Part shown: one piece after another, positions 1 through 64,000 of the stretch | Layout: every line of letters begins with the position of its first letter | How positions within the stretch are numbered: the stretch's first letter is position 1 | DNA from: an uncultured Alphaproteobacteria bacterium | Lineage (GTDB): Bacteria; Pseudomonadota; Alphaproteobacteria; ATCC43930; CGMCC-115725 | Direction of reading: 5' to 3' | NCBI GenBank assembly: GCA_963698995.1 | Contig: CAVOTD010000081.1 | Span: 18,583 to 82,582 of the forward strand | DNA length: 64,000 nt | Notes under the pieces: generated by a model | Databases searched by the model: none | The model's input: only the letters and a program-made list of their open reading frames with translations | What the model was told of the DNA's origin: nothing | Made by a program: the position numbers and the translations under genes

Positions 1-847
1 GCGCGCCCTCCGCCGTCGCAACGTTGCCGGCGATGACCTGAGTATAGTTCGTCAGGCGGCGGATATCGCTCAAGGTCTGCAGCACCCGCTCGGAATGGCC
101 GTGCGCGGTGTCGACCACCAAAACGTCGAGACCGGCAGCAAACAACGCCTCCGCGCGCTCGATGCCTTCGGCGCCGGTGCCGGTCGCCGCAGCGACGCGC
201 AGGCGGCCGTGCTCGTCCTTGCATGCCATCGGATGACGCTGCGCCTTCTCGATGTCTTTGACGGTGATCAAGCCGATGCAGCGATAGGCCTCGTCGACCA
301 CCAGCAGCTTTTCAATGCGGTACTGGTGGAGGAGGCGCTTTGCTTCCTCGCGCGCGACGCTCTCGCGTACCGTGACCAGCTTGTCCCTGGTCATCAGCTC
401 GGCGACCGGCTGGCGCGGGTCGTCGGCGAATTGCACGTCGCGATTGGTGAGTATCCCGGCGAGCCGGCCGGAGCCGCGCTCGACGACCGGGATACCGGAG
501 ATCCGATGGTCGGCCATCAGCCGGAGCGCGTCCGCGAGGGTTTCATCGGGGTGGATGGTGACCGGGTTGACCACCATCCCGGCCTCGAACTTCTTGACCT
601 TGCGGACTTCGTCGGCCTGTTGACCAACTGCCATGTTGCGGTGAATGACGCCAATTCCGCCGGCCTGCGCCATTGCAATTGCGAGCGCACTTTCGGTTAC
701 CGTATCCATCGCGGCCGAGACCAACGGGATCCCAAGCTCGATCTCGCGGGTCAGCCGGGTGCGGGTATCGGTCTCACTGGGCATGATCGCGGATGCCGCC
801 GGTACCAGCATCACGTCGTCAAAGGTCAGAGCTTGCCGAATTTCCAT
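1..847 (-). CDS. guaB: IMP dehydrogenase, N-terminal ~282 codons (3' part lies beyond the window start)
   Basis: Own reverse translation from ATG (complement of 845-847): [60 protein letters not shown]. Absent from the ORF track because it runs off the edge. The + strand ORF 95..994 is its antisense shadow. Confidence 0.9.
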
Positions 848-1027
848 CGGCGCCTCCTTTCCGATGGCGACGCACTATACACCAGGTCGCCGCCACAACA
901 AGAAATCGGCGCCGACCCGTCCGGGCGGGGCCATGGGACCAATGACTTGGTGATCCAGCCACTTCTCTGCCAGACAGCGTGGCGTTTAGAATGACGGTCG
1001 AGAACCGCGCTTCGCGAGAACAACAGA

Positions 1028-2053
1028 ATGCGCATACGAGGGAGAACAACAGCTGCGGCCATCGCGCTGATCGCAGCTTTTGGTGCGGCAGCCTTGGCTA
1101 AGGCCGAGCCGTTGACGATACGCGTCGGCTGGGTCGTAACACCGGGTCACATGGCGCCGTTGATCGAAGCGCTGGGCAAGCGCGAGCCCGCCGTGTTCAA
1201 GCACCTCGGCCACAGTTACGTCATGCAAGCGTTGCGCTTCAACGGCACTACGCCGCAAATTCAAGCCCAGGCGATCGGCGATCTTGAGGTGGCCTCGTTC
1301 TCGACGAGCGCGCTGGCGCTCGCTATTACCAACGCCCATCTCGATGAGCGGCTCGTGGCGGACGTCGTCGGGGATGGCCATCCCGGCTATTTCAGCGAGA
1401 ACTTCGTCGTCCTGAAGGATGGACCGATCCACACGGTCGAAGATGTAAAGGGCCGCCGTGTCGCCACTAACGTGATCGGCTCGGCGAGTGACACAGCCAT
1501 GCGGACGATGTTCCGCAAGCACGGCATCAAGGACAACGATTTCACGACAGTCGAGGCGAATTTCGCCAATATGCCGCCGATGCTCGATGCTGAGAAGGTC
1601 GATCTTATCGGCACCTTGCCGCAATTTGCCCAGGAGCTCAAAGACGCTGGAAAATATCGGGTGCTGTTCACCGCGCGCGACGCCGTTGGACCTACGCAAG
1701 CAGTGGTGTGGGCAATCCGCAGCGATGTCATTGCCGCCCACCGACCGGCCCTCATCGACTTTATCGAAGACCACATTCGCGCCCTCCGCTGGTTCCTCGA
1801 TCCGATGAACCGCGAAGAGGCGCTTGCCATCCTCGCTGACGTGACGAAGCTGCCAAAGGAGAATTTGGCCTTTGCCTTCACGAAGGATGACTTCTATCAC
1901 TCTCCGGATGCCCGCCCCGACGTCGCCTCGGTTCAGAAGGAGATTGATGCAAGCGCGGAGATGGGCGTCATACCGAAGCGTATCGAGATCAGTCCGAAAT
2001 ACGTCGATTTGTCGCTGATCGAGGAAGCCAAGCGGCGCATCGACGGCGACTAG
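1028..2053 (+). CDS. ABC transporter substrate-binding protein, NitT/TauT (aliphatic sulfonate/nitrate/taurine-like) family
   Basis: 341 aa with signal peptide ([18 protein letters not shown]). Followed by a cognate ATPase and two permeases. Confidence 0.75.
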
Positions 2054-2078
2054 GCTACGAGGGTCGGAAGAACAGGTC

Positions 2079-2873
2079 GTGCAGGCAGCCGCGCAGATCG
2101 TTATTGACCGGGTCAGCCATGTCTACCGGCCGACGCGCGGCCGCGTGGTGACGGCGCTCGACAACGTCTCGCTCGAAATCGGCGACCGCGAGTTCGTCGC
2201 GCTGCTCGGTCCGAGCGGTTGCGGCAAGAGCACCCTCCTTTATCTGGTCGGCGGCTTCCTCCCGGTCGAGCAAGGTACGATCCGCGTCGAAAACAAGCCG
2301 ATCGCCGGTCCTGGCCCCGATCGCGGCATTGTCTTCCAGCATTTCGCCCTGTTTCCTTGGAAGACAGTGATTCAGAACGTGCTTTACGGTCTCGAGAAGC
2401 AGAGCCTGGCGCGTGACGAGCGCCTGCGGCGAGCCCGTGAGTTTATCGAGCTCGTCGGTCTCGCCGGTTTCGAGGACAGCTACCCTTCGCAGTTGTCCGG
2501 AGGCATGAAGCAGCGCGCGGCGATCGCCCGGACATTGGCGATCGATCCACGGATATTGCTGATGGACGAGCCGTTCGGCGCACTCGATGCTCAGACCCGC
2601 AACCTGATGCAGACCGAACTCCTGCGCATCTGGCAGCGCTCGCGCAAGACCGTGGTCTTCGTCACGCATGATGTTCAGGAAGCGGTATTGCTGGCCGAGC
2701 GCATCGCGGTCATGTCGGCCCGGCCGGGGCACATCAAGGAAATCGTCGAGACCCGCTTCGACAAAAGCGACCCCGGGCTCTCCCGTAGTGTAGCCTTTGT
2801 CGAAATGGTGGACCACGTGTGGAACCTGGTGCGCGGTGAAGCGATCCTCGCCGAGCGTGGTGGCACGGCATGA
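2079..2873 (+). CDS. ABC transporter ATP-binding protein (NitT/TauT type)
   Basis: Walker [10 protein letters not shown], signature [16 protein letters not shown], Walker [15 protein letters not shown] start. Confidence 0.9.
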
Positions 2874-2953
2874 TTCCCGCCGCCCGACGCATGAGGCGTT
2901 GTCTGATAGTCATTCCTGGGAAAGCGGCGGCCGCTTTCGATCCCTTACCCTGG

Positions 2954-2973
2954 ACTCCCGCCTTCGCGGGAGT
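2954..2973. repeat. REP-like perfect hairpin (8-bp stem ACTCCCGC / GCGGGAGT, loop CTTC) between ATPase and permease genes
   Basis: Read directly. A related imperfect copy (cccccgcgaaagcg..gcgggaatgac) lies at about 35100-35135. Confidence 0.6.
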
Positions 2974-2982
2974 GACGAATAA

Positions 2983-3741
2983 GTGCAGGATGAGAGCATG
3001 ACCGGGGTCATGCCACGATATGCGCCGCTTCTGCTTCTTGCGATCGCGTGGGAGGCGGTGTCGCGCCTGGGCGTCGTCTCGCCCTCCGCATTGCCGCCGC
3101 TCGACAAGGTCGCGACTGCGTGGTTCGGCCTCGCCACGAGCGGCGATCTTTGGACCAACGGCGTCGCCTCGATCTCGCGCGGCGCCGCCGGGCTCGGCCT
3201 CGCGATCGCCTTCGGCAGCCTGATCGGCGTGCTGATGGCCTGGTATCTCCCGGTTCGAACCGTTGTCAATCCGATCGTCCAGTTCTTTTACCCGATGCCG
3301 AAATCGGCGCTGATCCCCGTGATGGTGCTGTGGCTCGGCTTTGGCGACGCCTCGAAAATAGTGCTGATCTTTGTCGGCTGTATGCTGCCGGTCACGCTCA
3401 GCGCCTTTAATGGCGCACGCGGCACCGAACAGGTCCTGATCTGGTCGGCCCGCAGCATGGGCGCGAGCCGCGCGCGGGTACTGTGGGAAGTGGTTTTGCC
3501 GAGCGCGCTGCCGGAGCTGATGAGCGGTATCCGCACCGCGCTCGCCTTTGCATTTGTACTGCTGGTCGCCTCCGAACTGATTGTTGCCCGGCAGGGGTTC
3601 GGCTACATGATCGGCTGGCTCGGTGACGGTGGCGTCTACGATGCGATGTTCGCGGTGGTTTTGACGGTGGCGCTATTGGGCTTTGCCGCCGACCGCGGCT
3701 ATCTGATGCTGATGCGGCGGGTCCTCGCATGGCGCGAATAG
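2983..3741 (+). CDS. ABC transporter permease
   Basis: 252 aa, multiple hydrophobic helices, BPD_transp_1-like loop (SARSMGASRARVLWEVVLPSALPE). Confidence 0.85.
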   Translation: MQDESMTGVMPRYAPLLLLAIAWEAVSRLGVVSPSALPPLDKVATAWFGLATSGDLWTNGVASISRGAAGLGLAIAFGSLIGVLMAWYLPVRTVVNPIVQFFYPMPKSALIPVMVLWLGFGDASKIVLIFVGCMLPVTLSAFNGARGTEQVLIWSARSMGASRARVLWEVVLPSALPELMSGIRTALAFAFVLLVASELIVARQGFGYMIGWLGDGGVYDAMFAVVLTVALLGFAADRGYLMLMRRVLAWRE

Positions 3742-4577
3742 ACAGCACGGACAGCTTGGTACTGCCGCGCCCGGCATCGACCGGGCTGCGCTTGGACCTG
3801 CTCGACGCCGCGATCCCGCGCCTCGCCGGCCTGCTGCCGCTGATCGCCCTGATCTTGGCCTGGGAAGCCCTGTCGCGCAGCGGCGTGGTCAGCACTTTTC
3901 TGCTGCCGCCGCTGTCGGCGGTGCTGGCGCGCGTTTGGGATGATGCAATATCGGGTGAGCTGACGATCAATCTCGGGATGACGCTCTACCGCGCATTGGC
4001 CGGGTTCGCCATAGCCGCTGTCGGCGGTGTGGCACTCGGCATCCTGATGGCGCGCAATAGATTTTTCCGCTGGTTTTTCGATCCGATCGTCTCGGTTGGA
4101 TTTCCGATGCCGAAGATCGCCTTCCTGCCGATTTTTATGCTGTGGCTCGGCCTCTATGACGTCTCGAAGATCTCGATGGCGGCGTTCAATGCCATCTTTC
4201 CGGTCATCGTCGCAACCATTGCGGCGGCCGAGGGCGTCGACCGGCAGCTCTTGTGGTCGGCGCGCAGCCTCGGCGCCAGCGAGCGGCAGCTGTTGCGGGA
4301 GATCATCCTGCCGGCGGCGCTGCCGCAGATCATGACCGGCCTGCAAGTCGCGCTGCCCGTCTCGATGATCGTCACGATCGTCACCGAGATGCTGATGGGC
4401 GGTCAGGGGCTGGGCGGTGCAATGATCAGCGCGTCACGCTTCGCCGACTCGCCCGGCGTTTTCGCCGGCATCGTCGAGATTGCGGTCGCGGGGTTTTGTA
4501 TCGTCAGAGGCATCGCCGCACTGCGCCGGCATCTGCTGATCTGGCACCAGGAAGCGCAGGAGCCGACGACCGTTTAG
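3729..4577 (+). CDS. ABC transporter permease (second subunit)
   Basis: 282 aa. Motif SARSLGASERQLLREIILPAALPQ. Overlaps the upstream permease by 13 nt. Confidence 0.85.
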   Translation: MARIDSTDSLVLPRPASTGLRLDLLDAAIPRLAGLLPLIALILAWEALSRSGVVSTFLLPPLSAVLARVWDDAISGELTINLGMTLYRALAGFAIAAVGGVALGILMARNRFFRWFFDPIVSVGFPMPKIAFLPIFMLWLGLYDVSKISMAAFNAIFPVIVATIAAAEGVDRQLLWSARSLGASERQLLREIILPAALPQIMTGLQVALPVSMIVTIVTEMLMGGQGLGGAMISASRFADSPGVFAGIVEIAVAGFCIVRGIAALRRHLLIWHQEAQEPTTV

Positions 4578-4583
4578 CGAGCC

Positions 4584-5615
4584 TCAGTGATTGGCCGCTG
4601 CGCCAAGGCGCTGGGCAGCCTCCTTGGCAATGTCGAGGTCAGTGTAGTTTTTCACGTCGAGCGGGGATCTCAGAAAGCCGAGCTTGTGCTGCAGATCGAC
4701 ATTCGCCTGCAGCGCCTCGAGATTTGGAAGCGCGTCGGGGTCACGGTAATAGTCTTTTTTGGTAAAGACCCAGCCCTCGTAAAGCTCAGGCTTCTGCTTT
4801 GTCGCCTCTACGATGATCGCCACTGCCTCCTGGTGATTGGCGGGGTCCGAGAGATAGCGAAGGGCGTGGAGGTAATCCTCCATGAAATCCACCATCTCGG
4901 GGCGGTGCTTTTGCAGAAAGCCGTCGCGCGCGACACGGATGATCATTTGCGAGCGGCCCATTGCCTCGTCCTGGGTGAACAGCGGGCGCGAGAGAGCCAG
5001 TAATTCGGGATCCAGGCCAAAAGGTAAAACCGCAGTGATCAAATCGACCTTGCCCTCCTTCAGCATCGCCTTCTGATCCGGGAAGCGGACTTCGATGATC
5101 GTGACGTCGCGCTTGTCCTGCATATGATGTTTTGCCAGCATCGCGCGTAATGCCATGTCGATCGCGCTGCCGGTCTGGTTCGACGCCAGGACCTTGCCCA
5201 TTAGCTCTTCGACGGTATGGATCGCGCTGTCCTTGCGCACGACGAATGCGTTGGTATGGTACCCGGGCACCCCATCCTGAAATTCGTCGCCGATGATGCG
5301 CAAATCGGCCATCCCGGCGTTTTCGATCCCCAGCGCAAAGGTCGAGTAGGCAAGCGCGGCGCAATCGAGATCACCGGTCGCGAGCGCCGTCATCTCGGCC
5401 GGAGTGCCGGCGAAATGCGTCAGCTCGGGGATGTAGCTCTTGCCTGCATGCGGCGCCAGGCCCGGCTTGACGAACATCAACGTGACCAGATCCGCCGGCG
5501 TCACCACCCAACCGATGCGGAGATGATAGGGTTCGGCCGCGCGAGTTGCCCCGACTGCGTTGAGCGTCAGGGCAAATGCCACGGCGACGAGGGCCAGAAG
5601 GCGGTGCTTCATCAC
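4584..5615 (-). CDS. ABC transporter substrate-binding protein (NitT/TauT family paralogue)
   Basis: 343 aa with signal peptide (LLALVAVAFALTLNAVGATRA). Shares the pattern LRIGWVVTPADL with ORF 1028..2053. Confidence 0.75.
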   Translation of the reverse strand: MMKHRLLALVAVAFALTLNAVGATRAAEPYHLRIGWVVTPADLVTLMFVKPGLAPHAGKSYIPELTHFAGTPAEMTALATGDLDCAALAYSTFALGIENAGMADLRIIGDEFQDGVPGYHTNAFVVRKDSAIHTVEELMGKVLASNQTGSAIDMALRAMLAKHHMQDKRDVTIIEVRFPDQKAMLKEGKVDLITAVLPFGLDPELLALSRPLFTQDEAMGRSQMIIRVARDGFLQKHRPEMVDFMEDYLHALRYLSDPANHQEAVAIIVEATKQKPELYEGWVFTKKDYYRDPDALPNLEALQANVDLQHKLGFLRSPLDVKNYTDLDIAKEAAQRLGAAANH

Positions 5616-6613
5616 ACAGCGGCGCCCAATTTAAGCGGTGCCTGGGACATTTCGCTGTCGAAGAGATGACAAGCGACGAGACGGCCTTCCACATCGGTGA
5701 GCTGCGGCTCCTGCTGCGCGCAGCGCTCCATCGCATGCGGGCAGCGCGGGTGAAAGCGGCAGCCGGAAGGCGGATTAAGCGGGCTCGGCACCTCGCCGGG
5801 CAGGATAATTTCGTCGCGGCGCTCGTCGGGATGGCTCGGTAGCGCGGCCGAGAACAGCGCCTCTGTGTATGGATGCTTCGGCGCGCGGGCCAAGGTCCGG
5901 GCTTCGCCGCTCTCGACGATCTTGCCGAGATACATGACCACTATCAAGTGGCTCATATGTGCGACCGCAGCGAGGTCGTGCGCGATGAAGAGGTAGGACA
6001 GCCCCAGCTCAGCCTGCAGGTCGCGCAGCAGGTTCAAGATCTGCGCTCGGATCGACACGTCGAGGGCGGAAACCGGCTCGTCGAGCACGACGAGCTTGGG
6101 TGACAGCGCGAGGGCTCGCGCGATCGCGATGCGCTGCCGCTGCCCGCCGGAAAATTCGTGGGGAAAAAGGTCTGCCGATCGGGCGGGGAGCCCGACCAGA
6201 TCGAGCAGCTTAAGGACACGCCGGCGGACCTCGCTCGCCGTAACGGATTCGTTGGTGACAAGCGGCTCGGCGATAATCGCGCTGATCCGCATACGCGGGT
6301 TGAGCGAGGCGTAGGGATCCTGGAAGACCGCCTGGACCGATTTCCGGTAATTCCGGCGCCCGGCGGCATCCAGCTCCTGGAGATCCCGTCCCTCGAAACG
6401 CATGATGCCGCCGGTCGGCTCCTCGAGACCGAGCACAAGCTTTGCCGTCGTGGTCTTGCCGCAGCCGGATTCGCCGACGACCCCGAGCGTTCGCCCGGCC
6501 TCGATCGTGAACGAGATCCCGTCGACCGCACGCACGAGCCCCCGATCGGCGCCGAAAACTCCGCGTTTGGCTCGAAAATGCTTGGTGAGTCCCGCGGCCT
6601 CGACGACCGCCAT
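5612..6613 (-). CDS. Peptide/nickel (Dpp/Opp-type) ABC transporter ATP-binding protein, F-like subunit
   Basis: Walker [26 protein letters not shown]-terminal oligopeptide-type extension ([14 protein letters not shown]). Confidence 0.9.
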
Positions 6614-7635
6614 CAGAGCGCTCCGCTCCCCACCCTAAGCGGGGCTGGATTGTCGCGAGAAGCGTGAGCGAGCCAGCAGCGTGCGGTGCCTCCTGAAACC
6701 GGCTTGAATTCCGGCGGCGCCTGCGCGCGGCACCGCTCGAAGACCTGCGGGCATCGTGGAGCAAAAGAGCACCCCGGCGGTAATGCCGAGAGATCCGGCG
6801 GTTGCCCTTCGATCGCGGTCAGCCGATGGCGGTTATCGCTCATCCGGGGGATCGAGTTGAGCAGGGCCTCGGTGTAGGGATGTGTCGGGGCGTTGAAGAC
6901 CTGCGATACGGGCCCCGACTCGACGACCCGGCCGGCATACATTACTGCGAGCTGATCGCACATCTTGGCGACAATACCGAGATTGTGGGTGATGAATATG
7001 AGAGCGAGGCCATGCTCGCGCTGCAGGTCGCGCAGCAGAGCGAGATACTGTGCCTGAATCGTCAGGTCGAGGCTGGTGGTCGGCTCGTCGGCGATCAAGA
7101 GGCGCGGCTCGCACGATATTCCGATGGCGCCGACGATGCGCTGGCGCATCCCGCCCGACATTTCGTGGGGATATTGCGTAACCCGCGTCTCCGGCGACGG
7201 GATGCGCACGGACTTCAGAAGCTCCTTCGCCCGGCTCCATGCGCTGCCGCGCGAAGCGCCCTCGTGCACCCGGATCGGTTCGGCAACCTGATCGCCGATC
7301 GTGAACAGCGGGTTCAGCGAAGCCATCGGGTCCTGCAGGATCATCGCGATGCGCTTGCCGCGCACCCGCCGCATCTCCTCGTCGGATTTCAGCAGGAGGT
7401 CTTCGCCCTCGAACAGCATCTGCCCGCTGACGATCTGGGCGGCCATCGGTAGGATGCGCAAGATCGTCAGAGCCAGCGTGCTCTTGCCGGAGCCCGATTC
7501 CCCTACTATGCCGAGGGTCTCCCCGGCGTTGAGGCGCAGCGACACCTCGTCGACCGCGCGCACGACCCTGGTGCCTTGGGCTGAGACATAGTGGGTCGAG
7601 AGGTTCTTCAGCTCGAGCAACGGGCGAGTACTCAT
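6613..7635 (-). CDS. Peptide/nickel ABC transporter ATP-binding protein, D-like subunit
   Basis: [38 protein letters not shown] prefer the internal start [12 protein letters not shown] (ATG complement 7633-7635) over the track start at 7677. Confidence 0.9.
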
Positions 7636-7705
7636 CCAGGCACCAGATTGGGGGACGCTATCGGGCAAGGCTCGCAACCGCGCGGACCGCTACGGAGGAC
7701 GCGGT

Positions 7706-8605
7706 TCAGAGCTGGCGCAACTGGGGGTCGAGTTTGACACGCAGCCAGTCGCCGAGGATGTTGGCTGACAGCACCATCAGCATGATGCAGCAGCCGGGGA
7801 AGACGGTCAGCCACCAATAGCCGACCATCAGACCCTGCTTCCCGTCGGACAGCATCAGTCCCCAGGCGGGCTCGGGCGGCGGGACGCCGACGCCGAGGAA
7901 CGACAGCGACGCCTCGGCGATGATAACGACACCCAGCATCAAGGTGCCGAGCACGATGGCGGAGTTGATGATGTTGGGCAAAATATGGCGCCACATGATC
8001 GTCCATTTGGAGCAGCCGGCAACGATCGCAAGGCGGACAAACTCCCGCTCCTTGAGCGAAAGCACCTCGCCGCGGATGACGCGCGCGTAGCGGGTCCAAT
8101 AGGTAATCCCGAGGATGATGACGATGTTCCACATGCTCGGCCCGACGATGGCGGCGAGGAAGATCGCGAAGGTCAGCGCCGGCAAGGCGAGCCAAGTATC
8201 GGTGATCCGCATCACTATCTGGTCCACCCAGCCGCCGAGATAACCCGAAATGATGCCGAGCGCGGTGCCGAGAACCCCTGCGAAAAGTACCGCGGTAAAC
8301 CCGACCACCATTGACACTCGGGCGCCGAAGATTAGCCGAGACAGCACGTCGCGGCCGAGCTGGTCGGTGCCGAGGAGATACCGGGCGCTGCCGCCGGTCT
8401 GCCAGAAGGGAGGTTTGAAGCGCGCCGTCAGGCTGCCGATCTCGGGGTTATGGGGCGCCAGCACATTGGCAAAAATCGCCACCAGGGCAATAGCGAGGAA
8501 GATCAGGCTAGGAACGAGCGGAAAGTCGCCCCGCCGAATGAAGGCAAAGCGCGCCGGACGCTCTACCGCAAAACTGACGGCATCGGCGGGGGAGGTGATA
8601 GTCAT
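7706..8605 (-). CDS. Peptide ABC transporter permease (DppC/OppC-like)
   Basis: 299 aa, polytopic, operon position. Confidence 0.85.
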   Translation of the reverse strand: MTITSPADAVSFAVERPARFAFIRRGDFPLVPSLIFLAIALVAIFANVLAPHNPEIGSLTARFKPPFWQTGGSARYLLGTDQLGRDVLSRLIFGARVSMVVGFTAVLFAGVLGTALGIISGYLGGWVDQIVMRITDTWLALPALTFAIFLAAIVGPSMWNIVIILGITYWTRYARVIRGEVLSLKEREFVRLAIVAGCSKWTIMWRHILPNIINSAIVLGTLMLGVVIIAEASLSFLGVGVPPPEPAWGLMLSDGKQGLMVGYWWLTVFPGCCIMLMVLSANILGDWLRVKLDPQLRQL

Positions 8606-8610
8606 AGCAG

Positions 8611-9537
8611 TCAGGTTCCCAAACGGATTCGGGGATCGATCACGGCGTAGAGAATGTCTACCATCAGGTTGACCAAGACGATCATCGCACCCCCCATCAG
8701 CACGACGCCCTGGACGATGGGAAAGTCGCGGAACGTGATGCCTTCATAAAGCAGGCGGCCGATACCGGGCCAGGCAAACACGGTTTCGACGACCACCGCC
8801 ACATTCACCATGATGACGAGATTGACCCCCGCCAAGGTGAGTACCGGGATCAGCGCGTTCTTGAAGGCGTGTTTGGCGATGACGAGGGATTCCGGCAAGC
8901 CCTTGATGCGGGCGAGCTTGACATATTCCGAGCCGAGCACTTCGAGCATCGAAGAGCGTGTAAGGCGCATATGAGCCGCGGCGAAATACCAGCCGAGCGC
9001 AAAGGCCGGCATGATCAGGTGCAGTGGAGTGCCGGCGCCCGATGACGGCAGCCACCGTAGATAGACCGAAAAGAACAGGATCATCACGAGCCCCACCCAG
9101 AAGGAGGGGAGCGAAAGACCAAGGAGCGCGAAAGTCTTCCCGGCGCTGTCCCAGAAACGGCCGACCCGCACCGCGGCGAGGATCCCGCTGGGGATGCCGA
9201 TCAACAGCGAGAAGCCCATCGCGACAACCGCCAGTATCAGCGAATTCGGCAGTCGCGACAGATACAGCCCCATGACCGGCGTGCGGTAATAGAACGACTG
9301 GCCGAGATCGCCATGAAAAAGGGCCGACATGAAGATGCCGTATTGTACCCAAAGCGGCCGATCGAGCCCGAATTGATGGTGAATGGCGGCGATGTCCGCC
9401 TCGCTGGCGCCGGGTTCCACCAGGAGCGCAGCCGGATCGCCGGTTACCCGCACGAAAAAGAAAATCGTCAACGACAGCAGAAACAGCGAAAGAAGGGAAT
9501 ACCCTATTCGCCTGCCGATATATTGCTTCATATGCAC
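8611..9537 (-). CDS. Peptide ABC transporter permease (DppB/OppB-like)
   Basis: 308 aa. N-terminus MKQYIGRRIGYSLLSLFLLSLTIFF is typical of DppB-type permeases. Confidence 0.85.
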   Translation of the reverse strand: MHMKQYIGRRIGYSLLSLFLLSLTIFFFVRVTGDPAALLVEPGASEADIAAIHHQFGLDRPLWVQYGIFMSALFHGDLGQSFYYRTPVMGLYLSRLPNSLILAVVAMGFSLLIGIPSGILAAVRVGRFWDSAGKTFALLGLSLPSFWVGLVMILFFSVYLRWLPSSGAGTPLHLIMPAFALGWYFAAAHMRLTRSSMLEVLGSEYVKLARIKGLPESLVIAKHAFKNALIPVLTLAGVNLVIMVNVAVVVETVFAWPGIGRLLYEGITFRDFPIVQGVVLMGGAMIVLVNLMVDILYAVIDPRIRLGT

Positions 9538-9577
9538 TCGGCCCTTGACCGCAGTCTGCTTGGGGTACCAACCCCGC

Positions 9578-11170
9578 CTAGGCTTTGATTGTGATGTCTT
9601 CGAAGGGAGCGGTATACGCGAAGCCGGGGATGAGTCCGAACGTCGACTCCCCGACCCGTGGCCCGACGCCGTTCAGGAAACCGAGCTGCCAAATCGGCGC
9701 ATAGATCGCCTTCTCGTAAACGAGCTGCTGCATCTTCTCGAGGATCGTCGCGCGCTTCTTGTGATCGAGCTCGTCGGCCTGCTGCGGGTAGAGTTCGTCG
9801 ATGTCGGGGTAGCTGCCGTATGAATAGGCGCCGCCCTTGACGACAAAGGAGGCAAGCCGGGTCGCGGCGTTGCCGAAGGCCCCGCTTGCCCCTTGGACTA
9901 TACCCTTAGTGTATTTCTTGTCCCCGTAGCCAGCAAAGAAGCCGGCGCGCTCGATCGGCTGCAGCTTGATGCGGATGCCCAGCTGCTGCAGGTTGTTGAC
10001 CGAGACTTCGGCCATGTTGGCGTACGAACTGTCACAGTACATGAAGCCGGCGTCGAAGCCGTTGGGATAGCCTGCCTCCGCCAGCAGTTTTTTAGCCATG
10101 GCCGGGTCGTAAACCGCAGCCGGCGGCTGCCAGTAGTAATCGAAAGTGTAGGGGACAATACTGTCGGTAATCTTGCAATAGCCGAGGAAAAGTGCCTGGC
10201 TCATTCCTTCGCGGTCGATCGCCATGTTGACCGCCCGCCTGACGCGCAGATCGTGCCACGGCGATTTCGGGTCCCATTGCTCGGGGAAATAGAGCCAGTT
10301 CGGCGCCTGCAATACGACGGGCTTGAGAGTGAGACCGGGAGTGTGCTGGAGTTGCTCGGCGAGTTCGCCGCGGATCGAGTAAGCGATGTCGACCTCGCCG
10401 CTGGTCAGGGCAGCGAGCCGCGTCGCCTCGTCCGGGATTACCTTCATCACCAGCCGCTTTACGTTGGGGGTCTTGCGCCAATATCCCTCGAACGCCTCAA
10501 GCACCAGCTCGACGCCCGGGGTGAACGAGACGAATTTGTAGGGACCGGCGCCTATCGGGGCGTTCTTGAAGCCGTCATCGCCGACCTGCTGAACATATTT
10601 TTTGGGCACGATCCAACCGGCGCCGCTGGCGCTGGAGTAGAAGGTTAGAAAGTCTGGCCACGGCTTTTTGAGCTTGAAGCGGACGTGCTGCTGATCGGGC
10701 GTCTCGATCGCCGCCACGTTTTCCTTCATCAGTTGGTGTGCCGCGCCGTGGTAGCGCTCGAACGAAAACTTCACGTCCTCCGCAGTGACCGGCTCGTCAT
10801 TGTGAAACTTGGCGCCTTTGCGCAGAACAAAATCATAAGTGAGCCCGTCCTCGGATGCCGACCACGACTCGGCCAAGCACGGCGCCTGCGGCTTACTCGG
10901 CATGGCCTTTACCATTGCGTCGTGCAGCGCATACAACACCATGTAGGGAGTAATGATCCCCTGGGTCTCGGCCGGGTCGAACCATGTCGGCGCCAACGAG
11001 ACGTGAATGCCCCAAGTCAGCTGGCTACTAGGTGCGGCCGCCAAGATCATCCCCGGAGCGCCGGCCACAAGCCCGAGAGCGGTCAGGGCGATAACCTCCC
11101 GACGTGTCAGACCAGTTTCGTTTGAGCCGGTGTTTCGTACGCCGCGGCTGCTGATAGACAAATCCATCAA
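9578..11170 (-). CDS. ABC transporter substrate-binding protein, family 5 (peptide/nickel), intact copy A
   Basis: 530 aa with Tat-like leader (TRREVIALTALGLVAGAP). First gene of the peptide ABC operon. Confidence 0.9.
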   Translation of the reverse strand: MMDLSISSRGVRNTGSNETGLTRREVIALTALGLVAGAPGMILAAAPSSQLTWGIHVSLAPTWFDPAETQGIITPYMVLYALHDAMVKAMPSKPQAPCLAESWSASEDGLTYDFVLRKGAKFHNDEPVTAEDVKFSFERYHGAAHQLMKENVAAIETPDQQHVRFKLKKPWPDFLTFYSSASGAGWIVPKKYVQQVGDDGFKNAPIGAGPYKFVSFTPGVELVLEAFEGYWRKTPNVKRLVMKVIPDEATRLAALTSGEVDIAYSIRGELAEQLQHTPGLTLKPVVLQAPNWLYFPEQWDPKSPWHDLRVRRAVNMAIDREGMSQALFLGYCKITDSIVPYTFDYYWQPPAAVYDPAMAKKLLAEAGYPNGFDAGFMYCDSSYANMAEVSVNNLQQLGIRIKLQPIERAGFFAGYGDKKYTKGIVQGASGAFGNAATRLASFVVKGGAYSYGSYPDIDELYPQQADELDHKKRATILEKMQQLVYEKAIYAPIWQLGFLNGVGPRVGESTFGLIPGFAYTAPFEDITIKA

Positions 11171-11308
11171 ATCTCCTCCAAATCACGGCTGCTTCCGGAG
11201 CCCTGCGTCGAACGTAGACCACCCTTCCGGAAAAGTCTCCAGTTTCTCGCGACGTGCGCCGGCAGGCAGTCGATGATCGGTCCGCAGCTAAGCGAGCCGA
11301 CGAAACGG

Positions 11309-12850
11309 CTACGCGCCGCGGATCGTGATGTCCTCGTAAGGCCCGGTGTAGGCGAAGCCCGGGATTAGACCGAACCCCGACTCACCCACCCGGGGGCCCA
11401 CGCCGTTGATGAAGGCGAGCTGCATCAGCGGCGCGTAGATCACTCTGCTCGTGAGAGGATCTGCTGCATCTTGTCCAAGATCGCCGCGCGCTTCTTGTGG
11501 TCGAGCTCGATCGCCTGCTGCTGGTAGAGCGCGTCGATCTCGGGATAGTCGCCATAGGCGTAGGCGCCACCCTTGACGGCAAAAGACGCGAGGCGGGTCG
11601 CAGCATTGCCGAAAGCCCCACTGGCGGCCTGGATGATGCCCGGTTTTGAACTTCTTGTTCGCATAACCCTCGAAGAAGGCGGCACGCTCGAGCGGTCGCA
11701 GCTTCGCTCGAATGCCCACCACCTGAAGGTTGTCGAGCACCGCCTCGCCGAGATTGGCGTACGAGGAATCGCAGTAGTATTCGCCGACGTCGAAGCCGTC
11801 GGGAAAACCCGCCTCGGCCAGTAGCTGCTTGGCCTTCGCCGGATCGTAGACCGGCTCCGGCGGCTGCCAGAAGAATTCGAAAGTGTACGGGATGATGCTG
11901 CCGGTGATTTTGGAGTAGCCGAGAGTGATTGCATCGTTGATGCGTCTTGCGGTCGATGGCCAGGCTGGCCGCGCGCCGCACCCGCTCGTCATGCCACGGC
12001 GATTTCGCGTCCCACTGTTCGGGGAAGTAGAGCCACCACGGGCCTTGGGGGACTGACCGGTTTGAGGGTCAGCCCCGGCGTGCGCTGGAGCTCCTCGGCC
12101 AGCTCGCCGCGGATCGAGTAGACGATGTCGATTTCGCCGCGCTTCAGCGCAGCCAGCCGCGTCGTCTCGTCGGGGATCACCTTGAACACCAGGCGCTTGA
12201 CGCTCGGGGTCTTACGCCAATACTGGTCGAAGGCCTCAAACACCAGCTCGACGCCCGGCGTAAACGAAACGAATTTGTAGGGCCCAGCGCCGATCGGCGC
12301 CTTTTTGAAGCCCTCGTCGCCGACCTTTTCGACGTACTTTTTCGGGACGATCCAGCCGGCGCCGCTAGCGGTCGCGTAGAACGTCAGAAAGTCGGGCCAC
12401 GGCTCTTTTAGCTGGAAGCGCACATGCTGCGGATCGGGGGTCTCCGATCGCTGCCACCCGGTCCTTCATCAGATCGTGCGAGGCGCCGCGATAGCGCTCG
12501 AACGAGAATTTGACGTCTTCGGCCGTGACCGGATCACCATTGTGGAACTTTGCATTCTTGCGCAGGACGAACTCGTAGGTGCGGCCGTCCTCGGAGGCCG
12601 ACCAAGACTCGGCCAGGCTCGGCGCCATCGGCTGGCCCGGCATCGGCTTCACCATCGCGTCGTGCAGCGCGTACAGCACCATGAAGGGCGTGATGATCCC
12701 CTGCGTGTCGGCCGGGTCGAACCAGGTCGGCGCCAGCGAGACGTGGACCCCCCAGGTCAGCTGTCCCTCCGGGCCGGCGGCGTGGCCGAGCCGCGGGGCG
12801 CCGGCGACCAGGCCGAGCGCGGCCAGGGCGAAAACATCCCGCCGGGTCAC
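11309..12850 (-). pseudogene. Family-5 substrate-binding protein paralogue B, disrupted by several frameshifts
   Basis: Homology to copy A is spread over minus-strand ORFs in all three frames (11309..11992, 11440..11934, 11989..12423, and the C-terminal part of 12365..13315). The N-terminus TRRDVFALAALGLVAGAP matches copy A. The start is uncertain (GTG complement 12848-12850). Confidence 0.8.
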
Positions 12851-12960
12851 CTGAGCCTTGTTACGCCACTCTCGGCGGTTTCGCGACGCGGATAGGATGA
12901 GCCCACAGTCTCCTCCATTCAGACGGCCTTTGTGGTCGGGCCTTGCGGTTAGTCGTACGG

Positions 12961-14608
12961 CTAGCGTATGTCGCGACGCCTGTGCACGTCGATGCCCTTG
13001 ATCGTGATGTCCTCGTAGGGCGCGGTGTAGGCGAAGCCCGGAATCAGCCCGAACCCCGATTCCCCGACCCGGGGGCCGACGCCGTTGAGAAAGCCCAGCT
13101 GCCAGATCGGCGCGTAGATCGTTCGCTCGGCGAGGAGTTGCTGCATCTTGTCGAGGATCGCCGCGCGCTTCTTGCGGTCGAGCTCGACCGCCTGCTGCGG
13201 GGAACAGCGCGTCTATGTCGGGGTAGCTGCCGTAGCTATAGATGCCGCCTTTGACGACGAATGCTTCGAGGCGGGTCGCGGCGTTTCCGAAGGCGCCGCT
13301 GCCGCTCAATAACAAGTTCTTGAGCTTCTTGTGGGAATATGAGTTCGAAGAAGGCGGCCCGCTCGAGAGGCCGCAGCTTGCAGCGGATGCCGACTGTCAC
13401 GAAATTGTCGAGCACCGCCTCGGTGACATTCGAGTAGGAGGCGTCGCAGTAGAACTCGCCGGCGTCGAAGCCGCCCGGATAACCGGCCTCGGCCAGCAGC
13501 TGCTTGGCCTTCGCCGGGTCGTGGGCCGGTAGCGGCGGCTGCCAATAGAAGTCGAAGGTTTCCGGGATGGTGCTGCCGGTGATCTTCGAGTAGCCCAGCG
13601 TGATCGCGTCGTTGATGCCCTGGCGGTCGATCGCCAGGCTCGCAGCCCGCCGCACCCGCTCATCGTGCCATGGCGATTTCGGGTCCCACTGATCGGGGAA
13701 ATAGACAAAGAATGGAGCCTGAAGGACCGCTGGCTTCAGAGTGAGACCGGGCGTGCGGCGCAGCTCCTCGCCGAGCTCGCCGCGGATCGAGTAGACGATA
13801 TCGACCTCGCCCGCCTTGAGCGCGGCCAGCCGCGTCGCTTCGTCCGGGATCATCTTGAACACCAGGCGCTTGACGCTCGGTGTCTTGCGCCAGAACTGTT
13901 CGAATGCCTCGAATACCAGTCGATCCCCGGCGTGAACGAGACGAATTTATAGGGGCCGGCACCGATCGGCGCATTCTTGAACCCGTCGTCACCGACCTTC
14001 TCGACGTATTTCTTCGGCACGACCCAACTCGCCCCAGTAGCCGTAGCATAGAACGTCATGAAATCGGGCCAGGGTGCCTTGAGCTTAAAGCGCACATGCT
14101 TCGGGTCGGGGGTTTCGATCGCAGCCACCCGATTGTGCAGCAAATCTTGCGAGCTGCCGCGGTAGCGCTCGAACGAAAACTTGACGTCCTCGGCAGTGAC
14201 CGGATCGCCGTTATGGAATGTCGTGCCGTTGCGCAAAACGAAATCGTAGGTCGTTCCGTCCTCGGATGCCGCCCACGACTTGGCCAGGCACGGTGCCATA
14301 GGCTGTCCGGGCATCGGCTTCACGATTGCGTCGTGCAGTGCATAGAGCTCCATGAACGGGGTGATGAACCCCGGCGTCTCAGCCGGGTCGAGCCAGGCCG
14401 GTGCCAAAGTGGTGTGGATGCCCCAGGTCAGCTGGCTCGCCGCAGGGCCGGCGTTGGCGAAACGCGGAGCCCCCGCGATCACGCTTAACCCGGCAAGAGC
14501 GAGAATTTCGCGGCGTGACACGTTGGTCCGTGACACATTGGTCCGTGACACATTGGTCACAGTGGCGCCGGAAGCGGCGTCTCTGCGGCCGCTGAGAGTT
14601 GCGCCCAT
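12961..14608 (-). pseudogene. Family-5 substrate-binding protein paralogue C, at least 3 frameshifts
   Basis: Fragments 13850..14680, 13236..13862, the N-terminal part of 12365..13315, and 12961..13146 follow copy A colinearly. Frame breaks lie near 13925, 13320 and 13195-13200 (C-run). Confidence 0.8.
14514..14558. repeat. 15-bp tandem repeat x3 (cgtgacacattggtc) inside the leader region of paralogue C
   Basis: Read directly. Encodes TNVSR-TNVSR-TNVSR just before the RREILALAGL Tat-like motif. Confidence 0.9.
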
Positions 14609-14833
14609 CGGCCTCCTCCGTTCGTTCCGCCCTTTCTCGGGCTTTGCGTTTAGCGTAGACCAGCAATGCGCAAATGTCACGCCGTTCTGCGAAAGGCCGA
14701 GACGCCACCAGCCGCCGTTTGGGTGCCGGACTTGCAGCCATCGCCATTCGCTTCGACCCGGCCGCAGCCGGCTTCGCGCGAGGCCGCAATCGGGCTAGGA
14801 TGGCGCGACGGCATCACCGCCGAGGAGGGCGCC

Positions 14834-15898
14834 ATGGCCGACGGGCGCAGCGATAATCCAATCATCCACTTCGTCGGAAGTATCCCGTTGCCAGACGCCG
14901 AAGCGGTGTTTCGTTCGCTGACCCAAGCGGCTGGGCCCTATCTTCTGCGCCTGCCCGACGGCGAAACCGGGATCCGCAAGACCTGGATCCGTTTTTTGCA
15001 GGACGTTCTTGCCGAAAATCCGGCAATCGAGCTGGCCAAAGACGTGCCGCCCTTAAAGTTCACGCAATGGGACGGAAGGGTGCTGCGCGAAATCCCGCGG
15101 CTACGCATCAAGCCCGGCGCCAAGCCGGATCCTGACACTTTCGAAACCGGCTACGCCGCGATGGCAATCGCGTCCTGGAGCGTATTCGAGAGGTTGCAAA
15201 AGGACGGCGTCATTCCGGCGAATGTCAAATTTCAGATCTCGCTCCCGACGCCGATCGCGCCAACCTACAACAACATGGTGCCGACCGACCGCCCGGTACT
15301 ATTGCCAGCGCTGACCGAACATTTGATCGGCGAGGTCGCGAAGATTGCTCGAGCACTCCCCTCTGATCGCCTCGCCGTGCAATGGGATGTGTGCCAGGAA
15401 GTGCTGGCCTGGGAAGGCTACTATGAAGCGGGACCTGTCGACTTCCGCAGCGAGACGCTGACGGTCTTGTCGGAGATCGGCGACGCGGTGCCCGCCGCCA
15501 TCGAGCTCGGCTACCATCTCTGCTATGGGAGCCCGGCCGACGAGCACCTCGTGCAGCCCAAAGACACGGGCATCATGGTCGAGATGGCCAATTCAATCAG
15601 CAGCGGAGTAAGGCGCCCGATCCAGTTCTTCCACATGCCAGTACCCAAGGGCCGCACCGATGACGGCTATTTCGCGCCACTCAAAAATTTGCGATTGCGC
15701 CCGGACACGGGGCTTTATCTCGGCCTGATCCATCACAACGATGTGCATGGCGATGCGACAAGGCTGGCCACGGCACGACGCCACGCCCACGTCGACGGTG
15801 TCAGCACCGAATGCGGCATGGCGCGCGGCGATCCGGAGCGGCTGCCTTCGCTCCTTGCTGCACACGTCCGCGCCGCCCAAATCGCTGCGTCGGCATAG
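14834..15898 (+). CDS. Hypothetical protein (354 aa), possibly a MetE/UROD-like TIM-barrel enzyme
   Basis: Start chosen at MADGRSDNPIIHF (ATG 14834, RBS gaggaggg 14822-14829) rather than the track start at 14666. No motif that I can assign with confidence. Confidence 0.55.
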   Translation: MADGRSDNPIIHFVGSIPLPDAEAVFRSLTQAAGPYLLRLPDGETGIRKTWIRFLQDVLAENPAIELAKDVPPLKFTQWDGRVLREIPRLRIKPGAKPDPDTFETGYAAMAIASWSVFERLQKDGVIPANVKFQISLPTPIAPTYNNMVPTDRPVLLPALTEHLIGEVAKIARALPSDRLAVQWDVCQEVLAWEGYYEAGPVDFRSETLTVLSEIGDAVPAAIELGYHLCYGSPADEHLVQPKDTGIMVEMANSISSGVRRPIQFFHMPVPKGRTDDGYFAPLKNLRLRPDTGLYLGLIHHNDVHGDATRLATARRHAHVDGVSTECGMARGDPERLPSLLAAHVRAAQIAASA

Positions 15899-16237
15899 CT
15901 GCTCGATTTCGACGGGTGACTGTTCCGCCAACTTAAATCGCGTCAATGATCGTCGTGGTCCCGGCCACGCCGAGCCGATCGCTCCGAATAGCAGGAGCGC
16001 GGGTCTGAGCGGATTCCTCGACGGCCTCGACAGCGGGTCATGGTCGGCATCGTCCGGTTAAGCAAACGTGCCACGCAACCAGGTCGAACCAGATCCGGTT
16101 GCGCAACGGCTGTTGCCTCACTCGGTCCCGTGCACCTCCGGCCCGCGGTTGCTGGCCGAGCCCCCCGCGAACGCTCGTCCAATTGTAAAGCGCACTCAAT
16201 TCTGACCTACTGCCCGAGACGTCGTTCGCAATAGGCC

Positions 16238-16816
16238 ATGAACCTCATTATTCGGCTCCTGATAGTGCTGGCGACCGCGATGTTTCGCGGTCCCCTCGGC
16301 CTCGGCGACACTTCTCGCGTTCGATTGCGCGTGTTGCCCAACGATCTTGACCTCAACCTGCATATGAACAACGGCCGTTATCTCACGGTCATGGATCTGG
16401 GCCGCATCGATTTTCTGATCAGAGCCGGGTCTCCAAGGCTTTTTCTTCGCAATCGTTGGCAACCCCTGATCGGCGGGACCATCATCCGTTACCGCTTCGG
16501 TCTGCGCGCCTTCGAGCGGTTCGAGGTCGCAACCCGGATCCTGTGCTGGGACGAGAAGTGGTTCTATTTCGAGCAGCGCGTCGAAAACAGCCAAGGTGTT
16601 GCGGCGATCGCGCTATCCAAGGCGCTGGTCCGGGACCGGGGCGGGACGGTGAGTTCGGATTCGGTGCTCCGCTCGGTGGGGATCGCTGCGGAACGCCCCG
16701 ATCCGGCGCTTTCCGTGTCACGATGGCTTGCAGCGGAAGATATGCTGCACCTCGGCGAGGGAACAGCGGATCCAGGTGACGCGGAACCCGATCGAGGCAG
16801 CGGCGCGTCGTTGTGA
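16238..16816 (+). CDS. Thioesterase-superfamily (hot-dog fold, acyl-CoA thioesterase-like) protein
   Basis: 192 aa. Pattern RVLPNDLDLNLHMNNGRYLTVMDLGRIDF is typical of 4HBT_2-type thioesterases. Confidence 0.65.
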   Translation: MNLIIRLLIVLATAMFRGPLGLGDTSRVRLRVLPNDLDLNLHMNNGRYLTVMDLGRIDFLIRAGSPRLFLRNRWQPLIGGTIIRYRFGLRAFERFEVATRILCWDEKWFYFEQRVENSQGVAAIALSKALVRDRGGTVSSDSVLRSVGIAAERPDPALSVSRWLAAEDMLHLGEGTADPGDAEPDRGSGASL

Positions 16817-16837
16817 AGGAGGCGGGCGGAGGGGCCA

Positions 16838-17640
16838 ATGAAGACAATGTGGAGGACCGTGAGGCACCACTATGTTTGCATTTGGAACCACCGTCTTTTA
16901 AGGCGCGTGAGGCACCACTGTATTTGCCTCGAGGCCTACCTGCGGCTCACCTGGCCGTTCATCGCTTTGCAGCTCGCATTGTGGTATTTCTTGACACAAA
17001 CGGATCAAGGTCGAGATATTCTGAAATCCGAGACGCAACCACCATGGAAAGAGATAATTTTCCTTATCTGTCTAGTAGGTTTTGCATTTTTTGTCTGGAT
17101 GCTCAAGCGCACGGTCATCGAGCGGACCGAGAATAATTTAAAAGTTTTGTCGGAAGGTGCGTTCGGATCTACAGGGTTGCGCCTCTCAACAATATCTTCC
17201 ATTTGTAAATGATAATGTAGATCGGCAGCATGCTCGTTGGTATCGCTACCATGTACCAGTTATAAGCAGTGTTCTATTATTGCCATTCTTGGGATTATGG
17301 CTTGCAGGCGCCTGGTATATGGTCGGTCTTGGTATAGCAACATCTACCATCTTTCTGTTGTTGTGGATCCTGTGTACGAGAGGATTAGATAAACGTGGCC
17401 CGCTAATTTCAAAAATCTTCGCCGTCATGGGTATGTCGTGTTTTATTGCTGTTGCTGATAATTTTGTGGTGGTGGCCTCCAGGTGACCTTAGCAACGATC
17501 AAAAGGTTTATTGGTATATCGTAAACTTTAATATAGTAATGTTTTTTGTAATTTTATCTCTATGGTTCCGGCGTTTACGGCAATTTGCTATGTATTTCAC
17601 GATATTTTGGCTCTCTTGCTGCTCCACCTTTATTTTACTA
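16838..17640 (+). other. Series of three overlapping short ORFs (16838..17212, 17157..17486, 17446..17829) encoding hydrophobic helices. Either small membrane proteins or a frameshifted N-terminal membrane domain of the downstream patatin gene.
   Basis: AT-rich (about 30-50% GC per 60-nt line by my counts). Strong RBS ggagggg 5 nt before ATG 16838. Each ORF hands over to the next in a different frame, with 2-3 predicted TM helices each. Confidence 0.4.
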
Positions 17641-19243
17641 TGCTTGTTTTCACCCGGTAGAAGCGGCCAGTTTAGTCGGCCACTTCGGGGTTTACAACAT
17701 AGCTTTTGTCGGGTTTCTGTTTCTGATGGTATTCGCGTTCGCGCTCGTCTGGATCGCCTACAAATTTCCGGTCACTCTGCTGGCGACGACGGCAGTACTG
17801 TTCATTATATTTTTGTTGCCTATAGATAAACATCGAATTAGAGACTGTATCGGCTGCCGTCCGCTCGATAAGTCGAGCTTTCCTTTCGACCTTGATAAGG
17901 CGATTGACCGCTGGTACGCACAGAATCCCAATGATGGTCAACCCCGCACGATGATCCTTGTCGCCGCCGCGGGCGGGGGCTCACGCGCCGCCTACTGGAC
18001 CGGCAGCGTTCTCGGCGCACTCCAGGACAAAATCCCCGATTTCCGGAGACATCTGTTCGCCATCAGCGGGGTCTCCGGCGGGGCGCTCGGCGGCGCAGCC
18101 TTCGCGGCCGCGCTGGGTCCCGATCCCCCTTTGGAGTTCGAGCCTCACAAACCACTCTGCCGCGTACCCGAGTCGCAGTCGTTTCACGATTGCCTTACCG
18201 CATTCCTCTCCCATGACTTTCTTGGCCCGGTTCTGGCATCGTTTTTGACCGGAGACCTAGTAAGACGCATCGCGCCTCTCCCATCATCCTGGCTAGGCTA
18301 TGATCGGGGTGGGGCGCTGGAGCTGGGGTGGGAAAGCGCCTGGGCGGCCACCTTCGCAGGTCCGAATCGAATGGCGAACGCCTTCGACGCCCTGTGGAAG
18401 GATGACTCCTATCAGGTGAACCTGCTGTTGAACGGGACGCTGGCCTATGCCGGTGAGAAGGTGCCGACTGATCCGGGCGAGCGGGTGGTGACAAGCAACT
18501 TGCTCGTTGAACATTGGGCCAACACTGGCGTCGTCAATCCGGCGGAATATGTTCGGTTCCGCCTCAGCACCGCAATCGACAACAGCACGCGCTTCCCGTT
18601 CGTCGAGCCGACCGGCTCTACGAACGTGGGCCGTCCGGCAGACGGACCAGCAGGAATCGTCGATAGCGGCTACCAAGCGGGGATCGTTGATGGCGGCTAT
18701 TATGATAATTACGGAGCGGCCACGATACTGGACCTTCTCAGCCAGCTGAACCACTATTGGGGAGGTCACCGGTTACAAAACTTGGAGCTGATTATTATTC
18801 AGATATCGAGCAATCCAGACGTCGTGGCTAAATTGGATGATCCTGACCATCATAGCGAAACTTGTGAGATGCAGGGTAATTTGCCGCGCCCTAAAACGCA
18901 GCGGCCCGAGGAGGTGTTGGCGCCTTCGAGCGAGGCAATGAGTGCTTATCTAACCGCGATGGCGGCACGCGAGTGGGCGGGACTTGCGTACGCCAAGGAC
19001 CTGCGGCGCTGGGATTGCCTAAGGGAAAAGTTCAGCGACCGTAAAGACGACATTAAAAAACCCGATGTCCACTATTATCATTTCGGCATGAGAGCAAAAG
19101 ATACGCCTCTCGGCTGGAACTTGTCGCCTGGTTCCCGTAAGAGAATCGATGAGCTGTTGGAGAACGGCAGCGACGCAAACAAAACAATAGCGGAACTATG
19201 CCATGACTTACATCAGCCCGACGAAATATGCAAACGGATATAG
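17585..19243 (+). CDS. Patatin-like phospholipase with N-terminal transmembrane segments
   Basis: Oxyanion motif AAAGGGSRAAYW (aa 129-133), nucleophile elbow GVSGG (aa 162-166), catalytic Asp motif VDGGYYDNYG (aa 369). Two or more TM helices at the N-terminus. Confidence 0.8.
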   Translation: MLCISRYFGSLAAPPLFYYACFHPVEAASLVGHFGVYNIAFVGFLFLMVFAFALVWIAYKFPVTLLATTAVLFIIFLLPIDKHRIRDCIGCRPLDKSSFPFDLDKAIDRWYAQNPNDGQPRTMILVAAAGGGSRAAYWTGSVLGALQDKIPDFRRHLFAISGVSGGALGGAAFAAALGPDPPLEFEPHKPLCRVPESQSFHDCLTAFLSHDFLGPVLASFLTGDLVRRIAPLPSSWLGYDRGGALELGWESAWAATFAGPNRMANAFDALWKDDSYQVNLLLNGTLAYAGEKVPTDPGERVVTSNLLVEHWANTGVVNPAEYVRFRLSTAIDNSTRFPFVEPTGSTNVGRPADGPAGIVDSGYQAGIVDGGYYDNYGAATILDLLSQLNHYWGGHRLQNLELIIIQISSNPDVVAKLDDPDHHSETCEMQGNLPRPKTQRPEEVLAPSSEAMSAYLTAMAAREWAGLAYAKDLRRWDCLREKFSDRKDDIKKPDVHYYHFGMRAKDTPLGWNLSPGSRKRIDELLENGSDANKTIAELCHDLHQPDEICKRI

Positions 19244-19260
19244 GCGGACACAGAGGCAGT

Positions 19261-20589
19261 CTACCTCCCCGCGTCGAGGCCGGCGAACATTGGAGCGCGG
19301 GTCTGGGCGAATTCCTCGACGGCGCCGACGAGCGCGTCGTGGTCGCTGTCGTCGAGGGCGATCGACAAAGCGAACATGCCGCGCTTGGCAAACCAGATGC
19401 CGCGTCCGACCAGGTCGAAATAAAACAGGTCGCGCAGCGCAGCACTGCCGCGTTCGGCATCGTCCTGTGAGCAGATCGGCCCATCGGTCATATGGACCGC
19501 CAGCATCGACCCGAGCCCGGTGAACTGCATGGCCAGTCCGTGCCGGCGCACCACGGCGTTGAGCCGCTCGCGCAAGCGATCACCCGAGGCGTTGAGGGCG
19601 CGGGCGCGCTCGGGAGTGTAGATTTCGGTCAGCCCGACGAGGCCGGCGCTCATCGTCAGCACGTTGTTGTTGAAGGTGCCGGCGTGCTGGAAGGCGTCCG
19701 GCCGACGCGGGTCGAAACGCTCCATCAGATCGGCGCGCCCGCCAAAGGCGCCAAAGCTCATGCCGCCGCCGACATATTTGCCGAGCGTCGTCAGGTCGGA
19801 AAAGATGCCGTGCACCTCCTGCAACCCGCCGGGCGCCAGCCGCGAGGTCATCACCTCATCGAAGATCAACAATGCTCCGGTCTCGTCGGCCAAACCGCGC
19901 AACCCGGCGAGAAACGAGCGCTCGGCCAAGATGCAGCCGGTGGTGCCCTGCATCGGCTCGATCAGGATCGCGGCGAGCTCGGCCCGATGCGGCACCACCA
20001 GCCTCTCGACCGCCGCGAGGTCGTTGTAATCTCCGAGCAGATACTCGAACGGCGCGTTGAGCGCGCTGCCATGGCCGCGGAAATAGAACACCCCGCCATG
20101 GTAGCCGCCCTTGAACACCAAGACTTTCGGCCGACCGGTGATCGCCCGCGCGGCGCTGACCGCCATCAGGTTGGCCTCGGTGCCGGAATTGGTGAAGCGC
20201 ACCAGCTCGATCGACGGAAAACGGGCGCAGACCGCTGCGGCGAAGCGCGCCTCGATCACATTATGCGCCCCGAAATTGAGGCCCTCGGCGAGCGCCGCCT
20301 CGATCGCCTGGCGGATCGCCGGATGCGAATGTCCGTAGATCCCGGCGGTGAACTCGCTGAGGAAATCGGCATATTCGTGCCCGTCGATATCCCACAGCCG
20401 CGCCCCCTCGCCGCGCGCGATGGTCAGCGGGAACGGGTCGACGTGGATCGCCGAGCGGGTATTGCCGCCGGGCATCGCGGCACAGGCTTCACGATGTTGG
20501 GCGAGGCTCTTCGGGTTGCGCGCCCGATAGAGTTCTTCCGCCTCGGCGAGCGCCGCCTCGAGGTCGATATTGCCGGGATGGGTCGTCAT
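19261..20589 (-). CDS. Class-III (GSA-aminomutase-like) PLP-dependent aminotransferase
   Basis: Start at MTTHPGNIDLEAAL (ATG complement 20587-20589). Pattern RFTNSGTEANLMAV..FDEVMTSR. Confidence 0.85.
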   Translation of the reverse strand: MTTHPGNIDLEAALAEAEELYRARNPKSLAQHREACAAMPGGNTRSAIHVDPFPLTIARGEGARLWDIDGHEYADFLSEFTAGIYGHSHPAIRQAIEAALAEGLNFGAHNVIEARFAAAVCARFPSIELVRFTNSGTEANLMAVSAARAITGRPKVLVFKGGYHGGVFYFRGHGSALNAPFEYLLGDYNDLAAVERLVVPHRAELAAILIEPMQGTTGCILAERSFLAGLRGLADETGALLIFDEVMTSRLAPGGLQEVHGIFSDLTTLGKYVGGGMSFGAFGGRADLMERFDPRRPDAFQHAGTFNNNVLTMSAGLVGLTEIYTPERARALNASGDRLRERLNAVVRRHGLAMQFTGLGSMLAVHMTDGPICSQDDAERGSAALRDLFYFDLVGRGIWFAKRGMFALSIALDDSDHDALVGAVEEFAQTRAPMFAGLDAGR

Positions 20590-20590
20590 C

Positions 20591-21556
20591 TCAGCCTGGA
20601 TAAGCCCGGCGGCCGTGCTCGCGCATCCACAAGCGGACGAGATGACGCTTGTGGTCGGGCTCGGGGTGGTCGACAAACGCGGTGCGGCTGTGGCCAAGCG
20701 CCCGGTTGTGAACGAACTGAATCTGGCCCGGTTCGAGATCGAAATCGACCGACAAGGCGTCGTCCTCGAATATTTCGAGCACCGCCGCAATCGCAGCCTC
20801 TCCTTCGCTGTCGATCGGCTCGCCCCGGAGCGCGTAACCGCCGGTGATCTGGTGCACGCTGAAGCGCGCCTTCAACTCCCCAGCGTTCTCGAAGACCGGA
20901 GCGGAAAAGATCGCGCTTTCCCCCGGGCGATATTCGCGCTGCCGGTCGAACCAGAACGGCCGGTAGAGCCGTTGCAGTCGATCCCGATAGCGCGCCAGCA
21001 ATGCGTTGTGGACCGTATAAAAACTGATGACGCGGCTGTGCCCGCCGCTCTGCGCCTGGCGCAAACAGAACAGGCCAATATAATCGGGCGGCGTGTCGTT
21101 ATAGGCATTGTCGTTATGAAAGCGAATTTCGCTATTTGTCTTGTCGGGACGAATACCAGATCCGGGCAGCGCCTGCCGCCCGGTATCGAGAACATCATAG
21201 ATCATCGTGCCGTCGAGCTTCTGCGCCACGGGACGCGCAACCATGCTCGACAGCAGCCAATAGATTGCCGTCGCCTCCGCCGCGTCCATCTCGTCGACAG
21301 GCAGCCGGTCGACGATCGCAAAACGCCGGCCGCGATCGAGGATTTCGCGCACCCGAACCATTTCCTGCCGGCAGGCCGGCATCGCGAAATCGTCCGGGCC
21401 GCGCAGGATCGTCGGCAACGGGAAGGCCCTGATCTCGTCGACCGCCTGGCGGATCTCGTCGAGACAAGCGGCGGAGAGGTCGATCCGGTAGTCCTCCGGG
21501 CGAATATCGCGCCGCGCCCAGACGCTCGACCCCTCGAGCGGCGTGCTGATTTCCAT
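20591..21556 (-). CDS. TauD/TfdA-family Fe(II)/2-oxoglutarate dioxygenase
   Basis: Start MEISTPLEGS (ATG overlaps the upstream stop, TAATG). HxD in RFHNDNAY and a distal His in VHNRALGHSRTAF. The track ORF extension to 21958 was rejected. Confidence 0.7.
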   Translation of the reverse strand: MEISTPLEGSSVWARRDIRPEDYRIDLSAACLDEIRQAVDEIRAFPLPTILRGPDDFAMPACRQEMVRVREILDRGRRFAIVDRLPVDEMDAAEATAIYWLLSSMVARPVAQKLDGTMIYDVLDTGRQALPGSGIRPDKTNSEIRFHNDNAYNDTPPDYIGLFCLRQAQSGGHSRVISFYTVHNALLARYRDRLQRLYRPFWFDRQREYRPGESAIFSAPVFENAGELKARFSVHQITGGYALRGEPIDSEGEAAIAAVLEIFEDDALSVDFDLEPGQIQFVHNRALGHSRTAFVDHPEPDHKRHLVRLWMREHGRRAYPG

Positions 21557-22461
21557 TATTTCGTCCTCGCGACGCCAATCTCGGTCAGATAGAGCAACAC
21601 TCCGGGATGAACCAGCGAGATATCGGGCGCTGCCGCCGCGGTATTCGCCGCCGTCGTCTCGCGCGCCTGCGGCAGGCGCTCGCCAAGCGCGGCTTCGCCC
21701 CGGTGCAGCGCTCGCGCCAGCCGATACGCCAGATCGTCGTCGAGCCCCGGCCGGGCCAGAACAAAGCTCCACGAGCCGACCGATTGGATCGGCTGCGCCT
21801 GACCGGGATAGCTCCCCGCCGCTACGGTCAGCGGCTTCAGAAACGAATGCCGGGCGCGGATCCGTGTCGCCTCGGCGGGGCTCGGCGCGATGAACCGGGC
21901 ACCCGCCGGCGCCTCCGCGACTGCAGTGAAACCGGGCCAGCCGATGCCGCCGCCCCATAAAGCGGCGACCCGCCCGTCCAACACCATGGCGGGCCCGTCA
22001 CCGGCACGATCGAGATAAACCGCGGCGAAATCCCTCTCCGCGTCGAGCCCGATCCCGTCGAGGACATAACGCGCGAGGATCACCAGTCCGGAGCCGCGCG
22101 CGCCGAACGCCACCGCCTTCCTGCGAAGGTCGCCGATCGTATGATACGGGGTGTCGGCGCGGACGATGAACATCCCGGGCGTCGAATACATCGCCGTGAT
22201 GATCTTGAGCGTCGCCGGCGGCCGGCCGATCCCGAACAGCGCCTCGTAGGCGACCTCGCCTTGCACCAGCGCAATATCGACCGCCCCCGCCTCAAGCAGG
22301 GGCACGTTTTCGGTGCTTCCCTTGGTGTTGCGCGGGGTTACCGAGAGCGACGGGTCGACGGCGTTGACCGTGTCGGCGACGGCACCGCCATAGAGCGGAA
22401 AGCCGCCGCCCGGCGTAGCGGTTCCGAGAACCACAGCGGTCTTTGCCGGCGCGGACGTCAC
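21556..22461 (-). CDS. TAXI-family TRAP-type solute-binding protein homologue, no recognisable signal peptide
   Basis: Pattern VLGTATPGGGFPLYGGAVADTVN..VDIALVQGEVAYEA is typical of TAXI receptors. The N-terminus MTSAPAKTAVV lacks a hydrophobic leader. Confidence 0.65.
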   Translation of the reverse strand: MTSAPAKTAVVLGTATPGGGFPLYGGAVADTVNAVDPSLSVTPRNTKGSTENVPLLEAGAVDIALVQGEVAYEALFGIGRPPATLKIITAMYSTPGMFIVRADTPYHTIGDLRRKAVAFGARGSGLVILARYVLDGIGLDAERDFAAVYLDRAGDGPAMVLDGRVAALWGGGIGWPGFTAVAEAPAGARFIAPSPAEATRIRARHSFLKPLTVAAGSYPGQAQPIQSVGSWSFVLARPGLDDDLAYRLARALHRGEAALGERLPQARETTAANTAAAAPDISLVHPGVLLYLTEIGVARTK

Positions 22462-22479
22462 GATGACGGCGTCCGGAGG

Positions 22480-22959
22480 TCAGCCATGCCGATGGATCGG
22501 ATCGATCCAACGAACCTCTTGCGGCCGCTCGACCGGCTCGATGTCGAGATTGACGACGACCGCCTTGTTGTCGCTGCGCACCAGGACGCATTCGAGTGTC
22601 TCGTCGGCCGATGCGTTGATCTCCTGGTGCGGCACATAGGGCGGCACAAAGATGAAATCGCCGGGACCGGCTTCGGCGACGTATTCGAGATGCTCGCCCC
22701 AGCGCATCCGCGCCCGGCCCTTGAGAACGTAGATCACGCTCTCGAGCTGGCCGTGATGATGTGCCCCAGTCTTCGCATTGGCGTGGATCTTGACGGTGCC
22801 GGCCCAGATCTTCTGGGCCCCGACCCGCGCGAGATTGATCGCCGCGGCTCGATCCATTCCCGGAGTTTGCGCGGTGTTCGGGTCGAGCTGATCGCCGGGG
22901 ATCACCTTGACGCCGTGAATCTTCCAATCGACCGGCCCGTGCTCGTGTCTGTCGCTCAT
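22480..22959 (-). CDS. Cupin-domain protein
   Basis: Start MSDRHEHGPVDW (ATG complement 22957-22959). Cupin motifs GAHHHGQLESVIYVLKG and GDFIFVPPYVPHQEIN. Confidence 0.75.
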   Translation of the reverse strand: MSDRHEHGPVDWKIHGVKVIPGDQLDPNTAQTPGMDRAAAINLARVGAQKIWAGTVKIHANAKTGAHHHGQLESVIYVLKGRARMRWGEHLEYVAEAGPGDFIFVPPYVPHQEINASADETLECVLVRSDNKAVVVNLDIEPVERPQEVRWIDPIHRHG

Positions 22960-23096
22960 CCCGCTGGCCCCACCTACCTGCCCGCAAAAACGATATAGGT
23001 CTCCCGGCACCCTCTCAACAGTCGCGTTTCGAGACTTGAATTCGATGCAGTTTCGATATATCTAATCCGCGATATATCGAAACTAATGAGGTTCAA

Positions 23097-23669
23097 ATGC
23101 TCAAACACAGACACGATCGCGACGACAGGCGTCATGCACGAGGCGGTTTCGGCTTCGGCGGCGGACGCTTCGGCGGTCATCACCGCGCCGGTGGCCGGGG
23201 CGGCCCGCGCGGCCGCGTCTTCGATCACGGCGATCTGCGCTACGTGCTGCTCCAGCTGATTGCCGAAAAGCCGCGCCACGGCTACGAGCTGATCAAGGCG
23301 ATCGAGGAGAAATTCGGCGGGATGTACAGCCCCAGCCCCGGGGTGATCTATCCGACCTTGACCCTTCTCGAAGAGCTCGGCCACCTGCGCGCCGAAACCG
23401 GCGGCGGCACCAAGCGGCTCTATTCGACGACCGAAGAGGGTGCCGCCTTTCTCGCCGCCAACCGTGCCCTGGTCGACGCGATTTTCGGCAGGATGGCAGA
23501 AATGACCCGAGCCTTCGGCGGCGGACCCGCGCCGGAGATCCGGCGGGCGATGCACAATCTCGAGCTCGCTCTGTCGATCCGTCTTGGCAAGGGTCCGCTC
23601 GATGAGGGCCAGGTGCGCACGATCACCGATGCGCTCGACCGCGTCGCCGGCGAGATCGAGCGCGGCTGA
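23097..23669 (+). CDS. PadR-family transcriptional regulator
   Basis: LRYVLLQLIAEKPRHGYELIKAIEEKFGGMYSPSPGVIYPTLTLLEELG. Divergent from the cupin operon. Confidence 0.85.
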   Translation: MLKHRHDRDDRRHARGGFGFGGGRFGGHHRAGGRGGPRGRVFDHGDLRYVLLQLIAEKPRHGYELIKAIEEKFGGMYSPSPGVIYPTLTLLEELGHLRAETGGGTKRLYSTTEEGAAFLAANRALVDAIFGRMAEMTRAFGGGPAPEIRRAMHNLELALSIRLGKGPLDEGQVRTITDALDRVAGEIERG

Positions 23670-23798
23670 AATAACTTCGCCGTGCCGATCCCGGTCGTCG
23701 AAAGCTCTATCGTGATCGCGCTGGCGATTGCGATACTGTTGATGCTGCTGGTGCCCTGAGCCCGGCATGCCACCCTTCGACGAACTGCCGGTAATCCG

Positions 23799-24725
23799 AT
23801 GAAGCTCGCTGTGCCCGATTTGATCTCGAACTCCTACTTCCCGGCGGTTGCAGCGGTCGAGCTCGGTTTCTTCGCGCGGGAAGGCCTCGATGTCTCCCTT
23901 GAGCTGATCTTTCCGGTCGACAAAGCCTATCAGGCGATGCGCGACGGCGCCGTCGAGTTTGTCGGCGGGTCGGCGCATTCGGCGCTCGCCGCCTTTCCCG
24001 AGTGGGAGGGTGCAAAATTGCTCTGCGCCCAGGCGCAGGGGATGTATTGGTTCCTCGTGATGCGGGCCGACATCGGCGCCGCGCGCGGCGATGTCGGGGT
24101 GGTTCGCGGGCGTAGCATCGGTGCGGCGCCCTGGGTCGAAATGGGGTTGCGCCGGCTCCTCGTCGAGGCGGGGATCGACCTGCAGCGCGACGCGGTGTCG
24201 ATCGGGCCGGTGCCCGGAGCCTCGGGAGCCGGGGTTAATTTCGGGCTCACCGCCGCCAAGGCGCTTGAAGACGGCATGATCGACGGGTTCTGGGCAAACG
24301 GCATGGGGACCGAGGTCGCGGTGCGCCGCGGCGTCGGCATCGTCGTCCTCGATGTGCGCCGCGGCGACGGCCCGAGACCCTGCTTCAACTATACGACGGC
24401 TTCGCTCGCCGCGACCGACCGGTTGATCGACGGCTCTCCCGCGATCGCCGCCGCCGCGATCCGCGCGATCGTCAAGACCCAGGCAGCCCTCAGAGAGGAT
24501 CCCGCACGCGCCACCGAGGTCGGCCGCAAGCTTTTTCCGCCTGCCGAGGCCGAGCTGATCGCTGAGCTGATCCGCCGCGATCTGCCGTTCTACGACGCCG
24601 TGATCTCGCCGGACTTTGTCGCCGGCATGAACCAATTCGCTCGCGACATCGGCATCCTCAAGGGCGACATCCCCTACGACAAGGTCGTCGCTGCCCGCTT
24701 CGCTGCACTGTGGCGGAGCCGATGA
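23799..24725 (+). CDS. NMT1/THI5-like (NitT/TauT-type) substrate-binding-fold protein without signal peptide
   Basis: 308 aa, begins MKLAVPDLISNSYFPAVAAVELGFF. The long antisense ORF 22974..24755 is judged spurious. Confidence 0.55.
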   Translation: MKLAVPDLISNSYFPAVAAVELGFFAREGLDVSLELIFPVDKAYQAMRDGAVEFVGGSAHSALAAFPEWEGAKLLCAQAQGMYWFLVMRADIGAARGDVGVVRGRSIGAAPWVEMGLRRLLVEAGIDLQRDAVSIGPVPGASGAGVNFGLTAAKALEDGMIDGFWANGMGTEVAVRRGVGIVVLDVRRGDGPRPCFNYTTASLAATDRLIDGSPAIAAAAIRAIVKTQAALREDPARATEVGRKLFPPAEAELIAELIRRDLPFYDAVISPDFVAGMNQFARDIGILKGDIPYDKVVAARFAALWRSR

Positions 24726-25029
24726 CGGTCTGCCGTAGCCATGCTCAGGCACCAAGGATGCGCTGGAGGAGCTGCAGCAGTCCAGCGCCTACGGTCCTTG
24801 CTGAAATCGCAAATACTCCAACAATTCCCGCGCGAAGCGTCAATATGAGTCCGAGTGCGGCCAAGCCTCGCCAGCCGCTCCCGCGGAGGTGGTTTTTCCC
24901 GAGTCTGAAATCGTAATCCATAACCACGGGTATCTCTCGCCGGTGCTGGCGCGCACTGGCCGGGACACACCGAGCTCGGTCAGAAGCGCATCCTCACTAT
25001 ATCAAATGTTCTCAATTTGTCAATAAATA

Positions 25030-25794
25030 TTAATTTCGCAACCCACAAGTCGGGCATTCCGGGTCCTTGGTGATGCGGATCGCGTGAAAGCGCGCGCGCA
25101 GCGCATCATAGAGAAGAAGCGTCCCATCGAGGCTTTCGCCGAGCTGCAGCAATTCTTTTAACACCTCCACCGCCTGTAAAGTGCCGAGCACGCCGGCAAC
25201 GGCGCCGAGGATGCCGGCGGTCTCGCAGCGAGGGACAAGGTCGGGTGGCGGCGGGTCGCGAAACAGGCAGCGATAGCAGGGGTGGCCGGCGCCGAGATAT
25301 GGCTTGAAAGTGGAGATCTGACCCTCGAAAGGCGAGAGCGCTGCCGCCACCAGGGGTTTTTCCAGGCGATAGCAGAGATCGGTCAGCAGATAGCGAGTCT
25401 CGAAATTGTCGCTGCCATCGACAACGAGGTCATAGCGCTGAAGCAATGCCTCGGCGTTTTCCGGCGCGAGGCGCAGCGCGTAAGTTTCGACCCGGACGCC
25501 GGGGTTGATCTCGGCGAGCGTGTCGTGAGCGCTGTCCACCTTAAGCGCGCCGACCCGTTGCGTCGCATGGACGATCTGGCGCTGCAGGTTGGTGAGGTCG
25601 ACGCGATCGGCATCGGTGATTCCGATCGTTCCGACGCCAGCGGCGGCGAGATAGAGCAGCAACGGCGAGCCAAGGCCGCCCGCGCCGATCACCAGGACCC
25701 GCGACGCGAGGAGGCGCATCTGGCCCTCCTCGCCGACCTCGTCCAGGATCAAGTGGCGCGCATAGCGCTGAAACTGCTCTTCGGTGAGCTCCAC
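25030..25794 (-). CDS. HesA/MoeB/ThiF-family adenylyltransferase (molybdopterin-synthase adenylyltransferase-like)
   Basis: FQRYARHLIL..VLVIGAGGLGSPLLLYLAAAGVG..DRVDLTNLQRQ, plus two CxxC pairs (CYRC, CPTC). Confidence 0.85.
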   Translation of the reverse strand: MELTEEQFQRYARHLILDEVGEEGQMRLLASRVLVIGAGGLGSPLLLYLAAAGVGTIGITDADRVDLTNLQRQIVHATQRVGALKVDSAHDTLAEINPGVRVETYALRLAPENAEALLQRYDLVVDGSDNFETRYLLTDLCYRLEKPLVAAALSPFEGQISTFKPYLGAGHPCYRCLFRDPPPPDLVPRCETAGILGAVAGVLGTLQAVEVLKELLQLGESLDGTLLLYDALRARFHAIRITKDPECPTCGLRN

Positions 25795-25807
25795 TGGAGG
25801 AGCTGCC

Positions 25808-26785
25808 TCAGAGGCCGTCGAAGAGGGCGGTCGAGAGATAGCGCTCGGCGAAGCTCGGCAACACGACGACGATGGTCTTGCCGGTCATGTCTGCGCGCGA
25901 GCCGACTTCGAGGGCCGCGGCGAGCGCTGCGCCAGAGGAAATCCCGACGGGCAGGCCGTCGAGCCGGGCCGCCTGCTGCGCCGTGCGAAAGGCGGTCTCG
26001 TTGCCGATGCGGATGACCTCGTCGATCAGCTTGGTGTCAAGGATCTCCGGGATAAATCCCGCGCCAATTCCTTGGATCTTGTGCGGGCCCGGAGGCCCCC
26101 CGGACAACACTGGACTGTCCTCCGGCTCGACCGCGATCATCTTAAGCCCGGGCTTGCGCGCCTTGAGGACCGAGCCGACGCCGGTTAGAGTGCCGCCGGT
26201 GCCGATGCCGCTGACCACCGCATCGACCGCGCCACCGGTGTCCCTCCAGATCTCCTCTGCTGTTGTGCGGCGGTGGATTTCGGGATTAGCGGGATTCTCG
26301 AATTGCTGCGGGATGAACGCGTCCGGTAGCGAGCCGGCGATCTCCTCGGCCTTGGCGATGGCGCCGCGCATCCCTTGGGCTGCCGGGGTCAATTCGAGCT
26401 CAGCACCGAGCAATTTCAGCATCTTGCGGCGTTCTACCGACATGCTGTCCGGCATCGTCAAGATCAGACGGTACCCTTTGGCCGCACAGACGAAGGCAAG
26501 CGCAATCCCGGTGTTGCCGGAGGTTGGCTCGACCAGCACGGTTCCGGGCTTGATCCGCCCCGCCGCCTCGGCGGCGGCGATCATCGAAACACCGATGCGG
26601 TCCTTGACCGAGCCGAGCGGGTTGAAAAACTCGCATTTGGCCAGGATATCGGCCTTCGCTCCAGCGTCTTTTGCGAGACGGTGGATGCGGACCAGTGGCG
26701 TAGCACCAATCGTATCAATGATGCTGTCATAAACCCGGCCGCGAAACTCAGTGCCCTGCGTGGCTGTCGTGGTGGCGGTGTCCAT
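25808..26785 (-). CDS. cysK: Cysteine synthase A (O-acetylserine sulfhydrylase)
   Basis: [10 protein letters not shown] (PLP lysine), [23 protein letters not shown]. Confidence 0.9.
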
Positions 26786-26924
26786 CGGGCCCTCCCTTCG
26801 TATTCGCTCTTGATGTAAGCCGATTACGGGGACGCTGCAATCAAGCGAGCGGATTGGCGCCCCGCTGTCGTTCCGAGCCGCCCAGAGCGGCAGTCTAGAC
26901 CGGAGGATAAAATCCCGGTGCTCT

Positions 26925-27380
26925 CTAGATCTCGAAATCGGTGCATTCGGTGGTGCGGCCCGCGATGCCCGCGCGGTGCGCCCGGCCGCAGAGATCCTCC
27001 AGGGTCACCAGGTCGAGCCGCTTCATTGTCTCTTCCTCGAGCTCAAGCCACAGCGGGCGCACAATTCGATGGCCGAGGGCGCTCCCCGCCGGGTCGCTGA
27101 TCGGATCTTCCGAGGTTTCGAGCCCCTTTAATGCTCGGACGATGTCGCCGAGGCTGATCCGCCGTCTTTCGCGGGCGAGACGATAGCCGCCGCTCGGGCC
27201 GCGGATCCCCAGTAGGATTTTATGCCGCACGAGCTCCTGAAGCACGGGCTCGAGATAGCGGCGTGGGATTCTCTGACGCTCGGTAATCTCGGAGGATCGA
27301 ACCGGCGTCTGACCGCCATTATAGGCGATGTCGAGCACTGCCTCGATGGCGAAAAGCAGTTTCTTGGTTAAACGTATCAT
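26925..27380 (-). CDS. Rrf2-family transcriptional regulator
   Basis: Start [20 protein letters not shown] (ATG complement 27378-27380). HTH region [20 protein letters not shown]. The track extension to 27566 was rejected. Confidence 0.85.
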
Positions 27381-27562
27381 ATCGCCCGAACCGCCACCCC
27401 GTAATTCCGGGTCTTGTTGGCATGAGTGTCGCCCGGGAAGCGAATCGGGACAAGCGGCCTTATGCCGCCCGACGCGAAACCCCGCGCTTGTTGGCTTCCG
27501 CGCTCGGAACAGAACGGTGAGATCGCGAAATCCTGCAATGGGACGCCGGTCAGAGACGAACG

Positions 27563-28780
27563 TCACGAAGAACGCGAGAGTTCGTGTCCGAGCGACCCGG
27601 CAATCCGGTCGGCGAGCCGAGCGGCGACCTCGCGCTTGGTCATCGCCGGCCAGTCTTCGACGCCCGCCGCGTCGACCAGGTGGATCCTGTTACGGTCGCC
27701 GCCAAAGGTCCCCGTTCCGGGTGACACATCGTTGGCCAGTATCCAATCGCAACGCTTGCGTTCGAGCTTGATGCGGGCGTTGCGCACGACGTCGTCCGTC
27801 TCCGCCGCAAAGCCGATGACCAGGGTAGGACGGTCGTTGCTGCGCTGTGCGACGCAGGACAGAATGTCCGGGTTCTCAGTAAGGCGGAGCACCGGCGGGC
27901 CGGCCCCATCCTTCTTCAGCTTATGCGCGGTGGCGCCCTCAACCCGCCAATCGGCGACAGCGGCCGCCATCACCGCGACATCGACCGGAAGCGCGGCCTC
28001 GCAAGCGGCGAGCATCTCCGCCGCGGTCTCGACCGGAACGAGCTTGACCCCGGGCGGGGCTGGCTCTTGCGTCGGTCCGCAGACGAGCACCGTCTCGGCG
28101 CCGAGCGCCGACAGCGCCGCTGCGATCGCGTGGCCCTGTTTGCCCGAGGAATGGTTCGAGATGTAGCGCACCGGATCGATCGGCTCGCGGGTCGGCCCGC
28201 TGGTCACCAGGGCGCGCCGGCCGGCAAGCTTCGGGTCGCCGAACCAGAGATGCTCGATTGCCGCGACGATCTCTAAAGGCTCGGCCATGCGGCCCGACCC
28301 GACCTCCCCGCAGGCGAGCTCGCCCGAACCCGGGCCGATGCGGACGATGCCGCGCTTCTCGAGGGCCGCCAGATTGGCTTGCGTCGCCGGATGGGCCCAC
28401 ATCATCAGATTCATTGTCGGCGCGATCAGCACCGGCTTGTCGGAAGCGAGCAGCGCCGTTGTCGCCAAATCGTCGGCGAGCCCCGCTGCCATGCGCGCGA
28501 TCAGATCGGCGCTCGCCGGTGCGACGACGATGAGATCGGCCTCGCGGGAGAGCCGGATGTGTCCCATCTCGCTCTCGTCGGTCAGCGACCAGAGATCGTC
28601 GTAAACCTTGTCCTCGCTCAATGAGGCGGCCGACAGCGGGGTCACGAAATGTCTCGCTGCAGCGGTCATTATGCAGCGCACCGCGGCGCCCCGCTCGCGC
28701 AGGCGACGGATCAGTTCGAGGCTCTTATAGGCGGCGATCCCGCCGGAAATGATCAGTAAAATGCGCCGGTCCTGGAGCAA
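27563..28780 (-). CDS. coaBC: Bifunctional phosphopantothenoylcysteine decarboxylase / phosphopantothenate-cysteine ligase
   Basis: RILLIISGGIAAYKSLELIRRL, 405 aa, TTG start. Confidence 0.92.
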   Translation of the reverse strand: MLQDRRILLIISGGIAAYKSLELIRRLRERGAAVRCIMTAAARHFVTPLSAASLSEDKVYDDLWSLTDESEMGHIRLSREADLIVVAPASADLIARMAAGLADDLATTALLASDKPVLIAPTMNLMMWAHPATQANLAALEKRGIVRIGPGSGELACGEVGSGRMAEPLEIVAAIEHLWFGDPKLAGRRALVTSGPTREPIDPVRYISNHSSGKQGHAIAAALSALGAETVLVCGPTQEPAPPGVKLVPVETAAEMLAACEAALPVDVAVMAAAVADWRVEGATAHKLKKDGAGPPVLRLTENPDILSCVAQRSNDRPTLVIGFAAETDDVVRNARIKLERKRCDWILANDVSPGTGTFGGDRNRIHLVDAAGVEDWPAMTKREVAARLADRIAGSLGHELSRSS

Positions 28781-29113
28781 AACGGGCCTCCGCCAACGTC
28801 AACCCAGAGCAGTATGCTACCGTCGGAAGACCAGGGCGAGGTCAATCACCGAGAAGCCAGCGTGGTCGTGCGGCCGACCGCACTAGCCGCACCCTCCGCG
28901 GCGCGATCCGCCCGTGCTCGCCGGCAATCCGGGCGGTTTGGCGCCATTAAGGCCCGATACAAAGAGAAGCTGCACCGCGGCGATGATCTTATGACTTTCA
29001 AGGTGGGCCTCTTAGACTGTTGAGGTCGTACGAAAAGATCTGGTCTTCGAGGCGTTGAACGAGCGGATCCAGCTTGATCACAACAGGGCCGCTCCGGTCC
29101 CCAAAAGGCGCGG

Positions 29114-29461
29114 TTATCGATAAGAAATCGCATACCTCTCGACCTCGCAGACATTGATATCCCGACGAACCAGACTGGTTCCGTCGTCGAAAACGGTTTT
29201 GAAGTCGAAGCGGCAGTTTCCTGTCGCGCCGTCGATATTGACCGGCATAGAAGTCGCCGGGGCTAAGAAGTTGTCGCCCAAGATATCTTGTTCCCAGCGC
29301 CCCGTTCCGACTGGCGAAGCGTAGACTTCGACAATCGCCAGCCGCGTAGTGTTGGTGAGCTCGATTTGGTGGTCGAAAGCCAACGCTGGAGGCCCGGTAG
29401 CGGTTTGCAACGCGCAGAGGATCGAACCCGCGAGCGTAGCGGAAGCGTGGATTTTAAGCAT
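29114..29461 (-). CDS. Small secreted hypothetical protein
   Basis: Start MLKIHASATLAGSILCALQTATGPPALA (signal-peptide-like). 115 aa. Confidence 0.5.
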   Translation of the reverse strand: MLKIHASATLAGSILCALQTATGPPALAFDHQIELTNTTRLAIVEVYASPVGTGRWEQDILGDNFLAPATSMPVNIDGATGNCRFDFKTVFDDGTSLVRRDINVCEVERYAISYR

Positions 29462-29593
29462 ATTCGGCTCCGTCAATGGCTCGGGGGTTGGCCGCAAGCC
29501 AGCCACCTCCCGGCTGAGCCTAATGTGCGCCGGTCCATAGCCCGTCCTATGTGAAGCGCTTCACACAAGCGCAAAATTCGCTTTGGTCTGAGG

Positions 29594-31189
29594 CTACCGC
29601 CGGAGCAGGAGAGTAATGGCGACCGTCGCTAGGGCCGCCGCGGTGACCCATACGGGAATAAGCACAATGGCCAGGTGGCGCGCTCGATGCGCGGCTTGCA
29701 CCGCCAGGGTCTCGGCGTGCAGAACGACGCCATTGCGAGACCAATCGGTGACCAGCGTCTCGAGACTGCGCACCAGCCGCGGCACCCGTTCCACGAGGTC
29801 GGCAAGGGTCTCCAGCCCGAGGCGCAACTTCGCTTCAGGCCCGCGGTTGTCTCGCATCCACTCCTCGATCAGCGGCTGCGCCAATGTCCAGATATTGATA
29901 TTCGGATCGAGCCGGCGGCCGACGCCCTCGATGACCACCATCGTCTTCTGGAGCAGCAAGAGCTGCGGCTGGGTCTCCATCTCGAACTGCTCGGTGATCT
30001 CGAAGAGCTGCGCTAGAAGGCGGGCGACCGAAATCTCGTGCAGCGGCTTGCCGAGGATCGGCTCGCCGATCGAGCGGCAGGCCTGGGTGAAGGCGTCGAC
30101 CGACAAGCGCTGCGGCACATAGCCCGCGGCAAAATGGATTTCGGCTACCCGACGATAATCTCCGGACAGGAAGCCGATCAGCATGTCGGCGAGATAAAAC
30201 CGGGTGGCGCGGTCGAGCCGGCCCATAATGCCGAAATCGACAACGACGATCGCGCCGTCGGCGTCGACGAACATGTTTCCGGGATGTAAATCGGCGTGGA
30301 AAAAACCGTCGCGGAACACCTGGTTGAAAAATGCCGCAGCAGCCTTGCCCAACAGATCCTCGATCCGATGCCCGGCAGCAAGGAGCGCAGCGCGGTCGTC
30401 GATATGAAGACCATTGATCCGCTCCAGGGTCAGCACGGTGCGGCCGGTGCGCAGCCAATCGACCCGGGGCACCCGGAAATACGGAGCGCCGGCGAAATTC
30501 TCGCCGAGTTCCGCGGCCGCGGCAGCCTCGAGGCGCAAATCCATCTCGAACCTGACGATCTCGGCGAGCGTCTCCACCACTTCGACCGGCTTGAGACGGC
30601 GCAGCGCCGGTTGTAGCCGCTCGCCCAATCCGGCGAGCCACAGAAAGAGGTCGAGGTCGCGGGCAAAAGCCTCGGCGATGCCCGGGCGCAGCACCTTGAT
30701 TGCGACCTCGTGCCCGTCCGTGGTTCGCGCGAAATGGACCTGGGCGATCGAGGCGGCGGCAATCGCGGTCTCATCAAACGACGCGAACAAACTATCGAGC
30801 GGGCACGCAAACTCAGCCTCGATCAGGGCGCGGGCGGCATCGCCTGGGAAGGGCGGCAAGCGGTCCTGCAAACTCGCCAAATCGACTGTGATTTCTTCAC
30901 CGAAGAGATCGGCTCGGGTCGACAGCAATTGGCCGAGCTTGATGAAGCTCGGACCCAATTCCTCGAATGCGGCAGCGAGCCGCTGGCCCGGGCGCGGCGT
31001 CGACCGCGCCGCGGCGGCGCGGCAAACAGACGGCCAAACCGCATAAACAGGCACCGCGGCGGGAACGCCGGCCAACGGAAAGAGCGCGTCGTGCCGCGCC
31101 AGCGTCAGGCAGATGCGGACGAGACGCGCGCAGTTGCGGACACCGCGTAGAAACCCGAACGGAGGGTCGGAGCGGGTCAGAGACGCCAA
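29594..31189 (-). CDS. ubiB: Ubiquinone biosynthesis protein kinase-like UbiB (ABC1 family)
   Basis: [36 protein letters not shown], two C-terminal TM helices. Confidence 0.9.
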
Positions 31190-31954
31190 GCCGAATGGAG
31201 CGCAGCGACGCCCCCCGTCAGGTTACGGTACTTTACCTGATCGAGGCCGGCGCGGGCGATCATCTCGCGCGAGCTCGCTCTGCCGCGGAAAACCGCGAAT
31301 GCTTTCGACAAGATAGGCGTAGGCGTCGCGGTCGCCCGTGACTATCTGGCCCGAGCAGCGGCACGATCTGAAAGCTGTAAATATCGTAGAGCGGCTGGAG
31401 CAACGGAGTTATCTCGGGGGTGAATTCGAGGCACAGAAAACGTCCGCCGGGTTTCAATACGCGGCGCGCCTCGGCAAGTGCTGCATCGATCCGGGTCACA
31501 TTCCGCAAGTCCGAAACCAATAGTGTAGAGGTCGACGCTGCGGTCGGCGATCGGCAGCCGCTCGGCATCGGCGCACACCCACTCGATGCCTGCGAGGATC
31601 CCCTGATCGAGCGCGCGGGCGCGCCCGATCGCCAGCATCGCCTCGCTGACATCGCAAACCAAGGCGCCTCCCTGAACGGCGGCCTGGTGCGGAACGAGGC
31701 GCTGGAGGGCACGCAATGCGATGTCTCCGGTGCCGCCAGCGACATCGAGAAGATACTGGCCTGGGCGCGGCGCCAGCCAGGCCACCATAGCGGCTTTCCA
31801 CCAGCGATGGATGCCGGCGCTCATCAGATCGTTCATCAGATCGTAGCGCGGGGCGACGCTGTCGAAGACGCCGCGCACCAGCGGTGCCTTCGTCTCCCTC
31901 GGGCACTCGACGAAGCCCGAAATCGGTCCGGCCGCTTGTGTCTTTGTCGCTCAT
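31177..31954 (-). pseudogene. ubiE: Ubiquinone/menaquinone C-methyltransferase UbiE with about 4 frameshifts
   Basis: My reading across three frames gives: MSDKDTSGRTDFG.. / ..[41 protein letters not shown].. / ..[38 protein letters not shown] / [21 protein letters not shown].. / ..[28 protein letters not shown] stop. Frame breaks lie near 31897, 31510, 31335 and 31265. Confidence 0.8.
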
Positions 31955-32062
31955 CGGGCAGGAAGATAACCATATAGGGTCGCGCACGCCACGGCCCGCC
32001 GCTCGCCGGCTGAACGGAATGAGCGAAATCGCGGGAATGACGAGGTCGCGGATCGCAGGCCA

Positions 32063-32890
32063 ATGCCCGAGCTGCCTGAGGTCGAGACGGTCCGGCGCGG
32101 CTTGGCGCTGAAGATCAGTGGACGCCGCATTGTGCAAGCCGAGTTGCGGCGGGCCGATCTGCGGCGGCCGTTTCCGCCGGCACTCGCCGCGCGGCTCGGC
32201 GGCGCTCGCATCGGGGCGCTCGGACGGCGCGGCAAATACATCCTGATCGAGCTCGATTCGGATGGCCTGCTGTTGCTCCACCTCGGCATGTCCGGCCGGG
32301 TCACGGCAAGCAGCGCGGCGCTGCCCGACGCGCTGCACGACCATGTGGTGCTGAGGCTCGACGACGGCACCGTCATTCGCTTCAACGACCCGCGCCGCTT
32401 CGGTCTGATCGATTATCTGAAGCGCGACGAAGCCGCGCGGCACCCGCTCTTGGCGGGGCTCGGCCCGGAGCCGCTCGAAGCCGAATTCGACGGTGGCTAT
32501 CTCTCGGCCAGGCTCGCCGGCAAGATGACCCCGATCAAATCGGCGTTGCTCGACCAGCGGATCGTCGCCGGGCTCGGCAACATTTATGTTTGCGAGGCGC
32601 TGTTCCATTCTGGCATCTCGCCGCGACGGCTAGCCGCATCGGTCGGCCGACGCCGCGCCGACCGGCTTGTCGCCGCGATCCAATCCGTTCTCAAGGAGGC
32701 GATCGCGGCCGGCGGCTCGTCGCTGCGCGACTATGTCCAGGCCGATGGCGAGCTCGGCTATTTCCAGCACCGCTTTGCGGTTTATGGCCGCGAAGGCGAT
32801 CCCTGTCCCGGCTGCGACTGCGGCGGCGGTGTCCGCCGCATCGTGCAGTCCGGCCGATCAACCTTCTTTTGTGCGAAGCGACAGCGCTAG
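32063..32890 (+). CDS. mutM: Formamidopyrimidine-DNA glycosylase
   Basis: [14 protein letters not shown] and a C-terminal zinc finger [27 protein letters not shown]. Confidence 0.92.
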
Positions 32891-32901
32891 AGAGGCGAAA
32901 A

Positions 32902-33690
32902 ATGAGCGAGAAGCCGAGTTACCAGAACATCCTCGTCGAGCGGCGCGGCGCGGTCGGCGTCGTCACGCTCAACCGGCCGGCGGCGTTGAATGCCCTGAAT
33001 GGGGCATTGATTGAAGAGCTCGGCGCGGCACTCGACGAATTCGAGGGTGACACCGCGATCGGCGCGATCCTGCTGACCGGCAGCGAGAAGGCGTTCGCTG
33101 CCGGGGCCGACGTCAAGGAGATGATGTCGAAGAGCTATCCGGAGATCTATCGCGAGGACTTCATCACGCGCGGCTGGGAGCGGGTCGGCCAGTGCCGCAA
33201 GCCGGTGATCGCGGCGGTTGCCGGCTTTGCGCTCGGCGGCGGCTGCGAGATCGCAATGATGTGCGACATCGTGATTGCCGCCGAAACCGCGCGGTTTGGT
33301 CAGCCCGAGATTACCCTCGGCACGATCCCGGGGGCGGGTGGGACACAACGGCTCACCCGCTTCATCGGCAAGGCAAAGGCGATGGATCTGTGTCTGACCG
33401 GGCGGATGATGGATGCCGACGAAGCCGAGCGTGCCGGCCTCGTCAGCCGCATCGTGCCGGCCGCCGAGCTTCTGTCCGAGGCGGTCAAGGTCGCCGAGCG
33501 CATCGCCGTGATGTCGCAGCCGATCGCGATGATGGTCAAGGAAGCGGTCAATCGCGCCTACGAGACGACCCTCGCCGAGGGGGTGCGCTTCGAGCGCCGG
33601 TTATTCCACTCGACCTTCGCCACCGAGGATCGAAAGGAGGGCATGGCCGCCTTCATCGAGAAACGCAAGCCCGATTTCCGCAACCGGTAA
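32902..33690 (+). CDS. Enoyl-CoA hydratase (crotonase family)
   Basis: Start [32 protein letters not shown] (ATG 32902). [21 protein letters not shown]. The track start at 32590 was rejected. Confidence 0.9.
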
Positions 33691-33696
33691 AGCAGC

Positions 33697-34056
33697 TCAG
33701 CCCGGGCCGTCCTTGTTGGAGCGGCGCGGCGGCAAGGGCCGGACGATCGGCTCTGTGGCAAAAGGCCGGCGCAGTCCGATCGAGATCTTGCGCAAGATTG
33801 CCCGCGCCGGCCGCGAAACCGTGAGCCGCACGATTGCAGCCGCAATTGTCTGACCGCGCTCGTGCCGTAGACTGGCCATGCCGTGGCGGCGGAAATCAGC
33901 GACCCAGAGATCGACAAGGCGTTTTGGCACGCCAAAGGCGGATGCAACCGCGGCGCTCGTCCAACCGTCGACAATTACGCGTTGGACGATTTGGCCTCGC
34001 TTCGCGATAGTAATTGCAGGGCGGTGTGACGAAGGGTTCTTCATATGTCCCGCCAA
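33697..34056 (-). CDS. Helix-turn-helix domain protein (hypothetical)
   Basis: 119 aa. IAKRGQIVQRVIVDGWTSAAVASAFGVPKRLVDLWV resembles transposase/regulator-type HTH. Confidence 0.45.
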   Translation of the reverse strand: MAGHMKNPSSHRPAITIAKRGQIVQRVIVDGWTSAAVASAFGVPKRLVDLWVADFRRHGMASLRHERGQTIAAAIVRLTVSRPARAILRKISIGLRRPFATEPIVRPLPPRRSNKDGPG

Positions 34057-34087
34057 CGCGCCGCCCGGTCCGAGAATTCCCTGAGGA

Positions 34088-35080
34088 TCAAGCGCTAACG
34101 TCGACCACGATCCGACCGCGGATCTCGCCGCGCAGAATCTTCGGGGCGAGCTCGGGCAGGGCCGAAAGCGGCACGGTTTCGGTCATCCGATCGAGCTTGT
34201 CGAGCGGCAAATCGCCTGCCAGGCGCTGCCATGCCTCGACCCGCTCGGCGCGCGGGCACATGACCGAATCGATGCCGAGCAGATTGACCCCGCGCAGCAG
34301 AAACGGGATCACCGTTGCAGGCAAATCGCTGCCGCCGGCGAGCCCGCAGGCGGCAACGCTCGCGCGGTATTTGAGCTGGGTCAGAATCGTAGCCAATGTA
34401 TTGCCGCCGACGGCGTCGACCGCGCCGGCCCAGCGCTCACCGTCCAGCGGTCGCGACGGTTTCGCTGCAAGAACCGCGCGCTCGATCAGATCGGCGGCGC
34501 CGAGCTCGGTCAGATACTCCCGCTGCTCGGGGCGTCCGGTCGAGGCGACGACGCGATGCCCGAGCCGCGACAACAGCGCCACCGCGACACTGCCGACGCC
34601 GCCCGCAGCGCCGGTGACGAGGACATCGCCCGAGCCGGGCTGCAACCCGTGGCGCTCGAGCGCCACGACCGCCAGCATTGCGGTGAACCCGGCGGTGCCG
34701 ATCGCCATCGCCTGGCGGGCGCTGAGCCCTGCCGGGCGGCGCACCAGGTAAGAGGCGCTGACCTGTGCCTTCTCGGCATAGCCGCCCCACTGGGTTTCGC
34801 CGACCCGCCAGCCGGTCAGGATCACCGGATCGCCCGACTGGAACTCTGGCGATTGCGAGCGCTCGACTCTGCCGGCGAAATCAATCCCCGGCACATGCGG
34901 ATAGCTGCGCACCAGCCGGCCGATCCCCTGCAGGATCATCCCGTCCTTGTAGTTGAGGGTCGAATATTCGACCCCGACGGTGACTTCGCCAGGCGGCAGG
35001 CGGGCCTCGTCGACCGCCTCGATCCGCGGGACGACTTTGCCGTCCTCTTCGTGCAACACCAGCGCGCGGAAACTTGCCAT
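34088..35080 (-). CDS. YhdH/AcuI-type NADPH:quinone/acrylyl-CoA reductase (MDR zinc-free oxidoreductase)
   Basis: Start MASFRALVLHEEDGK (ATG complement 35078-35080, RBS ggaggt). VLVTGAAGGVGSVAV. Confidence 0.75.
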   Translation of the reverse strand: MASFRALVLHEEDGKVVPRIEAVDEARLPPGEVTVGVEYSTLNYKDGMILQGIGRLVRSYPHVPGIDFAGRVERSQSPEFQSGDPVILTGWRVGETQWGGYAEKAQVSASYLVRRPAGLSARQAMAIGTAGFTAMLAVVALERHGLQPGSGDVLVTGAAGGVGSVAVALLSRLGHRVVASTGRPEQREYLTELGAADLIERAVLAAKPSRPLDGERWAGAVDAVGGNTLATILTQLKYRASVAACGLAGGSDLPATVIPFLLRGVNLLGIDSVMCPRAERVEAWQRLAGDLPLDKLDRMTETVPLSALPELAPKILRGEIRGRIVVDVSA

Positions 35081-35149
35081 CAGACCTCCGTTAGTCGTCA
35101 CCCCCGCGAAAGCGACGTGCAAGCGGGAATGACGGCAAAAGCCCGGCCG

Positions 35150-36320
35150 TCAAGCGCGCAGCGGCTCGAGGATGCTGGCGAAGTTTGCGACAGCAGCGCC
35201 GCCCATGTTGAAGACGCCGGCAAGCGCCGCCCCCGGCACCTGGATGCCGCCGGCCTTGCCGGTCACTTGCATCGCCGCCAGCACATGCATCGAGACGCCG
35301 GTCGCGCCGATCGGGTGGCCCTTCGATTTGAGCCCGCCCGACGGGTTGACCGGCAATTTGCCGTCCTTCTCGGTCCATCCTTCGAGGATGGCGCGCGCCC
35401 CCTCGCCTTTCGGCGTCAGACCCATCGCTTCGTATTCGATAAGCTCGGCGATAGTGAAGCAATCATGGGTCTCGACCAGATCGAGATCGTCGAGTTCGAG
35501 CCGGGCGGCGGCCAGGGCCCGCTTCCAGGCGAGCGCCGGGCCTTCGAAGGCGACAACGTCGCGCCGGCTCATCGGTAGAAAGTCGTTGACCTGCTCGGCG
35601 GCGCGAAAGACGACCGCCTTCTTCAGGCTCAAGGCCGTCGCCGTATCGGCCAGCACCACCGCCGCCGCGCCATCGGAAACCAGCGAGCAGTCGGTGCGCT
35701 TTAAGGGGCCGGCGACGATCGGGTTCTTGTCGGAGACCGTGCGGCAGAATTCGTAGCCGAGATCCCTTCTGCATCTGGGCGAGGGGGTTGGCGACGCCGT
35801 TCTTGTGGTTCTTTGCGGCGATCCGCGCCAGCGCGTCCGATTGGTCGCCATAACGCTGGAAGTAACTCTGCGCGATCTTGCCAAAGATACCGGCAAAGCC
35901 GCCTTCGATCGCGTCTTCTTCCTTGCGGTAGCTGGCGCCGAGCAGGATGTCGCCGACCCGCGCGCCGGAGATCTCGGTCATCTTCTCGACCCCGATGATC
36001 AGTGCGAGGCGCGCTCTCCCGGCCGCGATCGCGTTGAGACCCTGATGGATTGCCGCCGAACCGGTCGCGCAGGCGTCCTCGACGCGTGTCGCCGGCTTGA
36101 AGCGAAAGGCCGGGTCGGCCTGAAGGACCAGCGACGCCGGAAATTCCTGGCGGACAAAACCGCCATTCATCGTGCCGAGATAGATCGTGTCGATATCGGC
36201 CGCCGCGACTCCGGCATCGGCCAACGCCGCCTGCGCCACCTCGACGATTAGCGCTTCGATGTCACTGCCCTCGTGCTTGCCGAATTTGCTGTGCGCCCAG
36301 CCGACGATGCAACCGCTCAT
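35150..36320 (-). pseudogene. Thiolase-fold protein (SCP2-type thiolase/acetyl-CoA acetyltransferase-like) with one frameshift
   Basis: N-terminal part in ORF 35463..36320 (..RVEDACATGSAAIH..) and C-terminal part in ORF 35150..35896 (..HDCFTIAELIEYEAMGL..GGLKSKGHPIGATG..). They join at a G/C run at 35764-35766. Confidence 0.8.
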
Positions 36321-36587
36321 GCCACCCTCCGAAACTACCGTTCGCGGACCATAGCTATCCCGCCGGCGCCGCTCTATCCTGATATAAGCGTCTCAGATCG
36401 GCGGGACACCCGGATACCGCGCGATGGCGTGGTGCCTGGCACGTTGACGCGCTCGCCCAATCCTTCTCGTTGGATCAAGAATTGCACCGACATGTTTTCG
36501 TGGTTCCCGCAAAAGCCGGAATCCCAGACGGCAAGACTTTACGGCTAAACCCTTGCGAAGCCCGCTTCCGCGGCGGAAATACCAACG

Positions 36588-37403
36588 ATGCAGATTCGAC
36601 TTGGCTACGAATTAATCTACGACTGCCCCCAGCCGACACCTATGCTGCTGATGTTGAATATCCACGAAACACGCGCGGCGGATATGGTGGTGCCGGACCT
36701 CCTCGGCACCAGCCCAGCAGTCCCGATCCGGACTTACCGCGATAGCTTCGGGAACTCGTGCAGCCGGATCCTCGCACCGACTGGGCGAATCCATATTTCT
36801 GCCAATGCGATTGTGAACGACACGGGCAAGCCCGATGCTGTCGCCAGCGAGGCACAGCAGCACCCGGTGGAGGACCTACCTGACGAGGCCCTCGTATTTC
36901 TGCTGGGTAGCCGTTATTGCGAAACGGAACGGCTCTCAGACGTCGCGTGGTCGTTGTTCGGGAACACGCCGCTCGGCTGGGGCCGGGTCCAGGCGATCTG
37001 CGATTATGTTCACCGGCACATCGCCTTCGGCTACGAACACGCCCGCAACACCCGAACGGCCTGGGAAGCCTTCAGCGATCGCACCGGCGTCTGCCGGGAT
37101 TTTGCCCATCTCGCGGTCGCCTTCTGCCGCTGCATGAACATCCCGGCGCGATACTGCACCGGCTACCTGGGCGATATCGGCATGCCGGTCTCGGACGCGC
37201 CAATGGATTTTTCAGCCTGGTTCGAAGCCTATGTCGGTGGCAAGTGGTATACGTTTGATGCACGCCACAACATTCCGCGTATCGGCCGGGTGCTGATCGC
37301 CCGCGGCCGCGACGCCGCGGACGTCGCGATCAGCACAACCTTCGGTCCAAATACGCTCAGCGGCTTTACCGTGGTGACCGACGAGGTCGCTACAGTCGAA
37401 TAA
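36588..37403 (+). CDS. Transglutaminase-like family protein
   Basis: 271 aa. Catalytic-core pattern RTGVCRDFAHLAVAFCRCMNIPARYCTGY. Confidence 0.8.
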   Translation: MQIRLGYELIYDCPQPTPMLLMLNIHETRAADMVVPDLLGTSPAVPIRTYRDSFGNSCSRILAPTGRIHISANAIVNDTGKPDAVASEAQQHPVEDLPDEALVFLLGSRYCETERLSDVAWSLFGNTPLGWGRVQAICDYVHRHIAFGYEHARNTRTAWEAFSDRTGVCRDFAHLAVAFCRCMNIPARYCTGYLGDIGMPVSDAPMDFSAWFEAYVGGKWYTFDARHNIPRIGRVLIARGRDAADVAISTTFGPNTLSGFTVVTDEVATVE

Positions 37404-37423
37404 CCGCCGCGGCCAAAGCCGCA

Positions 37424-37555
37424 CTAACGGGGCTGCGACTGCCCCGCGGGAACGGGAGGATGGCCGACCATAATCGGCGGCCTGAGCAACCCGTATGCGG
37501 TAAGACCGATGAGCAACAGTACCGGGATGACAATCGGGGGAACCAGGTATTTCAC
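37424..37555 (-). CDS. Possible 43-aa membrane peptide (not in the ORF track)
   Basis: Own reading: GTG start preceded by aaggaaag. MKYLVPPIVIPVLLLIGLTAYGLLRPPIMVGHPPVPAGQSQPR. Speculative. Confidence 0.25.
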   Translation of the reverse strand: MKYLVPPIVIPVLLLIGLTAYGLLRPPIMVGHPPVPAGQSQPR

Positions 37556-37588
37556 AGTCTTTCCTTTTAAAGTCGGTCCCGAGCCAGA

Positions 37589-37990
37589 TCACAACATCCC
37601 GGAGAGTGCTGCCGCCCCGAGGGCTAGGCAGGCGAGCAACACCACCGCATGAAGATATTTCCTGCCCTTCGCACAATCTTGCTTTCGACGCGTCGAGCCG
37701 GCATGCCCACGTGGCGGTAAGAGCGTTACCAATCGCTGGCTGATGGCCAGATTGTCCGATAGCTCCGTTCGACCGATGGGCAAGGCAGCGATCATTCGCG
37801 CGAGCGCCGCAGCCGCGACTGCCCTCGGCAACGTCGCGAGCCGGGCCGCCTCCTCCCGAGGGTCGATACCAAGTCGTGTCAACGCCGAAACCACACTGAG
37901 CGGCATTCCACTTTGTTCATCGGCGACCGAGGCGAACAGAAAATCGTTCAAATCCGACTGCAGCAGAGTGTATCGAGCGGGGAGCGTCAT
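37589..37990 (-). CDS. Hypothetical protein with C-terminal TM helix
   Basis: 133-aa ORF with GC-rich third positions. No recognisable motif. Confidence 0.5.
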   Translation of the reverse strand: MTLPARYTLLQSDLNDFLFASVADEQSGMPLSVVSALTRLGIDPREEAARLATLPRAVAAAALARMIAALPIGRTELSDNLAISQRLVTLLPPRGHAGSTRRKQDCAKGRKYLHAVVLLACLALGAAALSGML

Positions 37991-38046
37991 GATCGCTCCT
38001 CAGTCCGGGGAGGAGGCTGCTTCGGGTTTCAGTAGCCGCCGCCGAC

Positions 38047-38400
38047 CTACAAGGGAGCGGCGAGCCGTTCCGCACAAGCGGTAGCAACCGCCGAATTCGG
38101 AGCATCGCTTCCCGCCATGGTTGCCCAGCCGCCCTTCTCGATCATCGATCGCCGGTCCCAAGACGAGGAGACTTTGTTGAACTCCGCCAACTTCGCCGGC
38201 GCATCGGCCTGATGCTGGAATCTCTCGACGCAGATCGGTGCTAGCACGGCAACAACCGCAGTTTGAGCGCGCTCCTTTGCTATCCGCTCAGCGGTACTGC
38301 CGAGGGTCCATCCGAACGATGAAAAGCCGACCGCCGAGATGGCAACCGCACCGATCACCGCGCCCCAGATGGCTGGCTTCAAACTCGGATACTTTTTCAT
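38047..38400 (-). CDS. Hypothetical membrane-anchored protein
   Basis: 117 aa. N-terminal TM PAIWGAVIGAVAISAVGF. Confidence 0.5.
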   Translation of the reverse strand: MKKYPSLKPAIWGAVIGAVAISAVGFSSFGWTLGSTAERIAKERAQTAVVAVLAPICVERFQHQADAPAKLAEFNKVSSSWDRRSMIEKGGWATMAGSDAPNSAVATACAERLAAPL

Positions 38401-38670
38401 TTATCGCACCTCGGTGTCAGGCGGAAACCTTCCTCCTGATCTTTCCGCCGCAAATCGCGGCCCTGAGCGAGAACTCGTCCGCTATCCGACGCGCACCCAA
38501 GAGTTCGCCGGAAGAAATTGTGCACCCTTCCCCGATGCAGCAATTTATGTGGCCGACGTATTCTGCATCACTACATATCGGATCATTTTGCGTTAATTGC
38601 AAGGGGTGCTTGAGATTCTATTTAAAACACCATAGGGTAAAGTTTGGTGTTGGTTTTAAATAGGTGTGTT

Positions 38671-38967
38671 TTATTCTTTCAACGCGGCACTGCGGGAGGA
38701 CGAGTCGCCGATGGTCCGAATAGTCGATGCTTTACCGATCTGCTGCCGCTGGATGTTTCCTAGCACCCTGATCCAGGCCTTTGCTCTCTCTGCCTGACCG
38801 GCGAGCGCTGCGGCACGGGCGTTCTCCCGTGCCACGGTTGCGGCCTCCGTCCCGTGAACGTCGATGATGTCGTGGGCAAGCTTGTGGTCCTTGGAACCAT
38901 CGGTCATCACGATTGCCTCGTCGATTGCCGTGTCAACGCGGCGGAACATAAGTTGGGGCGGAAGCAT
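38671..38967 (-). CDS. Hypothetical protein
   Basis: 98-aa ORF. Supported only by length and codon bias. Confidence 0.4.
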   Translation of the reverse strand: MLPPQLMFRRVDTAIDEAIVMTDGSKDHKLAHDIIDVHGTEAATVARENARAAALAGQAERAKAWIRVLGNIQRQQIGKASTIRTIGDSSSRSAALKE

Positions 38968-39027
38968 CGCCCTCTCCCGTCCTAATGGAGCGGCGATGCT
39001 CTTTTCACCGAAGAATGCAGCTGGAGC

Positions 39028-40999
<1,972 letters not shown>

Positions 41000-41088
41000 G
41001 AAAATCCTTCCTCAGATACACGTTTGAACCCGAACGCCCTCACCGGCAAAGCGATGCAAATTCCAGGGACATCGCCGCGTGACAAGGC

Positions 41089-41115
41089 TTAGCACTCTAT
41101 GCGCGGGAGTGCTAT
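41089..41115. promoter_or_regulatory. CIRCE operator (HrcA binding site) upstream of groES
   Basis: TTAGCACTC-tatgcgcgg-GAGTGCTAt matches 17/18 positions of the consensus TTAGCACTC-N9-GAGTGCTAA. It lies 90 nt upstream of the groES start. Confidence 0.85.
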
Positions 41116-41181
41116 CAACATCGGGACGCACGGCATCTCTTGCAAGGGCGTGTTACAGAAACGGGATCTGCGAGGAGTGGC

Positions 41182-42228
41182 ATGCGAGAAATCAAGGACA
41201 CCATCACCTTTCGGCGTCCGGACGATTGGCATGTCCATCTCCGCGACGGGAAAATGCTCGCCACCATTCTCCCCTTCACCGCGCGCCAATTCGCCCGCGC
41301 GATTGTGATGCCGAACCTGCTGCCGCCGGTGACGAGCGTCGCGGCGGCACGCGCCTATCGCGCGCGCATCCTAGCCGCCCTCCCGGCGGATCAACTGTTC
41401 GAGCCGCTCATGACCTGCTATCTGACCGACGCGACCGACCCCGAAGAGGTTGCCTCGGGGTGCAAGGAAGGCGTGTTCGCCGCGGTCAAGCTCTACCCGG
41501 CGCAAGCAACGACCAACTCGGCCTTCGGCGTCACCGATTTCGTTCGCATCTCGCCGGTGCTCGAGCGCATGGCCGGCCTCGGGATGCCGCTGTTGATCCA
41601 CGGCGAGGTGACCGACCCCGAAATCGACGTGTTCGACCGCGAGGCGGTGTTCATCGATCGCGTCCTCGACCCGCTGAGGCGGCGGTTTCCGGAGCTGCGC
41701 ATTGTGCTTGAGCACATCACTACGCAAGAGGGTGTCGACTACGTCACGTCGAGCGCCGCCAACCTGGCCGCGACGATCACGGCGCACCACCTGGTGATCA
41801 ATCGAAACGCGATTTTTGCGGGAGGCATTCACCCGCATCTCTATTGCCTACCGATCGCCAAGCGCGAGAGGCATCGGTTGGCTCTTCGTCGGGCCGTAGC
41901 CTCCGGCGACGACAGGTTCTTTCTTGGCACCGACAGCGCACCGCATGCCGTTCCGGCCAAGGAGACGGCCTGCGGCTGCGCCGGCATTTTCACCGCCCCC
42001 TGTGCGCTAGAAATCTATGCCGAGGCCTTTGAGGAGGAAGCGGCGCTCGACCGGCTCGAAGCTTTCGCGTCGCTGAACGGCCCGGCGTTCTACCGACTGC
42101 CGCCAAACGACGCCCGGGTCACCTTGCGGCGCGAACCTTTCCCGGTGCCCAAGCAAATCGGCGCGGGCGACGATGCCGTCATCCCGTTCCGCGCCGGCGA
42201 TACCCTCCGCTGGCGCCTCTTGGGGTGA
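41182..42228 (+). CDS. pyrC: Dihydroorotase (homodimeric class II type)
   Basis: Start [23 protein letters not shown] (ATG 41182, RBS gaggag). AIVMPNL, KLYPA, DSAPH. Confidence 0.9.
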
Positions 42229-42250
42229 CGTCGCATTGCACGCAAACCCA

Positions 42251-42281
42251 CCCCGTGGCCGGGCTTGTCCCGGCCACCACG
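42251..42281. repeat. Left copy of a hairpin-forming repeat flanking the GIY-YIG gene
   Basis: ccccGTGGCCGGGCTTGTCCCGGCCACcacg. 9-bp stem, 5-nt loop. Confidence 0.85.
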
Positions 42282-42323
42282 AGGCTGTTGTCACCCCTGC
42301 GATCTCTGGACCACACTCGCCCA

Positions 42324-42611
42324 ATGACAGGCGGATGGGTCTACATCATGACCAACCGGCCGAATGGCACACTCTATGTCGGCACTACTACCGACCTCGC
42401 TTGGCGAGCCTGGGAACACCGAGCCGGTGTCGTGGGAGGATTTACAAAGCAAAATGGGCTGAACCGTCTCGTCTATGCCGAACGATCCGAAGATATTCTG
42501 GCCGCGAAGCAACGTGAGCGGAACATGAAGCACTGGCCCCGGGCGTGGAAGGTCAGACTGACCTGGCGGGATAATCCAGATTGGGATGATCTCTATGGCC
42601 GACTTGCTTGA
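42324..42611 (+). CDS. GIY-YIG nuclease-superfamily protein (95 aa)
   Basis: MTGGWVYIMTNRPNGTLYVGTTTDLAWRAWEHR (GIY..YVG motif, R, E). Start ATG 42324 is preferred to the track start at 42225. Confidence 0.85.
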   Translation: MTGGWVYIMTNRPNGTLYVGTTTDLAWRAWEHRAGVVGGFTKQNGLNRLVYAERSEDILAAKQRERNMKHWPRAWKVRLTWRDNPDWDDLYGRLA

Positions 42612-42616
42612 GCTGC

Positions 42617-42647
42617 GTGGGTGGCCGGGACAAGCCCGGCCACGGGG
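42617..42647. repeat. Right copy (inverted orientation) of the hairpin repeat flanking the GIY-YIG gene
   Basis: gtggGTGGCCGGGACAAGCCCGGCCACgggg. Its reverse complement is identical to 42251-42277 over 27 nt. Confidence 0.85.
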
Positions 42648-42692
42648 AGATAGGACAGAAACCCGGGCGGTCGCGGAAAGCAGGAGCGGCGC

Positions 42693-44169
42693 ATGAGGAC
42701 AGGGGCGGAGTATCGCGAGAGCTTGCGTGACGGGCGGCGGGTCTGGGTCATGGGCGAAGGTCTTGTCGACGATGTGACGTCGCATCCGGCGACGCGTGCG
42801 ATGGTCGACGAATATGTCGCCTGGTACGACCTTCTGTCAGACCCGGCTTGGCAAGAGATTGCGATCCGACCACCCGACGCGCAAAGCGAACGCATTCCCT
42901 GGGCCTACGTCGTGCCGCGCAGCGGCGACGATCTCAGCGGCATGGGACGGTTCTTCTCGGCGACGACGTTCCTCAGCGCTGGCAACATCACCCATACGCC
43001 CTGCTACGGCCATATGATCGCGCTCGGCGTCCAGGCTTCGGTCGAAGAGCGCGATGTCTCGCCCGAGCAGATCGCCAATGCCTCCCGCTACCGCGAGATG
43101 ATCGCCCGCACCGGGCGGTTTCTGACCTTTTGCGGCGGCGCCCCGACGATCGGTGCCCGCATGCGTGAGGACCCCAAAGAGCGCACCGCCTTGAAGCTCG
43201 TTCGGGAGACCGATGCCGGCATGGTCGTGCGCGGCAAGATCGGCATGCATACGAGCCCGGCCTTTGCCGAGGACGTCTATGTCGGCAGCCTCTGCGGGAT
43301 CGAGATCGACGGGCATCGCGCCACCTTCATCGTGCCGGTCAACGCGCGTGGCGTCACGACGGTCTGCCGTAAGATTGCGGTGCGCGATCAGAACCCGTTC
43401 GTCGCTCCGCTCAGCAGCCGCTACGACGAGCTGGACGGGCAAATGTGGCTCGACGACGTGACGATCCCTTGGGAACACGTCTTCCTCTTGGGTGAATCGC
43501 CCGAACCGGTCGTCCGCTGGCTGATCTGGCATCACCTCTACGGCTGGCTGTCGAAAGCGGAATTCACCCTTGGGCTGGCCCTCGCTTTGACCCACGCGAT
43601 GGGCCTCGTAAAGCACGACCAGACGATCGAGCACCTGGTCGATCTGGCGATCGAGGTCCAGACGGTGCGCAGTTGCCTGATCGCCGCCGAACGCGATCCG
43701 CGGCTCACGCTGCAGGGCTACTGCACCCCCAACCACGCCCACCTTGCGGTAGGCGGCATCGCGATCCTGAAGGCGCGCCAGCGGATGGCCGAGACTCTTC
43801 GTATCGTGCCCGGGTCATCGCTTGTCGTCTGCCCGTCGGATCAGGACCTCGCTGCGCCGGAGGTCGCCGCCGGCCTAGGGGATTCCTTTGGCGGCGGCGG
43901 TTACTCCGCACTGCAACGCTCGGCTTTGTTGCAGATGGCCTGGGACCACGTCTCCTCGGCGCTCGACGGCCGCGAGTTCGGCGTTCGAGCTGCATGCCAG
44001 CGGCGGCATCCCGGCCTGGCGCGGCCGGCTGCGGCGCAATTTCGAACGCTACAACGAGCTGGCCAACAAGGTGGCTCGCCGGCTCGACATGGCAATGCCG
44101 GAGATCGACCTCAGCGATATCGGCGAGGTGCCGTGGGCGCCGCGTCGCACAGTGACGCCGCCGCGGTAG
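42693..44169 (+). pseudogene. 4-hydroxyphenylacetate 3-hydroxylase (HpaB)-family flavin monooxygenase oxygenase component, one frameshift near the 3' end
   Basis: MRTGAEYRESLRDGRRVWVMGEGLVDDVTSHPATRAM... The frame breaks at a TT run (43977-43978). The conserved C-terminus (SAFELHASGGIPAWRGRLRRNFERYNELA..) continues in ORF 43888..44169. Confidence 0.7.
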
Positions 44170-44275
44170 CGAGGCGCCGAGCACAAATCTTTGGCACGGC
44201 TGCGTTTTCCACGGGTTTGTTGCTGTTTTCGTATTTGGTATTTGACATTTTTAGCGCCCCTAATGCCGGAGCGAA

Positions 44276-45010
44276 ATGCAGAGTGATGGCAAATCAGAGT
44301 TCGAGGCCGACACGAGGGGAGTGTCGCCGTTGAGGACTAATCTTGGTCGAGAACCGGCCCTAGTGATTTTCGACTGCGACGGCGTGCTGATCGACAGCGA
44401 GATTATTTTCGGCCGAGCTCTCGGCGAATGCCTGATCGCCGCCGAGTTTCCGACAACGCTTGGCGAAGCGATGTTGCTGGGTTTTGGCAAGAACCGCCTG
44501 ACCCTGACTACCGAGCTCGAAACCCGCTTTGGCCGCGCCCTGCCGGACGGGTTTTTCGAGAACTTTCGCGCACAAGTCGATATTGCCTTCGAGCGCGAGC
44601 TGGTGGCGATACCGGGTATCGAGGCGTTGCTGACCACGCTGCCGGTGCCGTGCTGCGTCGCCTCGAACAGCCATCTCGACCGCGTCCGGCAGGCGCTCGC
44701 GATAACCCGGCTGTTGCCGCTCGTCGACCCCTATGTCTTCAGCGCCTCGCAGGTCGCGCACGGCAAACCCGCACCCGACCTCTTCCTTTTTGCGGCCCGC
44801 CAGTTTGGCGCACAACCCGCAGACTGTCTGGTCGTCGAAGACAGCGCGACCGGTGTCGCGGCTGCCATCGCCGCGGAGATGCCGGTCATCGGCTTCTGCG
44901 GCGGCAGCCATTGCCAGGAAGACCATGCCGATCAGCTGCTCGCCGCCGGCTGCTCGCGGGTGTTCGCGCGAATGTCCGATGTCGCGGCCTTTCTGTGCGG
45001 CGGCAAATGA
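44276..45010 (+). CDS. HAD-superfamily hydrolase (phosphatase/beta-phosphoglucomutase-like)
   Basis: Motif I VIFDCDGVLIDSE. Motif IV-like VVEDSATGVAAAIAAEM. Confidence 0.8.
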   Translation: MQSDGKSEFEADTRGVSPLRTNLGREPALVIFDCDGVLIDSEIIFGRALGECLIAAEFPTTLGEAMLLGFGKNRLTLTTELETRFGRALPDGFFENFRAQVDIAFERELVAIPGIEALLTTLPVPCCVASNSHLDRVRQALAITRLLPLVDPYVFSASQVAHGKPAPDLFLFAARQFGAQPADCLVVEDSATGVAAAIAAEMPVIGFCGGSHCQEDHADQLLAAGCSRVFARMSDVAAFLCGGK

Positions 45011-45843
45011 AGATCATTCAAATCTCCGATACGCATTTGAGCCCGGGCAAACGGCATTTCGTGGGTAATTGGGCGCCGCTGGCGTCGTGGATCGCCACGG
45101 AATGTCCCGATCTCGTAATTCATACCGGCGACGTGACGGTCGACGGCGCCGATGTCGAAGACGACTTGCGGTATGCGGCCGAGCTGATGCGCCGCCTCGG
45201 CGTTCGCTTTCACGCGGTCCCCGGCAATCATGATATCGGCGATGCCCTGCACCCGCGCCAAGCGGTCAGCGATGAAAGGTTGCGGAGGTGGCGCGTCTTC
45301 TTTGGCCCTGACCGTTGGGTCGAAGACATCGCAGGCTGGCGGTTGATCGGCCTTAACGCGATGCTGCTCGGCAGCAATCACCCCGAAGAGGCGGCGCAGG
45401 CCGCGTGGCTCGAGGCGGCCATGGCGGATGCCGGAAGCCGCCCAATCGCGTGGTTTCTGCATCGTCCGCTGTTTATCGACAACCCCGACGAGGACGATAC
45501 CGGATACTGGTCGGTGAAGCCGCAGCCGCGGGCTCGCCTGATGCAGCTGGTGCGGCGGCATTCGGTTGCTTTGGTCGCCAGCGGGCATCTGCACAAGGCG
45601 CATCAAACCTGCCGCGACGGCACCCGTTACCGGTGGGCGCCGGCCTCCAGCTTTCTGGTCGGTTCGGAGATGCAGCCGGCAATGCCGGGTGAGAAGCGGC
45701 TCGGCGCCGTGCGCTACCATGTCGACGGCGGCGCGCTGGCAGCCGAGATCGTCGATGTTCCGGGCCTTACGCCATATTGGATTGACGCGGTTATCGACGA
45801 AGTCTATCCGCGCCCGATCGCGGCCGGCCGCGCGCCCGATTAG
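45007..45843 (+). CDS. Metallophosphoesterase
   Basis: MKIIQISDTHLSP..VIHTGDVTVDG..VPGNHDIGD..SGHLHK. ATGA overlap with the HAD gene. Confidence 0.8.
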   Translation: MKIIQISDTHLSPGKRHFVGNWAPLASWIATECPDLVIHTGDVTVDGADVEDDLRYAAELMRRLGVRFHAVPGNHDIGDALHPRQAVSDERLRRWRVFFGPDRWVEDIAGWRLIGLNAMLLGSNHPEEAAQAAWLEAAMADAGSRPIAWFLHRPLFIDNPDEDDTGYWSVKPQPRARLMQLVRRHSVALVASGHLHKAHQTCRDGTRYRWAPASSFLVGSEMQPAMPGEKRLGAVRYHVDGGALAAEIVDVPGLTPYWIDAVIDEVYPRPIAAGRAPD

Positions 45844-45912
45844 AACATTTCCTTTGAGTCGATCTGCGACTGGGCGCATCCTGCCTTCAACCGAACAGGA
45901 AGGAGCACTGAG

Positions 45913-46977
45913 ATGGCGGAAATACTGGGTCTCGGCGTCACCCATTGGCCAACCCTGTGCCTGCCGAACGAAGGGCTGACCAGCGTCTTCAAGCGGACGT
46001 TGACCGCGCCTAATGTCGAGGCTCGGTACAAGGACCCGGCCAACTGGCCGGCCGAGCTGATTGCCGAGCTCGGCAACGATGACGGTTTGTCGGCGGCAAA
46101 TCGCTGCGGCGAGCGCTTCCACGAGGACTTCCGAGCGATCCGCAAGATCCTCGACGATTTCAAACCGGATCTCGTGCTCGTATGGGGGGACGACCAATAC
46201 GAGAATTTCCGCGAGGATCTCGTCCCGGCTTTCTGCCTGCTGGGCTACGACCCTGACTTCGAGATCAAGCCCTGGCACAACGGCAATGGCGGCAAGCCGA
46301 ACCGCTGGGATGAGCCGGGCGACTGGAGCTTGCGACTGCACGGCCATCGCGACGCGGCAAAATTCCTCGCCACCGGGCTGATCGAACGCGGCATCGACAT
46401 GGCCTACGCCTATAAGCCGCTGCACGACCCGCTGGCGCACGCCTTCACCAATACGTTTCTCTATCTCGACTGGGATCGGAGGGGGTTTCCCTATCCGGTG
46501 ATCCCGTTCGCAATCAATTGCTACGGCCGCACGCTGATCCATGCCAAGGGCGGGTTGGCGCATCTGTTTCAGCCGCCGCGGCCGGCCGGCGAAGCCGAAG
46601 ATCCGCCGGCCCCGGCGCCGTGGCGCTGCATGGATGTCGGCGCGGCCGTAGCGGAAGTGCTCGCCGCCTCGCCCTACCGGGCCGCGCTGATCGCGTCCTC
46701 GAGCTGGTCGCATGCGTTCTTGTCGCCGAAGAACGGCTATTTGTGGCCCGATCACGAGGGCGACCGGCTGCTGTTCGACGCGGTGTGCCGGGCCGATTAC
46801 GGCGCGTGGCGGAAGCGCTCTCTGGCCGAGATGGAATTCGCCGGTCAGCACGAAATGCTGAACTGGATGGCGCTTATCGGCGCAATGGAGGCGCTCGACC
46901 GCAGGCCGGTGATCCAGGATTATATGGAGACCCACATCCTGGCGTCAGACAAATGCTTCCTGTCCTTCCCGCAGTGA
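45913..46977 (+). CDS. Putative class-III (LigB-like) extradiol ring-cleavage dioxygenase family protein
   Basis: 354 aa, MAEILGLGVTHWPTL... Family assignment is from memory of similar annotations, not verified. The antisense ORF 44932..46935 was rejected. Confidence 0.5.
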   Translation: MAEILGLGVTHWPTLCLPNEGLTSVFKRTLTAPNVEARYKDPANWPAELIAELGNDDGLSAANRCGERFHEDFRAIRKILDDFKPDLVLVWGDDQYENFREDLVPAFCLLGYDPDFEIKPWHNGNGGKPNRWDEPGDWSLRLHGHRDAAKFLATGLIERGIDMAYAYKPLHDPLAHAFTNTFLYLDWDRRGFPYPVIPFAINCYGRTLIHAKGGLAHLFQPPRPAGEAEDPPAPAPWRCMDVGAAVAEVLAASPYRAALIASSSWSHAFLSPKNGYLWPDHEGDRLLFDAVCRADYGAWRKRSLAEMEFAGQHEMLNWMALIGAMEALDRRPVIQDYMETHILASDKCFLSFPQ

Positions 46978-47621
46978 TCGCGCCGCTAGCCGTTTCACTG
47001 TCGGACGCGCCACCCCCGCACTGACAAGCGGCCGAACCGACGAGAACGCCCTCCCGACCCTGCTTCCGCCGCGGCACCGCGACAGGGAGAAGCCGCAGTC
47101 TCCTCCCGACAGCAATGCAGTGAAGGGTTGCAGCGGCTGGTCTAATTGCGCCCAATGGCTGATTGGAGCTTCGTCTGCAACGCCGACGTGCGGCTATTAA
47201 TCCAAAATCGCGTCAAATCCGTTTCGAAAAACGTGGCGGACAGGTTTTTGACGTGCAATAGACGGCACACTGACTAACCGTGGTTAATGTGTGGGCCGTC
47301 TGGTGGCAGTCGCAGTGCCTAATCCTACTCACTGACCGCCAGCTCGCAGCGCCGCTAAAATAAGGGAGGGGCTGGTGGAGCAAAGTTTCATTTCACAGCG
47401 TCCTTACTCGGTCACCGACCACCGGCCACCGTGCGCCGACAGATCGGCTTCCGAGGTCGCCTGTTCACTGACCAAAGAGGCGTTTTGGCTGCTGACCTTG
47501 TTGTCCTCACTGGGCCTCTGGGCAGCGGTCTGGGCGACTGCCGCGTCATTGGCTTCGGCGTGGTTGCAGTAAAGCCCAACCTCTGCAGTGCAAAGAACCG
47601 ACTGAATTTGCGCGGCTCTCG

Positions 47622-47876
47622 ATGCCGACGCAAGATGCGGAGACAATAGTGCAGATTATTTCCAATCAAAACCGCGATGCGGTTATTGCTGAATACATCC
47701 GTACGAGAGGGGTGACCCGCTGCCCGACTGCATGTGTGGTGCCCACCCAGGCCTCGGTCACCGAGGCGGACCGCGCGGCGCTCGAAGAATATGCCGTCGA
47801 GCGTACCCGGCAACGCCGCGAGAAAGCCGCCGCCCGTGCCCGATTGTTTTGGAGCGGCGCCACCGCGTTGGGTTGA
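47622..47876 (+). CDS. Small hypothetical protein (84 aa)
   Basis: ORF with plausible codon bias only. Confidence 0.3.
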   Translation: MPTQDAETIVQIISNQNRDAVIAEYIRTRGVTRCPTACVVPTQASVTEADRAALEEYAVERTRQRREKAAARARLFWSGATALG

Positions 47877-47907
47877 CTTCCCACAGCAGTGTCGCGCGAT
47901 CATCTGA

Positions 47908-48963
47908 TCAGCGGCCGGGGATCGTTTCCAAGACCCTGACGATCGCGGCGGGATAGGCCGGCGATGGCCTAAGGGTCTGGCGGCGCAAACAGGCTTCGGT
48001 GAATTTGATGACATGCTCATCGCCATTGGCGACAGCACGATCGATCAGCGTGGCGTCGCCCTCCTGGCCAGGCTCGAGCTTTTCGGCTATCGCTTTGCCG
48101 CCGCCAAAACACGCATAGAGTGCGCACCCCGATTGCCAGGCATAACGTAGCACCAGACGTGCAGTGTCCTCGCTGACCCGTGGTATTATGCTGCCCAGAG
48201 CGGCGAGACTGGTAACGCCATGGATGAACACGATCGTCGTCAAGACGTCATTCGCGTTCGCCAGATGGACTAGGGCAAATACTTCACTCAATTCGGCGAG
48301 CAGTCGATCCATGTCGCCGGTGACGTCCAACAACCCGATCGCTGGGGCGAACTCCGGAAAATCATCGAGCATCGCCAGCGATGCCGTAATATTTCCGAGA
48401 TTACGCCGTTTTTCCTGCGGAATGACCGCTACTCTGGCGATCGCTTGGCGCGGCGCCGTTGCACCATCGGCGGCATGATCTGCCGAAGGAAGCTCCTGAT
48501 AAGTGGCGGCCCAACTGGCCAGTGCATCGGCCAGTTCGCGTAGGCGAGCCGGGGTCTCGGCGGCTTCCAGGCTGCGGACCGCATGACCGACCCGGATGAC
48601 CCCGTGCGTCGCAGCGCCGCAAAAGCCTGGCGCCAACCGCTTCGTCCAACGATCGAGCACCTCGTGCCAGGGCGCCTGCTGCAACTCCTGGTGCAGGAAT
48701 AACGCCCAGTCCGTGAAGCGATCACGGTCGCCGAGAGCGGGACGCCAGTCCTCGCCGCGAATGGCGTCGGTGGCCGCCGGGCGCGGCAGCAGTCTTTCTC
48801 GGTACCGCGCGATCCACGGCGTCACCGCCTCGGGGCGACCCATCGCGCACAGCGCCTCGGCCACCATTGGCGCGTGGTTGCTATTGCCATTCTTCAGCGC
48901 GATGCCGGAGCCGACGAGAATCTCGAGCGCGTCGTCGAGCGACGCATAGGAGGGCACTTGCAT
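47908..48963 (-). CDS. Hypothetical protein, tentatively questin-oxidase-like (DUF4243) family
   Basis: 351 aa. N-terminal pattern LKNGNSNHAPMVAEALCAMGR. Family call is tentative. Confidence 0.45.
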   Translation of the reverse strand: MQVPSYASLDDALEILVGSGIALKNGNSNHAPMVAEALCAMGRPEAVTPWIARYRERLLPRPAATDAIRGEDWRPALGDRDRFTDWALFLHQELQQAPWHEVLDRWTKRLAPGFCGAATHGVIRVGHAVRSLEAAETPARLRELADALASWAATYQELPSADHAADGATAPRQAIARVAVIPQEKRRNLGNITASLAMLDDFPEFAPAIGLLDVTGDMDRLLAELSEVFALVHLANANDVLTTIVFIHGVTSLAALGSIIPRVSEDTARLVLRYAWQSGCALYACFGGGKAIAEKLEPGQEGDATLIDRAVANGDEHVIKFTEACLRRQTLRPSPAYPAAIVRVLETIPGR

Positions 48964-49088
48964 GGCACCGCCTGGGCTCTGCCGAGGCGACGAGTGTAGC
49001 CTATCGCTTTACTCCCGCCAAATTCCGCAGCTGACCGGTGCAGAATGATCCGCACGGCGAATATAGCGACCGGATCGCTCGGCCTCAC

Positions 49089-49547
49089 TCACAAGGGCGT
49101 CGCCAGCAGGCTGGGCACGGCGAAGCTATCGAGCAGGATCAGCTTGTCGCGGATCTTCAGGTCGTGACCGACCGGCTGGAGCCGGTCGCGATAGAGACCG
49201 GTCGCAAACAGCCGGGTTTCGCCTTCCTGATCGCTCTGGTAGACCGCAAAGGGCGCCTCGACCGTGCTTCCGTCGTCCAGAATACGCGGTAGGCCGATGA
49301 CATGGCGATCGGTATGGATGTTGTACTTGTTGGCCTCACGCAAAGCGCGAATTCGATCCTCGAGCATCGCGCGGCTGTCGCAAAAGACCAGTGCCGCCGG
49401 CAAACCGCGGTCATAATTCTCCCGCGGCACGATATGGTAGGTGCATTCTTCAGCAAAGAGCTCGAGCCATTCGTCGAATTTCGCGGCATCGATCAAGCCG
49501 CCATATTCGGCCAGCAGGCGGTAGACGGCCAGCGGATCGGCAATCAT
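49089..49547 (-). CDS. Aromatic-ring-hydroxylating dioxygenase beta subunit (NTF2/SnoaL-like fold)
   Basis: 152 aa. YRLLAEYGGLIDAAKFDEWLELFAEECTYHIVPRENYD. Overlaps the alpha-subunit end by 4 nt. Confidence 0.8.
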   Translation of the reverse strand: MIADPLAVYRLLAEYGGLIDAAKFDEWLELFAEECTYHIVPRENYDRGLPAALVFCDSRAMLEDRIRALREANKYNIHTDRHVIGLPRILDDGSTVEAPFAVYQSDQEGETRLFATGLYRDRLQPVGHDLKIRDKLILLDSFAVPSLLATPL

Positions 49548-50805
49548 CGCACCGCCCCCTCCGGCTCAATGCCCAACAGTTCGGCGTAATACGACCAGAA
49601 GCCGCGCAACGGCACGTCATTGACCCGGTAATCGCGGTCGGAGATCACGCCGCCACCGCCGAGTTCGATGACAGTGCTGCGTTCGAGTTCGGGCCGGGAG
49701 GCGCGGTGGGCGATCTCGATTGCCTCGCCGTCCTCCATCGAGACGAGGCCGGCCGGGCCGACGAGGTTGGCCTGGCGCAGGCGGTGCAGGGTCATCTCGG
49801 GCGAATCGTCCTGGTAGCCGAGCATCGTCTGGAACACCTCGACCTCGTCGACGCCGCGCGGCCGGATTTGGCGCACCGCCAGGCTGTTGCTGATCTGCAC
49901 AAAGACCGCCGACGGGAAGACCGAGGTGATCGCAATGTTCAGCTTGTCGGCGCGCTCGCGATGAAAGGCGACGAGCGTCCGGCGCCTTCAGCGACAGGAA
50001 GTCGTTGCGCACCCGGGCGCCGGCATAAGCCTGATGAGCGAATTCGTCGGTGTCGCTCTCGGCTTCCGCCCAGGTAATGTTGTGGCGATGGCGTGCGTCC
50101 ATCTTGACGCCACCCACCTGCGTCGACCGGTCGAGCCCGAAGGTGACAAGAAACTCGTGCAACAGGCTGGCATGGTAATTGTCGCGAGTATTTTCGGCAT
50201 AAAGCTTCCAATTTCCGCGGATTCTTTGGCGATTGTAGCCGAGCACCCGGACCGGCCGGTCGAAGAAGCGCCGCAGCTGCGCCAGGATCGGCGGCCCGAG
50301 ATAATCTTCGAGCGGCTCGGCATCCTCGTCGAGTGTGCCGAATAACGCGCCGTTGATGTTCCCGACCCGCAACGGGCGCAGGCCGTGCGCCAGCATGTCG
50401 AAAGCCGGCATCGAGCCCGCCTTTCCCGCGGATGCCGCGGCGAAACGGGATCGCGGTCAAGGCCCCGTCGAGCCCGTAGCACCATTGATGATAAAGGCAG
50501 ATGTGCTCGCTGGCGTTGCCGGACAGTTCGCGCCGCACCAGGGCGCCGCGATGGGCACAGCGGTTGACAAAAGCCTTGACCGCGCCGGTCTTGTCGCGAT
50601 TGAAGACGACCGGCGTCTCGCCGATCTGGGTCGCCCGAAAATCTCCGGGATTGGGGATTTCGCTGTCGAGGCCGAGAAAGCTCCATACCGGCCCGTAGAA
50701 GATCCGCTCCTGCTCGCGGCGATAGATGTCGGCGTCGTGATAGAGGCGGTACGGCACTCGGCTGTAATCGAGGTTCGGCCAAATCGCAGCTGTCAACATC
50801 GCCAT
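49544..50805 (-). pseudogene. Rieske [2Fe-2S] ring-hydroxylating oxygenase alpha subunit with two frameshifts
   Basis: Rieske motif CAHRGALV..CLYHQWCY in ORF 49939..50880. The catalytic domain continues in 49617..50411 (NYHASLLHEF) and 49544..49900. Frame breaks lie near 50412 and 49975. Confidence 0.8.
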
Positions 50806-50851
50806 TTCCGCCCCAAAAAGAGACCCGAGCGGGTTCGGGCTGCGCGCCGCG

Positions 50852-51223
50852 ATGCTAGCGCGCGAAGGAAGTCGCGACAACGTTGCGGCCGCCGAGCATC
50901 CGAAACACGATTGCGGCCCGCCGCACCGGCGCGCTTCTGCAGCACCAGAAGAGGAGAGCTTCGGCGGATACGCTACTCGTCAAGAGCAAGACGTGGCACG
51001 AGCCTCCGGTGAATACAGATCACCTGCAGTAGCACAGGAGTTCCAGCGCGAGCATCCGTGCCCTTCGACCGGCAGTCCGACAGGTGCTTGTCCCGGCTAT
51101 ATCAAAGATCACATCATACCGCTCGCCTGCGGCGGCCCCGATGCGGTTTCAAATCTCCAATGGCAGACCACCGAAGACGCGAAGGCCAAGGACCGCTGGG
51201 AACGCAAGACATGCGGTCGGTAA
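50852..51223 (+). CDS. Small HNH-motif protein (N-terminus uncertain, possibly decayed)
   Basis: C-terminal CPGYIKDHIIPLACGGPDAVSNLQWQTTEDAKAKDRWE fits an HNH nuclease core. No signal peptide or clear start context. Confidence 0.5.
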   Translation: MLAREGSRDNVAAAEHPKHDCGPPHRRASAAPEEESFGGYATRQEQDVARASGEYRSPAVAQEFQREHPCPSTGSPTGACPGYIKDHIIPLACGGPDAVSNLQWQTTEDAKAKDRWERKTCGR

Positions 51224-51599
51224 TCGCCCTTGAGGCGGGGGACAATCGGAGTTAACCGCGTAAAATTTTACGGGTTAGCAACCCTTTCCGCCCAAAGCGG
51301 GCGGCGTGCCAGATCAACACACGCCCACATTGCAAGACATGGCCATCGAGCGCGATTGGTGGCGGCAGGACGCCGGCGCGCATTACCGCGAGCTGGCGAT
51401 GTGGCTGCGCGAGGGGTGGATTCCGGGCATTCCCGATTTGCCCGGTCTGTGATACCCATGCTGTCAAAGCAGTCATTGACCGGCTGAAGCCACGACACCC
51501 GACACTGCGTTCATTTAAGCGCTGCCGCTGGTAGCTCACCGAGCAGAGTTCTATGGTCATCCACGAGGGGGGCCGCTCCTCAGAGCCGAGGATCACCGC

Positions 51600-52305
51600 A
51601 TGGACGTAGCGGCGTGGCTGAAGGGCTTGGGCTTTGAGCGTTATGTGTCCGCGTTCTGCGACAACGATGTCGATGCCGAGGTCCTGCCGAAGCTGACGGC
51701 CGACGACCTGATCGGCCTGGGCGTGACCTCTATCGGCCATCGCCGCAAGCTGCTCGCCGCGATTGCCGCGCTCGGTGCCGCAGTGCCGGCCTCCGCGGTG
51801 ACGGCGGCATCCCGCGATGCACCGGCACAAGCCGATGCCGAACGCCGTCAGCTCACGGTGATGTTCTGCGATCTGGTCGGGTCGACCGCGCTCGCCGCAC
51901 GCCTCGATCCCGAGGATCTGCGCCGAGGTCATTGCCGCCTATCACCGCGCGGTCACCCAAGTCGTCGCCGGGCTCGATGGTTTCGTCGCCAAGTACACGG
52001 GCGATGGCGTTCTGGTTTGCTTCGGCTACCCGTAAGCGCATGAGGACGACGCCGAGCGGGCTGTGCGGGCAGGGCTGGGCTTAATCGACGCGGTCGGTGG
52101 CCTCGATGTCAAATCCGCCCAGCTCCAAGCGCGCGTCGGCATTGCCACTGGGCTGGTGGTCGTCGGCGATCTGATCGGCGCAGGCTCGGCGCAGGAACAA
52201 TCGGTTGTCGGTGATGCGCCGAACCTCGCTGCTCGTTTACAAGCCCTGGCCTAGCCGGATGCCGTCGTCATCGCCGCAAGCACGCGCCGGCTGGTCGGCG
52301 ATCTC
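51600..52305 (+). pseudogene. SAM-domain / class-III adenylate-guanylate cyclase gene remnant: 1 frameshift, 2 in-frame stops, 3' truncated
   Basis: [42 protein letters not shown] (SAM), then [32 protein letters not shown][18 protein letters not shown]..VGDAPNLAARLQALA-stop. Frameshift near 51922, TAA at 52033-52035, TAG at 52252-52254. Homology ends around 52305. Confidence 0.8.
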
Positions 52306-52571
52306 TTACCTAATGAGAGATGACCGATGAGAGCGCATCAGGTCATGCTCGGATCGCATCGAGCAGAGTGGTCGGTCGCCGGCTAACGGCAAGGCCAGTG
52401 CTGCACCGCAGTAAAGTGGCCCAGCACCGCAGCGAGCGCAGCGATAATTATTTACCGCATCTTGCGGATCAGCCAGAGTGCTTTGACGAGAGGATTTGGA
52501 GAAGGTTCGTTCCGAGTCGATGCCAAAACCCGACAGTGGCGCTCGCTGGTGCCGGAATCCGGGGAAGTGGG

Positions 52572-53318
52572 ATGAAGACGGTTTTCATCAGTTACCGAAG
52601 GGAGGACGTTGCTGGCGAGGCTAGAGCCTTGTTCAACGATCTTGTAACGCGACTGGGTAAAGACTGCGTATTCATGGATGTGGATAGCATCTCTCTAGGC
52701 CGCGACTTTCGCGGCGTGCTGCAGGAAATGCTGATTTCCTGTGATCTCATGCTGGTGCTAATCGGCAAAGACTGGGCTGATATTAAGGACGAAAGGGGAC
52801 GAGCCCGCCTAGAAGATCCCCATGATTTCGTCCGTTTAGAGATCGAAGCGGCACTCAAGCGAGACATAGTTGTCACGCCCGTCCTGGTGCAAGGGGCGCA
52901 TATGCCCACCCCGGAGCAGTTACCGTCAGAAATCAGCGACCTAGTTTATCGCAATGGGTTTGAGCTCAGTCATAATCGCTGGGAGTCGGACATCCGAGAA
53001 ATGGTTCGACGGCTAGCTATTGATGGTCCGGATAGAAGTGTAAATAGCTGGAACGCGCGCATGAGCTCCATCTGGACTTTTGTTCAAAAACCCAGCAACC
53101 GACGACTGTTGCCCTGGCTAGGTGGAGGCGGAGCGGTTGCCGCTGCCGGTATTTGGGCAGTAATAACCTATGTTTGGCCGGCGCATGAAACTCCCACGAC
53201 CGAATGTATTCAACAAGGTGTGAAGATCGGCGGTGGGGTCTCCGGCTCGACGATCAGTAACTCGGTCTCTGGCGGCACGGTGACCGCAGGGCCATGCGTA
53301 GACACCAGCAAGAAGTAG
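52572..53318 (+). CDS. TIR-domain protein with one C-terminal transmembrane helix and a Gly/Ser-rich tail
   Basis: Start MKTVFISYRREDVAGEARALFNDL (ATG 52572). LMLVLIGKDWADI..DPHDFVRLEIEAALKRDIVVTPVLV is a TIR_2-type pattern with a candidate catalytic Glu. TM helix LLPWLGGGGAVAAAGIWAVITYVW. About 53-55% GC. Confidence 0.85.
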   Translation: MKTVFISYRREDVAGEARALFNDLVTRLGKDCVFMDVDSISLGRDFRGVLQEMLISCDLMLVLIGKDWADIKDERGRARLEDPHDFVRLEIEAALKRDIVVTPVLVQGAHMPTPEQLPSEISDLVYRNGFELSHNRWESDIREMVRRLAIDGPDRSVNSWNARMSSIWTFVQKPSNRRLLPWLGGGGAVAAAGIWAVITYVWPAHETPTTECIQQGVKIGGGVSGSTISNSVSGGTVTAGPCVDTSKK

Positions 53319-55078
53319 GCGCTGCATTTCCGGCGCTCGCCTTTTGGGCGATCGCGGCAGCGGCTGGACTGCCGCTGGCGTCTGTCAAAGCCGAGAGCAC
53401 CAGCGGTACTGCAATCGAAAGCATCGTCATCGAGGGGTCAGTCAGCGGCGGCAGCACCATAAACAATACGATCAATAAGCAAGACCCGGCGGTGTTGGCG
53501 GCGATGACTAAGACATTCGCCGATCAAATGGCTGCTACCATCGAGGCTAAAGCGCAAGCGGAGGGGAAAGCCGCGGAGTTGGCGACGAAATTAGGGTTCA
53601 CCTCGGCCGCCGTAGTCGAATTTTTTAAAATTCTTGGCGAGCGGGATGTGCCGGAGGAGAAAGTTCCGGCACGGCTCATCGAGGTTGCGATTCATTTCGC
53701 CCAGACGCGAGACGCGCTCGTTACGCTCGCACCCGATGATCCGCATACAGCCGAGCTGGCCCGCTCGGCGGAAGAGGCTCTCAACAGCGGACGGCTGACC
53801 GAGGCGGATATTTTCCTCGACCAAGCAAGGGAGGGCGAGTTCGCCGCCCTTCGGCAGGCGCGCGAGCTCAAGCAGAAGGCTCAGGAAGCCGAGGATCGCC
53901 ATGCTCTTAATGCGGCGAAACTCCTCGTCGGTCGAGGCAACATTAAACTGACACAATTGCGTTATGTGGAGGCCGCAGAGCACTTCAAGCAAGCTACGGT
54001 GCTGGTGCCGTCGGGGCACCCAGATGAGTTGGCGGATTACCTTCACCGTCAAGCGGATGCGCTCTATCGTCAGGGTGACGAGCAGGGCGATAACGCTGCC
54101 TTGAGGCAGTCAATCGAAACCTGGCATCTGGTCTTGGAGCAACGCACGCGCGAGCGGGTGCCGCTCGAATGGGCGATGACGCAGAACAACCTCGGCAACG
54201 CGCTCGAGGCCCTGGGCGAGCGGGAGAGCGGGACGGCGCGTCTGGAGGAGGCGGTTGCGGCATATCGTGCAGCGCTGGGGGAACACTCGCGCGAGCGGGT
54301 GCGGCTCGAGTGGGCGATGACGCAGAACAACCTCGGCAACGCGCTCGAGGCCCTGGGCGAGCGGGAGAGCAGGACGGCGCGTCTGGAGGAGGCGGTTGCG
54401 GCATATCGTGCAGCGCTGGAGGAGAGGACGCGTGAGCAGGTGCCGCTCGAGTGGGCGATGACGCAGAACAACCTCGGCAACGCGCTCCGGGCCCTGGGCG
54501 AGCGGGAGAGCGGGACCGCGCGTCTGGAGGAGGCGGTTGCGGCATATCGTGCAGCGCTGGAGGAATACCCGCGTGAGCGGGTGCCGCTCAAATGGGCCAA
54601 GGCGCAAATGAACCTTGGCGCTGCGCTTGAGACGCTGGGTGAGCACGAGAACGGAACGACGCATCTGGAGGAGGCGGTTGCGGCGTATCGTGCAGCGCTG
54701 GAGGAATACCCGCGCGAGCGGGTGCCGCTCAAGTGGGCCATGACCCAGCACAACCTCGGCAACGCGCTCGAGGCGCTGGGCGAGCGGGAGAGCGGGACCG
54801 CGCGTCTGGGGGAGGCGGTTGCGGCCTACCACTTGTCGCTCGAAGAGAGGACGCGCGAGCGGGTGCCAATCGACTGGGCAGTGACACAATACGCCCTCGG
54901 CATCGCCCTCCAGGCGCTTGGCGACCGAGAGAGCGGGATGGCGGGGCTGGAGGCGCTAAAGGCGGCGGCGGCGGCCTGGGAAGCGTGTCTTACAATCGCC
55001 CCGCCCGAGTGGGTGCAATCTGTCAAAACCCGCCGCGACGAGACGCAGGCCGAGATTGGACGGCGGTCAGCGAAATAG
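53294..55078 (+). CDS. Tetratricopeptide-repeat protein with N-terminal signal-peptide/TM-like segment and helical linker
   Basis: 594 aa. N-terminus AAFPALAFWAIAAAAGLPLASVKA. Six 47-aa units of type RERVPLEWAMTQNNLGNALEALGERESGTARLEEAVAAYRAAL. Overlaps the TIR ORF by 25 nt in another frame. Confidence 0.85.
   Translation: MRRHQQEVGAAFPALAFWAIAAAAGLPLASVKAESTSGTAIESIVIEGSVSGGSTINNTINKQDPAVLAAMTKTFADQMAATIEAKAQAEGKAAELATKLGFTSAAVVEFFKILGERDVPEEKVPARLIEVAIHFAQTRDALVTLAPDDPHTAELARSAEEALNSGRLTEADIFLDQAREGEFAALRQARELKQKAQEAEDRHALNAAKLLVGRGNIKLTQLRYVEAAEHFKQATVLVPSGHPDELADYLHRQADALYRQGDEQGDNAALRQSIETWHLVLEQRTRERVPLEWAMTQNNLGNALEALGERESGTARLEEAVAAYRAALGEHSRERVRLEWAMTQNNLGNALEALGERESRTARLEEAVAAYRAALEERTREQVPLEWAMTQNNLGNALRALGERESGTARLEEAVAAYRAALEEYPRERVPLKWAKAQMNLGAALETLGEHENGTTHLEEAVAAYRAALEEYPRERVPLKWAMTQHNLGNALEALGERESGTARLGEAVAAYHLSLEERTRERVPIDWAVTQYALGIALQALGDRESGMAGLEALKAAAAAWEACLTIAPPEWVQSVKTRRDETQAEIGRRSAK
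54149..54994 (+). repeat. Six in-frame tandem repeats of 141 bp (47 aa) within the TPR gene
   Basis: Unit starts at 54149, 54290, 54431, 54572, 54713 and 54854. Long identical DNA stretches recur, e.g. gaggaggcggttgcggcatatcgtgcagcgctgg. Confidence 0.9.
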
Positions 55079-55120
55079 TCTCTCGTCAGGCAACTCTCGG
55101 CGGGTCCCGGAGTGAGGATA

Positions 55121-55723
55121 ATGCGGCGCAAGTTGGTCGGCGTGGTGTTCGTCATTCTTGGCCTGATGCTTTGGGCCGGTGGAGGGGTCGCAACACCAGC
55201 GGGCACTGTCGCCGTGGTGAGTGGATCATGTACCGATCACGGTCATGTGCTGAAAGCCGGCGATGCGGTGCAGATCGGTGATACGCTCGAGGTGCCGGTA
55301 GGCAGCCATCTGAAGTTGCAGATGGTCGACGGATCGGTGATTTCGGTTGCTGCGGGCAGCAGCATTACAGTAGAAAAGTATAACATTGCCAGCTCCGGTC
55401 GAGATGTGAAGCTCTCGTTGACGCAAGGGCTGCTGCGAGCACAGGTCAGTTCAGTTACAGGTCCCTCCACCTTCGACGTATCGACCGCGGCCGGCACCGC
55501 GTCCGTAGGCTCGGCTTCTGCCGACTGGTTCATTAGGACGCAAACTGGCTTGGCTCAGGCCGGGGTATTGGCTGGCAAGATCGATTTGACGAGTACTGCG
55601 ACGGGCGAATCAGTTTCGATCCCCGCTCACTGGGGTACGCGCCTCGAGGCGGGGCGTAGCCCCGTGCCGCCTCGGAACTGGACTCAGGCGGAGTTCGAAG
55701 AGGTCACTCATAGCACCCAATGA
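55121..55723 (+). CDS. FecR-domain protein (secreted/periplasmic sensor-like), copy 1
   Basis: MRRKLVGVVFVILGLMLWAGGGVATPAGTV (signal peptide), then GDAVQIGDTLEVPVGSHLKLQMVDGSVISVAAGSSITV, a FecR-type beta-rich pattern. Confidence 0.75.
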   Translation: MRRKLVGVVFVILGLMLWAGGGVATPAGTVAVVSGSCTDHGHVLKAGDAVQIGDTLEVPVGSHLKLQMVDGSVISVAAGSSITVEKYNIASSGRDVKLSLTQGLLRAQVSSVTGPSTFDVSTAAGTASVGSASADWFIRTQTGLAQAGVLAGKIDLTSTATGESVSIPAHWGTRLEAGRSPVPPRNWTQAEFEEVTHSTQ

Positions 55724-55878
55724 TGTGACAATCTGCCAGTGAAAAAGCATTCGCCGACCGGCAAGCAGACCTTTATTATTTCAGTCCGCATTCCCCGGAT
55801 TAAGCTGCGATTTTGAGCGAACCGGCGACGATTTAGGGTTAGAATTCATTATGTTGTGGGGGGACAACTGGGGCGGCG

Positions 55879-56868
55879 ATGGCGGACCCGACGGGTGAAG
55901 CAGATAAGCGCGCTCTGAGGCTCGATTTCGACCGTCGTCTGCTGCTGCAGTTCCGCGGCTCCACGATCACCTCCGATGCCGTGCTGCTGGCCTACCGCGA
56001 GCTGGATGATGCGCTGAGCCTGACCGGGTTCCGATATGCTGGCTGACGCGCGCACCGGCAAGAATGGTCGCCATCGGTTGGCCGGCTTGCTGCCTCAATC
56101 GGTGTTCGGGCGGCTGCCCGGCTACGAGACGTGAACGACGCCGACTGGCTGTGTCGCGATCCGGCGATGCGCTGGATGGTCGGCGACCGGGCGATCACCG
56201 GATCTGCCGCTTCGGCCAGCCAGATGGGCCGGTTCGAGACGAAGTGGCTGAGCCGCCCCGAGAACCTTGCCGCCCTCGCCGATCTGCCCGGCCAGTGGAT
56301 CGATAAGGTGGACCGGCGGCGACCGCCGAGGACCATTGTGCTCGACATGGATTCGAGCGAGAGCCCGACCTATGGCGAGCAGGAGGGCAGTGCCTACAAC
56401 GGGCATTTCGGTTGCACCTGCTATCACCCACTGTTCGTGTTCAACCAGCTCGGTGATGTCGAGCGGTGTGCGCTAAGGCCGGGCAATGTGCACAGCGCCG
56501 ATGGTTGGCGCGCGGTGCTAGAGCCAGTGGTCGCCCGCTACCGGAACACGGTGAAGCGTCTCTATTTTCGAGGCGACGCGGCCTTCGCCAACCCCGAGAT
56601 CTACGAGTTCCTCGAAGCCGAGGGAATGGGTTATGCGATCCGGCTGCCGGCCAACAGCATCCTGCAGAGCAAGATCGGACACCTGCTCAAGCGCCCGGTT
56701 GGACGACCGCCGCATGAGCTGCGACGGTAACTCGCCAGCTTCAGCTATCAGGCGCAGAGCTGGCGGAAGCCGAGGCGTGTCGTAGCCAAGGTCGAGTGGC
56801 ACCCCAACGAGCTTTATCCGCGCGTCGGGTTCATCGTAACCAATCTGGCGCGGCCGGCCGAAACGTTT
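55879..56868 (+). mobile_element. IS1380-family transposase gene remnant (frameshifted, internal stop, 3' truncated)
   Basis: [46 protein letters not shown].., then in another frame NDADWLCRDPAMRWMVG..DMDSSESPTYGEQEGSAYNGHFGCTCYHPLFVFNQ..VHSADGW... A stop follows at 56728, and the sequence continues ..SFSYQAQSWRKPRRVVAKVEWHPNELYPRVGFIVTNL. It ends at an AT-rich junction at about 56868. Confidence 0.75.
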
Positions 56869-56949
56869 GCAACATTATACATCTCAGCTGGATTATTAAG
56901 TCTAAATCTTTATAAATGCATTTCTAGACCGGTCGCTGGGGAGGATGGC

Positions 56950-57914
56950 ATGAAAAACAAATCAACCCATCACCGAAACTGTTGCAACCATCGGTATCGG
57001 CTTTCGAAAATTAGTAACATTGTCACGCTGGCGATGATCGGTCTGACCCCGACGGCGGTTAACGCCTACACAGCCGCTGGCGATCGCAACTTTCCAGGCC
57101 AGCTCGTTTTGCCGCAGATCGGCCCGACAGACGCTTTATGGGTTCCCATCACGACGCAGCCATTCGAGGCCATGAGATCCGAACGATAAGACCCGCCAAA
57201 CAGATTTTACGCGCGACCTACAGCAAATTGATCACGGAACAGTTTGGGATCCAGCTCGGGGATCGGCTTACCCACCTCGACCGTCTTCACGCCTCATCAA
57301 TTACTGGAGCCCAGAATTTTCACGCGCTGCTGCAATACGAGACTATACTCGACCCATCGCGCGAGTTTCTGCTGTCAGTCCAGGTTGAACACGAGTTTGG
57401 CGGGACCGGAGATCAGGCAGTTGGTGCCAAGAAACACGGCGCGACAACGCCGGGCGTAACCTTCGGCAAAGGATTGGGCGATCTGCCGATCGGCTATTGG
57501 CGCCCACTCGCGATTACCGGCTTTGCCGGATATCAAGCCGCCGAAGGGGCGCGGACTAGCTTTTTCCAGGCTGGCGTCTCGATCCAATATTCGATACCGT
57601 ATCTCATGTCGAAGGTCGCGAACGTCGACATACCCCCATTCGTCCGCGGAATGACCCCTATCACTGAAGTGTTTTTCACCACTCCGGTGAGTCGCATCTC
57701 CGGCCAAGGCACTAATACAACCCTGGTGGTCGCCCCAGGCGTCAGTTACTCCCGGGGCAAGGGATGGGAGTTGGGCATCGAGGCTATGATACCCACTACT
57801 AGGGCTACCGGGCATGGTATCGGTGTCATTGCCCAGCTGTTGATACAGCTTGACTACCTGTTGCCCGAAAGCCTGCTCGGCCGGCCGATATTCGTTCCAA
57901 CCGAGCTTCCCTGA
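56950..57914 (+). pseudogene. Putative outer-membrane beta-barrel protein (MetA-pathway/transporter-like), one frameshift
   Basis: The ORF 56950..57189 carries the leader and AAGDRNFPGQLVLP. It continues in ORF 57138..57914 with alternating beta-strand-like segments and a C-terminal aromatic-rich end. The family call is tentative. Confidence 0.4.
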
Positions 57915-58004
57915 GAAAGCCCAGCATTGCGGCGGCATCGATCGGTTATATATAAGCTGCTCGGCGGGGTGCGAGAGCCGGTCGGCCGCGGGCCTTCGAC
58001 GATA

Positions 58005-58616
58005 ATGGAGCGCAAATTGGTTGGCGTGCTATTCACGATATTTGGTTTGATATTTTGGGCCGGCGCAGCGGCTGCAACGCCAGCAGGCACGGTCGTCGGG
58101 GTGAGCGGATCATGTACCGATCACGGACGTGCGCTGAACCGCGGCGATGTGGTGCAGATCGGCGATACGCTCGATGTGCCGGCAGGTGGCAATCTAAAGC
58201 TGCAGATGGCCGACGGGTCGGTGATTTCGGTTGCGCCGAATAGCAGTATGACCGTCGCCGGCTATAGCATCGATGGCTCCGGTCGCGATGTGCGGCTTTC
58301 GTTGGCGCGGGGCGCGCTGCGAGCACAGGTCACTTCCGTAACAGGTCCCTCGACTTTCGAGGTATCGACCGCGGCCGGCACCGCATCGGTAGGTTCCGCT
58401 TCCGCCGATTGGTTCATCAAGGCGCAGCCTGACGCGGCTCAAGTCGGGGTGCTGGCTGGCACCATCGATTTGACGAGTACTGAGACAGCGCAGTCAGTTT
58501 CGATCCCCGCTCGCTGGGGAACGCACCTCGAAACCGGGCTCGACCCCGTGCTGCCTCGGGTGTGGGCCGAAAGGGAGTTCAATACAGTCATTCGTCTCAC
58601 TGGAGCTTACCCGTAG
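58005..58616 (+). CDS. FecR-domain protein, copy 2 (paralogue of 55121..55723)
   Basis: MERKLVGVLFTIFGLIFWAGAAAATPAGTVVGVSGSCTDHGRAL... Colinear with copy 1 over the whole length, roughly 80% DNA identity by eye. Confidence 0.75.
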   Translation: MERKLVGVLFTIFGLIFWAGAAAATPAGTVVGVSGSCTDHGRALNRGDVVQIGDTLDVPAGGNLKLQMADGSVISVAPNSSMTVAGYSIDGSGRDVRLSLARGALRAQVTSVTGPSTFEVSTAAGTASVGSASADWFIKAQPDAAQVGVLAGTIDLTSTETAQSVSIPARWGTHLETGLDPVLPRVWAEREFNTVIRLTGAYP

Positions 58617-59010
58617 TCTGGGGGGCGTATTTGGCGGGCACCAGCCGCGCCCGAAGCTCACCGCGGCAGTGCAGTAATGTATCGATTGGTGGCGCTGCCA
58701 GCTCAATTCCCAAAATTGGGACGAGCCTCAGTCAGCTTACCGTGCGCACGTTTCCGGGGGCTTAGAGTCCAACGAGATTTCGCCGCGGAGCAACATTGCC
58801 GTGAAGCTCATAACATCCCCCTTTTTGTAGCTCGGCGAACCCACTGATTGGGGCGGACTGCGCATGGGCCAATTGGCATCTGCTGCGGGGTGCGCACCTC
58901 ATCGCGCATGAGGAAAAGTCCGATAAGGCCGCGACAGCGAGCGACCGCTTTGGGTCGACAGCGGCTATGGGCCACGGGCACTAAGCGTTAGATTTCGACC
59001 ACTAGGTAGT

Positions 59011-60926
59011 GTCAGACCCGACTTGAACAGTTGGTGAGGGGGCGGATTTAGTAACTGATTGATTTGTTTCGGATGGGTAGGCGAATTTCTAGAGTACGTC
59101 CAATAGCGTAGTGGAACATTTTCAGTAAAACTCGCGTTTTTACTTGATGTTGAGGGCGATTTAGCGGACAACGATTCGATGTTTCTCCGCGAGAAGTCGG
59201 CGCGAGGCCATACCTACCTCTACCTCGTCGAGAACGAGCGCGAGGGCGGCCGCATCCGCCAGCGGATTATCCGCGCGCTCGGCCGCAAGGACGTGCTGCT
59301 GGCGAACGGCGAACTGGATCGTCTGGCCGCCTCGCTGGTGCGGCATTGCGATCGCGCGGTCATCCTGTCCAACATGGAGGCGGGTCGCATCGCCTGCACG
59401 CGCATTGGTGGGCCGCTCTTGTTCGGGCGGCTCTGGGAGCGCCTCGGCATTGCCGAGGTGCTGGGCGAGCTGCTCGCGAGCCGCGGTTTTGAGTTTGCCG
59501 TCGAGCGCGCCGTCTTCGCCAGCGTCCTGCATCGGCTGTTCGTGTCGGGCTCTGATCGCAGCTGCGAGAAATGGATGACCGATTACCGGATCGAGGGGAT
59601 CGACGGGCTGCAGCTGCACCACCTCTACCGGGCAATGGCGTGGCTCGGCGAGGAGATCGCCCCCGCCGGCGCGCTGGCGCCGCGCTGCGTCAAGGACCTG
59701 ATCGAGGAGCGTCTGTTCGAGCGCCGCCGCGATCTGTTTAGCGATCTGTCGCTGGTCTTCATGGACACGACCAGTTTGTCGTTTTACGGCGCCGGCGGCG
59801 ACAGCCTGGGGGCTTATGGCCACTCCAAGGACCATCGCGCCGACCTGAAGCAGATGATCCTGGCCGTCGTCATCGACGGCGACGGCCGGCCGATCTGCAC
59901 CGAGATGCTGCCGGGCAACACCGCCGATGCCACCGTGCTGTTGCCGGTCGTCGACCGTCTGCGCGAGCGCTTTCATATCGGCCGGGTCTGCGTCGTCGCC
60001 GACCGCGGCATGATCTCGGTGGCCACAATTGCAGCGCTGGAGGAGCGCAAGCTGGAATACATTCTCGGCGCTCGCGAGCGCAGCAGCGCCGTCGTCCGCC
60101 GGCTTGTGCTCGAGGACGAAGCGCCGCTGACGCCACTGCTCGTCGAGCGGGTGCGAGGCGAGACCCAGCTCTTCGTCAAAGAGGTCAAGGTCGGCGCGGC
60201 GCGCTACGTCCTCTGCCGCAACGAGGCCGAAGCGGAACGGGAGCGCAATCAGCGGCAGGCGATCATCGCGGGGCTCGCCAAGCAGCTCGCGCGCGGGGAC
60301 AAGGCGCTGATTGGCAATTCCGCCTACCGGCGTTATCTGCGCCGGACGCCGAGCGCGAGCGGCAAGCCCGGCCCCGCCTTCGAGATCGATCCCGGCAAGC
60401 TGGCCGAGGAGGCGCGCTACGACGGCCTCTTCGCATTGCGCACGAACGCCCGGATCACGCCATTGCAAGCCGTGTTGCGCTACCGCGATCTGCTGCAAGT
60501 CGAAGACCTATTCCGTCGCGCCAAGGCGATCCTCAGGACCCGCCCGATCTATCATTCCTCAGATGCCGCCATCCGCGGCCATGTGTTTTGCTCGTTCCTT
60601 GCCCTAATGCTGCAAAAGGAACTGACTGACCTGTGCCAGCGCCACGGCCTCGTCATTGAATGGGCCGACCTGCTGCGCGAACTCGACCGCCTCCAGGAAG
60701 CCACGATTGAGAAGGACGGCAAGCGCATTACCACCCGCACCGCCGTCGCCGGCCAGGTCGGCAGCGTCTTCCAGGCCGCTGGCATCGCACTGCCGCCTAA
60801 TCTGCACGAACGCGCCGCCTGACCACCCCGTCGGCACCCGGCTGTAGTGCTAACACCGAAAATCGCTGTCGTAATCTATTGAGATAAGGGCCCTTTTTCT
60901 AACGTACTGTTGAAGTTAGGTCAGAC
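59011..60926 (+). mobile_element. IS1634-family (IS4-related) insertion sequence, apparently intact, about 1.9 kb
   Basis: Imperfect terminal inverted repeats: 59011-59039 gtcagacccgacttgaacagttggtgagg versus the reverse complement of 60898-60926 (21/29 matches). Encloses a single 547-aa transposase ORF. No target duplication recognised. Confidence 0.7.
59179..60822 (+). CDS. IS1634-family DDE transposase
   Basis: MFLREKSARGHTYLYLVENEREGGRIRQRIIRALG..FMDTTSLSFYG..VVADRGMIS..YRDLLQVEDLFRRAKAILRTRPIYH. Family assignment is by pattern memory. Confidence 0.8.
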   Translation: MFLREKSARGHTYLYLVENEREGGRIRQRIIRALGRKDVLLANGELDRLAASLVRHCDRAVILSNMEAGRIACTRIGGPLLFGRLWERLGIAEVLGELLASRGFEFAVERAVFASVLHRLFVSGSDRSCEKWMTDYRIEGIDGLQLHHLYRAMAWLGEEIAPAGALAPRCVKDLIEERLFERRRDLFSDLSLVFMDTTSLSFYGAGGDSLGAYGHSKDHRADLKQMILAVVIDGDGRPICTEMLPGNTADATVLLPVVDRLRERFHIGRVCVVADRGMISVATIAALEERKLEYILGARERSSAVVRRLVLEDEAPLTPLLVERVRGETQLFVKEVKVGAARYVLCRNEAEAERERNQRQAIIAGLAKQLARGDKALIGNSAYRRYLRRTPSASGKPGPAFEIDPGKLAEEARYDGLFALRTNARITPLQAVLRYRDLLQVEDLFRRAKAILRTRPIYHSSDAAIRGHVFCSFLALMLQKELTDLCQRHGLVIEWADLLRELDRLQEATIEKDGKRITTRTAVAGQVGSVFQAAGIALPPNLHERAA

Positions 60927-61380
60927 GGCATCGCTCGCCTTTAACCGGCGCGGGTCTTGCAAAAATTGTAATGGGTCACCCCCTTTTCAGGCGTGACTGG
61001 ACACCCCAGCTTTACCGGGTCCAATCTAGCCGAAATCGCATTAATTGTCAATATGCAAATCATCGATGCAGCAATCACGTCAAATTCCCGGTTCGGCCGA
61101 TTTTTTCCGCGGTTTCGGCGGGAAATTCCCCGGTTTGCGGCGCTACGGGAATTGCAGCGCAAGCGCTTGATTCCATGGGCGGATTTTCGGACCGACCGGT
61201 CGTCGAAAGCGGGGAAATGATGATTTTCCCGGTTATTTTCCCGTGGAACCGGGAATTGGGCCGGCGGAAGCTTGTCTGAACCTCGGTCTTGGCACCGATG
61301 CTCTGCAACCCTTGCGCGGGAGCGCGACCGATCAAGTCGATCTACTCTCCTTTGTAATTGGCATATGGGGAGGAATGTGA

Positions 61381-61765
61381 ATGAACATCGGAACGCTTTT
61401 GGCGGGCGTATTGATGACGGGCGTGCTGATCGCGGCACCGGGCGCGCTTTCGCCCAGAGCGATTGCACAAAGACCGTCCCGCCCTCACCCTTCGGAAAGG
61501 ACGATCAGACAGGCGCGACCAATCGCGTGACCGCTGCTGTAACCAAAGCAGCCGCAGCGGAGATCCAGACCGGCAAGGTCACGACGATGACCAACCCGCT
61601 GGTCGACGGCGTGCCGCTCTTCGGCACCCGCTTCACCCACACGATCCTGACCTCGACCACGATGGCGCCGGGCGCTGCGCTCGGCGAGAACAACCTGACT
61701 TACATGGAGGATACCTGGCTCAGCCAAAGCCACGTCGAAACCCATATCGCGGCGCCACTCAGCGC
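61381..61765 (+). pseudogene. N-terminal fragment of a cyclase-family (kynurenine-formamidase-like) protein, frameshifted and truncated
   Basis: RBS ggagg plus ATG 61381 gives the signal peptide MNIGTLLAGVLMTGVLIAAPGA. The frame then shifts to FAQSDCTKTVPPSPFGKDDQTGATNRVT..NLTYMEDTWLSQSHVETHIAAP. Homology stops at about 61765. Confidence 0.4.
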
Positions 61766-62119
61766 GACCCGCTCGATTTTGCCGTCAGCGATGAATACGC
61801 CGCCGGTCGCTCGGCCGCCGGCGAGCGCCGCCACAAAGGCGACGGCGCCACCCTGATTGAGGGCGAGACCAGGGCGATCGGTAAAATCCGCGATGTGCTC
61901 GCCGCCGGACATGGCCTCGCCCATCGCGGCAAGCTTGCCGATGCGATCGCCGATTGCGATGAACAAACCCTCCTCCGCCTGGCTGCGCGCGAGGCTCGCG
62001 AAAAACGCGACCTCGCCGTTGCGGTTGTTCGGCGCCGGGATGGCGTGCCCGGCGATCTCGAAGCCACCGAAGCTGCCGCCGACCGGCGCGGGTTGGCCGC
62101 TCGAAACAAGTCGCTGCAA
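61751..62119 (-). pseudogene. Internal fragment of a protein with NxxGxVAF-type repeats (no start, truncated)
   Basis: ..PAPVGGSFGGFEIAGHAIPAPNNRNGEVAFFASL..ALNQGGAVAFVAALAGGRATGGVFIADGK... Two repeat units are read from ORF 61700..62341, whose N-terminal part overlaps the ABM gene and is spurious. Confidence 0.3.
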
Positions 62120-62258
62120 TATTGCTGTCGGCGCGCTCGAGCTTGCCGTTTCGCCGGCCGCGCACCCGTCGAGGTCCGCCCAAAGCGCTGCCGGACACAG
62201 CCCGAAAGCCGTGGCGAGGCCGGCATGCCAGTATCGAACAGAGCCGGGCGCGCCGGCT

Positions 62259-62549
62259 TTAGCGGGTCCGCTTGTACTCGTAGTCCTCGCGTTCGCCATG
62301 GCCGACGCGCAGCTCGGGCCGCAATGCAGGTCGCGTCGCATTCAACTTGGCATGAGTGTCCAGAGCCGCTTGGTCGGACCAACGCTCCAGCAACACCAGC
62401 TTGTCGGGGTTGAGCGCACTCTGGAAGACCTCGAATTGCTCGCAGCCGGGCTCTTTCATGCATGCTTCGCAGCGCGCCTTGTAGAGCTGCGCGAGTTCGG
62501 AGCCTTTTCCTGGTGCGGCAGTGATCGTGACTACGAGTTGGACGGCCAT
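62259..62549 (-). CDS. Antibiotic-biosynthesis-monooxygenase (ABM) domain protein
   Basis: Start MAVQLVVTITAAPGKGSELAQLYKARCEACMKEPGCEQFEVFQS..LVLLERWSDQAALDTH (ATG complement 62547-62549). Confidence 0.75.
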   Translation of the reverse strand: MAVQLVVTITAAPGKGSELAQLYKARCEACMKEPGCEQFEVFQSALNPDKLVLLERWSDQAALDTHAKLNATRPALRPELRVGHGEREDYEYKRTR

Positions 62550-62765
62550 GTCGTGTCCCCTGTGCTCGCCAATCGATGGGAAAATCATATGCCGAGGCCC
62601 ACCACTATGATCGGCGCGGTCATTCGTCAAGGATGACCATTGCCGATCAGGCGGACTTCGGCGTTCTTGTTTTCGCGTGAATGTTCAGGTTTAATTCCGC
62701 TGTCGCAGCAAGCGCGGCTCGGCAGCGTATATTGCTCCACAGTCGACGCGGAAGGGAGGGCAAAT

Positions 62766-63341
62766 ATGGCGCCGGCGCGGGCGGCCCCGCAGACATGCGA
62801 TCTTCCGTACAAAAGAGCCAGGTTGCTCGCGATTATCCGGCATCAGTCGTTGCTGCAAGACCGGAATTTTCGCCTTGTCTCCGGCCGTTCCAGCAATTTT
62901 TTCTTCGATATGAAAAAGACGATGTTCGATCCGGAGGGCGCCGCGCTGATTGCCGACCTTCTGTTTGACGCGATCCGGACAGAGAATGTCGATTTTATCG
63001 GAGGGTTGGAGACCGGTGCGATACCGATCGTCGCCGCCCTCTGCGCGCGCAGTTGGCCCGATAAGCCGCTGAAAGGGTTTTTTGTCCGCAAACAAGTCAA
63101 AGGCCACGGCACCGACCAGCGAGTGGACGGGCTTCTCGAGAAAGGCTCGAAAGTCATCCTTTTCGAAGATGTCACGACGACCGGCGGCTCGGCGATGCAG
63201 GCGGTTGCCCAGGCTCGCCAATTCGAATGCCCGGTGGTGAAAGTGATCTCCGTGGTCGACCGCCTGGAAGGCGCCGAGGAGAATTTTAGGGCGGCGGGAA
63301 TCAAGTTCCAGGCGCTGTTTACGTGGCGTGACTTCAGTTGA
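62766..63341 (+). CDS. pyrE: Orotate phosphoribosyltransferase-type PRTase
   Basis: ATG 62766 with RBS gaagggaggg. FRLVSGRSSNFFFDMKKTMFDPEG, PRPP loop VILFEDVTTTGGSAM. Confidence 0.65.
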   Translation: MAPARAAPQTCDLPYKRARLLAIIRHQSLLQDRNFRLVSGRSSNFFFDMKKTMFDPEGAALIADLLFDAIRTENVDFIGGLETGAIPIVAALCARSWPDKPLKGFFVRKQVKGHGTDQRVDGLLEKGSKVILFEDVTTTGGSAMQAVAQARQFECPVVKVISVVDRLEGAEENFRAAGIKFQALFTWRDFS

Positions 63342-63700
63342 CCAAAACGGTCATCGATTTGGCGGCAGCCCATCTCAAGCGCCAGTTTCTGTATCAGACG
63401 CAACGCAACCGGTTCGGCAGCTTGGATGCGCTGCTCGAGCTCGCGATATCCGCCAGGGGGTGCGTCGCGTCTTCGATGTCGTCGAGCCGGGCGACGGTGG
63501 CTTTTGTCCTCGAAAGAGTGCTCGATCAATGCGCCGAGGATCTCGACGGCCGCCCGGTGCCGATCTCGGAAATCGCGGAATTGGCCGACCGCTTTCATGA
63601 TCCGGTTGCCCGCGCCGTCGAATACCTGACGGGGGCCAACGACGACCCGATCGACGTTGCCGCAGCACTGATCAAGGCCCGCCCGCCAAGACACCGCTGA
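63338..63700 (+). CDS. Hypothetical protein (120 aa, TTG start)
   Basis: ORF only. Overlaps the pyrE-like stop by 4 nt. Confidence 0.3.
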   Translation: MTKTVIDLAAAHLKRQFLYQTQRNRFGSLDALLELAISARGCVASSMSSSRATVAFVLERVLDQCAEDLDGRPVPISEIAELADRFHDPVARAVEYLTGANDDPIDVAAALIKARPPRHR

Positions 63701-63841
63701 TCGCGACCTCAGATGAACCGGAGTATTGGCTCGGCGATCATGCGGTCTCGCGGCGAATGCGTGTTCGAGAATCGAAAAGCCATGCTAGCATCATTCGCGA
63801 AGGACGCGCCCGCCCGTTGCTGCCGTCGAATAGGGGAAGAG

Positions 63842-64000
63842 ATGAAGCTCTGCAATTCGATCGGCCCCAATCCCAGGGGTCTGCGCATCTTTATGGCGGA
63901 TAGAGGATCGGCGATGCGCCCCGAGGAGCGGGCGAAGACGCGGATGTGGACACGGCGGATCGCCCGCAACATCCTCAAGCCGACGGCGAACGGCTTTATG
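63842..64000 (+). pseudogene. Glutathione S-transferase-like gene with an apparent internal deletion (continues beyond the window)
   Basis: MKLCNSIGPNPRGLRIFMAD... jumps directly to ...RPEERAKTRMWTRRIARNILKPTANGF. In GSTs of this type, as I recall them, these two blocks are separated by roughly 60 residues. Confidence 0.35.

What the first reader, a model, noticed from the sequence alone, without database searches (positions are those of the whole stretch)
52306..55723. Lower-GC TIR / 47-aa-repeat TPR / FecR three-gene module with no known partner enzyme: candidate envelope-linked TIR conflict or signalling system
**Seen in sequence**
- ORF 52572-53318 has a TIR_2-type domain (FISYRREDVAGE..; DFVRLEIEAALKR with a candidate catalytic Glu). 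It is followed by one TM helix and a ~50-aa Gly/Ser tail.
- The next ORF (53294-55078) begins with a signal-peptide/TM-like segment ending VKA. It then has a helical linker (KLGFTSAAVVEFFKILGERDVPEEKVPARLIEVAIHF) and six 47-aa TPR units.
- The third ORF (55121-55723) has a signal peptide plus a FecR-type sensor domain.
- The TIR part is about 53-55% GC against about 65% in the flanks.
- The module starts where a cyclase pseudogene is truncated and is followed by IS remnants.

**Established knowledge**
- Bacterial TIR domains are NAD+-cleaving or signal-generating effectors in Thoeris, CBASS, SPARTA and STAND/Avs-type defence systems.
- FecR domains are periplasmic signal sensors.

**Inference**
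- None of the usual partners (SIR2/SLOG ThsA, CD-NTase, Argonaute, P-loop STAND NTPase) lies within several kb.
- This may therefore be an uncharacterised arrangement in which a membrane-anchored TIR is controlled by periplasmic or membrane-proximal TPR and FecR proteins.
Basis: partly seen in the sequence, partly recalled or inferred. Interest (0 to 1): 0.8.

Follow-up and report, generated by a model that had tools for sequence, protein, structure and literature searches.

The report
Membrane TIR enzyme with paired-motif TPR receptor
A soil bacterium carries a membrane-anchored, SARM1-like NAD-cleaving TIR enzyme next to an exported repeat-protein "receptor" that shares a short glycine/serine-rich motif with it, which looks like a new, envelope-side variant of the motif-coupled cell-suicide immune gene pairs recently described in bacteria.

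Summary
**Observation:** all sequence observations are confirmed: TIR_2 plus TM plus Gly/Ser tail, leader-bearing TPR protein with six 47-aa units, FecR protein, lower GC, truncated cyclase, IS remnant.

**Interpretation:** partly supported.
- The robust unit is a two-gene pair.
  - The last 85 aa of the TIR ORF (TM helix plus Cys-bracketed tail) is a free-standing 85-aa protein in over 40 clusters. Its gene overlaps the TPR gene by 25 nt, as in the window.
  - TIR domains were added to this unit more than once.
- The tail and the TPR protein's post-leader N-terminus share a 23-29-aa motif rich in G/S/T/V/N/I. An HMM of the tail motif hits 71 of 114 receptor homologues above every shuffle.
- This is the layout of bacterial amyloid-signalling pairs (BASS, Bab/Agp). 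Here the leader, charge bias and Cys pair place the motifs in the periplasm.
- The TIR is SARM1-like with the catalytic Glu conserved.

**FecR:**
- FecR is absent from 27 of 28 genome loci that hold the receptor.
- Its own subfamily (FecR, OMP-like gene, FecR) follows a TPR receptor gene in 20 of 22 assessable loci. The upstream effectors there are TIR, DUF4062 or a 170-aa protein.
- The module therefore extends to about 58958. In the window it is broken by an IS remnant and frameshifts.

**Verdict:** new variant of a known kind.

The parts
51600..52310 (+). SAM-adenylate/guanylate cyclase pseudogene. It has an in-frame stop at 52252-52254 and is truncated at about 52310. It marks the left boundary of the cassette.
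   Evidence: Pfam SAM_1 E 1.4e-16 and Guanylate_cyc E 7e-5. Sequence read. The same junction is present in L001 and L041.
52572..53021 (+). Cytoplasmic SARM1-like TIR domain (residues 1-150). The candidate catalytic Glu90 lies in DFVRLEIEAAL.
   Evidence: Pfam TIR_2. E90 is invariant in 16 homologues. Profile against PDB: SARM1 TIR, E 1.4e-12, with E90 aligned to the Glu of DWVHKEIVTAL. AF2 pLDDT is above 90 and Foldseek finds SARM1 at E 2.8e-9, TM 0.82-0.85.
53061..53318 (+). TM-plus-tail module. These are the last 85 aa of the TIR ORF, starting at the internal Met of MSSIWTF. Elsewhere this module is a free-standing 85-aa protein. The TM helix is at about 53106-53177.
   Evidence: 46 hits, nearly all 81-98 aa and none with a precomputed Pfam domain. 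K+R averages 2.9 in the N-flank and 0.5 in the C-flank. The same 25-nt overlap with the next gene is seen in L037-L039.
53205..53297 (+). Cys-bracketed tail motif (C-IQQGVKIGGGVSGSTISNSVSGGTVTAGP-C), predicted to be periplasmic.
   Evidence: 40 of 43 free-standing homologues have exactly two Cys in the tail. A motif HMM finds the receptor N-termini. Composition is rich in G/S/T/V/N/I and poor in K/P/L/R.
53294..55078 (+). TPR receptor protein (594 aa). It has a Sec-type leader (53294-53392), the partner motif IESIVIEGSVSGGSTINNTINK (53414-53479), a helical linker and a TPR superhelix.
   Evidence: Pfam TPR_10. 52 of 66 homologues have a leader-like N-terminus. AF2 mean pLDDT is 88, all-helical from residue 53, with residues 1-49 disordered. 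Foldseek finds generic TPR superhelices.
53994..54998 (+). Six tandem 141-nt (47-aa) TPR units with high internal identity.
   Evidence: Repeat family D1: six copies, 67-92% identical. Homologues 94% identical over the N-terminal 287 aa are only 500 aa long, consistent with two fewer 47-aa units.
55112..55723 (+). FecR1: a leader-bearing FecR-domain protein, 33 nt downstream of the TPR stop codon.
   Evidence: Pfam FecR E 4.2e-9. A TPR gene lies directly upstream of this FecR subfamily in 20 of 22 assessable loci.
55791..56862 (.). IS remnant inserted into the conserved block. The DDE_Tnp_1_4 fragment is at 56131-56730.
   Evidence: Absent from L001 and from L041-L043. Pfam E 2e-53 covering profile positions 76-266 of 435.
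56947..57914 (+). Gene for a leader-bearing OMP-like protein of about 320 aa. In the window it is broken by two 1-nt insertions near 57177 and 57212.
   Evidence: tblastn with the intact L048 protein hits two frames in the window but a single frame in L041-43, L047, L050, L052, L055 and L067. The DNA alignment shows the insertions. The family has 635 representatives; the only Pfam hit is weak, 1 of 40 to Phenol_MetA_deg.
57927..58616 (+). FecR2, a paralogue of FecR1 (70% aa identity). The likely start is at 58005.
   Evidence: Pfam FecR E 6.5e-12. Paralogy shown. Its position after the OMP-like gene is conserved.
58617..58958 (+). Conserved non-coding stretch of about 340 nt that ends the block. 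Beyond it the flanks differ between loci.
   Evidence: 77-98% identical in L041-43 and L048-51, then divergent. No Rfam match.

Best explanation
**What it is**
- The core is a two-gene effector/receptor cassette.
- Gene 1 encodes a SARM1-like TIR NADase in the cytoplasm. It is fused to a single-pass membrane anchor (N-in, C-out). The 45-aa periplasmic tail carries a motif of about 29 aa, rich in Gly/Ser/Thr/Val/Asn, between two cysteines.
- Gene 2 overlaps gene 1 by 25 nt. It encodes a Sec-exported TPR superhelix whose mature N-terminus carries the same kind of motif.

**How it probably works (inferred)**
1. The TPR array binds an envelope or invader-derived ligand and self-associates.
2. Its N-terminal motifs pair with, or template as beta-sheet (amyloid-like), the tail motifs of the membrane protein.
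3. The small-residue-rich TM helices cluster.
4. The TIR domains are brought together on the cytoplasmic face.
5. Their NAD+ hydrolase sites assemble, NAD+ falls, and the cell stops growing (abortive-infection-type defence).
- In the more common TIR-less version, the 85-aa membrane protein itself would be the effector.

**Role of the FecR block**
- The FecR, OMP-like, FecR block downstream is a co-oriented, tightly spaced accessory envelope module. It regularly accompanies TPR receptors of this clade but is not needed by the pair.
- In this window it is damaged by an IS remnant and frameshifts.

**Shown versus inferred**
- Shown: domain identities, the shared motif, gene linkage, and the variant architectures.
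- Inferred: export topology, the motif-motif interaction, NADase activity, and a defence role.
For: **TIR**
- TIR_2 domain. SARM1 is the best sequence match (E 1.4e-12) and fold match (Foldseek E 2.8e-9, TM 0.82-0.85).
- Glu90 is invariant and aligns with the Glu of SARM1's DWVHKEIVTAL.

**Pairing of the two genes**
- The TM-tail is a free-standing 85-aa protein in 40+ clusters. Its gene overlaps the receptor gene by 25 nt, as in the window.
- A different TIR subfamily (48% identity) is fused to a near-identical tail in L007.
- L034 has TIR-TM-tail plus a leader-bearing TPR protein. L030 has TIR fused directly to the helical linker and TPR. L024, L029, L018 and L023 have the TM anchor fused to the TPR.

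**Shared motif**
- An HMM of 40 tail motifs scores 71 of 114 receptor homologues above the best of 1140 shuffles (up to 23.2 bits against 4.8). Hits fall at residues about 40-60.
- A second motif class co-varies in both partners in L033 and L034; L019's receptor carries the same class.
- Motif length is 23-29 aa. Composition is enriched in G/N/S/T/V/I and depleted in K/P/L/R. This matches the published BASS description.

**Topology**
- Charge bias and Cys pairs in the tail. Leader-like N-termini in 52 of 66 receptors.

**Published precedents**
- BASS motifs pair TIR2 effectors with adjacent receptors.
- In Bab/Agp, a small protein with a hydrophobic helix and a C-terminal motif pairs with a receptor carrying an N-terminal motif and TPR but no NTPase. 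That pair gives abortive infection.

**FecR block**
- 20 of 22 assessable loci have a TPR gene directly upstream.
- The effector position is filled by DUF4062, shown elsewhere to be a TIR-like NADase.
Against: - No experiment supports any step. Amyloid or beta-pairing of the motifs is untested, and AF2 gives the tail pLDDT below 50.
- Topology rests on hydropathy, charge and AXA heuristics, not on a dedicated predictor.
- A disulfide-closed loop could hinder amyloid stacking.
- The same helical-TPR module also occurs in clearly cytoplasmic proteins (L030, and classes B and C). The compartment is therefore not fixed, and a TPR-FecR contact cannot be general.
- Most pairs have no TIR, so a non-immune role of the base pair is possible.
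- PADLOC recognises no system here.
- The window copy lies among pseudogenes and IS remnants and may be inactive.
Confidence: 0.45

Rival explanations
1. TIR, TPR and FecR form an obligatory three-protein trans-envelope signalling system. The periplasmic FecR (with the OMP-like protein) senses a signal and controls the membrane TIR through the TPR protein.
For: - FecR follows the TPR stop codon by 33 nt on the same strand.
- In this FecR subfamily a TPR gene lies directly upstream in 20 of 22 assessable loci, across at least three effector classes.
- The flanks beyond the block differ, which suggests the block travels as a unit.
- All partners except the TIR are predicted to be extracytoplasmic in the window version.
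Against: - None of the 28 genome loci with the receptor's N-terminal module has FecR or the OMP-like gene within 10 kb.
- L007 and L009 show the pair followed by unrelated genes.
- FecR-linked TPR proteins of classes B and C lack any leader and would be cytoplasmic.
- These FecR proteins have no TM or anti-sigma part, and no sigma factor gene is nearby.
Confidence: 0.2
2. This is a cytoplasmic BASS/Bab-Agp-type system. The hydrophobic segments are not export signals. They are membrane-inserting helices of the Bell/Bab kind, and motif templating happens in the cytoplasm.
For: - Bab has an N-terminal hydrophobic helix and relocates to the membrane on activation.
- L030 and the class B and C receptors are cytoplasmic.
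- L029's anchor has more positive charge on its C-terminal side.
Against: - The receptor leaders have a charged n-region, an h-region and a small-x-small site in 52 of 66 homologues.
- The anchor's flanks obey the positive-inside rule (2.9 against 0.5 K+R), with acidic C-flanks.
- 40 of 43 tails carry exactly two Cys.
- In the window the helix is internal, lying after a 150-aa TIR domain.
Confidence: 0.15
3. The system has a non-immune envelope function. The small membrane protein anchors a periplasmic TPR scaffold, as in Tol-Pal/CpoB-like or assembly factors. The TIR serves as a regulatory or NAD-linked signalling add-on, as in a Toll-like receptor, rather than as a suicide enzyme.
For: - Most pairs lack any enzymatic effector.
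- There is a weak NCBIfam hit of the TPR region to tol-pal YbgF (E 2e-4, far below the cut-off).
- The neighbouring genes in the window are metabolic.
Against: - TIR or TIR-like NADase domains are recruited repeatedly at the effector position.
- The TPR units are highly similar internally and 94%-identical homologues differ in length, as in immune receptors.
- The locus is patchy and not fixed in position, with IS or casposon-like neighbours in places.
- Relatives of the TIR sit next to SLATT, nSTAND-WD40 and FGE-sulfatase genes.
Confidence: 0.1
4. The locus is a decaying remnant. The TIR-anchor fusion and the three-gene adjacency are by-products of deletions and IS activity, and the locus is non-functional in this genome.
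For: - The cyclase is truncated and carries an in-frame stop.
- An IS remnant sits inside the block.
- The OMP-like gene has two 1-nt insertions.
- A further IS lies at 59179-60822.
Against: - The TIR, TPR, FecR1 and FecR2 ORFs are intact.
- The TIR-tail fusion cluster has 64 members.
- The same architecture without the IS exists in L001, L041 and L072.
- An independent TIR fusion is seen in L007.
- The window-versus-L001 dN/dS of the TIR is about 0.3, though based on only 14 differences.
Confidence: 0.1

Closest known systems
Bab/Agp amyloid-signalling abortive-infection system of E. coli (BASS11; bioRxiv 10.1101/2024.11.07.622273)
   Same: - The two genes are adjacent.
- A small protein carries a hydrophobic helix and a C-terminal motif of about 25 aa.
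- The receptor carries the same motif at its N-terminus, followed by TPR repeats and no STAND NTPase.
- BASS11 is reported to occur also with TIR domains.
   Different: - Agp also carries GreA/B-C and PIN domains, and the system is cytoplasmic.
- Here the receptor has a Sec-type leader and the partner has a true TM helix with a Cys-bracketed tail.
- Here the effector is, or includes, a TIR.
- Similarity of the motifs to BASS11 could not be tested because no Bab or Agp sequence was available.
BASS motif pairs between effectors and NLR-like receptors in filamentous bacteria (Dyrka et al., bioRxiv 10.1101/2020.01.06.895854)
   Same: - A motif of about 25 aa lies at the effector C-terminus and at the N-terminus of the adjacent receptor.
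- The ORFs overlap.
- Composition is G/N/V/I-rich and K/P/L-poor.
- TIR2 is among the effectors.
- 'All-in-one' fusions exist.
- The TPR units are highly similar to each other.
   Different: - There is no NB-ARC/NACHT module.
- The hosts are soil Alphaproteobacteria MAGs, not Actinobacteria or Cyanobacteria. Dyrka et al. report NLR-like architectures as rare or absent in Proteobacteria.
- The motifs appear to be extracytoplasmic.
SARM1 TIR NADase
   Same: It is the best sequence and fold match. The catalytic Glu aligns.
   Different: There is no ARM domain. A SAM domain lies only in the unrelated upstream pseudogene. Here regulation would run through a membrane anchor and a partner receptor.
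Thoeris (ThsB TIR with ThsA)
   Same: It uses a TIR_2-type domain. There are weak hits to ThsB1 (PADLOC E 8.8e-6) and ThcB4 (NCBIfam 39.9 bits).
   Different: The scores are far below the cut-off (220 bits for ThcB4). No ThsA (SIR2/SLOG or Macro) gene is nearby.
BcTir/BcTpr two-gene anti-phage operon of Bacillus cereus (bioRxiv 10.1101/2023.05.26.542521)
   Same: A TIR gene lies next to a TPR gene and gives phage defence with NAD+ depletion.
   Different: In BcTpr the NADase sits in an N-terminal glycosidase-like domain of the TPR protein, and the system is cytoplasmic. No leader, TM helix or shared motif appears in the abstract and highlights read. No sequence comparison was made.
DUF4062 TIR-like NADase defence (Swarozyc; bioRxiv 10.64898/2026.05.01.722283)
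   Same: In sister loci (L055, L067) DUF4062 occupies the effector position, fused to the same type of TPR array upstream of the FecR, OMP-like, FecR block.
   Different: The window itself has a classical TIR_2 domain, not DUF4062. The Swarozyc proteins described carry a different auxiliary domain.
FecA/FecR/FecI trans-envelope signalling
   Same: A FecR (PF04773) domain protein lies next to an outer-membrane-type protein.
   Different: There is no N-terminal anti-sigma domain or TM segment in FecR. There is no ECF sigma factor gene. The OMP-like protein is about 320 aa and is not a TonB-dependent transducer.
Toll-like receptors (architectural analogy only)
   Same: A repeat ectodomain, a single TM helix and a cytoplasmic TIR domain.
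   Different: The ectodomain is a separate polypeptide made of TPR rather than LRR repeats. The TIR is N-terminal. The TIR is predicted to be enzymatic rather than a scaffold.

Membership tests
TIR NADase (SARM1-like bacterial TIR_2) | TIR fold / Pfam TIR_2 above the gathering score | tested here: met
   38.7 bits against a cut-off of 28. AF2 pLDDT is above 90 over residues 1-150, and Foldseek finds SARM1 at TM 0.82-0.85.
TIR NADase (SARM1-like bacterial TIR_2) | Catalytic glutamate in the position of SARM1 E642 | tested here: met
   E90 of DFVRLEIEAAL aligns with the Glu of DWVHKEIVTAL. It is invariant in 16 homologues. Identifying that Glu as E642 rests on my own knowledge of the human SARM1 numbering.
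TIR NADase (SARM1-like bacterial TIR_2) | NAD+ hydrolase or cyclase activity | not testable with these tools
   Needs an enzyme assay with an E90A control.
BASS-type amyloid-signalling effector/receptor pair | Short motif of about 25 aa shared by the effector C-terminus and the N-terminus of the adjacent receptor | tested here: met
   The tail-motif HMM hits 71 of 114 receptors above all 1140 shuffles, at residues about 40-60. A second co-varying motif class is seen in L033 and L034. The N-terminal position holds only after removal of a leader of about 33 aa.
BASS-type amyloid-signalling effector/receptor pair | Composition enriched in G/N/Q/V/I and depleted in K/P/L | tested here: met
   Tail: G 22%, V 13%, S 14%, L 0.5%, K 2.5%. 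Receptor motif: N 14%, I 14.5%, L 0.3%. Whole proteins: L 10%. Q is not enriched.
BASS-type amyloid-signalling effector/receptor pair | Receptor is an NLR (NACHT/NB-ARC plus repeats) | tested here: not met
   Only TPR families were found in the receptor. The validated Agp receptor also lacks an NTPase.
BASS-type amyloid-signalling effector/receptor pair | 'All-in-one' relatives with the effector fused to the receptor | tested here: met
   L030 has TIR-helical-TPR in one ORF. L055 and L067 have DUF4062-TPR.
BASS-type amyloid-signalling effector/receptor pair | The motif forms amyloid and templates its partner | not testable with these tools
   AF2 gives low confidence for the tail. ThT, EM and ssNMR on peptides and beta-breaker mutants are needed.
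BASS-type amyloid-signalling effector/receptor pair | Membership of a named motif family (BASS1-11) | not tested
   No BASS consensus sequences or Bab/Agp sequences were available as text.
Thoeris | ThsB TIR together with a ThsA (SIR2/SLOG or Macro/TM) gene | tested here: not met
   There are only weak TIR hits. No such gene was found among the neighbouring ORFs scanned.
FecR anti-sigma signalling | FecR periplasmic domain plus TM and N-terminal anti-sigma domain, with an ECF sigma factor and a TonB-dependent transducer | tested here: not met
   Only the PF04773 domain follows a leader. The neighbouring OMP-like protein has no Pfam TonB-receptor match. No sigma factor gene was found in the ORFs scanned.
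Known defence systems in PADLOC-DB v2 | Significant match of the components to a PADLOC system model | tested here: not met
   Only ThsB1 (E 8.8e-6, partial) and PDC-S06 (E 6e-4) were hit. FecR and the OMP-like protein gave no hit.

The most novel reading that the evidence does not exclude
A short beta-forming (amyloid-like) motif pair operates on the periplasmic face of the inner membrane. An exported TPR receptor, on sensing an envelope or invader cue, templates the Cys-bracketed tail of a single-pass membrane protein. This clusters the membrane protein's cytoplasmic SARM1-like TIR domains and switches on NAD+ destruction. It would be prion-like templating used as a transmembrane signal-transduction device in bacterial immunity, with the FecR/OMP-like block as an outer-envelope input module.
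Probability: 0.2. Interest if true: 0.9.

Novelty: new variant of a known kind. Interest (0 to 1): 0.68.

Why it matters
- Motif-coupled effector/receptor pairs (BASS, Bab/Agp) and TIR NADases are each known. All described cases act in the cytoplasm.
- Here the same gene-pair layout appears with a leader peptide on the receptor and a TM helix plus disulfide-type tail on the effector. That would put the coupling step outside the cytoplasm and make the TM helix the wire to a TIR enzyme.
- If true, this would be a new way to pass a signal across a bacterial membrane, and a bacterial counterpart of the ectodomain-TM-TIR layout of Toll-like receptors.
- The locus also exposes an uncharacterised, widespread pair: an 85-aa membrane protein plus an exported TPR protein.
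- It also exposes a conserved FecR, OMP-like, FecR block that consistently follows TPR receptors carrying NADase-type effectors (TIR, DUF4062). Neither is in the defence-system catalogue searched here (PADLOC-DB v2).
- The predictions are cheap to test with peptides, topology reporters, and E90A and Pro-substitution mutants.

Tried and rejected
1. **TPR ORF as the C-terminus of the cyclase-STAND gene: rejected.** It has its own leader and an N-terminal module with about 114 homologues, usually preceded by the TM-tail gene.
2. **FecR as an accidental neighbour.** This was my interim conclusion from 28 genome loci without FecR. I revised it after a FecR-seeded metagenome scan showed TPR, FecR, OMP-like, FecR linkage in 20 of 22 assessable loci.
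3. **A composite transposon bounded by the two 547-aa ORFs: rejected.** ORF 39028-40671 is GroEL, not a transposase. No DNA repeat was found.
4. **Terminal inverted repeats around the cassette.** Only short pairs of 16-28 nt, which I judged to be chance-level matches.
5. **An RNA element in the conserved 340 nt after FecR2.** No Rfam hit at E up to 0.1.
6. **Promoter and terminator scan.** Uninformative: no promoter-like sites, and terminator-like sites at the shuffle level.
7. **dN/dS, window against L001.** Too few differences (3-14 per gene) to say anything firm.
8. **Identity of the OMP-like protein.**
   - No Pfam, NCBIfam or PDB sequence match.
   - Only 1 of 40 relatives weakly hits Phenol_MetA_deg.
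9. **N-glycosylation sequons in the motifs.** Considered from the sequences, but they are not consistently present, so the idea was dropped.
10. **Exact look-ups of the window's TPR and 332-aa TIR proteins in the contig index.** Nothing found.

Full report
**1. The observation**

The three ORFs exist as described.
- ORF 52572-53318 scores Pfam TIR_2 (E 1.6e-9).
- ORF 53294-55078 scores TPR_10 (E 2.9e-15).
- ORF 55112-55723 scores FecR (E 4.2e-9).
- The TPR gene holds six 141-nt direct repeats.
- GC drops to 0.54-0.55 over the TIR gene, against 0.64-0.67 upstream.
- Upstream is a SAM-cyclase pseudogene. It has an in-frame TAG at 52252 and its homology ends near 52310.
- Downstream is a fragment of a DDE_Tnp_1_4 transposase.
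- PADLOC finds no system.
- Pfam scans of the larger surrounding ORFs show metabolic genes, GroEL and an IS. There is no SIR2/SLOG, CD-NTase, Argonaute or STAND gene.

**2. The TIR**

- A profile of the family finds the SARM1 TIR domain as the best solved relative (E 1.4e-12). It aligns DFVRLEIEAAL with DWVHKEIVTAL, so Glu90 falls on what I take to be SARM1's catalytic Glu642 (residue numbering from my own knowledge).
- Glu90 is invariant in 16 homologues.
- The AF2 model has pLDDT above 90 over residues 1-150. Foldseek puts SARM1 first, at E 2.8e-9 and target-normalised TM 0.82-0.85.
- The TIR clade is very large: 3563 hits. Among the best hits the domain is about 75-80% identical to the window's. 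It is joined to many different C-terminal parts, including FGE-sulfatase, Sel1, PASTA, Yip1 and LprI.
- Two relatives sit beside SLATT_1 and FGE-sulfatase genes; one of them also has an nSTAND1-WD40 gene alongside. Gene sets of this kind were already tied to conflict systems by Kaur et al..

**3. The real core is a two-gene pair**

- The last 85 aa of the TIR ORF start at an internal Met (53061). In more than 40 protein clusters this stretch is a free-standing protein of about 85 aa.
- Its gene overlaps the following gene by 25 nt, exactly as at 53294/53318 in the window.
- In these small proteins the 15 residues before the hydrophobic helix carry 2.9 K+R on average and no acidic residues. The 15 residues after it carry 0.5 K+R and about two acidic residues.
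- 40 of 43 tails have exactly two cysteines.
- This argues for an N-in, C-out anchor with a disulfide-type periplasmic tail.
- The downstream protein's N-terminal 280 residues define a family of about 114 clusters.
- 52 of 66 members with an assessable N-terminus have a charged n-region, a hydrophobic core and a small-x-small site.
- AF2 models the window protein as one long TPR superhelix from residue 53 (mean pLDDT 88), with residues 1-49 disordered. Foldseek returns only generic TPR scaffolds such as consensus TPR, LGN/Pins and KLC.

**4. TIR is a recurrent add-on, and fusions tie the parts together**

- A genome scan with the receptor's N-terminal module returned 28 loci. All are metagenome-derived assemblies, nearly all titled as Alphaproteobacteria: Stellaceae, Acetobacteraceae, Lichenihabitans, Methylocapsa/Methylocella, Bradyrhizobium, Sphingomonas.
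- The TM-tail gene precedes the receptor in many of them. A TIR is present only in some.
  - L007 has a different TIR subfamily (48% identity) on a near-identical tail.
  - L034 has TIR-TM-spacer-tail plus a leader-bearing TPR protein.
  - L030 has TIR fused directly to the helical linker and TPR with no TM helix.
  - L012, L013 and L033 have short TM-tail proteins without TIR.
  - L018, L023, L024 and L029 have the anchor fused to the TPR protein in one ORF.
- The TIR-tail fusion of the window type is itself common: its cluster has 64 members.
- Together these 'split', 'fused' and 'effector-less' forms are strong comparative evidence that anchor/tail, receptor and TIR act together.

**5. A shared motif**

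- The tail (C-IQQGVKIGGGVSGSTISNSVSGGTVTAGP-C) resembles the receptor's first residues after the leader (IESIVIEGSVSGGSTINNTINK).
- An HMM built from 40 tail motifs scored 71 of 114 receptor homologues above the best of 1140 shuffled controls (up to 23.2 against 4.8 bits). The hits almost always fall at residues 40-60.
- In L033 and L034 a different motif (SGDCSIAANGTASGNTVNCG) is matched by the cognate receptor N-termini (AGPCSIAATGNASNNTTTCNFG). L019's receptor carries the same class. The two partners therefore co-vary by class.
- Both motif sets are 23-29 aa long. They are rich in G, N, S, T, V and I, and almost free of L, K, R and P.
- This is the published signature of bacterial amyloid signalling sequences.
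  - The motifs are about 25 aa and lie at the C-terminus of an effector and the N-terminus of the adjacent receptor.
  - The ORFs overlap.
  - TIR2 is among the effectors, and 'all-in-one' fusions exist.
  - The TPR units are unusually similar to each other.
- It is also the signature of the experimentally validated Bab/Agp abortive-infection pair. There a 109-aa protein with a hydrophobic helix and a C-terminal motif is activated by an NTPase-less receptor that carries the N-terminal motif and TPR repeats.
- What differs here is the apparent compartment. The leader, the TM helix and the Cys pair place both motifs outside the cytoplasm.

**6. FecR**

- None of the 28 genome loci has a FecR or OMP-like homologue within 10 kb. 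The pair therefore does not need them.
- A metagenome scan seeded with FecR1 and FecR2 gave 45 loci. It showed a conserved block of FecR, a leader-bearing OMP-like protein of about 320 aa, and a second FecR.
- Of 22 first FecR copies with at least 300 nt of upstream sequence, 20 have a TPR gene ending within 300 nt upstream.
- The TPR genes share repeat units and a C-terminus (54-69% identity) but differ at the 5' end.
  - Class A is the window type (L041, L072, and L001).
  - Class B is a 170-aa protein plus a leaderless 650-aa TPR protein. Again both start with a common motif: YQMGNVGSGARVAQGENISWVEG and YLVGDVGAGATVLQGEHLSIGF.
  - Class C is a single DUF4062-TPR protein.
- DUF4062 was recently shown to be a TIR-like NADase in phage defence.
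- Spacing between the TPR gene and FecR ranges from a slight overlap to about 70 nt in the six loci where it was read.
- Beyond about 300-450 conserved nucleotides after FecR2, the flanks differ even between 98%-identical loci. The block therefore behaves as a unit.
- Because class B and C receptors look cytoplasmic, a general physical TPR-FecR contact is doubtful. I treat the block as a conserved but facultative accessory whose role is unknown.

**7. State of the window copy**

- Relative to L001 and L041, the window has about 1.07 kb of IS remnant inserted between FecR1 and the OMP-like gene.
- The OMP-like gene has two 1-nt insertions.
- The block ends at 58958, with the ORF of another IS starting at 59179.
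- The TIR, receptor and both FecR ORFs are intact.
- Divergence from L001 is too small for a selection test.

**8. Mechanism and rivals**

- My best model (confidence 0.45) is a motif-coupled effector/receptor pair. An exported TPR receptor clusters a membrane-anchored TIR NADase through pairing of the two motifs.
- The amyloid-like nature of that pairing and its periplasmic location are the least secure steps.
- The rivals are:
  - an obligatory TIR-TPR-FecR triad (0.2);
  - a fully cytoplasmic Bab/Agp-like system (0.15);
  - a non-immune envelope scaffold (0.1);
  - a decaying remnant (0.1).

**9. Novelty**

- The parts are known kinds: a TIR NADase, TPR receptors, and shared signalling motifs in adjacent genes.
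- The arrangement was not found in the library I searched. It combines a leader and TM helix on either side of the motif pair, an 85-aa anchor family, and the link to a FecR, OMP-like, FecR block.
- PADLOC does not recognise it.
- I file it as a new variant of a known kind, with interest 0.68.

Noticed in passing
window 55791-56862: About 1.07 kb is absent from near-identical loci. It holds a partial DDE_Tnp_1_4 transposase (56131-56730, profile positions 76-266 of 435). This is an IS remnant inserted between FecR1 and the OMP-like gene.
   Followed up: yes
window 56947-57914: The OMP-like gene is split into 79-aa and 258-aa ORFs by two single-base insertions. L041 and L042 are intact, and L001 has a different 1-nt insertion. 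This is either real decay or long-read assembly error.
   Followed up: partly
window 58617-58958: A stretch of about 340 nt after FecR2 is conserved at 77-98% across class A and class B loci. It has indels, no convincing ORF and no Rfam match. Homology between loci stops abruptly after it.
   Followed up: partly
window 49617-50880 (- strand): A Rieske-type ring-hydroxylating dioxygenase alpha subunit appears split into two overlapping ORFs (49939-50880 and 49617-50411). This suggests a frameshift. The beta subunit at 49089-49547 is intact.
   Followed up: no
window 50852-51223: A small ORF has an HNH-like C-terminus (CPGYIKDHIIPLACGG...NLQWQ). Its Pfam HNH_5 hit is weak (E 0.003). It lies just upstream of the SAM-cyclase pseudogene.
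   Followed up: no
window 59179-60822: An intact 547-aa DDE_Tnp_1 transposase gene (IS). Its ORF starts about 220 nt after the point where homology with L001 ends (58958).
   Followed up: partly
L002 2483-9609; L008 4883-9600: Close relatives of the TIR domain (about 80% identity) sit in SLATT_1, TIR, FGE-sulfatase clusters. L002 adds a 1550-aa nSTAND1-WD40 protein and L008 a TPR-S protein.
   Followed up: no
JGI 3300047160 contig of 11.3 kb (no DNA held): An 85-aa anchor plus receptor pair lies next to Cas1, a family-B DNA polymerase (casposon-like) and an McrB_N-domain gene.
   Followed up: no
L071, L075, L076: In some contigs the OMP-like and FecR genes alternate (OMP-like, FecR, OMP-like). 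The FecR/OMP-like unit can therefore be tandemly repeated.
   Followed up: no
P0121-P0123 against window 53294-55078: Receptor homologues 94% identical over the N-terminal 287 aa are 500 aa long instead of 594 aa. This is consistent with two fewer 47-aa units and points to rapid gain and loss of TPR units.
   Followed up: partly
L052 918-1424; L077 263-790; L084 2-283: A protein family of about 170 aa has no Pfam match. It has an N-terminal G-rich motif and a helical remainder, and it always lies directly upstream of leaderless TPR receptors that begin with the same motif.
   Followed up: partly
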